Source: Selaginella moellendorffii
Taxonomy: Eukaryota > Plantae > Lycopodiophyta
DNA: 64,000 nt
Reading direction: 5' to 3'
Assembly (NCBI RefSeq): GCF_000143415.4
Contig: NW_003314362.1
Span: 186,001 to 250,000 of the forward strand
The position numbers were made by a program, and so were the translations under genes. The notes beneath the pieces were generated by a model that had not been told where the DNA came from, ran no database searches, and saw nothing but the letters and a program-made list of their open reading frames with translations. This document shows positions 1 through 64,000 of this stretch, piece after piece (position 1 is the first letter of the stretch; each line of letters opens with the position of its first letter).

Positions 1-2754
1 AAGAAGAAGCGGTTCTTGGTCGTGGAAAGAGGCAACGAAAAGTAATTTCATACAACGAATGTGCTGCTCCAAAGTCGAAAGATGTTTCTAGTGATGTAAG
101 TCTGTTTGCTTGCTTCAGTGCGCTGCTTGTTACACTGAAATTTACGCAGTCCGACGATATGGAGGAACCGGAGCCGGAGTATACTCCAGCTGGCCAAGCT
201 TTAAAGCTGAAACTGTAAGATTTACTTGCACTTCGTGCTCTCAGCTTGTCCATTTTTCTTTTTTGCAGTGCCAGGCTTCGAGCAAGGCAGAAAGCCCGCA
301 TAGCCCTTCGGTATGCAGCTCCTGCACATGTTGATGGTGTACCGTTTCTAGCTCCATGTCACTTCCGGGAAGCAGTTAACGAGCTGAAGCAACATGGAGG
401 CTGCCCAGACCTTAGGCCACCAGATATACTCTCGCGAAACTTCAAGGACTGTTTTCCTCTACCTGAACCGGTTGACGAGGCACTCATGCAGAAAGCTCTA
501 GCGTCAAGGTTGTCAAAAATGGGGGATGGCGTTTCAGATGACAGACTTCCGGTGGGCGACTTGAATCTGTTTCCCGGGAGCATGCCACCTTCTTTACCCG
601 ACGGTGTAAGCCAGGGTTCGACTTTCAGGCATCTGTTACCGCCGCTACCGCCGAAGACACCTTTCGCGGCTGGCTTCGTGTCCCAGGGCTTGCCAGTTCA
701 CTTTGAGAACCCAAGCAGAAGTTTTCTTCATGGTCCGTTTGCCCAGTCGAAAGCTGACGTTTTGGAGAACAGTGACAGGATTCGCGACGCTGAAAAGAAG
801 TTTTCAGTTGATCTTTCCTCCCTGGACGCATCAAGGCAGGCAGACGAGGGGCGCCAAAGCAATCATGTTGATCTGAATAAAGACGCTGTAAGTTCTTTGG
901 CTTTTTTCTTCTCTCATTAATTCCTATGTTCTTTTTGTGCAGGCCACAAAACGTGACGATAGTTCCCCTTTTGAACCAAAAGTGCCACCATTGGAACAGG
1001 GACAAAGTAATCTGTCCATGTCTCTCACACTTGGCAATGCAGCGGGAGAAGGGACGCCTTACAAGCTGCCGGGAAAGTTTAGCTTTAGTGACAAGGAGGC
1101 AAGGATAGATCCGGCGGCACTACAACTCGAGCCTGACTATATCGGAGGCTTGAAACAGGCTGGTGGTCGATCAGATTCATGGACAGAGGACGAACTGGAT
1201 GCATTGTGGATTGCAGTGAGAAGGCATGGCAGGGGGAACTGGATGAGTATGCTACAGGATCCTAAGCTATGCTTCTCGAAGCGCAGGACTGTCATCGACT
1301 TAGCAGAGCGTTGGCAAGCGGAGGAAGCAAAGTTGCTGGGAAAGCATGAAGGCCAGGAACTGGAGCGTTACTCGAAACCGAAGAGAGACAGGCGCAGGCA
1401 CAGGAAAGACAGGCCAGAGCATGGCAAGTTTTCTCCGTATGAGTTCCGGAGCAAGGCTGCCATGCGCAGTGGAGTCAAGGAGCTGTCGAAACTGGTTCCA
1501 AACTTCGCGGACTTCAACTTTCCGGGGCTGCGGGAACGTCCAGGTCCTTTTGACAGGCCCGAGCTTCCGACCGGTGTTCTTGACAAGTTTCACGAGTCTC
1601 CTCCAGGTCTTTACGGAGCTCCGCAGCTGCCTAGCTTCAACTTCGATGGCACAGGAATGGCTCCTCCTCCACTTCCTCCTCCGCTACCCTTGAAACAATC
1701 CAGCGGCGGAGGCGGGGGTGGCGGCGGCGGTGGCCAAAGTTCTACCGCAGAAAAGCCGTCGAAGCTGCCGCATTGGTTAAAGGAAGCTTTCAGCGTGGCA
1801 CCAGCGCCAGAGGCGTCATTGTCGCCTCACGTAGCAGCAGTGGCTCAAGCGGTGTCAATCCTTCACAAGAATCACAAGCCGCTTTTAGCGCCCTGGACAC
1901 ATTCGTGGCACCCGCTCGTTCCACCCCGGGAGCTTCCAAAGCGCAAGAAGAAGAAGAAACACCGGAGCCACGAGCAAGTCCCTGCCGAGGTTGGAGGAGG
2001 CGGCGGGGTGACACCACCGCCACCATTGCCACCATTACCAGCGTTACCAGCGTTACCGCCACCACCACCCGGTCCAGGAGCTCAAACTTCAGGTACTCAC
2101 TTCCAACCTGTACATTTACCATCCTTCTCGTTCTCTAGGAGCTTACTAGAGCCTCTCCCGTTAATCCCTCCAGTCCCGTTGCTCTCCTCCGACTCCGATC
2201 TTAAACACAGGACTAGTGGTAGCAGCAGTAGTGCTAGAGCAGCTCCATTTTTCCCAGAGCTCTTCCCTCCTCCTAATTATCCTCCTCTTCCTCCCTTTCG
2301 ATCCAAGTTCCTGGATGGTCCTCCCGAGAGTAGTAGCTTAAGGCCGGAAGTCCCCCAGTTTCTACCACAGCAGCACAACAATTTTGGTTCATCGAAGCAC
2401 AGACGCAGAGATAGTCACAGGCGCAAGCATCAGGTTGACACCACTAGCAGATCGTCGGATCGAGCAGAGCTGCCACCTTGGTTGATGTCACCGCCACCTC
2501 GGCCGCCACCACCACCACCACCACCACCAAGTTTCCAATCCACAGCAGCAGCAGCAGCAGCAGTAGCAATGCCGGAAGTAGCAGCGGTGGAGAGACGAAG
2601 AAAGGCTCAAGCAGGGACTAGAGATCATGGTGACGGTGACGATTCATCCAGTGACACTCACTCGGACCCGGAGATCCGGAAGAATGGAGACGAGGACGTG
2701 GATGGCTTCCTCGAGGTGTCGTCCGAAGGAACAGTCTCGGACAACCAGCGATAG
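1..2754 (+). CDS. CHD3-type chromatin remodelling factor (CHR4/PKR1-like), 3' part only; exons <1-95, 150-214, 269-887, 943-2754
   Basis: The spliced peptide reads EEAVLGRGKRQRKVISY ... EPEPEYTPAGQALKLKLARLRARQKARIA, then a SANT/Myb-like motif WTEDELDALWIAVRRHGRGNWMSMLQDPKLCF, LPHWLKEA and a terminal SSEGTVSD. These are typical of the plant CHR4 C-terminus. GT-AG introns at 96-149, 215-268 and 888-942 keep the frame. Confidence 0.88.
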
Positions 2755-3164
2755 GAAAAAAAACGAAGAAGAAACATTCGAGATTTTACGGGAGATGTTA
2801 GGAAACCTCTCTTCTCTCTGGCGCGGGCGCATTGCTATCTAAGATTTGATTGATTCTAGTGGAAAGCTTTTTGCTTAGAAATGGATGATTGATTGATAGA
2901 AATCGGCCTCAAGCTTTGTCAAAGGACACCACAAAAAAATCGATTGATTGATTGATTGATGGACGACATCATAGCATTCGATCCGCCGTTCCAATCCAAT
3001 GACCAGATTAGATGAGGACGCATTGAATTCGCATTCAAACCGCGAGCTTCACCGCGCCTTCTCAAACTTCGTCTTCTCCCCAAGAACCCTAAAATGGAAC
3101 TTTTTAAATTAAAACGGATGAGTACAGCTGGACATAACACGTGGCAATATACATTACTTGGCAG

Positions 3165-5047
3165 CTAGATCTGCTGACTGTACAGGTGACGTGGCAGCCT
3201 GGGCCTAGCGAGCGCGGTGAGCGCCTGAGCCTTCACCATCTTCCCGGGCGCGCGCTCCATGCTGAGATTCGCAGGCACCTCCCAATCGAAGGCGTGCACG
3301 AGATTGGCGAGCGCGAGGAGCACCATAGTGAGCCCCAGCGACGCCGCCGGGCACATCCGGCGCCCGGATCCGAATGGGATGAGCCGGCACTCGGGATCGC
3401 CGAATTCCACCACGGCGCCCTCGCCCAGCCCTCGCAAGTGCCGCTCCGGATCGAATTCGTGCGGCCTCTCCCACACCTGGGCGTTGCGATTGAGCGCGAA
3501 GACGTTGATGAGCACGCGCGTGTCCTTGGGGATCCCGTAGCCCGCCACGACCGCGTCCTCCATGGCGAGGTGGGGGATGAGGATCGCGCCCACCGGGTGG
3601 AGGCGGAAGGACTCCTTGAGCACCGCGCGGAGGAGCCGGAAGTGGGCGAGGTCGGACTCGTCAACGAGACGGTCAACGCAGACGACCCGGTCAACCTCTT
3701 CTCGGACCCTGGCCAGGAGGGCCGGGTCGCGGAGGAGCTCGGCCATGGCCCATTCGCACGACACGCCCGGGGTGTCCGTACCTGCGGCCATCATATCCTG
3801 GCCCAATCAAGAACAAGCACACACACAGAATTAGAATATTTTCCAATCGAAAGAAGCGGGGGATCGATCGCTACCTAGGCCTAGGGATGCGATCGACCTA
3901 GCAGGAGGGAGGGATCGAGAGGCGCTGGAGTGGATGGATCGATCGGCGCTTGCGCGGCCAGGGATTGGATGATAGATCGCTATATAGATCAAGAAATATC
4001 AAGATCAAGAATGTGGGAATGTTCTTGCAAGAACAGGGAAAGGGAAGAGGAGGATCTTGATCTTACCACCATGACGGCCTTCATCACATCCTCGGGGAGA
4101 TGCGGCTCGCCATTCTCGCCGCGCAGATTGACAAGGATATCGACGAAGCTCTCCGGCTTCTTGCCAATGCGCGGCGCCAGTTCCAGCAGCAGCGCCGTGG
4201 CGAGGCCATCAATGTGCCGCATGATCTGTTTCATCCGCCGCTCCTGCCCCTGGAGATCCAAGAATCGCAGGAAGGGCAGATAATCCGAGATGTTGAAGCC
4301 GTTCATCATCAAGATCCCCTCGGCGATCATCGCCTTGAGCTCCGCGCCCACCTCGGGCCCCGGATCGCCAGGCCCGAAGTAGCGCTTGCCCAGGAGCATC
4401 CGCGTCATCATGTTGCTCGTCAGCCCATTGAAAGCGTCGCGGAGGTCCACCGCCCGGCGATCCACGGCCGCGTCGAGTATGAGCCCCAGGGTGTGGATCA
4501 TCTCCATCCTGCGCAGGCGCTGGAAGCTATCCACGCTCTTGGCGGAGAAGAGCTCCAGCGTGCAAATCTTGCGCATGTTCCTCCAGTGGGCGCCGTAGGG
4601 AGCGAAGCCGATGTCCTTGCCGCCATAGGTGAGGAGCTCCGCGAGGATCACATTGCCGGGGCGCGACGCGAAGATGTGGTCCTGGATCTTGAGGAACTCC
4701 TTGATGATCGCGGGATCGTCCGAGACGACGTGGGGGATGGCGCCGAGGCGGAGATAGACGAGAGGGCCGTAAGCCCGCGTGAGCTTCATCATCCCTTCGT
4801 GGGGGACGGTGCCTACGTCGAGGAGATTGCCGATGATTGGCCATCCTCTCGGCCCGGGAGGAAGAGGAGGCGAGCTCGAAGAACTAGAGCCGGAGCTACT
4901 AGAACTGGACGAGGATTTCCTCCTGGCTCCTCTGGAAGAAGGGAGATTCAAGAGAAGTAGCAGCAGCACTAGGAGCGATCCCGCGACGGCCAACTTGAGG
5001 TAGAGCTCCGGAGTGGAGGAGCTCAAGAGCTGTGGGATTTCCACCAT
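3165..5047 (-). CDS. Cytochrome P450, A-type, CYP703-like; exons 5047-4067 and 3797-3165 (537 aa)
   Basis: N-terminal membrane anchor, LPPGPRGWPIIGNL, I-helix AAGTDT, ExxR (KESFR), PERH and heme motif FGSGRRMCP. One phase-0 GT-AG intron at 3798-4066. TRMLLGKRYFGP, GENGEPHL and PRLPRHLY recall CYP703. Confidence 0.9.
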
Positions 5048-5794
5048 GGCGAGAGGTCGATTGACCGTGGAACTCTCACAGGATTTCGCTCGTAAGTTAT
5101 ATCTATCTCTCACTCTTTTGCTCTACAGATTGTTCTTCCAGGACTTTCACTCACACTCGCGACACTTCATCATCCAGGACGGCCGTAGACACACACGACA
5201 CGATTTCCTCGATGGAAGCCTCTGACGTGATTTACAGTAACGCAGCGGCTATTGTTGCGGCTATTTGTTGCGGCCTCCAAGAGCCAGTCAGGGTTTTTTC
5301 AACGGGGTTTAAGTGACACAACGCACGAATGCGAGAAAAACTTTCTCATTTGTTCTCTTGTGTATTTCCAAGTTCTAATGGTTTTCTTAGTTGCCTTACT
5401 TTTAGGTGCACCGACTCAAGAAGGTGCGCAATTAATCAGATTATTCGTACTTTACTGTTCGATCCGTTTGACACCACTGCTGCGCAGAAACTTTTATGAA
5501 GGACGACTCTTTCGGCTTCGGTTTAACATACGAAATTTTTATTCGGGATCCCAGCACCTTTTTTTCCTTTTTTTTCTAGCTGGGATGCCGTAGCTGCTGG
5601 CTGTTTGCCCGGATAAATTATTTCTACCTCCCTGCAAAGAGAAGAGGCTAAACAAATAAAATAATCTCATGTCTCATCGTCTGTCTCTCAATTCAAGCCT
5701 GCGTGAGTATGTTCTTGAGAACTTACCTGTGGAATCCACTGCAAAAATCTGTTTTTGTCATCCGGAGATGGTGGAATCGCGAACCTTGCTGCGG

Positions 5795-7008
5795 CTATGG
5801 TACCATTCCCTTGTTTTCTACGTTTAGCGCAGCCAAGAGCCTGGGCCAGGTCTCGGGAATTCCTCCACACACATCAAAGTCCTGGAGTTTGTTTCGCTCG
5901 CGATAGTAATCTTCTACTGGTTTGGACTGCAAGCCAAAGATCAAAACTTTGATGAGTCCAAAGGAGAAATAGAGAAGAAAAAAAGCGTTTTTTCCATACC
6001 TCTGCCGCATATATACGCAATCGCTCTCGCACTACTTCTTCAGTATCGTCTGTTCTGACCGTGAGAGTTGCGGCGCACGCCGGAGGTGGCAACAAAGGTG
6101 GCATAAACACTCTGGGAGAGTCCTCCGACTGCTCAACGTCGATCTTGGCGACGTTGTAAGTGCCACCGCAGTGGCTGCAAATTCTCCTCCCCAAGCACTT
6201 GAGCACGAGAACATCCTCTCGGAGCTTCAAGTTTACCACCAAATCGATTTCGACAATGTCGTCTAAAGCTTTCTGCAAAGAAAGCAAAAGTAATCCCATG
6301 AGAATGAAACAAAGAACTAGGTAGAACAATAGAAAGAAAGAAACCAAAATACCGACCGCTTGGATTGTGGTACGAGGAAATCCATCCAAAATAAATCCCG
6401 CCTCGTTGCTCAAAGCCCCTTGCTCAAACCGGTTCTTTAACATGGCAAGAATAATCTCGTCCGGCAGCAACTTCCCTTGGGCCATCAACGCGGACATCTG
6501 CCACAATATGAAACTTTTTTTGCTCAGCTCAGCTAGTCTCTAAATCCACGAGCACTGTATGCCACCAGAAAAAAAAAATGGAATTTTTAGCAACACATGG
6601 CAGGAAATTCTTGCAAACTCTAGACATCTAGCAAGAATTGATACGCTAGATGCAAAGAACACCGACCAAGGAAGCTACACAACTTACCTCTCTAGCGAGA
6701 GGAGTGGATTGCTTGAGCTCCTGCCTGACCAAGTCGCCCATAGCAATGTGAGGCACTGCTAATGTGGTTGCCAGGCGGCTGGCATAGGTTCCCTTACCAA
6801 CGCCAGGGCAGCCCAAGAACACCCATTGCAAGCTCCGAGCAGTGCTCACCACAGCTGCCGCGTCTTCCTTGTGCTGCTCCTCCACCACACGGCGAACCAC
6901 TGGAATGTAGGAGGAAGAATCGAGCTCCAGCGCCGATTGCGATAGGGCGCGCCCAGCGTGGATTCCTAGGAGGCGGCTAGATCTCCTTGCCGTGATGAGG
7001 GCGGCCAT
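5795..7008 (-). CDS. ADK: Adenylate kinase, probably organelle-targeted; exons 7008-6688, 6497-6357, 6272-6000, 5926-5795
   Basis: P-loop FLGCPGVGKGTYA, HIAMGDLVR, FILDGFPRT and LID CLGRRICSHCG, with an Arg/Ser-rich N-terminus. Three phase-0 GT-AG introns. Confidence 0.93.
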
Positions 7009-7269
7009 GGGATCGATCTCGGCAGCTCGCCTGCCCTAGAATACCGGCGCAGCGTCGAAATATCTGTGGCCGGCGCTGGCGGGAATCGAACGCCGGATGG
7101 ATCCATTGGTGGAAAGGTGGATATGCTATTTCCTTGTTGGGGATATTCTCTGTTTCGCTGGCGGGAATTGAACACGTAGCGTCGTCCATGGCATGAGCAA
7201 AACAACGCTTGTATTTAGGTAGCACACGCTAATGATCGATTGATCGATCGCTCTGATCGAGCTCACATT

Positions 7270-8950
7270 CTAGCTGACATTCTAAAGCGTGCACGATATA
7301 AGGATCCAAGCGCAACTTGCCGGTGCATCTATGACGAGGACGCAGCTACTGTGGAGCGCATCGTTACTCCCTGCTTGCAATGTCCCAAGGTTTGCTTTGA
7401 TTCCTTTTATGATCTGCTTTTACTTTAGCCGCGTGGAGATCCTAAGGTACAACAAGTGGCTTGGTTTCACTCCAGGTGAAAGAGATCATCACCATTTGCG
7501 ACATCCTGTCCATTTTTCTCAGGAACTTCAGGTGTCAATTTGATGTAGAATTCTCGACACATTGTTTTCTCCTGACACGAATTAAATGCTGCTTGTTTGT
7601 GGTTGTAGGAAAGCGAGTTCTAGATGATTTACGTTCGTACCCGGATCCCACTATGAAAGTATGTCACTCTTCTGGAGCTACAGGTAATTCATTGCTCTTG
7701 TAAGTTCACGTATTTTTTATAAGCAACTTGCAGGAACGAAATGAATAGCTGTTTCTATACGCCGATTGTAGGTGAGGCGTTCGAAACATACGGGCTTATA
7801 TACAGTATCAGTTAAACGAGAAGTATGTTGTGTTAAACTTTGGAGAAATGAACAGGGGCGGACGCTCTTCGAAACTGGCTGTACATTGTTGTTACTGGCG
7901 GGGAGCGTATTCTAGGTTTAGGAGAGCTCGGAATCCAGGTTTCTTTCTTCGTCACAAACTTTGGGTGACGAAGATCACCAAGTGCAGTATATAGAGCCAA
8001 TTTCCGGATTCGAACCTGAAGGAAACTTCTTTGGTAATGTTGATTGTCAGCCTAAAATTTTTACTTGTTACGCCTCCCGATGGTTTCAGAGGTTGGAACA
8101 AATAACAAGGACCTTCTGAATGATCGTTTCTACATCGGTCTGAAACGAAAGCGAACTGTCCATTACATTGTTTTAAGCTAGGAATATGACAGCCTGCTTG
8201 ACGAGTTTACGAGTGCTGTGAAGCAGGAGTATGGCGAAGGCGTTCTTGTGCAGGTATGATTCATTGTCATCTTTCTTGCTTGTTACACTAATGTGCTGTT
8301 GTTTGTCACCGAGGATCAGAAGCCTAATTGACTTAATTGACGATCAGAAGCCTAACTGACAAGGCTGTTGTGAGTTTGAAAATTTTCCTAATCAGAATGC
8401 TTTCAGGTTCCTTGCAAATTATTCAACAATGCACCTTTTTTCAACATTCAGGTGAAACTTTGACGAGATAACATGGCAAAACGAAAAGCTGTTCTTTTCC
8501 TTGATGCAAGGGACTGCTGCTGTGGTTCTTGGGGACTTCTGATTGCGGCTGTGAATATTACAGGAACAAAACGGACTTATTTGCTGGTGCGGGAGAGGTG
8601 TTGTTGTCCTCTTGCCAATGGACTTTTCTTTTCCTGTCGTAGACAGGATCGGGAATTGCAGAAATTATTGCTCTCCACATCTTGAAAGAGGTAAAAGTGT
8701 CCCTGTATTGTTCTCAGAATGGAGATCGCTGACCTAGAAGAAGCAAGGAACATTTCTTTTACAGTCCATAACTTATGAGTTGTGTGTTGGAATTGCTGGA
8801 GTGGGTTTTTGAGATTCATAAATTTTCAATTGTAGCAAATAATTCTTTCTCGGAGGTTAGAGGCGCTCAAATACCCACAGGGACGTGCCATTTTTGCGAG
8901 TGGGAGCCCATTCCCTCCTGTCGAAATGAATGGGAAGACAGGCCAGGTAT
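7270..8950 (+). pseudogene. NADP-malic enzyme pseudogene, a deletion-riddled paralog of 11128-13894
   Basis: Colinear matches to the intact gene, e.g. GAGGACGCAGCTACTGTGGAGCGCAT, GAGCGTATTCT..GGTTTAGGAGA, GACCTTCTGAATGATCGTTTCTACATCGGTCTGAAACGA and GTCGAAATGAATGGGAAGACA. Many short deletions, frameshifts and lost exons. Confidence 0.9.
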
Positions 8951-9049
8951 GTATTGGAAGTCATTGTTTTTTCTTCTTATTACATTAATCACATCGTTTT
9001 CCAGCTGAGAGAAATTTCAGATTCTGTATCTTTTCCTATGCCCTTTTAC

Positions 9050-10187
9050 AGGTGCTTATCAATTCTTCCAGCGAGGAGGCGGTGTCTACCCTCTACCGCT
9101 GAGGCTCCCAGATGAGCGAAGATATCAACAAGTCTATGCGCCCTTGCCAACACGGTGCATGCGTCCAGCACCCTTCCAGGCCTTCGCCTGCCTGCTTGGT
9201 TGATTCTCCTGGCACGACGCCAAGTCGCCCTTGATCGAGAGCAGCCGCGAGGCGAGCAACGCGTGGCTTGACTTTGGCATGGCTGCTCTCGCCTTTCCAC
9301 CATTCGACGGGCGCCCGGAGAGACTCGTTACGCACTACTACCCGGGGATCCATTGCCCCCAGATTCCGTTTTGTTCGCAAGGGCCTGTTCAGGTGAGCCA
9401 TGCTGCGTGATAGGATACTCGAAACGAGAAAGCGCTGATGGATGGCTTTGCAAGGTACTACTAGAGGCTCATTATGTTTGTTTTTCCTAAACTAGTAATA
9501 AACTCCTCACTGCTTAATTATCTGGTTACAGGCCGAGATGCTGCGCTTTGGTTGTGGAGCTTTTTCAACAGTGCTACTGATGAAGTGGAATGTCATGTAT
9601 ACCGCTGGTGTTCGTAGCCGCTGCGTTGTCTATTCACCCACCCATGAGCAAGTCTGTACGTGTGCCTTCCTTTGCTGTGTCTAAACATGTTGTGCCGTTG
9701 TCAGGAGATCGTAAGTTTTCCACAAGTGTGCTGCGCGATTACTGCAATCCTCATAATAATCCAGAGGCGGGGACATGGTGGTAATCACCAAGACAAGTAT
9801 CTCCAGTCTCCAGCCATTGAGACGCACAGGCAAGTGTGCTAAACTCATTCCTGTTCTGGTTTGATATAACTTTTATTTCATGCAGTTTGAAGTAAGCATT
9901 TGTCATGCTGCCCAGATATCTACAGTAAGCGAGCTACTGATCAAGTATTTGACGGTCTTTTTCTTTTCTTTTCTTTTTTTTTCTCCAGTGGTCCAGAGGA
10001 GATGGGCATGCTGTATGGGGGACTGAAACTGGTACGTTTTCGTTTTAACGCAGAGCTTGAATTATAAAGCATGCAGGGCAAGGACTTGTGCGAGATCTGT
10101 ATGAGTATTCTCCTTTACCGCGGGATGAACTGTGAGGATGTGACTACACCGCTCGCTCTTGGCAAAGTCAAGGCTGGAAACCGGTAG
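9050..10187 (+). pseudogene. Unidentified multi-exon gene remnant
   Basis: Several short GC-richer blocks bounded by ..ttacag/..tgcag acceptors and gtgag/gtaag donors, with in-frame stops. Family not recognised. Confidence 0.3.
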
Positions 10188-10417
10188 AGTTTTCAAACAT
10201 CAAGTTAGTTATTTTCATGATGATTATAAAAAGTTTTTCCTTGCTTCTCCCAAAATCGAATGAAATATTTCATAATCAAAAACTGCCACCCCAACATTTA
10301 ATACGATCAGAAAACCATTTCTCCAGCTCCTGTGCAAGCAAATCGATCCCTCCTCTCTTTTCTTTCATGCTATAGATCGATCCCAGGTGCGATCCTCTAG
10401 ATTGAATGAGGCGCGAA

Positions 10418-10880
10418 GCAATCCAGTCGCCTCACCTGGAGCCACGGCAGCACAATAGTCCTCCAGCTCCCATTTCCCCATCGAGCAGAGTTGCCACCTT
10501 GGTTGAACTTTGGTTCCACCACGGGGCATCCACAGCAGCGGCAGTGGTAGCAATGCTGGAAGTAGCAGCGGTGGAGAGATCAAGTACGAGCGAACCCGGA
10601 GATCCAGAAGAATGGAGACGAAGGCTTCCTCGAGGTAGCTCGGACAACCAGGGATAGAAACATCTCGCCCATCAATCTGATTAGACGATAAGTCCTTTGC
10701 TAGGTAGATTATCACAGCAGAAAGAAATCGATTGGCTGATTGATGGATGGATTTCCAATCCAAAAGATTGAAGAGGAATGTGATGAGGACGCATTTCAAA
10801 CCGCGCGCAAGAGCACTACAGCTAGACATTCCACGTGGAATTTTGGCTGACTGTACAAGAGACGTGGCAGACTGGGCCTA
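10418..10880 (+). pseudogene. Heavily condensed relic of the CHR4-like last exon, the intergenic region and the CYP703-like 3' end
   Basis: Ordered matches to ~1820-3208: ATCGAGCAGAG.TGCCACCTTGGTTGA, GTAGCAATGC.GGAAGTAGCAGCGGTGGAGAGA, CCCGGAGATCC.GAAGAATGGAGACGA, GATGAGGACGCATT and CTGACTGTACA.G.GACGTGGCAG.CTGGGCCTA. Confidence 0.85.
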
Positions 10881-11127
10881 AATAGCCCTTTTCTTTTCTT
10901 GTCGTGGATATTCTCTGTGTCGCTGGCGGGAACCAAACACGTAGCGTCCATGGCGTGGTCGAATGGTGGACACGTACGAGCAAAACAAGCAATGCTTGTA
11001 TTTAGGTCGCGAAGGAGCGCCTCGTGTCTACACCTTTTTCTCATCGCTAGGTACACACTTTTTCGATTGATCGGTCGATCGATCGCTCTGATCGAGCTCG
11101 CATTCTAGCAGCGCCCGAGGTTTCGCG

Positions 11128-13894
<2,767 letters not shown>

Positions 13895-14039
13895 ATTAAG
13901 CACTATAAGTTATGTAAATAAGAATGCTGTGGTTTATCGATTCTTCCATAAGCCAACTCATGGATGGGGGAGTTCATGGAATTGGATTAGCATTTGTCAG
14001 TGGCATGCATTGCGTATTATCCGGGCTACACTAAAAACA

Positions 14040-15620
14040 AATAAAAATTTAATCGGGTCTCTACCTGTGGTTTCGAACCTGTGACCTTGCCAATAAATTT
14101 CTTTATTCTAGCCAACAGGTTCCCGTCCAAATTGTACATTAATAGCTCTTTAACGTGCTTTTGAATGAATGGCACGGGCGCTCATTTCTTGTTTTGTATC
14201 AATCGTGTGCAAATTCTGGGCTCGCGCAAATGTTTCCGAAGCGTTACAAGCCTCTCTCCTCGGTCATGGTTCCAGGATTTGTATTGGTGGATGGTTGCTC
14301 AAACTTTGTTTTGCGGAACAAATAAGTTTGATTTGATCCAGGCACCCTCTTGAAGAGCACCGGTGCGTTCTACCCAAGAGATTCGAGTTGCAAGGCATCT
14401 GAGTGCTGGAAGTTGGGGTAATTGTTTCTCTCTTCTTTGCAAGATGAAATCCTCGGGGAGCTTAATTCACCAATTTGATGCATGTTCCTAAAGAAAAACC
14501 ATATTCAAAACCATGAATTTAAATACTCACTCGCAAAACTCTTGTTGCATCAGTGATTCTTTTCTTTCACTGTATTCTATGTGAGAGCCTTGATCGAGAA
14601 TCAGGTGAGAGCAGAAAAAGGCAACAATTTCTCAAGTTTCAGAAGAGATTGATAGCTGGTGCCAGATAAAAGAAAAAGCATGACAAGCGAGGGGACAAGG
14701 ATCTGCGATGTTCGAAGAAGGCTCCTGGGTACGTTAAGCCACTGCGAGCGTCGTAAGGGACAAGGAGAAGGTTTAAAGCGTAACTCCGCTAGCCTAGTCA
14801 CAACCACAAGCTTAGGAGAACGCAATGCACTCGACACATCCCTCAGTGAAAATCGAAAGGTGGCGAAGATGAGAAATCAAGCTCAAGACAGTCTCTTGTG
14901 CGTTCTTGAGCAATCTAGTCAAGAGTATAAGCAAAGAGCACGACAAGAACCATACATACCACCTTAAATCACAAAAGCAATGCTTACTTTACGAGGTATT
15001 GTTTGAAGGCTTGTCTTGGATTGAGCCGGACCGAATCATCCAGCCAAGCGCGGCAGACAAGCGCTGCTCGGGTGAGGAGCTTCCTTGTTGGAATGCGAGC
15101 GAAAGTGCAGAGCAGCGTATTGTTATCCAGGTCGCCAATGGTGGTAGCGTCCTCTGCTATCGCTGTCCTTGCGCCATTTGCTATTTTGACGAAGCTTACA
15201 TGTAGTTAATGAATGGTTCCATCGCATTGTTCTTGACGACGAGGAGGAGACGCTGCTCCGATCGTCATAGATTCCTCGCGAATTTCGTCATGGAAATGTA
15301 TGGAAAGTGCAGGCGCGCCGCGGATGCCTTGGGTGTCTTCCACAAAATGGAAGATGGAATTGTTTTCTTCTGGAACGCATTTGCCCACAGCAGGGAAATG
15401 CCGGAAGTTCTGGTGCTCTTTCGGCAAATGCTCGTCGATCGAATTCTTGCAGCTGTCAATGGCGATGTGGCGGAGATCCATGCGCGACAAACACCGGTGA
15501 GAAACACATGGTGAGAAACACCGGGAACCTCGACTTAAGTAGGCAGAACAGGCCTGGTTGAAAGACTACTGCTGGAGGGTAAGTATGGACACATCAACCA
15601 CGGCTTTGGAGGAGGCGATA
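14040..15620 (+). repeat. Older diverged copy of the array-unit segment 24460-26000 (tRNA-like element, START-gene 5' region, F-box fragment, PPR fragment)
   Basis: Colinear with 24460-26000: TTCGAACCTGTGACCTTGCCAATAA, GTTTGATTTGATCCAGGCACC, GTGAGAGCCTTGATCGAG and GATTCCTCGCGAATTTCGTCATGGAAATGTATGGAAAGTGC. More substitutions than between array copies. Confidence 0.85.
15209..15514 (+). pseudogene. PPR protein fragment
   Basis: RFLANFVMEMYGKC...ALGVFHKM...VFFWN...LVLFRQM is a PLS-class PPR motif; the fragment is truncated. Confidence 0.75.
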
Positions 15621-16302
15621 CCCCACAGAATCGAGAGGATACAACGTGTGAAGCAAGCCGACTGGATCTTTGCCAGTACTTTCACGGCTCTGTGCTCCGG
15701 GCCATGCAAGGACGGGTCCTCCTTCCAGTTGCTCCGGTTCTCTTCTTAGATATCAGCGACATATCGAGATGACCATCGATGATTCTGTGGAAGACGACCG
15801 GTGTATAGACTGGCTAGACAGACAAGAGCTCTTTCGGTGGTGTATGTCTCGTTTGGCAGCATCGCTCATCTGAACGGCAGCTGGAACAGGTCGCTCGGGG
15901 ATTGGAAGGTTGCTCCTTCCAGTTTTTGTGGGTGATACGGAACGAGTCGGTCCAGACTGTGTCAGCTGACGTTCGAAACGCTTTCACGGAGAAAGTTATA
16001 GGCCGCAGTCTCGTGATTCCATCGGCTCCGGCTCGCGTGCTCAAACATCCTTCATTGGGAGCTTTCGTGACGCACTGCGGATGGAATTCGCAGCAAATGG
16101 TTTGGTGGACAAGTCAGAAGTTGAAAGGGTGGTGAGGGCGGTGTTGGAGGGAGACCAAGGTAGGCAGATCAGGCGAAGGATTGGCTCCTTGAGAGGCGCC
16201 GCAAGGACTGCATTGATGGCCGGGGGACTTCCACGAAAAAGTTTCGAAGAGTTTGCAGAGGCTATGAAGTCTGAGATGCGATCCAGCTTTTTTTTCTACT
16301 AG
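15600..16302 (+). pseudogene. UDP-glycosyltransferase (GT1) pseudogene, C-terminal half
   Basis: CIDWLDRQ, FLWVIR, a broken PSPG box (VLKHPSLGAFVTHCGWNS) and EVERVVRAVLEG, spread over frameshifts. Confidence 0.85.
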
Positions 16303-16357
16303 CCTGTCTACTGGCATGGCGGTATACCGCTCTGGCAGCCATGTTCCTTCGACTTAA

Positions 16358-16880
16358 CTATACCAATCGTTTTGAGATCAAGTCAACAAAGGCGGACAAG
16401 TTCCTATCGGATGAGCCACCTTCTGTCACGGTACTTCTAATTTCATTTCTAAGTTCTATGGCTCTTTTCCTGATTTCTTTTCCAGGATCTTCCACCATGA
16501 GCCGCCTGATCACTTGATGAACCACCTCCTTGCTCGCCACACCGTGACAGGAGCCTCGGAAAAAGCTCGGCCCGACCTTCCAGTCGCCGACGATGATCTT
16601 ACAGTTGAGATGTTGCTCGGCGAAGCAAGGCCAGCACAGCAAAGGAACTCCACTGCACACGGCTTCTAAGGTGGAATTCCACCCAGTGTGTTCGAAAGCC
16701 TTCAACGGAAGGATGCTTGAGAACTTGAAGCTGCGGTGCGCAGGATATCACCAGTCCCTGCGACTTTGTCCTCACGACGACATCCTCAGAAGTTAGCTTC
16801 AGACTCGCCTCATCACCCACAGGAATGGCTCGATTCGAGGCCTAGAGCTAACCGCTCTATCTGGTCCGCCACCGAGTCCC
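16358..16880 (-). pseudogene. UDP-glycosyltransferase pseudogene, C-terminal part, convergent with the previous one
   Basis: CAPQLQVLKHPSV / GWNSTLEAVCSGVPLLCWPCFAEQHLN (PSPG box split by a frameshift) and GGSSDRNLSAFV*. Confidence 0.85.
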
Positions 16881-17651
16881 GAGTCGGCCTCCTCGAGAGC
16901 GTCTAGAACGGCTAAGAGTTGGCTCGTGTTCGGCGGGCTAGCGATGTGGCTGAGCTCCAAGACGCTGGGAGGGAGTGAAAGGACGCGGACGTGAGGATTG
17001 GGGGAGCGCTGCGTCTTGCTGTGGAACTAGGAGCGTGGTGGTGAGATCTAGGCCGTTTCCACGGCCTAGATCGACTTGAAAAGCATTCTACCACCTGTAC
17101 AATAAACTTGTAGTTCCCAAGTCTGTGAAAGGAGTTTACTGGATCTCTGAAAGAGATGTCCTCTCTGCACCAAACAAGATAAGCCACTCTACGTTTACTT
17201 CAGGGTAAACTTTCAATGCATTTTTCCAGGAGCGCTTGTGTATTTCGGCGCAGATATGCTTTGGCGATCAGTAGCTGCAATACCATCCCGACAGAAAGAT
17301 CGGCATTGCACCCCATCGCTCGCAGGTAAGGCCGCAAGCATCTCTGATGGCAGCAGCTGGCTATTAGGTACTCGGCCTGGACGATCTACTGCTTACTGCA
17401 AATGTCGAGGAGGCATCCGGAAGCGGCGAAATTCAGCAGCACGAGAAGGCGATTCTGTCACAGCCTTCTAGGCCTGGAATCAAGTTTGAAGAACACAAGA
17501 AGCTACGAAAAACTTGATGACAGCGCCAGAAATAAATCTTTCAAACTTTTCCGAAAGACCTACCTGATATAGGAAAGTGGAAAAGGTTCCTAAAATGGTC
17601 AGTCGCAAACATTTAAGGGTGTCAATCTCGCCTGGAAAACCCTAGGAGAGA

Positions 17652-18613
17652 ATGACGCAAGAGGCTACTGAGGTCGTGCGCTTGGGAGCAGGGAGCTTTG
17701 CCACAGTCTACGTATGGCAATCGCGCAACAACCTTGCGATTAAGTGCTTGGCGGATGTCAGTCGCATTCCCGACCTGCTCGAAGAGTTTGAGAATCACCG
17801 GAAGGTAAGCAGGGCGTGCGAGTGCGCCGGAAATCTCTTTCTGGTGCCCAAGGCCATGGAATTCTTCCCGTCTCTTGCATCACTGGGGGAGCGCCTGCGA
17901 ATGGATTCGTCGCTCCTGCCAAATATACCAGCTGCGTACACGATGCAGCGAGTCTGGCCCGTCCCACCGGCTCTTGCGGATTCCATCAGGGCCAAGTTCT
18001 TCCCCTCGCTCCACTCCGACTACTCCAAGCCCTTCATCGCACGGATCTACTTGGGTGCAAAACCCCAGCGCATGGTTTCTCGATTCTTCAACGCCAACAA
18101 CTTTCCGCTGGATGCCAATCGTTGCAAGGAGCTGGGGCTGCCGGTTGAGTCACTGGCCCAAGACATGGGTAGACTTCTCGCCAGGATCCATCATCTCGCA
18201 GGTGTCTCAGCTTTACTTTATTTTTCATTCCTGCTTTTTTACATTTCCCTTCTTTTCCAGGACTGGATGGTCGTGACATCGAGTTTGTCGTAGGTGGCGA
18301 CGAGCTGAGGAGCTTCTCCGAGCCCGGGTTTTCCTGCTTTGATTTCAACCAGTGCAAGCCTCACAACGACAATGTGGACGCACTCGTGCACAGCTTCTTT
18401 GACAATGATCCCTACTATCCTCGGCCTGGCATGGAGTTTTGGGACGATTTCAAGGACTGGTACCTGCGGGAAGCCGTGCTTGCTCCAGACAGGGCAAAGT
18501 CTGTACGTCTGGGAAGGATGTTCCTGGACATGGTTGAAGCCAAAGTGGCAGACAAGACCGCCCAAGAAGCTCCAGAAGGCAGGGGCAATGAGATGGCGCT
18601 CCTGGAGAGTTGA
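17652..18613 (+). CDS. DUF3669-type protein-kinase-like-fold protein (300 aa); exons 17652-18201 and 18261-18613
   Basis: The 59 bp GT-AG intron 18202-18260 joins two ORFs in frame (903 nt). Motifs LGAGSFATV, LAIK, MQRVWP, RIYLG, NNFPL, MGRLLARIHH.AGLDGRDIEFVVG, FDFNQC and FFDNDPYYPRP match my recollection of fungal DUF3669 proteins. Confidence 0.8.
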
Positions 18614-18696
18614 AAGTAGGGCGCTCTTTGTTTGAACGACGTTTTTGAAGTAACATAACATGGCTTGCTATCTGAAATTTATATTTCTTGTAGCAC

Positions 18697-18891
18697 CTAC
18701 GAGTGGAGGTCTTGGGAGGAGCGGGAGCTCGAAGTTGTGAGTGGTGTTAAAGGAGATGAGCGTCGTATTGAAGAGTGCTGTCCATTAGAGCTCTCCAGGA
18801 GTTGGAGACTGCTCGGCACAAACCTCGATAGGATGTTCTCAAGAGCAAGCTCATCGCAGAGACCGGGAATGAGATCGCTTGGAGCAGCCAT
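18697..18891 (-). pseudogene. F-box domain fragment (F-box/kelch type N-terminus)
   Basis: LIPGLCDELALENILSRFVP resembles the LIPGLPDELAL.CL.RVP start of F-box/kelch proteins; there is no continuation. Confidence 0.55.
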
Positions 18892-19148
18892 CGCTCATAT
18901 CGCTCCTATCCTGAAACCGAGTGTTACAAAACGGCAAGCAAACGCAGATCAAGGAAGAGCTCACAACGCACTCACAGATCGTCCGCCTTAGAGCGCGTTA
19001 TACTTTGCCGCTGCTATACTAATGTAAGTTTGTCCTCTTTTTCTTGTACTGTTTCTCATGTCTTGTTCCTTGTGATTTTCAGAGTGCTGCGGTGGAAAAA
19101 CCGAGACAAAGGATCAATCGCATCGAAGAAACAGGCACATACTCATAC

Positions 19149-20035
19149 TTAAGTCATCCGTGTGAAGCAAGTGATCGTCATGGGAAAGCCAGCAACTGGT
19201 TCCCACACCATCCTTCTGCTTTCCTTTGAAAATCTTGCAGCATTTAGTTTTCTTCGGATGAATCGACGTCGAGCCTGCGTAAAGGACGCCCCGGATAAAA
19301 AATAAAAATTGAATCTCGCTGCTTCTTCGGGCCTGTTCTCTGCAATCGCCACCCAAGTCTTTTGCACTGCCGAGTTATACCAGTGTATAGCGTTGCCATC
19401 GAGGTAACCGTAGGTGATGGCATTGCTTCCCAGCTTCACCGGAGCTTCAAAGCAATCACCACTCACTACCGTGAGCGTCGAGTTCCTGTGCTCTGTCTAC
19501 CTTGGTATCTCCTCTTACGGCTTCCACGCACGCACTCGACGCAGCATCGTAGCGCATAAGTTCCACTGTCTCCTTGTGCCACTGTAGACCATACAAGTTC
19601 TCGTCGCCAGCCGGCGAGAGCGCCACCGCAACGTTGGAAAAATTCCACTTTCCAATAGTGTTCCACGCGTCCACCTTCATACCAAATACTCTGACGTCCA
19701 GCTTGACAGGAGCATGGAGGCTGTAGGGAGATGCCCTGTTCTCCCAAGTCGAGTATATCTTGCCACTGAAAGCGATGGCGTCGAACCAGTTACTGGACTT
19801 TTGGGCCGGAATCACGTCCCACGTCCAGTTAGCACCACCGACGTCGAGCTTAAAGATGAGATCTCTCGAAGGTGACCAGCACTTGCCTGGTGCCAAAGTC
19901 CACACGAGAACCATGCCGGACCATGCAACAATCTTTGCTCGTCCCTCGCGTAGATTCTCTATCGGCGGGAGCTTCCGCCACACCTGTGACCCCTGTGACC
20001 TGTCCGAAATGAGAGCTTCGAGTACCTCGTATTCG
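19149..20035 (-). pseudogene. Kelch/beta-propeller-like fragment, frameshifted
   Basis: VWRKLPPI, WTWDVIP, AIAFSGKIY, AWNTIG and IHWYNSAVQKTWV are W-rich blade-like repeats split over two frames. Confidence 0.45.
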
Positions 20036-20627
20036 TTTCCCAGACAGACCAAGTATCTCAGCTGCCTCGATTGGCTCGATCGCCAGCCGCCACGATCCGT
20101 GCTCTATCTCCTTTGGCAGCATAGGGGCGATGAATTTCTCGCAGCTGGAAGTCCTGCTCGATTGGGTGCCTTGCCCGGATCTCGTCTCGGACATGGGAGA
20201 GGAAGAACACGCAAGATTCCTTGACAGGGCGCGCGATCTAGGCCTCGTCGTTCGCTGGGCGCCGCAACTCCAGGTCCTCCGCCATGGATCAACCGCGGCG
20301 TTCCTCTCTCACTGTCCACGTTTGAGAGCATTTGCGCTGGAGTGCCGACGATCTGCCAGTCTTGCTTCGCGGAGCAAAAGGCCAACGTCAAGTACGTCGT
20401 GGAGGTGGGCGTGAAGCTCACAAAGGGTCGTCGTGGAGATTTCTCCAAAGAAATCTTCACCGCTGCGCGCCGTAAGCGCGGTGATGGGCGGTGGCGAGCA
20501 GAGCGATTCGATCCGGAAGAGAGCCGCGGATCTGCACGATGCGTGCCGGAAGGATTTCCAAGAGATGCCGAGCGCGGAATTCTCAACGGCTAAGATCGAA
20601 CCCAAGATATCCGACGGCTCCGTTTAA
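20030..20627 (+). pseudogene. UDP-glycosyltransferase pseudogene, C-terminal part
   Basis: [40 protein letters not shown] and [16 protein letters not shown] in three different frames. Confidence 0.85.
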
Positions 20628-20669
20628 ACTAAGTGAATATGCTAGGGCATTTAGGATTCTCTAGCTTGA

Positions 20670-21840
20670 TGGATGCGAAGAGCGCGTAGCGGCGAGCACA
20701 TCTACGCCCAGCTTTGCTCTCTTGCACACGGCAAGGATCCGGCAGCCAGGATTCACTCGCAGATTGTCGCCTGCGGCTATGGACGAATCTCGTCGTGCAG
20801 ATGTACGCGACGGATGCGTTCCGCCGAATCCAGCAGCCCAATGCCTTCTCTTGGGCGATCTTGGCGGCGGCATTGAGGGCCGCGAGGTTTTGTCGCGAAT
20901 GCCGCAGCACAATGTGGTGTCGGCCACGGCGATGCTCGTTGCGCTAAACGCGGTGCTCGCTGCAAATGCCCAAGCAGGGCATGGTTTTTGCTGAAAGATA
21001 TTTGCAATGGGATGCCATTGAAGAACGAAGTGTCGTGGAACGCGCTCTTGAATGCTTTCTCGTAACAAGGTCTGATCGCTTCAACCTTGGAGAAGTTCTG
21101 GAGAATGCCAATGTGGACTATTGTTTCGTGGAATACTATGATCGTGGCATTTGCCAGAGGGGGGAATTTGTATAACGCAAGGAAATCGTTTGACACCGCT
21201 CCAGAGCGTGACATGATCTCCTGGAACAGCCTCTTGGAAGCGTGCAGTAACATCGAGGATCGAGGGAAGTGTTTGATCTTTTGCCCAAGAGGAGCTCGGC
21301 ATCTTGGAGCTCTATGATCAGAGCCCAGCACTCTCACCACTCTCTTCACCGCCTGCGCCACCACCGGATCACTCGAGCAGGGAAGAATCCTCCACAAGTT
21401 CCTCAGCAATTCAATCGCTTGCGGCGATTCCCACGGGCTTTCTCTAGCAAGCGTGATGCTCCGCATGTATAGCGGGCCGAGCTCGTCCATACCGGAGCAG
21501 GATCTCGACTTGGTCGCATGGAGCTCCATGATCTGTGCGTACGCCCATCACGGACAGGGCGAGCGAGCGCTGGATCTCTTCCGGGCGATGAGCGCCGTCG
21601 GAGTGGAGCCCGACGATGTGGTATTCGTGAGCATCATCTCGGCTTGCAGCCAGAGTCAGCCGGGTGTTCTTCCGGTTGATGGCTGGAGAGTTTTCGATCG
21701 CGGCGGGGCTGGATCACTACAAGAGCATCGTCGATGCGCTGGGGCGCGCGGGAATGATCGAGCTAGCTCTCGAGCTCTTGCAAACCATGGCTCTCTTCCC
21801 GGATAGAAGCTCTGCGTTTCTAGGCGTGTGTAATGTGTCT
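20670..21840 (+). pseudogene. PLS-class PPR pseudogene
   Basis: NLVVQMYA, PNAFSWAIL, IVSWNTMIVAFAR, RDMISWNSLL, LVAWSSMICAYAHHGQGERALDLFRAM...PDDVVFVSIISACS and HYKSIVDALGRAG, with multiple frameshifts. Confidence 0.85.
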
Positions 21841-22124
21841 CGAAGCTTTGTTAGAGGATATGCTTTTCGAGAATAATGCTTTCTGAGAGTTTTCGAGAAT
21901 ATGCTAAGATGATTATATTTATGACTAACAGGGCGTGCGATCAAGACAAAATGCGGCCAGCATCGATGTAAGTTCTCCTCGATTCTATCCCCGATCGCCT
22001 GTCCCAGATGGATCCGCAGCGAAATCTCCCCTCCACAGCTATTTCCTTGAAAGATTTCGCTCGCGCTCTTGCAGGATCGCGGCGCCGCCGCTAATTTCGT
22101 ATCTCCAGCGATGATCTGCGGGAC

Positions 22125-22760
22125 ATGGACGGGAATGGAGGCGGCGATCGACCGCACGCGGTGGTATTCCCGTTTCCATCGCTGGGCCACATCATCCCGA
22201 TGATGCATCTCTCCTGGCGGCTGGAATCGCTGGGATTTTTCATCACTTTCGTCAACACGGAGCACAACCATTTCCGGATCGGAGGGAGAGACGAATGCCG
22301 CTGCTGCAGGAGCACGGAGTTCACATCAACATGGTGGGGCTTCCCGACGCCAACATGCCTTCTCTCGAGACTATCAACGTGTTTGAGGCGATCATGTCCA
22401 CGGACAGGCTCCGCGGCGCTTTCGAGAGATTGATCGGCAAGCTGGTGGAGAGACAGAGCTGTCCTCCGGTTTGTATCGTCGCGGATGGATTTCTTTCGTG
22501 GACTCAAGACGTTGCTCAGGACTTTAGTCTCCAGTGGGCCGTGTTCTGAGCTTGATCTTCCGACTTGATGGAAAGAGGCCTCGCACCTTTGAAAGGTACT
22601 TTTCCTTCTTTTATCTTCTATTTTTCTTCATGCTTCGTTTTCCTTTGCAGCTGAAAACGAGCATAGCTACATTTCGTTCATAGACGGTATGATATCTTCC
22701 AGTGATCTCCCGACTTCCATCACCAGGCAGGATCAATATGATCCTGTCCAGAGCGTCGAT
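22125..22760 (+). pseudogene. UDP-glycosyltransferase pseudogene, N-terminal half
   Basis: [21 protein letters not shown]...[10 protein letters not shown] and PPVCIVADGFLSWTQDVA; frameshift and stop, cut off at the array edge. Confidence 0.85.
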
Positions 22761-25361
22761 CTCGAGAAAATAACACCGTCACCATCTTTGGCTTGTCGTT
22801 GTAGTAATTGGAGCTTGGGGTGGCGATTGGGGCGCCGATCAGGCTGGGATGCCAGTCTCGAGCTCACACGGCAATGCCCTGGTTCCATCCGATGCAAGTG
22901 TCTGTCCAGTTCTTGGCAGAAGACGATCTCGGCGATCGCCAATGGAGCATCGTAACGCGGCGATGATTAGTTGGACCTGTCCTCTATCATGACTCACAGC
23001 CATTCGAAGGTTGCCAAAACTCTTGGGCATCGGCAAACCGGTGTCCAGGGTCGTGTCCTGTCTCTGCTCCGCTCAATAGCTTGCCGCTCAGCGTTCGTGT
23101 TCTCACTCTGTGCGATCGTAACAAGGCTGCATTGCGAGTCACGCGAGGCGCAAGTTCCTCCTCCAAAACTATTATCGTTCCAAGCGAGAGACACATTCCA
23201 GGATCCCTTCTTTCTGGGCTAGATCGATCGCTTCTTTCTGGGCTAGATCGACCACTGTCTTTTTTGTCTCTCGAGCCTGCGGGAGGGAGAAACAAGGAAA
23301 TTCCAATATCACGGAGAAACTCCAACATCGCCTACACTTGAAAAAAGTGCTTTTAGGTGGTTCTCTGGCTGTGGATTCGAACCTGTGACCTTGCCAATAA
23401 ATCTCTTTATTCTAGCCAGATATCCGGCCAACAGGTTCCCGTCCAAATTAAACATTAATAGCCTGTTAAAGTGTTTCGCTTGTTCTTGATTTTGAGTGAA
23501 TGGCACGCGTGCTGATTTCTTGTTCCGTATCAATCACGTGGGCAAGGTCGCGCGAACGTTTCCAAGCCTCTCTTCTTGGTTCCAGGATTTTTTTTGGAGC
23601 AAAATTTGTTTCTCGGAACAAGAAAAGTTTCTGGAAAATGAGCAAGTTTGATTTGATCCAACCACCCTCTTGAAGAGCAGAGTTGAGAGGCATCTGGAAA
23701 TGTCAAGAGTGCTGGAGGTTGGGGTATTTATTTGTTTCTCTCTTCTTTGCAAGATCAAATCCTCTGGCCATGTTCAAGACCATGAAATTAAATACTCACT
23801 CCCAAGGCACATCCCTGATTTGGTGCAACTGATTAGACTCAGAACCTGAGGATTGATGCACCAGTGATTCCGTTGTTATTCACTGCAGCCTGTGAGAGCC
23901 TTGATCGAGCGTCAGGTGAGAGCAAAGAAGAAGCATGACAAGCGGTGGAATGATACAACACAATGATCTGCAAGGACCCACGTCAAGCCACTGCGAGAAA
24001 CTAGAGAGAAGAAAGGCTACGCTCTCGCTCAGCTCCACTCTTTCTTACATGAGATTGGCACAAGCGCGGCAGTCAAACGCTGCTCGAAAGTGTGGAGCAG
24101 CGTATCGTTATCCAGGTCGTCAGTAGTCCTCGGCCATTCGCTATTTTGACGAAGCATGTAGGAGGAGCTAGTGGTGGATTCAAACTTGGACACCCCCTCT
24201 AGCTGAAATGCAATGATACTTTCGTAGACAAGGCTGCATTGCGAGTCACGCGGGCTGCAAGTTTAAGCTCCTCTCCTCGTCCAAACCTGTTGGCGTTCAA
24301 GCGAGCAATGCTGAGACGCGTTCCAGCATGACTTTAAAGCAAAAGGAAGAGTCTGGGCTAGATCGACACACTGACCATGATCATCGTGGCTGCTGCTGCT
24401 GCTCAAGCACTCCAGCGAATTCCATAAAGACCCACCGGCAAATTCTTGCGCGAGCGAAGTAAAATTTAATTGGGTCTCTGGCTGTGGGTTCGAACCTGTG
24501 ACCTTGCCAATAATTGTTTTTATTCTAGCCAGATATCCGGCCAACAGGTTCCCGTCCAAATTATGCATTAATAGCTTGTTAACGTGTTTGTTACTTTCAT
24601 GAATCGTTTCTTGAAATTCTGGGCATGGCGCTCAGCTGGCACGCGAATGTTTCCCATCAGTTTGATTTGATCCAGGCACCCCCCTCAAGAGCACCGGTGC
24701 GTTCTGCCCAAGAGATTCGAGTTGCAAGGCATCTGGAAATGTCAAGAGTGCTGAAGGTTGGGGTTAGTTGTTTCTCTCTTCTTCGCAAGATGAAACCCTC
24801 GGGGAGCTTAATTCATCAAGACACCACCCAAAAGCTTCCAGTCTGATGCTTGTTCCTATAGAAAAACCATGTTCAAAACCATGAAACAAAACAGAACATC
24901 TTTGAGTTGGTGCAACTAACTTAGACTCAGAACCTAAAGCTTGTTGCATCAGTGATATCCACTGTAGTCTAGTCCCAGAGTACGTTGTGAGAGCCTTGAT
25001 CGAGCATCAGGTGAGAGCAAACAATTCCTCAAGAGCTGCTTGCAGGTTTAGACTCTGCATAGCTGATGGCTGACAAGAGAAGAAGCATGGCAAGCGAGGC
25101 GATGATACAACACAAGGATCTGCGAGGTTCGAAGAAGTCCCTCAACTGCTCCTGGGTACGTTAAGCCACTGCGAGCGTGGTAAGGGACATGAAAACGTGA
25201 CTCCACTAGCCTAGTCACACCCACAAGCTTATGCGAAGCACTGCACTCGACACATCGCTTGGCGAAAATCGAAAGGTGGCAAAGATGAGGAATGAAGCTC
25301 AAGACAGTCTCTTGTGCGTTCTTGAGCGATCTGGACAAGAGTATATACATACCGCTTTAAA

Positions 25362-25568
25362 TCACAAAAGCAATGCTTGTGATGCTTGCTTTGCGAGGTA
25401 TTGTTTGAAGGCTTGTCTTGGTTTGAGCCAGACCGGATCATCCAGCCAAGCGCAGCAGACAAGCGCTGCTCGGGTGAGGAACTTCCTTGTTGGAATGCGA
25501 GCGAAAGTGCGGAGCAGCGTATCGTTATCCAGGTCGCCCAATGGTGGCAGCGTCACCTCTGCTATCAC
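25362..25568 (-). pseudogene. F-box fragment (copies at 34713, 45382, 56032; diverged at ~15000-15150)
   Basis: LGDLDNDTLLRTFARIPTRKFLTRAALVCCAW fits the F-box consensus. Confidence 0.65.
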
Positions 25569-25631
25569 TGCCCTTGCGCCATTTGCTATTTGGACGAAGC
25601 TTACATGTAGTTAACGAATGGTTCCATCGCA

Positions 25632-26440
25632 TTGTTCTTGACGACGAGGAGGAGACGCTGCTCTGATCGTCATAGATTCCTCGCGAATTTCGTCATGGAA
25701 ATGTATGGAAAGTGCGGGCGCGCCGCGGATGCCTTGGGTGTCCTCCACAAAATGGAAGATGGAAATGTTTTCTTCTGGAACGCATTTGCCCACAGCAGGC
25801 AAATGCCAGAGGTTCTGGTGCTCTTTCGGCAAATGCTCGTCGATATCGAATTCTTGCAGCTATCAAAGGCGATGTGGCGGAGATCCAGGTGAGAAACACC
25901 AGGAACCTCGACTTAAGTTGGCAGAAGGCCCGCTCCAGGCCTGGTTGAAAGACTACTGCTGGAGGGTAAATCAACCACGGCCTTTGGAGGAGGCCATACC
26001 CCTGCTGTCTGATCTCCTCGCAATCCTGGAGCTGAGACAATAACACCGTCACCATCTTTGGCTTGTCGTTGTAGTAATTGGAGCTTGGGGCGGCGATTGG
26101 GATGCCAGTCTCGAGCTCACACGGCAATGCCCTGGTTCCACCCGATGCAAGTGTCTGTCCAGTTCTTGGCAGAAGAAGATCTCGGCGATGGCATGCTCGC
26201 CAACGGAGCACCGTAACGCGGCGATGATTAGCGCGTGGATCTCCCCTGGATCGGCATTGATAGCTGCCAAGAGAAATAACTGGATGCTCGGAAAAGAGTA
26301 ACAAGGGCAAATGCCGCGATCGCAATCTTCCACGAGAAAGAACCTCGATCTTTCATCTTCTGGAAGATTTCCAGCGCCCGCACTTTCCATACCTTTCTAT
26401 GACCAGATTAGCAAGGAACCTCGAGGCCGCTGGAGACGAT
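25632..26440. pseudogene. Two paralogous PPR fragments in inverted orientation (25632-25892 +, ~26230-26440 -), repeated in each unit
   Basis: ATGGAAAGTGCGGGCGC occurs on + at ~25705 and on - at ~26373-26389; both read ..LAN.V.E.YGKCGR. Confidence 0.75.
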
Positions 26441-27574
26441 TTTCCTCGTGGATGCGCCTTCCCCCTCCCAGATCTGTGCTCACCGCATTCTCGCCCAGGC
26501 GCCCACCGCTGGAGATCGCTCCTCCTTCCTGCAAATCTTCGCTGGATGGCACCTCCTCGTCAAGGCTCAAGCACGATGCCATGGAAAACCACCGCCATTG
26601 CCATTATACGCTACTGCTGCACATTTTCGATCCAGGGGGCTCTTTACCCGGGCGGTGTGCTGCTGCCGGGCGTGCTCTATGAGTCGAGCAGCATGGTCTT
26701 TCTTCTCAGTCTCAGACATCTTCAAACTAGGCTCACAAGCACAAGCACTGCTTTTCCGCGGTATGTATGGTTCTTCTCGTGCTCATTTTGTTTATACTCT
26801 TGTCCAGTCCAGATCGCTTCATTCCTCATCTTCGCCACCCTTTGGCCTCGAGCATTTTCCAAGATAAAATGGAGGCCTGTAGTTCATCAACATCCAAGGC
26901 GTGGAGTGACCACAGCGCAACTTGTGATGAGATGAGTTGGTGACCTGGTATATGTTTTTTGTGTTATGCCATCTGCTCTTTGGAAACTTTTGAGAAAGCT
27001 GGCTCTGAGCTGATTGAGTTTGAGCTTGGTCAAGGCTCTCACAGGTTTATTGGATCTCTGGTGCAACCCTGGAGTTTTGTTTGCGGGTGAGTAAGCTTTC
27101 ACGGTTTCAGAGCAATATATTATATTATTGCCAAGAGAAGGCATCAAAACTTGGAGCTCCAGAGTCTCACGCCCCGAGGATTTGAAAGGATCCAAACCTA
27201 TGGACCTCCAGCTTGGACAACCAAGTGAAGAATAGATTCCCGGGACCATGGTGCCTGGATCAAATCAAACTCGAGCTCAGACAAGCCATCTTCCAGAACA
27301 ATATCTTAAACGGATGTTGCTGGTTCTTGTTGCAGCATACTTATACTTTGTTTCTCAAAAATAGCTTCTGCATCAGCTGCTTGCTCAGATTGAGCTGCAG
27401 AGTCCATCCAACCCGTTTTGTTTGCCATGGCCTCGCCAGAGCATGGAGAAAGTGAGAGTTTCATTCCATCGAGAAGAGAATGGTTTCTTTCTTGAGCTTG
27501 ACAGCAGCAACGCGCTGCGCGCCATGCGCCCACAAAACGAAAATCTCTTGCGCCGCTGTTTACATTATGGTATA

Positions 27575-27701
27575 CGTTAAGAAGCAATTAGTGTAGACTT
27601 TGGACGGGAACCTGATGGCCGGATATCTGGCTAGAATAAAAAAATATATTGGCAAGGTCACAGGTTCGAACCCACAGCCAGAGACCCAATCAAATTTTTT
27701 T
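27575..27701 (+). other. tRNA-derived (B-box) element, type 1; 16 copies in the window on both strands
   Basis: GGGAACCTGATGGCCGGATATCTGGCTAGA...CAAGGTCACAGGTTCGAACCCACAGCCAGAGACCCA followed by a T7 run. B-box GGTTCGAACCC; TCTGGCT can pair with AGCCAGA; no intact anticodon arm. Confidence 0.6.
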
Positions 27702-27849
27702 GTATGAACGAGGGATTTCTCTTCTCCGCAAAGTCGCTCTCGGCAGCGTTGCTGGAGCTAAATCTTCTCTCGTGCCGATCCCCCCGAATGATCCACGGTT
27801 CAGGCTCTTGGATCGCGCGATATTCCCTTTCGCTGGCAAATGCGAGCAG

Positions 27850-28300
27850 CAAGAACAGGGCATTCGATCGATGCGGCGTCAATCTTGTTCGATTATCGTC
27901 TCCTGGAACGCGATGGTCACCGCGTATGTGGCGGCATCCCGCATCCGAGAGTGTGAGTCTATGTTTGATTGCGTCTCAGAGCGCCATGGAACTCGATGAT
28001 AATGGCTCTCGCGCAGCAGGGGCAAATTGTGGCAGCGAAATCGAGCTTGGGCAAAAACGCCGGCCAAGGATCTGGTGTCCTGGACGAATCTACTGCCCAG
28101 AATGACAGGACGTTCCATGGGTTCCCCTTCCAGCAGTGAATAGCAGAGGAAGAAATCTTTGATTTCATGCCGGATGAAGACGGTATTGATTCGGCCAGTA
28201 GCTGCTCTCCAGGATCCGCGCGTGGATCCTCTGGCCTCGCAGCCCCTGGATGTCGTCCACGTGGACAATCAGATGGATTCCAAATCTTGTTTTTCAAATA
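27850..28300 (+). pseudogene. PPR fragment (repeated in each unit)
   Basis: IVSWNAMVTAY...SMFD, WNSMIMALAQQG and KDLVSWT in broken frames. Confidence 0.7.
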
Positions 28301-28332
28301 AGAGGTGCTGAAATAATATTTTGTTATCTCCC

Positions 28333-28468
28333 AGTGTTCATGGCTTTGTGGTTATAGCATGCACGCTGTAATGTTCTATTGTGAAGGGTTGCTGGGTTCG
28401 ATTCCCATCCGCCTCGACTTTCAATTAAGAATAGTACGGTGTTAGGGTCGCCCCCTAACATGAACACT
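28333..28468 (+). other. 136 bp tRNA-like element, type 2, with 10 bp inverted ends (copies 37740-37875, 48399-48535, 59023-59158)
   Basis: AGTGTTCATG ... CATGAACACT ends, A-box-like TGGCTTTGTGG, B-box GGTTCGATTCCC and hairpin TGTTAGGG-TCGCC-CCCTAACA. Confidence 0.6.
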
Positions 28469-30707
28469 ATTTTATTATTTTATTATTAAATTAACCGAAC
28501 TTTTAAACGCAGTTTATATTAGTGGTAACTACAAACAAATAAAAGGTTAAGAGCGATACATCACAGCCGTTGGATTAAAGGATATCTTAGAATATACCAT
28601 CCAAACCGTTAGATTTTAGTGCGGCTACGGTTTCGCGAGGTGAGAGAGACTCGGGTATTCGTCTTCCTCTGTGCAGCGGAAAGCTGCCATCTCTCGATGT
28701 TTGGGTGGCTTGAATCCCTCGGAGCTCTCCATCCGGTTGCACCCAGACAAAGGCCACGTTTTCCATCCCCTCTCTCTCAACTACACAACGGGCCTGTCGT
28801 GCCGGACTTGGGACGAGCTGGTCCAGGAGCTCAGCTGCATCTATTCTGACGCAATTGCTTCGCTCCCTGACACATTCCTTCCGGACGCCAAGACGCGGCA
28901 AAATGCGGCGATCATCCAAGGCATCCAGCCGCCCAAGGACGAAAGGGAGCCGGCTTGGATGTCGAAAACCGAAAACCGAAAGATTCCAAGGATTCAAATG
29001 AAGAAACCTCGATACCCAAAGAGCCTCACCATGGATTTTAGACGATTCCTGGTGCCGGATAGCCACACACAAAAAAAATTCAAAAAATGGATGGATTTAA
29101 CAGCAAATGAAATCAATCAAGATGTGGACGTTAGATCTTGCTTCACCTGATATATAGAAGCGACTATGTTCAGGAAGTGAAATCTCCCATTACCAAGACA
29201 AAATATGTAGATCCTATTTTAAAAGCTTCGAAGTGATTACTGTATTGATGCTATTCGTGATGGATAAAGTAGTATCCTAAGAATTGCAACGACTTCCATC
29301 ATTAGGACCATCCAAGGCGTCGTTGCCCTCACGAAGAACAGCTTCGGTCAAATCCCGGAGAAGAATCCAGTACCGTGGATCCTCGCATGTTCACGAGATC
29401 CTGCGCAAGACCATTGTCTGCTGGATAGCTCTCACGCAAGTTTCAACTTGAGCGCCGCCAGGAGCATGTTTGAGAGCATGAAGATGCGCACCTTGGTTTC
29501 CTGGACCACCAACGCTCAAAACGCTTGAAGGACAAAATCAGGAGTCAGAACCATACTCAGGTGCTTCAATCCCTTTCGAAAGCTTCCACAGTCAGACCGT
29601 TTGCTTCTACATCCCAAAGAAACCAGGGGATACCTCCAAACCATTCAAACGCCATTTCAGCAGCATTCACTCTCTGCGTTATCTCTTTGGCTTCTTCCGA
29701 TCCACTCTCGTAGTCTGTCACGCGTTTCCTCCAAGAAGACACAAGAGCATCGCACTCCTGCTTTTCCCACGCAGGCAGATAGCGAGTGAACGTTGTCCGC
29801 TTGGCTTTTCTGACATTGAACTCGTCTGGTGATGAAGCAGCAACAAGGGTTTTTATTTCCAACCATCCGCCCCAAGTCCACTCACAGATCGATGAGATGG
29901 TATCTACTTTGCTGTCCAGCACAATCTCCTGAGGGAAGTCTTCTCTATTCACCACCCTGAGCTTTGTTACCCTTGAACATCAAAACAGTCGCTCTGGACT
30001 CGTAGATCATGACCGGAAGTACCAGACGAATGCAGGCTTACCAACCCCGGAATTTCCATTCAAATGGCAGCACAACATCCACATGAACGGCACCAGGATC
30101 TTCCTGATCTCTTTGTACAACCGGTTTTTTTTGCAGGTGAGTAAGCTTTCACGGTTTCAGAGCAATATATTATTGCCAAGAAAAGGCATCAAAAGTTGGA
30201 GCAGGATTTGAAAGGATCGAAACCTATGGACCTCCAAGCTTTGACAACCAAGTGAAGAATAGATGGGACCAGGGTGCCTGGATCAAATCAAACTCGAGCT
30301 CAGCCAAGCCATCTTCCACGACAATACCTTAAACGGCTGTTGCTGGTTCTTGTTGCAGCATACTTACGCTTTGTTTCTCAAAAGTAGCCTTTGCATCAGC
30401 TGCTTGTCAGCTTGAGACGAAGAGTCCGCCCATTTTGTTTGCCATGGCCTCGCCAGAGCATGGAGCAAGTGAGAGTTTCATTCCATCGAGAAGAGAATGG
30501 TTTCTTTCTTGAGCTTGACTGCAGCAGATTTCTCTAGACATGCAAAACAACAGAAATCTTATAAACCCACCTTGCATATGTCTCATGAATAAGTTCGGAC
30601 TTTTCAGGAGTATCGGTGGGCCTCAAGCTCCTCTTTGTTTATAAATTGTTTATAAATGTAAATGCTCTTGTGCAGGAAGCTTATGAATACTTCTTATGAA
30701 AAGCACC

Positions 30708-31600
30708 TCAACTCTTGTATCCATTTTCGTGGCTCGATTTTGGTAGCATCTGTAACGTTATGTGGCTGTAGAGTGGCTGTTGCCTGATGCATTCTTGAAA
30801 CACTTTGCTCTCTTTAACAGAAGAAACAGTCTGTTGTAACACACAAAGCTTAGACATTTTTCCCAAAAGGAAAGAAATATACCTTGAGGTATAGTCTGAA
30901 GCCGTGTCCCACAACTTGACGCCCAAGGAAGTTAATCACCCATGTCGGAACAAGGTCGAGCTTAAGGTCCAGGTGTATTACTGCTCTGTAAAAGAAATAG
31001 TGACTATCTTAAGAAGAAAACAAAAAAAAAAAAAAAAACTAATAGTGTACCTTATGTAGCATTTCTCGTCGCTAATCTTCTGGAGGATGAATCCACCGTT
31101 GGCTTCCATGCGAATGACGCCCTCTTTTGGAGGAGGCAAATGAGAAGCATTAAAACCATGGATGGTCTCCTTGACGATAGTCTCTACTTCCTGGGGGACC
31201 TGGCAAATCACCACCATTGGAGTGAATAAAATAACAAAAGAGGCACAGTGATTGATAGCTTAACTGTTCGCAAGCAGCCAACCACGGCATCCAATTCAGG
31301 TAGCTCCAGTTCGAAAGACGTGACCAGCATTTCTCTTGTCGCAAACGGCCATGGAACCTTGCACCTGGCAAGAGCTTGTAGAATTTAAACGCGGGACGGA
31401 GGAGCTGCTGCACTACCACCAGCGTTGTGGCTTTTGGATTGATCAGCAGGGCACAAGGGATGTACGTTGTAGTGAAAGCATTGCTTTCCCACAGTTCATC
31501 TTTCGCCCTTTTTGCTCTGAATACTCTTGTTGTGGACAGCCACCTTTTGGCCCCGAGTACTTTCCATGCATTGCCCCCTCTTCTTCACACAGGGTGTGAC
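30708..31600 (-). pseudogene. START/SRPBCC-like lipid-binding protein pseudogene (copies at 41340-42230 and 51994-52880)
   Basis: Spliced reading PKEGVIRMEANGGFILQKISDEKCYIR|AVIHLDLKLDLVPTWVINFLGRQVVGHGFRLYLK|TVSSVK with intact GT-AG introns; the upstream part is frameshifted. Confidence 0.7.
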
Positions 31601-32141
31601 TTGAAATTTCATGGATTTTTTCTTGTTGCTGCTAGGAACAAGCATCAAACTTGGATAGAACACGACAAGAAAGCCCCTTGATGAAATCTCAAGCTCCCCA
31701 GGATTTGAAAGAACAGAGAAGTACCTCCAGCCTTGTACTCTTAACTTTGCTGCTAATCAAGAGCATGCCTGGATCAATTTAATCTTCAATGCTCAACCAA
31801 GCCATCTTCGGACATTCAGTCGTTGGATGCAGGGAAACCTTGTTTCTCAAAAGAAGAAAAGGTAGGTTATCCCAGGGATTCAGTGGTGAAATCTTCATTC
31901 CATAATGGTTTCTTTCTTGAGCTTGACAACCGCAGAAAGGATGACAGCCTTATAAAACGTTCCCACGGGTTTAGAAAGGATGCTTAGAAATGAGCGAGAG
32001 CTTGCGCCGTTATGGTGAAGGTATGATATACGTTAAGAAGCAATTAGTGTCCGATTTGGACGGGAACCTGATGGCAAGGTCACAGGTTCGAATCCACAGC
32101 CAGAGACCCAATCAAAACATTTTGCAACGCTTCTCCCTCCT

Positions 32142-32342
32142 TTGCATCTTGCAAGCTACTGTGATCAGAGCGAGCTCTTCTGCCTGCAGTCATCTCGGGA
32201 TGAGAACTACTTGTCGTCCATAGCCCAAGACTACAGCATGTCCACGATCATGGAACACTTAAGATGCTTGGTGGATCTGCTGGGGAGATCTGGGAAGCTA
32301 GACGAGGCCAGTGTCGAGCCAAATTTCAGCGCTGGAGAATGA
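32142..32342 (+). pseudogene. PPR C-terminal fragment (copies at 42761 and 53411)
   Basis: SIAQDYSMSTIMEHLRCLVDLLGRSGKLDEA is a typical final L2/S2 PLS motif. Confidence 0.7.
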
Positions 32343-35300
32343 AAGAGTGGGGAAAAGTCCGATGCTAGTTGGACCTGTCCTCTGGGCTGGAGATCATGAC
32401 TCACAGCCATTCAAAGGTTGCCAAAACTCTTGGGCATCGGTAAACCGATGTCCAGGGTCGTGTCCTGTCTCTGCTCCGCTATAGCTGGCGTTCCAGCTTG
32501 CAGAGTGTGCCGCTCAGCGTTCGTGTTCTTCCTTGGCAGTCTGCAGCACTCTGTGCGATCGTAACGAGGCTGCATTGCGAGTCACGCGAGGCGCAAGTTC
32601 CTCCTCCAAATCTATTATCGTTCCAAGCGAGAGACACATTCCAGGATCCTTTCTCTCTGGGCTAGATCGACCACTGTCTTTTTTGTCTCTCGAGCCTGCG
32701 GGAGGGAGAAACAAGGAAATTCCAATATCGCGGAGAAACTCCAACATCGCCTACACTTGAAAAAAGTGTTTTTAGGTGGTTCTCTGGCTGTGGATTCGAA
32801 CCTGTGACCTTGCCAATAAATCTCAGATACAGGTTCCCGTCCAAATTAAACATTAATAGCCTGTTAAAGTGTTTCGCTTCACGCGTGCTGATTTCTTGTT
32901 CCGTATCAATCACGTGCGCAAGGTCGCGCGAACGTTTCCAAGCCTCTCTTCTTGGTTCCAAGATTTTTTTTGGAGCAAAATTTGTTTCTCGGAACAAGAA
33001 AAGTTTCTGGAAAATGAGCAAGTTTGATTTGATCCAACCACCCTCTTGAAGAGCAGAGTTGAGAGGCATCTGGAAATGTCAAGAGTGGAGGTTGGGGTAT
33101 TTATTTGTTTCTCTCTTCTTTGCAAGATCAAATCCTCTGGCCATGTTCAAGACCATGAAATTAAATACTCACTCCCAAGGCACATCCCTGATTTGGTGCA
33201 ACTGATTAGACTCAGAACCTGAGGATTGATGCACCAGTGATTCCGTTGTTATTCACTGCAGCCTGTGAGAGCCTTGATCGAGCGTCAGGTGAGAGCAAAG
33301 AAGAAGCATGACAAGCGGTGGAATGATACAACACAATGATCTGCAAGGACCCACGTCAAGCCACTGCGAGAAACTAGAGAGAAGAAAGGCTACGCTCTCG
33401 CTCAGCTCCACTCTTTCTTACATGAGATTGGCACAAGCGCGGCAGTCAAACGCTGCTCGAAAGTGTGGAGCAGCGTATCGTTATCCAGGTCGTCAGTAGT
33501 CCTCGGCCATTCGCTATTTTGACGAAGCATGTAGGAGGAGCTAGTGGTGGATTCAAACTTGGACACCCCCTCTAGCTGAAATGCAATGATACTTTCGTAG
33601 ACAAGGCTGCATTGCGAGTCACGCGGGCTGCAAGTTTAAGCTCCTCTCCTCGTCCAAACCTGTTGGCGTTCAAGCGAGCAATGCTGAGACGCGTTCCAGC
33701 ATGACTTTAAAGCAAAAGGAAGAGTCTGGGCTAGATCGACACACTGACCATGATCATCGTGGCTGCTGCTGCTGCTCAAGCACTCCAGCGAATTCCATAA
33801 AGACCCACCGGCAAATTCTTGCGCGAGCGAAGTAAAATTTAATTGGGTCTCTGGCTGTGGGTTCGAACCTGTGACCTTGCCAATAATTGTTTTTATTCTA
33901 GCCAGATATCCGGCCAACAGGTTCCCGTCCAAATTATGCATTAATAGCTTGTTAACGTGTTTGTTACTTTCATGAATCGTTTCTTGAAATTCTGGGCATG
34001 GCGCTCAGCTGGCACGCGAATGTTTCCCATCAGTTTGATTTGATCCAGGCACCCCCCTCAAGAGCACCGGTGTGTTCTGCCCAAGAGATTCGAGTTGCAA
34101 GGCATCTGGAAATGTCAAGAGTGCTGAAGGTTCTCTCTTCTTCGCAAGATGAAACCCTTAATTCATCAAGACACCACCCAAAAGCTTCCAGTCTGATGCT
34201 TGTTCCTATAGAAAAACCATGTTCAAAACCATGAAACAAAACAGAACATCTTTGAGTTGGTGCAACTAACTTAGACTCAGAACCTAAAGCTTGTTGCATC
34301 AGTGATATCCACTGTAGTCTAGTCCCAGAGTACGTTGTGAGAGCCTTGATCGAGCATCAGGTGAGAGCAAACAATTCCTCAAGAGCTGCTTGCAGGTTTA
34401 GACTCTGCATAGCTGATGGCTGACAAGAGAAGAAGCATGGCAAGCGAGGCGATGATACAACACAAGGATCTGCGAGGTTCGAAGAAGTCCCTCAACTGCT
34501 CCTGGGTACGTTAAGCCACTGCGAGCGTGGTAAGGGACATGAAAACGTGACTCCACTAGCCTAGTCACACCCACAAGCTTACGCGAAGCACTGCACTCGG
34601 ACACATCGCTTGGCGAAAATCGAAAGGTGGCAAAGATGAGGAATGAAGCTCAAGACAGTCTCTTGTGCGTTCTTGAGCGATCTGGACAAGAGTATATACA
34701 TACCGCTTTAAATCACAAAAGCAATGCTTGTGATGCTTGCTTTGCGAGGTATTGTTTGAAGGCTTGTCTTGGTTTGAGCCAGACCGGATCATCCAGCCAA
34801 GCGCAGCAGACAAGCGCTGCTCGGGTGAGGAACTTCCTTGTTGGAATGCGAGCGAAAGTGCGGAGCAGCGTATCGTTATCCAGGTCGCCCAATGGTGGCA
34901 GCGTCACCTCTGCTATCGCTGCCCTTGCGCCATTTGCTATTTGGACGAAGCTTACATGTAGTTAACGAATGGTTCCATCGCATTGTTCTTGACGACGAGG
35001 AGGAGACGCTGCTCTGATCGTCATAGATTCCTCGCGAATTTCGTCATGGAAATGTATGGAAAGTGCGGGCGCGCCGCGGATGCCTTGGGTGTCCTCCACA
35101 AAATGGAAGATGGAAATGTTTTCTTCTGGAACGCATTTGCCCACAGCAGGCAAATGCCAGAAGTTCTGGTGCTCTTTCGGCAAATGCTCGTCGATATCGA
35201 ATTCTTGCAGCTATCAAAGGCGATGTGGCGGAGATCCAGGTGAGAAACACATGGTGAGAAACACCAGGAACCTCGACTTAAGTTGGCAGAAGGCCCGCTC

Positions 35301-38300
35301 CAGGCCTGGTTGAAAGACTACTGCTGGAGGGTAAATCAACCACGGCCTTTGGAGGAGGCCATACCCCTGCTGTCTGATCTCCTCGCAATCCTGGAGCTGA
35401 GACAATAACACCGTCACCATCTTTGGCTTGTCGTTGTAGTAATTGGAGCTTGGGGCGGCGATTGGGATGTGGCGCCGATCAGGCTGGGATGCCAGTCTCG
35501 AGCTCACACGGCAATGCCCTGGTTCCACCCGATGCAAGTGTCTGTCCAGTTCTTGGCAGAAGAAGATCTCGGCGATGGCATGCTCGCCAACGGAGCACCG
35601 TAACGCGGCGATGATTAGCGCGCGGATCGGCATTGATAGCTGCCAAGGGAAATAACTGGATGCTCGAAAAAGAGTAACAAGGGCAAATGCCGCGATCGCA
35701 ATCTTCCACGAGAAAGAACCTCGATCTTTCATCTTCTGGAAGATTTCCAGCGCCCGCACTTTCCATACCTTTCTATGACCAGATTAGCAAGGAACCTCGA
35801 GGCCGCTGGAGACGATTTTCCTCGTGGATGCGCCTTCCCCCTCCCAGATCTGTGCTCACCGCATTCTCGCCCAGGCGCCCACCGCTGGAGATCGCTCCTC
35901 CTTCCTGCAAATCTTCGCTGGATGGCACCTCCTCGTCAAGGCTCAAGCACGATGCCATGGAAAACCACCGCCATTGCCATTATACGCTACTGCTGCACAT
36001 TTTCGATCCAGGGGGCTCTTTACCCGGGCGGTGTGCTGCTGCCGGGCGTGCTCTATGAGTCGAGCAGCATGGTCTTTCTTCTCAGTCTTAGACATCTTCA
36101 AACTAGGCTCACAAGCACAAGCACTGCTTTTCCGCGGTATGTATGGTTCTTCTCGTGCTCATTTTGTTTATACTCTTGTCCAGTCCAGATCACTTCATTC
36201 CTCATCTTCGCCACCCTTTGGCCTCGAGCATTTTCCAAGATAAAATGGAGGCCTGTAGTTCATCAACATCCAAGGCGTGGAGTGACCACAGCGCAACGTG
36301 TGATGAGATGAGTTGGTGACCTGGTATACGTTTTTTGTGTTATGCCATCTGCTCTTTGGAAACTTTTGAGAAAGCTGGCTCTGAGCTGATTGAGTTTGAG
36401 CTTGGTCAAGGCTCTCACAGGTTTATTGGATCTCTGGTGCAACCCTGGAGTTTTGTTTGCGGGTGAGTAAGCTTTCACGGTTTCAGAGCAATATATTATA
36501 TTATTGCCAAGAGAAGGCATCAAAACTTGGAGCTCCAGAGTCTCACGCCCCGAGGATTTGAAAGGATCCAAACCTATGGACCTCCAGCTTGGACAACCAA
36601 GTGAAGAATAGATTCCCGGGACCATGGTGCCTGGATCAAATCAAACTCGAGCTCAGACAAGCCATCTTCCAGAACAATATCTTAAACGGATGTTGCTGGT
36701 TCTTGTTGCAGCATACTTATACTTTGTTTCTCAAAAGTAGCTTCTGCATCAGCTGCTTGCTCAGATTGAGATGCAGAGTCCATCCAACCCGTTTTGTTTG
36801 CCATGGCCTCGCCAGAGCATGGACAAAGTGAGAGTTTCATTCCATCGAGAAGAGAATGGTTTCTTTCTTGAGCTTGACAGCAGCAACGCGCTGCGCGCCA
36901 TGCGCCCACAAAACGAAAATCTCTTGCGCCGCTGTTTACATGATGGTATACGTTAAGAAGCAATTAGTGTAGACTTTGGACGGGAACCTGATGGCCGGAT
37001 ATCTGGCTAGAATAAAAAAATATATTGGCAAGGTCACAGGTTCGAACCCACAGCCAGAGACCCAATCAAATTTTTTTGTATGAACGAGGGATTTCTCTTC
37101 TCCGCAAAGTCGCTCTCGGCAGCGTTGCTGGAGCTAAATCTTCTCTCGTGCCGATCCCCCCAAATGATCCACGCCGCCGCGCCGGGTTCAGGCTCTTGGA
37201 TCGCGCGATATTCCCTTTCGCTGGCAAATGCGAGCAGCAAGAACAGGGCATTCGATGGATGCGGCGTCAATCTTGTTCGATTATCGTCTCCTGGAACGCG
37301 ATGGTCACCGCGTATGTGGCGGCATCCCGCATCCGAGAGTGAGAGTCTATGTTTGATTGCGTCTCAGAGCGCCATGGAACTCGATGATAATGGCTCTCGC
37401 GCAGCAGGGGCAAATTGTGGCAGCGAAATCGAGCTTGGGCAAAAACGCCGGCCAAGGATCTGGTGTCCTGGACGAATCTACTGCCCAGAATGACAGGACG
37501 TTCCATGGGTTCCCCTTCCAGCAGTGAATAGCAGAGGGGGGATTTGGCCACCTCCAAAGAAATGTTTGATTTCATGCCGGATGAAGACGGTATTGATTCG
37601 GCCAGTAGCTGCTCTCCAGGATCCGCGCGTGGATCCTCTGGCCTCGCAGCCCCTGGATGTCGTCCACGTGGACAATCAGATAGATTCCAAATCTTGTTTT
37701 TCAAATAAGAGGTGCTGAAATAATATTTTGTTATCTCCCAGTGTTCATGGCTTTGTGGTTATAGCATGCACGCTGTAATGTTCTATTGTGAAGGGTTGCT
37801 GGGTTCGATTCCCATCCGCCTCAACTTTCAATTAAGAATAGTACGGTGTTAGGGTCGCCCCCTAACATGAACACTATTTTATTATTTTATTATTAAATTA
37901 ACTGAACTTTTAAACGCAGTTTATATTAGTGGTAACTACAAACAAATAAAAGGTTAAGAGCGATACATCACAGCCGTTGGATTAAAGGATATTTTAGAAT
38001 ATACCATCCAAACCGTTAGATTTTAGTGCGGCTACGGTTTCGCGAGGTGAGAGAGACTCGGGTATTCGTCTTCCTCTGTGCAGCGGAAAGCTGCCATCTC
38101 TCGATGTTTGGGTGGCTTGAATCCCTCGGAGCTCTCCATCCGGTTGCACCCAGACAAAGGCCACGTTTTCCATCCCCTCTCTCTCAACTACACAACGGGC
38201 CTGTCGTGCCGGACTTGGGACGAGCTGGTCCAGGAGCTCAGCTGCATCTATTCTGACGCAATTGCTTCGCTCCCTGACACATTCCTTCCGGACGCCAAGA

Positions 38301-38972
38301 CGCGGCAAAATGCGGCGATCATCCAAGGCATCCAGCCGCCCAAGGACGAAAGGGAGCCGGCTTGGATGTCGAAAACCGAAAACCGAAAGATTCCAAGGAT
38401 TCAAATGAAGAAACCTCGATACCCAAAGAGCCTCACCATGGATTTTAGACGATTCCTGGTGCCGGATAGCCACACACAAAAAAAATTCAAAAAATGGATG
38501 GATTTAACAGCAAATGAAATCAATCAAGATGTGGACGTTAGATCTTGCTTCACCTGATATATAGAAGCGACTATGTTCAGGAAGTGAAATCTCCCATTAC
38601 CAAGACAAAATATGTAGATCCTATTTTAAAAGCTTCGAAGTGATTACTGTATTGATGCTATTCGTGATGGATAAAGTAGTATCCTAAGAATTGCAACGAC
38701 TTCCATCATTAGGACCATCCAAGGCGTCGTTGCCCTCACAAAGAACAGCTTCGGTCAAATCCCGGAGAAGAATCCAGTACCGTGGATCCTCGCATGTTCA
38801 CGAGATCCTGCGCAAGACCATTGTCTGCTGGATAGCTCTCACGCAAGTTTCAACTTGAGCGCCGCCAGGAGCATGTTTGAGAGCATGAAGATGCGCACCT
38901 TGGTTTCCTGGACCACCAACGCTCAAAACGCTTGAAGGACAAAATCAGGAGTCAGAACCATACTCAGGTGCT

Positions 38973-39670
38973 TCAATCCCTTTCGAAAGCTTCCACAGTC
39001 AGACCGTTTGCTTCTACATCCCAAAGAAACCAGGGGATACCTCCAAACCATTCAAACGCCATTTCAGCAGCATTCACTCTCTGCGTTATCTCTTTGGCTT
39101 CTTCCGATCCACTCTCGTAGTCTGTCACGCGTTTCCTCCAAGAAGACACAAGAGCATCGCACTCCTGCTTTTCCCACGCAGGCAGATAGCGAGTGAACGT
39201 TGTCCGCTTGGCTTTTCTGACATTGAACTCGTCTGGTGATGAAGCAGCAACAAGGGTTTTATTTCCAACCATCCGCCCCAAGTCCACTCACAGATCGATG
39301 AGATGGTATCTACTTTGCTGTCCAGCACAATCTCCTGAGGGAAGTCTTCTCTATTCACCACCCTGAGCTTTGTTACCCTTGAACATCAAAACAGTCGCTC
39401 TGGACTCGTAGATCATGACCGGAAGTACCAGACGAATGCAGATTTACCAACCCCCGAATTTCCATTCAAATGGCAGCACAACATCCACATGAACGGCACC
39501 AGGATCTTCCTGATCTCTTTGTACAACCCATCGAATATCTCCTTCACGTACAGCTTCAGAATATTGCTGTGGAATGTGGGCAGACGAGCACCTTGAGCAA
39601 GAAATTTCATCCGTTCCAGATGGAACATTGATCCACCATGCCTGCTGAGATCTCCTAACATAGACTGCAT
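38973..39670 (-). pseudogene. Crinkler/RHS-family-like P-loop NTPase fragment (also 29566-30121 truncated, 49605-50330, 60248-60945)
   Basis: KLYVKEIFDGLY, Walker A GNSGVGKS followed by AFVWY, TLVAASSPD, RYLPAWEKQE and FEWFGGIPW occur in the order seen in CRN/RHS NTPases. Internal stops are present. Confidence 0.6.
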
Positions 39671-42600
39671 GTTCCCACAGGAGGCAAAGCATATTATTGT
39701 ACGTTTTAATTGAAAAGCATTTAGCTCAATGAGCTCAACTCCTTAAAATGGACATTCCAACAATGGCCTAATCTTCATTATTGAGCTTAGTCCTGGGTTC
39801 ATTTTAAAAGATTGTAACCGAGCTTAGTCTTTGTACTGTGGGTTCCTTGTAAAAGATTGTAATTAGAAGCTCTATTAGCTAAAAGAGTGATGGAATCACA
39901 AGGAATCCAATCACGGTGGCATTCTTCAGGCCACTTTAGCACACGACAATGACATCCTCAATGTTAACAATCCACCTTGCGTGTACTAGTGCTCCACGAT
40001 CGGGCAAGCCTCTGCATAGGTTCATCATTTGGCGAGGAGCCCCACGTAGCTACATGTTATAACTTATGCTCTAGCATTCTTGAGGCCAGTTTCGTCCTAC
40101 TAGATGGTACATCCTGACAAAGAACTTTTCTGATTTCGGAAGTGAATGTGATCTAGTCGGGAGCCATTCCTTCCAAGACCATCTCCTGGTAGAGGATCAA
40201 ATTAAAGCGTGGAAGAAATTCCCAGTGAGAGCGTAGGCCTAGCAGTCCATGCGACAATGTTGTGGCATTTGATCGAACATTGCCCGTGCCATGTGTGTGT
40301 CGTTTTGAGTGTAGAACTCATGCTTTTCCATGGTATGTATGGTTCTTCTCGTGCTCATTTTGCTTATACTATTGTCCAGATTGCTTCATTCCTCATAGAT
40401 GTATTTTCCAAGATAAATGGAGGCCTGTAGTTCATCAACATCCAAGGCGTGGAGTGACCACAATGCAACTTGTGATGAGACGAGTTTGTGACCTTTGTAT
40501 TATGCCTTCTGCTCTTTGGAAACTTTTGAGACAGCTTGTTCTCAGCTGATTGAGTTTAAGCTCGGTCAAGGCTTTCACAAGATTGGACAATAGTGTGAAA
40601 GACAAATGCCAAAACCATGTGTTTAAGGACAAGCTTAACTAGCTAGTTGCACCAAGATCACCACCAATTCCATGAGGTGTGACTTGTTTATGTTGAATCT
40701 AGGATTTTCCTCGAGAGCTTCCCTGGTTTATTGGATGTCTGGTGCAACCCTGGAGTTTTTTTTGCAGGTGAGTAAGCTTTCACGGTTTCAGAGCAATATA
40801 TTATTGCCAAGAAAAGGCATCAAAAGTTGGAGCAGGATTTGAAAGGATCGAAACCTATGGACCTCCAAGCTTTGACAACCAAGTGAAGAATAGATGGGAC
40901 CAGGGTGCCTGGATCAAATCAAACTCGAGCTCAGCCAAGCCATCTTCCACGACAATACCTTAAACGGTTGTTGCTGGTTCTTGTTGCAGCATACTTACGC
41001 TTTGTTTCTCAAAAGTAGCCTTTGCATCAGCTGCTTGTCAAATTGAGACAAAGAGTCCACCCATTTTGTTTGCCATGGCCTCGCCAGAGCATGGAGTGAG
41101 TGAGAGTTTCATTCCATTGAGAAGAGAATGGTTTCTTTCTTGAGCTTGACTGCAGCAGATTTTTCTAGACATGCAAAACAACAGAAATCTTATAAAACCC
41201 ACCTTGCATATGTCTCATGAATAAGTTCGAACTTTTCAGGAGTATTGGTGGGCCTCAAGCTCCTCTTTGTTTATAAATTGTTTATAAATGTAAATGCTCT
41301 TGTGCAGGAAGCTTATGAATACTTCTTATGAAAAGCACCTCAACTCTTGTATCCATTTTCGTGGCTCGATTTTGGTAGCATCTGTAACGTTATGTGGCTG
41401 TAGAGTGGCTGTTGCCTGATGCATTCTTGAAACACTTTGCTCTCTTTAACAGAAGAAACAGTCTGTTGTAACACACAAAGCTTAGACATTTTTCCCAAAA
41501 GGAAAGAAATATACCTTGAGGTATAGTCTGAAGCCGTGTCCCACAACTTGACGCCCAAGGAAGTTAATCACCCATGTCGGAACAAGGTCGAGCTTAAGGT
41601 CCAGGTGTATTACTGCTCTGTAAAAGAAATAGTGACTATCTTAAGAAGAAAACAAAAAAAAAAAAAAAAACTAATAGTGTACCTTATGTAGCATTTCTCG
41701 TCGCTAATCTTCTGGAGGATGAATCCACCGTTGGCTTCCATGCGAATGACGCCCTCTTTTGGAGGAGGCAAATGAGAAGCATTAAACCCATGGATGGTCT
41801 CCTTGACGATAGTCTCTGCTTCCTGGGGGACCTGGCAAATCACCACCATTGGAGTGAATAAAATAACAAAAGAGGCACAGTGATTGATAGCTTAACTGTT
41901 CGCAAGCAGCCAACCACGGCATCCAATTCAGGTAGCTCCAGTTCGAAAGACGTGACCAGCATTTCTCTTGTCGCAAACGGCCATGGAACCTTGCACCTGG
42001 CAAGAGCTTGTAGAATTTAAACGCGGGACGGAGGAGCTGCTGCACTACCACCAGCGTTGTGGCTTTTGGATTGATCAGCAGGGCACAAGGGATGTACGTT
42101 GTAGTGAAAGCATTGCTTTCCCACAGTTCATCTTTCGCCCTTTTTGCTCTGAATACTCTTGTTGTGGACAGCCACCTTTTGGCCCCGAGTACTTTCCATG
42201 CATTGCCCCCTCTTCTTCACACAGGGTGTGACTTGAAATTTCATGGATTTTTTCTTGTTGCTGCTAGGAACAAGCATCAAACTTGGATAGAACACGACAA
42301 GAAAGCCCCTTGATGAAATCTCAAGCTCCCCAGGATTTGAAAGAACAGAGAAGTGCCTCCAGCCTTGTACTCTTAACTTTGCTGCTAATCAAGAGCGTGC
42401 CTGGATCAATTTAATCTTCAATGCTCAACCAAGCCATCTTTGGACATTCAGTCGTTGGATGCAGGGAAACCTTGTTTCTCAAAAGAAGAAAAGGTAGGTT
42501 ATCCCAGGGATTCAGTGGTGAAATCTTCATTCCATAATGGTTTCTTTCTTGGGCTTGACAACCGCAGAAAGGATGACAGCCTTATAAAACGTTCCCACGG

Positions 42601-45600
42601 GTTTAGAAAGGATGCTTAGCTTGCGCCGTTATGGTGAAGGTATGATATACGTTAAGAAGCAATTAGTGTCCGATTTGGACGGGAACCTGATGGCAAGGTC
42701 ACAGGTTCGAATCCACAGCCAGAGACCCAATCAAAACATTTTGCAACGCTTCTCCCTCCTTTGCATCTTGCAAGCTACTGTGATCAGAGCGAGCTCTTCT
42801 GCCTGCAGTCATCTCGGGATGAGAACTACTTGTCGTCCATAGCCCAAGACTACAGCATGTCCACGATCATGGAACACTTAAGATGCTTGGTGGATCTGCT
42901 GGGGAGATCTGGGAAGCTAGACGAGGCCAGTGTCGAGCCAAATTTCAGCGCTGGAGAATGAAAGAGTGGGGAAAAGTCCGATGCTAGTTGGACCTGTCCT
43001 CTGGGCTGGAGATCATGACTCACAGCCATTCGAAGGTTGCCAAAACTCTTGGGCATCGGTAAACCGATGTCCAGGGTCGTGTCCTGTCTCTGCTCCGCTA
43101 TAGCTGGCGTTCCAGCTTGCAGAGTGTGCCGCTCAGCGTTCGTGTTCTTCCTTGGCAGTCTGCAGCACTCTGTGCGATCGTAACGAGGCTGCATTGCGAG
43201 TCACGCGAGGCGCAAGTTCCTCCTCCAAATCTATTATCGTTCCCCAGGATCCTTTCTCTCTGGGCTAGATCGACCACTGTCTTTTTTGTCTCTCGAGCCT
43301 GCGGGAGGGAGAAACAAGGAAATTCCAATATCGCGGAGAAACTCCAACATCGCCTACACTTGAAAACCAGAGAACCACCAAGTGTTTTTAGGTGGTTCTC
43401 TGGCTGTGGATTCGAACCTGTGACCTTGCCAATAAATCTCTTTATTCTAGCCAGATATCCGGCCAACAGGTTCCCGTCCAAATTAAACATTAATAGCCTG
43501 TTAAAGTGTTTCGCTTGTTCTTGATTTTGAGTGAATGGCACGCGTGCTGATTTCTTGTTCCGTATCAATCACGTGGGCAAGGTCGCGCGAACGTTTCCAA
43601 GCCTCTCTTCTTGGTTCCAAGATTTTTTTTGGAGCAAAATTTGTTTCTCGGAACAAGAAAAGTTTCTGGAAAATGAGCAAGTTTGATTTGATCCAACCAC
43701 CCTCTTGAAGAGCAGAGTTGAGAGGCATCTGGAAATGTCAAGAGTGGAGGTTGGGGTATTTATTTGTTTCTCTCTTCTTTGCAAGATCAAATCCTCTGGC
43801 CATGTTCAAGACCATGAAATTAAATACTCACTCCCAGATTTGGTGCAACTGATTAGACTCAGAACCTAAGGATTGATGCACCAGTGATTCCGTTGTTATT
43901 CACTGCAGCCTGTGAGAGCCTTGATCGAGCGTCAGGTGAGAGCAAAGAAGAAGCATGACAAGCGGTGGAATGATGCAACACAATGATCTGCAAGGACCCA
44001 CGTCAAGCCACTGCGAGAAACTAGAGAGAAGAAAGGCTACGCTCTCGCTCAGCTCCACTCTTTCTTACATGAGATTGGCACAAGCGCGGCAGTCAAACGC
44101 TGCTCGAAAGTGTGGAGCAGCGTATCGTTATCCAGGTCGTCAGTAGTCCTCGGCCATTCGCTATTTTGACGAAGCATGTAGGAGGAGCTAGTGGTGGATT
44201 CAAACTTGGACACCCCCTCTAGCTGAAATGCAATGATACTTTCGTAGACAAGGCTGCATTGCGAGTCACGCGGGCTGCAAGTTTAAGCTCCTCTCCTCGT
44301 CCAAACCTGTTGGCGTTCAAGCGAGCAATGCTGAGACGCGTTCCAGCATGACTTTAAAGCAAAAGGAAGAGTCTGGGCTAGATCGACACACTGACCATGA
44401 TCATCGTGGCTGCTGCTGCTGCTCAAGCACTCCAGCGAATTCCATAAAGACCCACCGGCAAATTCTTGCGCGAGCGAAGTAAAATTTAATTGGGTCTCTG
44501 GCTGTGGGTTCGAACCTGTGACCTTGCCAATAATTGTTTTTATTCTAGCCAGATATCCGGCCAACAGGTTCCCGTCCAAATTATGCATTAATAGCTTGTT
44601 AACGTGTTTGTTACTTTCATGAATCGTTTCTTGAAATTCTGGGCATGGCGCTCAGCTGGCACGCGAATGTTTCCCATCAGTTTGATTTGATCCAGGCACC
44701 CCCCTCAAGAGCACCGGTGCGTTCTGCCCAAGAGATTCGAGTTGCAAGGCATCTGGAAATGTCAAGAGTGCTGAAGGTTGGGGGTAGTTGTTTCTCTCTT
44801 CTTCGCAAGATGAAACCCTCGGGGAGCTTAATTCATCAAGACACCACCCAAAAGCTTCCAGTCTGATGCTTGTTCCTATAGAAAAACCATGTTCAAAACC
44901 ATGAAACAAAACAGAACATCTTTGAGTTGGTGCAACTAACTTAGACTCAGAACCTAAAGCTTGTTGCATCAGTGATATCCACTGTAGTCTAGTCCCAGAG
45001 TACGTTGTGAGAGCCTTGATCGAGCATCAGGTGAGAGCAAACAATTCCTCAAGAGCTGCTTGCAGGTTTAGACTCTGCATAGCTGATGGCTGACAAGAGA
45101 AGAAGCATGGCAAGCGAGGCGATGATACAACACAAGGATCTGCGAGGTTTGAAGAAGTCCCTCAACTGCTCCTGGGTACGTTAAGCCACTGCGAGCGTGG
45201 TAAGGGACATGAAAACGTGACTCCACTAGCCTAGTCACACCCACAAGCTTACGCGAAGCACTGCACTCGACACATCGCTTGGCGAAAATCGAAAGGTGGC
45301 AAAGATGAGGAATGAAGCTCAAGACAGTCTCTTGTGCGTTCTTGAGCGATCTGGACAAGAGTATATACATACCGCTTTAAATCACAAAAGCAATGCTTGT
45401 GATGCTTGCTTTGCGAGGTATTGTTTGAAGGCTTGTCTTGGTTTGAGCCAGACCGGATCATCCAGCCAAGTGCAGCAGACAAGCGCTGCTCGGGTGAGGA
45501 ACTTCCTTGTTGGAATGCGAGCGAAAGTGCGGAGCAGCGTATCGTTATCCAGGTCGCCCAATGGTGGCAGCGTCACCTCTGCTATCGCTGCCCTTGCGCC

Positions 45601-48600
45601 ATTTGCTATTTGGACGAAGCTTACATGTAGTTAACGAATGGTTCCATCGCATTGTTCTTGACGACGAGGAGGAGACGCTGCTCTGATCGTCATAGATTCC
45701 TCGCGAATTTCGTCATGGAAATGTATGGAAAGTGCGGGCGCGCCGCGGATGCCTTGGGTGTCCTCCACAAAATGGAAGATGGAAATGTTTTCTTCTGGAA
45801 CGCATTTGCCCACAGCAGGCAAATGCCAGAAGTTCTGGTGCTCTTTCGGCAAATGCTCGCCGATATCGAATTCTTGCAGCTATCAAAGGCGATGTGGCGG
45901 AGATCCAGGTGAGAAACACATGGTGAGAAACACCAGGAACCTCGACTTAAGTTGGCAGAAGGCCCGCTCCAGGCCTGGTTGAAAGACTACTGCTGGAGGG
46001 TAAATCAACCACGGCCTTTGGAGGAGGCCATACCCCTGCTGTCTGATCTCCTCGCAATCCTGGAGCTGAGACAATAACACCGTCACCATCTTTGGCTTGT
46101 CGTTGTAGTAATTGGAGCTTGGGGCGGCGATTGGGATGTGGCGCCGATCAGGCTGGGATGCCAGTCTCGAGCTCACAGGGCAATGCCCTGGTTCCACCCG
46201 ATGCAAGGGTCTGTCCAGTTCTTGGGAGAAGAAGATCTCGGCGATGGCATGCTTGCCAACGGAGCACCGTAACGCGGTGATGATTAGCGCATGGATCTCC
46301 CCTGGATCGGCATTGATAGCTGCCAAGAGAAATAACTGGATGCTCGAAAAAGAGTAACAAGGGCAAATGCCGCGATCGCAATCTTCCACGAGAAAGAACC
46401 TCGATCTTTCATCTTCTGGAAGATTTCCAGCGCCCGCACTTTCCATACCTTTCTATGACCAGATTAGCAAGGAACCTCGAGGCCGCTGGAGACGATTTTC
46501 CTCGTGGATGCGCCTTCCCCCTCCCAGATCTGTGCTCACCGCATTCTCGCCCAGGCGCCCACCGCTGGAGATCGCTCCTCCTTCCTGCAAATCTTCGCTG
46601 GATGGCACCTCCTCGTCAAGGCTCAAGAACGATGCCATGGAAAACCACCGCCATTGCCATTATACGCTACTGCTGCACATTTTCGATCCAGGGGGCTCTT
46701 TACCCGGGCGGTGTGCTGCTGCCGGGCGTGTTCTATGAGTCGAGCAGCATGGTCTTTCTTCTCAGTCTCAGACATCTTCAAACTAGGCTCACAAGCACAA
46801 GCACTGCTTTTCCGCGGTATGTATGGTTCTTCTCGTGCTCATTTTGTTTATACTCTTGTCCAGTCCAGATCGCTTCATTCCTCATCTTCGCCACCCTTTG
46901 GCCTCGAGCATTTTCCAAGATAAAATGGAGGCCTGTAGTTCATCAACATCCAAGGCGTGGAGTGACCACAGCGCAACTTGTGATGAGATGAGTTGGTGAC
47001 CTGGTATACGTTTTTTGTGTTACGCCATCTGCTCTTTGGAAAATTTTGAGAAAGCTTGCTCTGAGCTGATTGAGTTTGAGCTTGGTCAAGGCTCTCACAG
47101 GTTTATTGGATCTCTGGTGCAACCCTGGAGTTTTGTTTGCGGGTGAGTAAGCTTTCACGGTTTCAGAGCAATATATTATATTATTGCCAAGAGAAGGCAT
47201 CAAAACTTGGAGCTCCAGAGTCTCACGCCCCGAGGATTTGAAAGGATCCAAACCTATGGACCTCCAGCTTGGACAACCAAGTGAAGAATAGATTCCCGGG
47301 ACCATGGTGCCTGGATCAAATCAAACTCGAGCTCAGACAAGCCATCTTCCAGAACAATATCTTAAACGGATGTTGCTGGTTCTTGTTGCAGCATACTTAT
47401 ACTTTGTTTCTCAAAAGTAGCTTCTGCATCAGCTGCTTGCTCAGATTGAGATGCAGAGTCCATCCAACCCGTTTTGTTTGCCATGGCCTCGCCAGAGCAT
47501 GGAGAAAGTGAGAGTTTCATTCCATCGAGAAGAGAATGGTTTCTTTCTTGAGCTTGACAGCAGCAACGCGCTGCGCGCCATGTGCCCACAAAACGAAAAT
47601 CTCTTGCGCCGCTGTTTACATGATGGTATACGTTAAGAAGCAATTAGTGTACACTTTGGACGGGAACCTGATGGCCGGATATCTGGCTAGAATAAAAAAA
47701 TATATTGGCAAGGTCACAGGTTCGAACCCACAGCCAGAGACCCAATCAAATTTTTTTGTATGAACGAGGGATTTCTCTTCTCCGCAAAGTCGCTCTCGGC
47801 AGCGTTGCTGGAGCTAAATCTTCTCTCGTGCCGATCCCCCCGAATGATCCACGGTTCAGGCTCTTGGATCGCGCGATATTCCCTTTCGCTGGCAAATGCG
47901 AGCAGCAAGAACAGGGCATTCGATCGATGCGGCGTCAATCTTGTTCGATTATCGTCTCCTGGAACGCGATGGTCACCGCGTATGTGGCGGCATCCCGCAT
48001 CCGAGAGTGAGAGTCTATGTTTGATTGCGTCTCAGAGCGCCATGGAACTCGATGATAATGGCGCTCGCGCAGCAGGGGCAAATTGTGGCAGCGAAATCGA
48101 GCTTGGCCGGGCAAGGATCTGGTGTCCTGGACGAATCTACTGCCCAGAATGACAGGACGTTCCATGGGTTCCCCTTCCAGCAGTGAATAGCAGAGGGGGG
48201 ATTTGGCCACCTCCAAAGAAATGTTTGATTTCATGCCGGATGAAGACGGTATTGATTCGGCCAGTAGCTGCTCTCCAGGATCCGCGCGTGGATCCTCTGG
48301 CCTCGCAGCCCCTGGATGTCGTCCACGTGGACAATCAGATGGATTCCAAATCTTGTTTTTCAAATAAGAGGTGCTGAAATAATATTTTGTTATCTCCCAG
48401 TGTTCATGGCTTTGTGGTTATAGCATGCACGCTGTAATGTTCTATTGTGAAGGGTTGCTGGGTTCGATTCCCATCCGCCTCGACTTTCAATTAAGAATAG
48501 TACGGTGTTAGGGTCGCCCCCTAAACATGAACACTATTTTATTATTTTATTATTAAATTAACTGAACTTTTAAACGCAGTTTATATTAGTGGTAACTACA

Positions 48601-51600
48601 AACAAATAAAAGGTTAAGAGTGATACATCACAGCCGTTGGATTAAAGGATATCTTAGAATATACCATCCAAACCGTTAGATTTTAGTGCAGCTACGGTTT
48701 CGCGAGGTGAGAGAGACTCGGGTATTCGTCTTCCTCTGTGCAGCGGAAAGCTGCCATCTCTCGATGTTTGGGTGGCTTGAATCCCTCGGAGCTCTCCATC
48801 CGGTTGCACCCAGACAAAGGCAACGTTTTCCATCCCCTCTCTCTCAACTACACAACGGGCCTGTCGTGCCGGACTTGGGACGAGCTGGTCCAGGAGCTCA
48901 GCTGCATCTATTCTGACGCAATTGCTTCGCTCCCTGACACATTCCTTCCGGACGCCAAGACGCGGCAAAATGCGGCGATCATCCAAGGCATCCAGCCGCC
49001 CAAGGACGAAAGGGAGCCGGCTTGGATGTCGAAAACCGAAAACCGAAAGATTCCAAGGATTCAAATGAAGAAACCTCGATACCCAAAGAGCCTCACCATG
49101 GATTTTAGACGATTCCTGGTGCCGGATAGCCACACACAAAAAAAATTCAAAAAATGGATGGATTTAACAGCAAATGAAATCAATCAAGATGTGGACGTTA
49201 GATCTTGCTTCACCTGATATATAAAAGCGACTATGTTCAGGAAGTGAAATCTCCCATTACCAAGACAAAATATGTAGATCCTATTTTAAAAGCTTCGAAG
49301 TGATTGCTGTATTGATGCTATTCGTGATGGATAAAGTAGTATCCTAAGAATTGCAACGACTTCCATCATTAGGACCATCCAAGGCGTCGTTGCCCTCACA
49401 AAGAACAGCTTCGGTCAAATCCCGGAGAAGAATCCAGTACCGTGGATCCTCGCATGTTCACGAGATCCTGCGCAAGACCATTGTCTGCTGGATAGCTCTC
49501 ACGCAAGTTTCAACTTGAGCGCCGCCAGGAGCATGTTTGAGAGCATGAAGATGCGCACCTTGGTTTCCTGGACCACCAACGCTCAAAACGCTTGAAGGAC
49601 AAAATCAGGAGTCAGAACCATACTCAGGTGCTTCAATCCCTTTCGAAAGCTCCACAGTCAGACCGTTTGCTTCTACATCCCAAAGAAACCAGGGGATACC
49701 TCCAAACCATTCAAACGCCATTTCAGCAGCATTCACTCTCTGCGTTATCTCTTTGGCTTCTTCCGATCCACTCTCGTAGTCTGTCACGCGTTTCCTCCAA
49801 GAAGACACAAGAGCATCGTACTCGTGCTTTTCCCACGCAGGCAGATAGCGAGTGAACGTTGTCCGCTTGGCTTTTCTGACATTGAACTCATCTGGTGATG
49901 AAGCAGCAACAAGGGTTTTTATTTCCAACCATCCGCCCCAAGTCCACTCACAGATCGATGAGATGGTATCTATTTTGCTGTCCAGCACAATCTCCTGAGG
50001 GAAGTCTTCTCTATTCACCACCCTGAGCTTTGTTACCCTTGAACATCAAAACAGTCGCTCTGGACTCGTAGATCATGACCGGAAGTGCCAGACGAATGCA
50101 GGCTTACCAACCCCCGAATTTCCATTCAAATGGCAGCACAACATCCACATGAACGGCACCAGGATCTTCCTGATCTCTTTGTACAACCCATCGAATATCT
50201 CCTTCACGTACAGCTTCAGAATATTGCTGTGGAATGTGGTCAGACGAGCACCTTGAGCAAGAAATTTCATCCGTTCCAGATGGAACATTGATCCACCATG
50301 CCTGCTGAGATCTCCTAACATAGACTGCATGTTCCCACAGGAGGCAAAGCATATTATTGTACGTTTTAATTGAAAAGCATTTAGCTCAATGAGCTCAACT
50401 CCTTAAAATGGACATTCCAACAATGGCCTAATCTTCATTATTGAGCTTAGTCCTGGGTTCATTTTAAAAGATTGTAACCGAGCTTAGTCTTTGTACTGTG
50501 GGTTCCTTGTAAAAGATTGTAATTAGAAGCTCTATTAGCTAAAAGAGTGATGGAATCACAAGGAATCCAATCACTGTGGCGTTCTTCAGGCCACTTTAGC
50601 ACACGACAATGACATCCTCAATGTTAACAATCCACCTTGCGTGTACTAGTGCTCCACGATCGGGCAAGCCTCTGCATAGGTTCATCATTTACGTAGCTAC
50701 ATGTTATAACTTATGCTCTAGCATTCTTGAGGCCAGTTTCGTCCTACTAGATGGTACATCCTGACAAAGAACTTTTCTGATTTCGGAAGTGAATGTGATC
50801 TAGTCGGGAGCCATTCCTTCCAAGACCATCTCCTGGTAGAGGATCAAATTAAAGCGTGGAAGAAATTCCCAGTGAGAGCGTAGGCCTAGCAGTCCATGCG
50901 ACAATGTTGTGGCACTCGGGCATTTGATCGAACATTGCCCGTGCCATGTGTGTGTCGTTTTGAGTGTAGAACTCATGCTTTTCCACGGTATGTATGGTTC
51001 TTCTCGTGCTCATTTTGCTTATACTATTGTCCAGATTGCTTCATTCCTCATAGATGTATTTTCCAAGATAAATGGAGGCCTGTAGTTCATCAACATCCAA
51101 GGCGTGGAGTGACCACAATGCAACTTGTGATGAGACGAGTTTGTGACCTTTGTATTATGCCTTCTACTCTTTGGAAACTTTTGAGACAGCTTGTTCTCAG
51201 CTGATTGAGTTTAAGCTCGGTCAAGGCTTTCACAAGATTGGACAATAGTGTGAAAGACAAATGCCAAAACCATGTGTTTGAGGACAAGCTTAACTAGCTA
51301 GTTGCACCAAGATCACCACCAATTCCATGAGGTGTGACTTGTTTATGTTGAATCTAGGATTTTCCTCGAGAGCTTCTCTGGTTTATTGGATGTCTGGTGC
51401 AACCCTAGAGTTTTTTTTGCAGGTGAGTAAGCTTTCACGGTTTCAGAGCAATATATTATTGCCAAGAAAAGGCATCAAAAGTTGGAGCAGGATTTGAAAG
51501 GATCGAAACCTATGGACCTCCAAGCTTTGACAACCAAGTGAAGAATAGATGGGACCAGGGTGCCTGGATCAAATCAAACTCGAGCTCAGCCAAGCCATCT

Positions 51601-54600
51601 TCCACGACAATACCTTAAACGGCTGTTGCTGGTTCTTGTTGCAGCATACTTACGCTTTGTTTCTCAAAAGTAGCCTTTGCATCAGCTGCTTGTCAGCTTG
51701 AGACGAAGAGTCCGCCCATTTTGTTTGCCATGGCCTCGCCAGAGCATGGAGCAAGTGAGAGTTTCATTCCATCGAGAAGAGAATGGTTTCTTTCTTGAGC
51801 TTGACTGCAGCAGATTTCTCTAGACATGCAAAACAACAGAAATCTTATAAACCCACCTTGCATATGTCTCATGAATAAGTTCGGACTTTTCAGGAGTATC
51901 GGTGGGCCTCAAGCTCCTCTTTGTTTATAAATTGTTTATAAATGTAAATGCTCTTGTGCAGGAAGCTTATGAATACTTCTTATGAAAAGCACCTCAACTC
52001 TTGTATCCATTTTCGTGGCTCGATTTTGGTAGCATCTGTAACGTTATGTGGCTGTAGAGTGGCTGTTGCCTGATGCATTCTTGAAACACTTTGCTCTCTT
52101 TAACAGAAGAAACAGTCTGTTGTAACACACAAAGCTTAGACATTTTTCCCAAAAGGAAAGAAATATACCTTGAGGTATAGTCTGAAGCCGTGTCCCACAA
52201 CTTGACGCCCAAGGAAGTTAATCACCCATGTCGGAACAAGGTCGAGCTTAAGGTCCAGGTGTATTACTGCTCTGTAAAAGAAATAGTGACTATCTTAAGA
52301 AGAAAACAAAAAAAAAAAAAAAAACTAATAGTGTACCTTATGTAGCATTTCTCGTCGCTAATCTTCTGGAGGATGAATCCACCGTTGGCTTCCATGCGAA
52401 TGACGCCCTCTTTTGGAGGAGGCAAATGAGAAGCATTAAAACCATGGATGGTCTCCTTGACGATAGTCTCTGCTTCCTGGGGGACCTGGCAAATCACCAC
52501 CATTGGAGTGAATAAAATAACAAAAGAGGCACAGTGATTGATAGCTTAACTGTTCGCAAGCAGCCAACCACGGCATCCAATTCAGGTAGCTCCAGTTCGA
52601 AAGACGTGACCAGCATTTCTCTTGTCGCAAACGGCCATGGAACCTTGCACCTGGCAAGAGCTTGTAGAATTTAAACGTGGGACGGAGGAGCTGCTGCACT
52701 ACCACCAGCGTTGGCTTTTGGATTGATCAGCAGGGCACAAGGGATATACGTTGCAGTGAAAGCATTGCTTTCCCACAGTTCATCTTTCGCCCTTTTTGCT
52801 CTAAATACTCTTGTTGTGGACAGTCACCTTTTCCCCGAGTACTTTCCATGCATTGCCCCCTCTTCTTCACACAGGGTGTGACTTGAAATTTCATGGATTT
52901 TTTCCTGTTGCTGCTAGGAACAAGCATCAAACTTGGATAGAACACGACAAGAAAGCCCCTTGATGAAATCTCAAGCTCCCCAGGATTTGAAAGAACAGAG
53001 AAGTACCTCCAGCCTTGTACTCTTAACTTTGCTGCTAATCAAGAGCGTGCCTGGATCAATTTAATCTTCAATGCTCAACCAAGCCATCTTCGGACATTCA
53101 GTCGTTGGATGCAGGGAAACCTTGTTTCTCAAAAGAAGAAAAGGTAGGTTATCCCAGGGATTCAGTGGTGAAATCTTCATTCCATAATGGTTTCTTTCTT
53201 GAGCTTGACAACCGCAGAAAGGATGACAGCCTTATAAAACGTTCCCACGGGTTTAGAAAGGATGCTTAGCTTGCGCCGTTATGGTGAAGGTATGATATAC
53301 GTTAAGAAGCAATTAGTGTCCGATTTGGACGGGAACCTGATGGCAAGGTCACAGGTTCGAATCCACAGCCAGAGACCCAATCAAAACATTTTGCAACGCT
53401 TCTCCCTCCTTTGCATCTTGCAAGCTACTGTGATCAGAGCGAGCTCTTCTGCCTGCAGTCATCTCGGGATGAGAACTACTTGTCGTCCATAGCCCAAGAC
53501 TACAGCATGTCCACGATCATGGAACACTTAAGATGCTTGGTGGATCTGCTGGGGAGATCTGGGAAGCTAGACGAGGCCAGTGTCGAGCCAAATTTCAGCG
53601 CTGGAGAATGAAAGAGTGGGGAAAAGTCCGATGCTAGTTGGACCTGTCCTCTGGGCTGGAGATCATGACTCACAGCCATTCGAAGGTTGCCAAAACTCTT
53701 GGGCATCGGTAAACCGATGTCCAGGGTCGTGTCCTGTCTCTGCTCCGCTATAGCTGGCGTTCCAGCTTGCAGAGTGTGCCGCTCAGCATTCGTGTTCTTC
53801 CTTGGCAGTCTGCAGCACTCTGTGCGATCGTAACGAGGCTGCATTGCGAGTCACGCGAGGCGCAAGTTCCTCCTCCAAATCTATTATCGTTCCCCAGGAT
53901 CCTTTCTCTCTGGGCTAGATCGACCACTGTCTTTTTTGTCTCTCGAGCCTGCGGGAGGGAGAAACAAGGAAATTCCAATATCGCGGAGAAACTCCAACAT
54001 CGCCTACACTTGAAAACCAGAGAACCACCAAGTGTTTTTAGGTGGTTCTCTGGCTGTGGATTCGAACCTGTGACCTTGCCAATAAATCTCTTTATTCTAG
54101 CCAGATATCCGGCCAACAGGTTCCCGTCCAAATTAAACATTAATAGCCTGTTAAAGTGTTTCGCTTGTTCTTGATTTTGAGTGAATGGCACGCGTGCTGA
54201 TTTCTTGTTCCGTATCAATCACGTGGGCAAGGTCGCGCGAACGTTTCCAAGCCTCTCTTCTTGGTTCCAAGATTTTTTTTGGAGCAAAATTTGTTTCTCG
54301 GAACAAGAAAAGTTTCTGGAAAATGAGCAAGTTTGATTTGATCCAACCACCCTCTTGAAGAGCAGAGTTGAGAGGCATCTGGAAATGTCAAGAGTGGAGG
54401 TTGGGGTATTTATTTGTTTCTCTCTTCTTTGCAAGATCAAATCCTCTGGCCATGTTCAAGACCATGAAATTAAATACTCACTCCCAGATTTGGTGCAACT
54501 GATTAGACTCAGAACCTAAGGATTGATGCACCAGTGATTCCGTTGTTATTCACTGCAGCCTGTGAGAGCCTTGATCGAGCGTCAGGTGAGAGCAAAGAAG

Positions 54601-57600
54601 AAGCATGACAAGCGGTGGAATGATGCAACACAATGATCTGCAAGGACCCACGTCAAGCCACTGCGAGAAACTAGAGAGAAGAAAGGCTACGCTCTCGCTC
54701 AGCTCCACTCTTTCTTACATGAGATTGGCACAAGCGCGGCAGTCAAACGCTGCTCGAAAGTGTGGAGCAGCGTATCGTTATCCAGGTCGTCAGTAGTCCT
54801 CGGCCATTCGCTATTTTGACGAAGCATGTAGGAGGAGCTAGTGGTGGATTCAAACTTGGACACCCCCTCTAGCTGAAATGCAATGATACTTTCGTAGACA
54901 AGGCTGCATTGCGAGTCACGCGGGCTGCAAGTTTAAGCTCCTCTCCTCGTCCAAACCTGTTGGCGTTCAAGCGAGCAATGCTGAGACGCGTTCCAGCATG
55001 ACTTTAAAGCAAAAGGAAGAGTCTGGGCTAGATCGACACACTGACCATGATCATCGTGGCTGCTGCTGCTGCTCAAGCACTCCAGCGAATTCCATAAAGA
55101 CCCACCGGCAAATTCTTGCGCGAGCGAAGTAAAATTTAATTGGGTCTCTGGCTGTGGGTTCGAACCTGTGACCTTGCCAATAATTGTTTTTATTCTAGCC
55201 AGATATCCGGCCAACAGGTTCCCGTCCAAATTATGCATTAATAGCTTGTTAACGTGTTTGTTACTTTCATGAATCGTTTCTTGAAATTCTGGGCATGGCG
55301 CTCAGCTGGCACGCGAATGTTTCCCATCAGTTTGATTTGATCCAGGCACCCCCCTCAAGAGCACCGGTGCGTTCTGCCCAAGAGATTCGAGTTGCAAGGC
55401 ATCTGGAAATGTCAAGAGTGCTGAAGGTTGGGGTTAGTTGTTTCTCTCTTCTTCGCAAGATGAAACCCTCGGGGAGCTTAATTCATCAAGACACCACCCA
55501 AAAGCTTCCAGTCTGATGCTTGTTCCTATAGAAAAACCATGTTCAAAACCATGAAACAAAACAGAACATCTTTGAGTTGGTGCAACTAACTTAGACTCAG
55601 AACCTAAAGCTTGTTGCATCAGTGATATCCACTGTAGTCTAGTCCCAGAGTACGTTGTGAGAGCCTTGATCGAGCATCAGGTGAGAGCAAACAATTCCTC
55701 AAGAGCTGCTTGCAGGTTTAGACTCTGCATAGCTGATGGCTGACAAGAGAAGAAGCATGGCAAGCGAGGCGATGATACAACACAAGGATCTGCGAGGTTT
55801 GAAGAAGTCCCTCAACTGCTCCTGGGTACGTTAAGCCACTGCGAGCGTGGTAAGGGACATGAAAACGTGACTCCACTAGCCTAGTCACACCCACAAGCTT
55901 ACGCGAAGCACTGCACTCGACACATCGCTTGGCGAAAATCGAAAGGTGGCAAAGATGAGGAATGAAGCTCAAGACAGTCTCTTGTGCGTTCTTGAGCGAT
56001 CTGGACAAGAGTATATACATACCGCTTTAAATCACAAAAGCAATGCTTGTGATGCTTGCTTTGCGAGGTATTGTTTGAAGGCTTGTCTTGGTTTGAGCCA
56101 GACCGGATCATCCAGCCAAGTGCAGCAGACAAGCGCTGCTCGGGTGAGGAACTTCCTTGTTGGAATGCGAGCGAAAGTGCGGAGCAGCGTATCGTTATCC
56201 AGGTCGCCCAATGGTGGCAGCGTCACCTCTGCTATCGCTGCCCTTGTGCCATTTGCTATTTGGACGAAGCTTACATGTAGTTAACGAATGGTTCCATCGC
56301 ATTGTTCTTGACGACGAGGAGGAGACGCTGCTCTGATCGTCATAGATTCCTCGCGAATTTCGTCATGGAAATGTATGGAAAGTGCGGGCGCGCCGCGGAT
56401 GCCTTGGGTGTCCTCCACAAAATGGAAGATGGAAATGTTTTCTTCTGGAACGCATTTGCCCACAGCAGGAAAATGCCAGAAGTTCTGGTGCTCTTTCGGC
56501 AAATGCTCGTCGATATCGAATTCTTGCAGCTATCAAAGGCGATGTGGCGGAGATCCAGGTGAGAAACACATGGTGAGAAACACCAGGAACCTCGACTTAA
56601 GTTGGCAGAAGGCCCGCTCCAGGCCTGGTTGAAAGACTACTGCTGGAGGGTAAATCAACCACGGCCTTTGGAGGAGGCCATACCCCTGCTGTCTGATCTC
56701 CTCGCAATCCTGGAGCTGAGACAATAACACCGTCACCATCTTTGGCTTGTCGTTGTAGTAATTGGAGCTTGGGGCGGCGATTGGGATGCCAGTCTCGAGC
56801 TCACACGGCAATGCCCTGGTTCCACCCGATGCAAGTGTCTGTCCAGTTCTTGGCAGAAGAAGATCTCGGCGATGGCATGCTCGCCAACGGAGCACCGTAA
56901 CGCGGCGATGATTAGCGCGTGGATCTCCCCCGGATCGGCATTGATAGCTGCCAAGAGAAATAACTGGATGCTCGAAAAAGAGTAACAAGGGCAAATGCCG
57001 CAATCGCAATCTTCCACGAGAAAGAACCTCGATCTTTCATCTTCTGGAAGATTTCCAGCGCCTGCACTTTCCATACCTTTCTATGACCAGATTAGCAAGG
57101 AACCTCGAGGCCGCTGGAGACGATTTTCCTCGTGGATGCGCCTTCCCCCTCCCAGATCTGTGCTCACCGCATTCTCGCCCAGGCGCCCACCGCTGGAGAT
57201 CGCTCCTCCTTCCTGCAAATCTTCGCTGGATGGCACCTCCTCGTCAAGGCTCAAGCACGATGCCATGGAAAACCACCGCCATTGCCATTATACGCTACTG
57301 CTGCACATTTTCGATCCAGGGGGCTCTTTACCCGGGCGGTGTGCTGCTGCCGGGCGTGCTCTATGAGTCGAGCAGCATGGTCTTTCTTCTCAGTCTCAGA
57401 CATCTTCAAACTAGGCTCACAAGCACAAGCACTGCTTTTCCGCGGTATGTATGGTTCTTCTCGTGCTCATTTTGTTTATACTCTTGTCCAGTCCAGATCG
57501 CTTCATTCCTCATCTTCGCCACCCTTTGGCCTCGAGCATTTTCCAAGATAAAATGGAGGCCTGTAGTTCATCAACATCCAAGGCGTGGAGTGACCACAGC

Positions 57601-60600
57601 GCAACGTGTGATGAGATGAGTTGGTGACCTGGTATACGTTTTTTGTGTTATGCCATCTGCTCTTTGGAAACTTTTGAGAAAGCTGGCTCTGAGCTGATTG
57701 AGTTTGAGCTTGGTCAAGGCTCTCACAGGTTTATTGGATCTCTGGTGCAACCCTGGAGTTTTGTTTGCGGGTGAGTAAGCTTTCACGGTTTCAGAGCAAT
57801 ATATTATATTATTGCCAAGAGAAGGCATCAAAACTTGGAGCTCCAGAGTCTCACGCCCCGAGGATTGAAAGGATCCAAACCTATGGACCTCCAGCTTGGA
57901 CAACCAAGTGAAGAATAGATTCCCGGGACCATGGTGCCTGGATCAAATCAAACTCGAGCTCAGACAAGCCATCTTCCAGAACAATATCTTAAACGGATGT
58001 TGCTGGTTCTTGTTGCAGCATACTTATACTTTGTTTCTCAAAAGTAGCTTCTGCATCAGCTGCTTGCTCAGATTGAGATGCAGAGTCCATCCAAGCCGTT
58101 TTGTTTGCCATGGCCTCGCCAGAGCATGGAGAAAGTGAGAGTTTCATTCCATCGAGAAGAGAATGGTTTCTTTCTTGAGCTTGACAGCAGCAACGCACTG
58201 CGTGCCATGCCCCCACAAAACGAAAATCTCTTGCGCCGCTGTTTACATGATGGTATACGTTAAGAAGCAATTAGTGTAGACTTTGGATGGGAACCTGATG
58301 GCCGGATATCTGGCTAGAATAAAAAAATATATTGGCAAGGTCACAGGTTCGAACCCACAGCCAGAGACCCAATCAAATTTTTTTGTATGAACGAGGGATT
58401 TCTCTTCTCCGCAAAGTCGCTCTCGGCAGCGTTGCTGGAGCTAAATCTTCTCTCGTGCCGATCCCCCCGAATGATCCACGGTTCAGGCTCTTGGATCGCG
58501 CGATATTCCCTTTCGCTGGCAAATGCGAGCAGCAAGAACAGGGCATTCGATCGATGCGGCGTCAATCTTGTTCGATTATCGTCTCCTGGAACGCGATGGT
58601 CACCGCGTATGTGGCGGCATCCCGCATCCGAGAGTGAGAGTCTATGTTTGATTGCGTCTCAGAGCGCCATGGAACTCGATGATAATGGCTCTCGCGCAGC
58701 AGGGGCAAATTGTGGCAGCGAAATCGAGCTTGGGCAAAAACGCCGGCCAAGGATCTGGTGTCCTGGACGAATCTACTGCCCAGAATGACAGGACGTTCCA
58801 TGGGTTCCCCTTCCAGCAGTGACTAGCAGACCACCTCCAAAGAAATGTTTGATTTCATGCCGGATGAAGACGGTATTGATTCGGCCAGTAGCTGCTCTCC
58901 AGGATCCGCGCGTGGATCCTCTGGCCTCGCAGCCCCTGGATGTCGTCCACGTGGACAATCAGATGGATTCCAAATCTTGTTTTTCAAATAAGAGGTGCTG
59001 AAATAATATTTTGTTATCTCCCAGTGTTCATGGCTTTGTGGTTATAGCATGCACGCTGTAATGTTCTATTGTGAAGGGTTGCTGGGTTCGATTCCCATCC
59101 GCCTCGACTTTCAATTAAGAATAGTACGGTGTTAGGGTCGCCCCCTAACATGAACACTATTTTATTATTTTATTATTAAATTAACCGAACTTTTAAACGC
59201 AGTTTATATTAGTGGTAACTACAAACAAATAAAAGGTTAAGAGCGATACATCACAGCCGTTGGATTAAAGGATATCTTAGAATATACCATCCAAACCGTT
59301 AGATTTTAGTGCGGCTACGGTTTCGCGAGGTGAGAGAGACTCGGGTATTCGTCTTCCTCTGTGCAGCGGAAAGCTGCCATCTCTCGATGTTTGGGTGGCT
59401 TGAATCCCTCGGAGCTCTCCATCCGGTTGCACCCAGACAAAGGCAACGTTTTCCATCCCCTCTCTCTCAACTACACAACGGGCCTGTCGTGCCGGACTTG
59501 GGACGAGCTGGTCCAGCTGCATCTATTCTGACGCAATTGCTTCGCTCCCTGACACATTCCTTCCGGACGCCAAGACGCGGCAAAATGCGGCGATCATCCA
59601 AGGCATCCAGCCGCCCAAGGACGAAAGGGAGCCGGCTTGGATGTCGAAAACCGAAAACCGAAAGATTCCAAGGATTCAAATGAAGAAACCTCGATACCCA
59701 AAGAGCCTCACCATGGATTTTAGACGATTCCTGGTGCCGGATAGCCACACACAAAAAAAATTCAAAAAATGGATGGATTTAACAGCAAATGAAATCAATC
59801 AAGATGTGGACGTTAGATCTTGCTTCACCTGATATATAGAAGCGACTATGTTCAGGAAGTGAAATCTCCCATTACCAAGACAAAATATGTAGATCCTATT
59901 TTAAAAGCTTCGAAGTGATTACTGTATTGATGCTATTCGTGATGGATAAAGTAGTATCCTAAGAATTGCAACGACTTCCATCATTAGGACCATCCAAGGC
60001 GTCGTTGCCCTCACAAAGAACAGCTTCGGTCAAATCCCGGAGAAGAATCCAGTACCGTGGATCCTCGCATGTTCACGAGATCCTGCGCAAGACCATTGTC
60101 TGCTGGATAGCTCTCACGCAAGTTTCAACTTGAGCGCCGCCAGGAGCATGTTTGAGAGCATGAAGATGCGCACCTTGGTTTCCTGGACCACCAACGCTCA
60201 AAACGCTTGAAGGACAAAATCAGGAGTCAGAACCATACTCAGGTGCTTCAATCCCTTTCGAAAGCTTCCACAGTCAGACCGTTTGCTTCTACATCCCAAA
60301 GAAACCAGGGGATACCTCCAAACCATTCAAACGCCATTTCAGCAGCATTCACTCTCTGCGTTATCTCTTTGGCTTCTTCCGATCCACTCTCGTAGTCTGT
60401 CACGCGTTTCCTCCAAGAAGACACAAGAGCATCATACTCGTGCTTTTCCCACGCAGGCAGATAGCGAGTGAACGTTGTCCGCTTGGCTTTTCTGACATTG
60501 AACTCGTCTGGTGATGAAGCAGCAACAAGGGTTTTATTTCCAACCATCCGCCCCAAGTCCACTCACAGATCGATGAGATGGTATCTACTTTGCTGTCCAG

Positions 60601-62374
60601 CACAATCTCCTGAGGGAAGTCTTCTCTATTCACCACCCTGAGCTTTGTTACCCTTGAACATCAAAACAGTCGCTCTGGACTCGTAGATCATGACCGGAAG
60701 TACCAGACGAATGCAGGCTTACCAACCCCCGAATTTCCATTCAAATGGCAGCACAACATCCACATGAACGGCACCAGGATCTTCCTGATCTCTTTGTACA
60801 ACCCATCGAATATCTCCTTCACGTACAGCTTCAGAATATTGCTGTGGAATGTGGTCAGACGAGCACCTTGAGCAAGAAATTTCATCCGTTCCAGATGGAA
60901 CATTGATCCACCATGCCTGCTGAGATCTCCTAACATAGACTGCATGTTCCCACAGGAGGCAAAGCATATTATTGTACGTTTTAATTGAAAAGCATTTAGC
61001 TCAAGCGTTACAATGAGCTATCCAATAAGAGCACAACTCCCTAAAATGGGCATTCCAACAATGGCCTAATCTTCATTATTGAGCTTAGTCCTGGGTTCAT
61101 TTTAAAAGATTGTAACCGAGCTTAGTCTTTGTACTGTGGGTTCCTTGTAAAAGATTGTAATTAGAAGCTCTATTAGCTAAAAGAGTGATGGAATCACAAG
61201 GAATCCAATCACGGTGGCGTTCTTCAGGCCACTTTAGCACACGACAATGACATCCTCAATGTTAACAATCCACCTTGCGGGTACTAGTGCTCCACGATCG
61301 GGCAAGCCTCTGCATAGGTTCATCATTTACGTAGCTACATGTTATAACTTATGCTCTAGCATTCTTGAGGCCAGTTTCGTCCTACTAGATGGTACATCCT
61401 GACAAAGAACTTTTCTGATTTCGGAAGTGAATGTGATCTAGTCGGGAGCCATTCCTTCCAAGACCATCTCCTGGTAGAGGATCAAATTAAAGCGTGGAAG
61501 AAATTCCCAGTGAGAGCGTAGGCCTAGCAGTCCATGCGACAATGTTGTGGCACTCGGGCATTTGATCGAACATTGCCCGTGCCATGTGTGTGTCGTTTTG
61601 AGTGTAGAACTCATGCTTTTCCATGGTATGTATGGTTCTTCTCGTGCTCATTTTGCTTATACTATTGTCCAGATTGCTTCATTCCTCATAGATGTATTTT
61701 CCAAGATAAATGGAGGCCTGTAGTTCATCAACATCCAAGGCATGGAGTGACCACAATGCAACTTGTGATGAGACGAGTTTGTGACCTTTGTATTATGCCT
61801 TCTGCTCTTTGGAAACTTTTGAGACAGCTTGTTCTCAGCTGATTGAGTTTAAGCTCGGTCAAGGCTTTCACAAGATTGGACAATAGTGTGAAAGACAAAT
61901 GCCAAAACCATGTGTTTGAGGACAAGCTTAACTAGCTAGTTGCACCAAGATCACCACCAATTCCATGAGGTGTGACTTGTTTATGTTGAATCTAGGATTT
62001 TCCTCGAGAGCTTCCCTGGTTTATTGGATGTCTGGTGCAACCCTGGAGTTTTTTTTGCAGGTGAGTAAGCTTTCACGGTTTCAGAGCAATATATTATTGC
62101 CAAGAAAAGGCATCAAAAGTTGGAGCAGGATTTGAAAGGATCGAAACCTATGGACTGTGAGACACAAAATCCCTAGGCCCCAAAGTGGAGCCGGAAGGGC
62201 GCCACATGGTAGTGGCCGAAGCGAGAGCCAAACGAGCGTAACACATTTGGACCAAAAGCTCCGACTTGAAAAGTCAAAAGCGGGAGTGGAACTCCCAACG
62301 AAGTGCTCGAGGAACGAGCACGAAGCGAGCAAAAGGCGAGGCTCCAAAAAGGGACCCAAAAGGACCAACACATG

Positions 62375-62845
62375 ACACGTGGGAGTGTCCGAGATGGACC
62401 CGAGTTGGAGTCCGAAGTGGAGTCCGAGATGGAGTCCGAAGTGGAGTCCGAGGTGGACCCGAGATGGACCCAAGTTGGAGTCCGAAGTGGAGTCAGAGAT
62501 GGACCCGAGATGGAGTCCGAGATGGAGTCCGAGGTGGACCCAAGATGGACCCGAAATGGAGTCCGAGATGGAGTCCGAGATGGACCCGAGATGGAGTCCG
62601 AGATGGAGTCCGAGATGGACCCGAGATGGACCCGAGATGGAGTCCGAGATGGAGTCCGAGATGGAGTCCGAAGTCGAGACCGAGACCGGGACCGAGACCG
62701 AGACCGAGACCGAGATCAGGACCGAGACCGAGACCGAGGCCGAGGCCAAGACCGAGCCCGAGCCCGAGTCCGAGTCCGAATCCGAGTCCGAGTCCGAGTC
62801 CGAGTCCGAGTCCGAGTCCGAGTCCGAGTCCGAGTCCGAGTCCGG
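62375..62845 (+). repeat. Compound minisatellite/microsatellite inside the LTR
   Basis: GAGATGGAGTCC and GAGATGGACCC 11-12-mers grade into GAGACC, GAGCCC and GAGTCC hexamers. Confidence 0.95.
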
Positions 62846-63850
62846 AGCCTGAGAGGGTGAAAGCCCAAAGCGTTCGTCTCCCAGACCCTGGGGGGTTTGG
62901 TGAGCTCCAAAAGTATAGTAGGGGGAGGACTGCAGTGGAGCCAGTTTGGCCAGGAAAGGCCAGTTTGGCCCAGGAAGGCCGGACCCAGTGTTGGGTGATG
63001 AGCTGCCCACTGGGAAGTCCAAGACTAAAGTGAACACAGACCGACAAGCAGGGTAGCTTGGTGAAGTGTTCAAGAGCTGGCTCTAGTTCCCCCGGGAGAT
63101 CGACTGGCTGATGCTCCCAGTCCAAGTGTGGGTGGCACTACCTACTTGGATACCTGGTGTGGCTCAATGGAACCCGCTCTAAGCCCATGGCTAGAGCACC
63201 CAAGGGCAGAAGGCGAGGAGAGTACCCAGGTGGCTCGCGTAAGGCCATGGTGTTCCGAAATGTTGTCCCAAAGGCCCAGACTGTGGAAAGGAAGAGGAGC
63301 AATCCTCTGGGGTAGTGACCAAGGACACAGTCGTGTGGTGAGGAAGTCCCAGAGGACCGTGGGACTTAGTGGTCGGGCCTGTGGGTCTCGATCCAGTGGC
63401 AGTGTTGGCAAACACGGCCAGGGGCAGAAAGGGACTTAGTGGGGACTGACAGAGGGATATTGGGGAAGGCTATTCCCCTTGTCGGTGGGCATCCTAAGGA
63501 TGCTAAGGAGTGGATCTGAGATGACCACTCACGGATGGTTTGCCTAGTCTTGGAGAGCCAAGACGGTGATGCAAGTGGTATTGGACTACCAGTGTGGCAA
63601 AGGTGATTGGGCATGGCCTTAGCGTAACGGGCTGCTATGTCGGTGGTACCTTTGAGTGTCGGTCATGGGATCGGACACGTGGGGCACTTGGACCAAGTGC
63701 AAATGTTGAGTGGCATGGATGCCATTCTCGGGGCTAGCAAGTCCCAAGTCCTGGATTGGACTTATGGAGGTTGTGAATGAGACTCCTCCAAGTGGTCAGA
63801 GGTGTGGTTAAGTGACTAAAGTAGAATGGAAAATTTAGTCGCTTACAACT

Positions 63851-63862
63851 TGGTATCGGAGC
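63851..63862 (+). promoter_or_regulatory. Primer-binding site complementary to tRNA-iMet
   Basis: TGGTATCGGAGC, one mismatch from the canonical TGGTATCAGAGC, directly after the LTR end. Confidence 0.85.
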
Positions 63863-64000
63863 TGTTCCTTAGTCCGAATTTTATTGGTGCTCAAGTATAT
63901 CACCACTGGTGTTGGCAACGGAAGGTCCGAGAAGTGGGCCTATCCTTGAGGAGTAGCAGGTCGGGAAGATATGGCTCTCCATTACAGTTCATGTGTGAAC

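Follow-up and report, generated by a model that had tools for sequence, protein, structure and literature searches.

A spikemoss DUF3669 gene for a predicted minimal-kinase-like protein and its probable green ancestry

Minimal kinases and the DUF3669 family

Kinase folds reduced to a minimal form, without an activation segment, are known from Bud32/PRPK (KEOPS) and from the RIO kinases, which act on tRNA-modification or ribosome partners, whereas APH, MTR kinase, PsiK and WaaP act on small molecules. The term DUF3669 has a different history. The literature found under this name deals only with an oligomerising stretch of vertebrate KRAB zinc-finger proteins; one paper describes the DUF3669 Pfam model as degenerate through admixed fungal sequences, and according to a preprint LINE-1 ORF1p is the origin of the vertebrate stretch. 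Searches of the literature returned nothing on kinase-like DUF3669 proteins or on the locus tags discussed below. Pfam's label "Zinc finger protein" was taken from the vertebrate KRAB proteins and is therefore uninformative, indeed misleading, for the protein described here.

We analysed a 64,000-nucleotide stretch of the genome of the spikemoss Selaginella moellendorffii (hereafter, the window), which carries one gene of this family. The gene itself is ordinary in that it is already annotated and belongs to a known Pfam family. Both gene and family are thus present in databases, and the kinase-like family members are uncharacterised. What makes the locus interesting is less the question of gene transfer than this minimal-kinase family, which is widely conserved.

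Comparison with the described systems places the spikemoss protein close to some of them by sequence and to others by shape. With fungal DUF3669 proteins (e.g., those of Colletotrichum, Exophiala, Tricholoma and Lentinus) it has in common the Pfam score, all motifs and the full-length fold, but Dikarya members are only 25-37% identical to it and measure 350-470 aa against its 300 aa, and the spikemoss protein groups apart from them in a plant clade distinguished by a phase-1 intron. Among green algae, the homologs (Klebsormidium nitens KFL_000080260, Haematococcus lacustris QJQ45_024005 and Chlorokybus Chrsp206S03285) are 39-53% identical and have the same motifs and length, but their intron lies elsewhere or is missing, and they form no resolved clade with Selaginella. 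Bud32/PRPK and RIO are the best structural matches and likewise have the minimal kinase fold; they differ from the spikemoss protein in sequence, with 12-17% identity in structural alignments and no significant sequence match, and the spikemoss family has signatures of its own (RxYxG, NFPL, NDPYYPRP and a D-x-x-D-x-E loop). The protein belongs to neither the Bud32 nor the RIO family, and we know of no link between DUF3669 proteins and KEOPS or the ribosome. The DFNQ motif of the spikemoss protein may resemble the IDxxQ metal loop of RIO kinases. Members of the APH/choline-kinase group (APH(2''), MTR kinase, PsiK, macrolide phosphotransferase and WaaP) share the fold as well (Z 9-10.4 over 185-198 residues), but the C-lobe of the spikemoss protein is shorter than theirs.

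An intact two-exon gene under purifying selection

The gene runs from position 17652 to 18613 on the plus strand of the window, as do its parts given below, and reading of the sequence resolves it into two exons separated by a GT-AG intron of 59 nt at 18202-18260. Within 17300-19000 the landmarks are an ATG at 17652, the GT at 18202, a pyrimidine-rich stretch, the AG closing at 18260 and a TGA at 18611-18613. Exon 1 (17652-18201) encodes residues 1-183 and the first base of the Gly184 codon, which in the structural model correspond to the N-lobe and helix E. Exon 2 (18261-18613) encodes the remainder, from the rest of Gly184 to Ser300 and the stop codon, and contains the catalytic-loop equivalent, the DFNQ and NDPYYPRP motifs and the C-terminal helices. 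The intron is of the spliceosomal type, with 34% GC, and interrupts the Gly184 codon in phase 1. The exons were searched individually. A word search found the exon 1 translation to be 100% identical to the S. moellendorffii protein of NCBI LOC112342192 (300 aa), and that gene model equals our spliced model letter for letter. This protein, P0001, served as the query in later searches.

Public sequencing runs point to expression of the gene. An identical stretch occurs in 20 runs from nine studies, and in four of these, each from a different study, contigs of about 1 kb skip precisely the 59 nt of the intron, with its GT..AG ends. Each of these runs contributed one contig over 17300-19000, with zero mismatches and a single joint, extending from between 17586 and 17668 to between 18647 and 18736. 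We read them as transcripts because the runs are small and their contigs are bounded by the gene and devoid of the intron; the runs are thus probably RNA, by our guess, and the window gene is probably expressed. The contigs also set minimum extents for the untranslated regions: 17586-17651 on the 5' side, where spliced contigs start at 17586 (run X2), 17617 (X5) and 17627 (X7), and 18614-18736 on the 3' side, where they end at 18736 (X1) or at 18647-18670 (X2, X5 and X7). An earlier note, made from the sequence alone, had called an intact gene with one short intron at this place, and both the database model and the skipped intron bear it out.

The gene lies on scaffold GL377666.1, which is 641 kb long. 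A malic-enzyme gene model (about 10992-13894) ends 3.7 kb upstream, and the UGT just upstream on the opposite strand is a 115-aa fragment with a PSPG box. Apart from that fragment, none of the 10 neighboring ORFs tested matched a Pfam family, so the same note is broadly correct in describing the DUF3669 gene as the only clearly uninterrupted one from 14 to 62 kb. No head-to-head phosphatase partner was called upstream, either at the window locus or at the paralog locus.

An intact paralog, SELMODRAFT_424621 (LOC9653386), resides on a different scaffold and encodes a protein 84% identical to P0001; its intron has the same site and the same 59-nt size. Between the two genes, with substitutions counted per exon and the counts then summed, dS is 0.38 and dN 0.071, giving a dN/dS of 0.185, well under the neutral expectation (Fisher p 3e-16). 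The window gene is under purifying selection, which the earlier note had offered as one of two possibilities, and the genome has at least two intact copies under selection, of which it is one. DNA similarity to the paralog locus is limited to 17636-18639. It ends within about 20 bp of the coding sequence, and transposon carriage and segmental duplication were rejected on these grounds. Two further copies that are annotated as DUF3669 models, SELMODRAFT_407275 and SELMODRAFT_412146, are decayed, with a frameshifted middle part and fusion to unrelated downstream ORFs. These two long Selaginella models had been considered as domain fusions and were set aside as frameshifted copies joined to unrelated ORFs; fusions gave no clue to function elsewhere either, the 10 longer relatives inspected having nothing besides DUF3669.

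These data bear directly on whether the gene is foreign material in the assembly. The family is best known from fungi, which would fit fungal contamination or a mis-assembled scaffold. Against this stand the 641-kb scaffold with its plant genes, the location of both the intact paralog and the decayed copies on other Mb-sized scaffolds, the recurrence of the identical sequence across the 20 runs and nine studies, and an identity to fungal proteins that never exceeds 46%. The 59-nt intron argues in the same direction, this being a size that we take to be typical of introns in S. moellendorffii. Contamination or misassembly is therefore scarcely conceivable.

Family signature, predicted fold and putative catalysis

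Membership of DUF3669, which the earlier note had read from motifs, is borne out by Pfam PF12417. Exon 2 alone scored 38.4 bits (E 1e-9) against a gathering cut-off of 22, and the whole P0001 scored 37.8 bits over residues 210-255 (18338-18475); exon 1 matched no Pfam family. A profile word search together with a full HMMER scan retrieved 773 cluster representatives at E<=0.001, 32 of them at E<=1e-30. The motifs RxYLG, NFPL, H..D..D.EFV, DFNQ and NDPYYPRP all occur in P0001, and in an alignment of 206 relatives each is 81-99% conserved.

The kinase-like landmarks read from the sequence at the outset are likewise present and 87-99% conserved among these relatives. Structural roles were assigned to them by the order of elements in the predicted model. 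The Gly-rich loop GAGSFATV (residues 12-19, 17685-17708) retains its GxG in 87% of the relatives (G12 and G14 in 87-88%), and it lies in the part of the protein for which PDB sequence and profile searches returned weak N-lobe matches to RAF, CK1 and DYRK (E 0.002-0.1); matches to "Pizza" repeats in the same searches were spurious. Lys31 of the LAIK motif (17742-17744; 93% K), on a model strand spanning residues 28-33, is the presumed ATP-phosphate-binding lysine of strand beta-3, and Glu45 (17784-17786; 94% E or D), on a model helix spanning residues 36-56, would be the helix-C acid. The family signature R131-I-Y133-L-G135 follows at 18042-18056 (R 97%, Y 95%, G 97%), and N150 and H180 are kept in 92% and 86%, respectively. 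Just after the intron, D186-G-R-D189-I-E191-F-V193 (18266-18289) comes after a model helix of residues 165-182 and takes the position of (H)RDxxxxN, with D186 conserved in 99%, D189 in 94%, E191 in 98%, F192 in 93% and V193 in 92%. The DFG equivalent, D211-F-N-Q214 (18341-18352), comes after a strand of residues 206-210 and would contribute the Mg-binding Asp; its four residues are conserved in 95%, 96%, 87% and 87%, respectively. Further downstream, NDPYYPRP (18404-18427) is 81-86% conserved in its NDPY.P part.

An AlphaFold2 model built from a nine-sequence alignment reached a pLDDT of 81.6 and a pTM of 0.82. It consists of an N-lobe with the Gly-rich loop, Lys31 and Glu45 and a small helical C-lobe, and contains no counterpart of an activation segment, an APE motif or a substrate-docking lobe. 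All top 50 rows of a structural search against representatives (VIA-align) were kinase-like, led by yeast Bud32 (Z 13.3, rmsd 3.6, 204/236 residues aligned), an archaeal KAE1-Bud32 fusion (Z 12.5) and Arabidopsis KEOPS Bud32 (Z 12.3), and including RIO1 (Z 11.3), MTR kinase (Z 10.4), APH(2'') (Z 10.2), RIO2 (Z 10.1), WaaP (Z 9.6) and PsiK (Z 9.3). Foldseek gave weaker matches, to PknB and PRPK at E of about 1e-3, and here too nearly all rows were kinase-like. The best shape match in the ESM Atlas was an Ascomycota DUF3669 cluster (TM 0.85 by query, rmsd 2.4), which aligned across 280 residues and was followed by APH-family clusters at TM 0.42-0.49. The extent of this match indicates that the conserved unit is the whole 300-aa protein, beyond the 66-aa stretch of the Pfam model. 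On the strength of the model, the protein is predicted to be a minimal protein-kinase-like domain of the Bud32/RIO/APH type, and it is single-domain and cytosolic-looking.

The departures from canonical kinases raise the question of whether such a domain retains catalysis. LDGRDIEF stands for HRDxxxxN and DFNQ for DFG, and APE is lacking; P0001 matched neither Pfam Pkinase (up to E 5) nor the Pfam RIO1, Bud32-type and APH models, and one relative matched Pkinase at E 0.12 over the N-lobe only. A non-catalytic pseudokinase or scaffold, in which the fold is kept and the altered catalytic loop (DxRDxE) and DFNQ no longer serve phosphotransfer, would account for the missing HRDxxxxN and DFG motifs, the failure to match Pkinase and the model without an activation segment. 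However, 93-99% of the 206 relatives, from different kingdoms, retain the lysine, the helix-C acid, D186, E191 and D211, a pattern like that of an active site, and similarly reduced motifs occur in the nearest folds (Bud32, RIO, APH, MTR kinase and WaaP), which are active enzymes. We consider a pseudokinase unlikely.

The conserved catalytic-type residues and the predicted fold suggest instead that the protein is probably an active minimal phosphotransferase or ATPase. In the mechanism that we envisage, Lys31 and Glu45 would position ATP, Asp211 and Glu191 would hold Mg2+, and Asp186 would serve as the base, with the gamma-phosphate being transferred to an acceptor or merely hydrolysed. The roles of D186 as the base and of E191 as the Asn equivalent are putative assignments that follow the model. 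The structural neighbors suggest, by analogy, an acceptor that would be either a small molecule or a particular protein partner. A role in defence or as a toxin is speculation.

More broadly, DUF3669 proteins may be active minimal kinases or ATPases that form an old eukaryotic family, mislabelled "zinc finger protein", with its own signature (GxG, K, E, D-x-x-D-x-E and DFNQ), relics in lycophytes and a few green algae, an expansion in fungi and distant kin in giant viruses, a proposition that we put forward tentatively, giving it somewhat less than an even chance. If it is true, the substrate of DUF3669 proteins would mark a kind of phosphorylation that is new and missing from seed plants. The family is a blind spot, given its 773 cluster representatives and a predicted active site conserved from chytrids to a vascular plant, and the Bud32/RIO-like minimal kinase fold turns it into a concrete, testable biochemical hypothesis.

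Ancestry of the plant genes

The gene had been described as fungal-type and proposed as a candidate for fungus-to-plant transfer or, alternatively, for patchy retention. The closest named relatives of P0001 are those of green algae (Klebsormidium, 49-53% identity; Haematococcus, 48%; Chlorokybus, 39-42%) and of chytrids (Thoreauomyces, Powellomyces and Rhizophlyctis, 42-46%), whereas Basidiomycota reach 31-37% and Ascomycota 25-30%; the fungal label finds no support here. That seed plants lack the gene, as had been expected, agrees with the named relatives, among which there is no seed plant and no moss, liverwort or fern. The family thus occurs in chytrids, Basidiomycota, Ascomycota, Chlorokybus, Klebsormidium, Haematococcus and a plant clade defined by a shared intron.

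That clade extends beyond the spikemoss. Two partial genes, P0004 (on contig L006 of run ERR14789960) and P0124 (on contig L012 of run SRR32661575), are 51% and 47% identical to P0001, respectively. In both, the frame of the gene caller breaks right after "RIHxxAG", and the underlying DNA has a GT intron that matches the Selaginella one in codon position and phase; the L006 intron is about 155 nt long and is followed by "...LDGRDIEFV...". Computed from the exon 1 parts alone, P0004, P0124 and the Selaginella copies form a clade with support of 97/90. The gene adjoining P0124 encodes an LRR protein that, among named proteins, comes closest to the LRR regions of plant disease-resistance (NLR-type) proteins, which argues that the L012 contig is land-plant DNA. 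In Klebsormidium the plant site is intronless, and the introns of Haematococcus and Powellomyces lie at other sites.

An intron common to genes that are about 50% identical must have been gained before they diverged, and this rules out a recent arrival; the paralog, at a dS of 0.38 and with the same intron, equally refutes that part of the earlier proposal. The shared-intron plant clade therefore implies that the gene has long been resident in the plant lineage, whatever its ultimate origin. The shared intron, the selected paralog and the algal relatives speak against taking a patchy distribution by itself as a sign of transfer, and they make the gene a clean example of how one that looks fungal may, in an early vascular plant, nonetheless be old.

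The trees neither name a donor nor settle the deepest branches. In a 45-row tree, Ascomycota (100/100), Basidiomycota (100/99), chytrids (99/99) and the Selaginella copies (100/99) were each recovered as strong clades, joined by a backbone that is a polytomy. Since every sampled fungal group is a strong clade without Selaginella, Selaginella is nested in none of them, contrary to what a fungus-to-plant transfer had led one to expect. AU tests rejected neither green monophyly (p 0.235) nor a tree uniting Selaginella and all fungi to the exclusion of the algae (p 0.319), nor one in which Selaginella and Ascomycota are neighbors (p 0.386).

These AU results are compatible with an ancient transfer between kingdoms, whichever way it went. 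In such a scenario the gene would have passed between an early fungus, chytrid-like or unsampled, and either the green lineage or an ancestor of lycophytes, and intron gain, duplication and long residence would have followed. The patchy distribution without a named seed plant would fit, as would chytrid proteins nearly as similar to P0001 as the algal ones, the survival of both Selaginella-plus-fungi topologies in the AU tests, and intron sites in Klebsormidium, Haematococcus and Powellomyces that differ from the plant site. The strongly supported fungal clades, all of which leave Selaginella outside, speak against it, as do the absence of a nameable donor clade, the failure to reject green monophyly, and the presence of the family in two early-branching streptophyte algae and one chlorophyte, which supply the most similar named proteins. 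We regard ancient transfer as possible but distinctly the less likely course.

The algal relatives and the shared intron make patchy retention, the alternative already offered in the earlier note, the better reading of the gene's origin, one that we hold with moderate confidence. The gene would most likely have descended vertically from a green ancestor and been lost in most other land plants. Taken as a whole, the window gene is, in our judgment, probably an expressed and selected DUF3669 minimal-kinase gene of vertical green descent and not a recent fungal import. Vertical descent requires several losses, namely in bryophytes, euphyllophytes and several streptophyte algal classes.

Giant viruses have reportedly left footprints in the genomes of spikemoss and moss, and integration of such a virus (Nucleocytoviricota), with the gene as its relic, was weighed as a further source. 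Language-model features of the protein retrieved clusters that are mostly Nucleocytoviricota (score 0.96), and among viral proteins the closest folds were those of Pithovirus and Marseillevirus metagenomic proteins (TM 0.66/0.78, E 2.5e-14). These viral proteins are, however, merely 16-17% identical to the spikemoss protein, a pattern scan of 2.9 million viral contigs gave no relative, and the gene sits among the malic-enzyme gene, the UGT fragment and repeats rather than viral genes, with algal and fungal proteins far closer in sequence. A viral relic is very improbable, and the Nucleocytoviricota proteins are distant kin of the gene, not its source. Metagenomic proteins of about 250 aa, on contigs of up to 840 kb, had also been suspected to be viral; they nest within Basidiomycota in the tree, and their contigs are probably pieces of fungal genomes on which gene calls were split.

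Gene models of DUF3669 relatives in Selaginella and Klebsormidium

SELMODRAFT_407275 and SELMODRAFT_412146 (L010:7939-8853, S. moellendorffii GL377571.1), annotated at 483 and 455 aa, respectively, are DUF3669 copies in decay. Both models lack the true start, read the conserved region in a shifted frame to yield residues of about 80-135, and extend onward into unrelated sequence. The Klebsormidium nitens relative KFL_000080260 (L007:3001-3843, DF236957.1) is annotated as a 238-aa protein from which 43 residues are taken out as an intron. This annotated intron is probably wrong; the locus is an uninterrupted ORF of 281 codons that aligns without a break to residues 1-255 of P0001, the 300-aa protein of the Selaginella DUF3669 gene.

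Relatives on metagenome contigs

Three metagenome contigs of up to 840 kb (L003, L004, and L005) specify DUF3669-like proteins of about 250 aa, none of which matched Pfam. These proteins nest within polypore-type Basidiomycota in the tree of DUF3669 relatives, and the contigs are therefore probably parts of fungal genomes, with gene calls split by introns. The DUF3669-like proteins lie among OGFr_N fragments and numerous short ORFs that carry no annotation. A further relative (L011:1016-1781) lies on a gene-dense, GC-rich metagenome contig (64% GC) that is probably algal. This relative has a 16-nt disruption of its frame immediately ahead of the RDVEF loop; the cause is either an error in the sequencing or a genuine break in the copy.

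Fold matches in giant viruses

In BFVD, the AlphaFold model of P0001 matched uncharacterized proteins of the metagenomic Pithovirus LCPAC001, Pithovirus LCPAC304, and Marseillevirus LCMAC201 (TM 0.59-0.66 by query; E values of 1e-11 to 1e-14), whereas classical viral kinases matched the fold much more poorly. A distant branch of the DUF3669 kinase-like family may be present in giant viruses.

Sequence flanking the DUF3669 gene

Close to the DUF3669 gene (17652-18613, plus strand), a 115-aa ORF on the minus strand (16358-16705) carries a plant UGT PSPG box and matches Pfam UDPGT over profile positions 343-385 of 499 (33.8 bits). The ORF represents a fragment of a gene, since the remainder of the UGT is scattered over different frames. 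A UGT model of 108 aa in the public annotation spans 15869-20419, with the DUF3669 gene inside its bounds. Farther along the window lies a tandem array of four repeat copies (22986-62000), each about 9.4-10.7 kb long, which begin near 22986, 32393, 43248, and 53898 and are 95.7-98.5% identical to one another. Five ORFs of the array were searched against Pfam, with no match. All four copies have a common ORF set, exemplified by a 178-aa ORF found once per copy (at 26399, 35775, 46455, and 57083).
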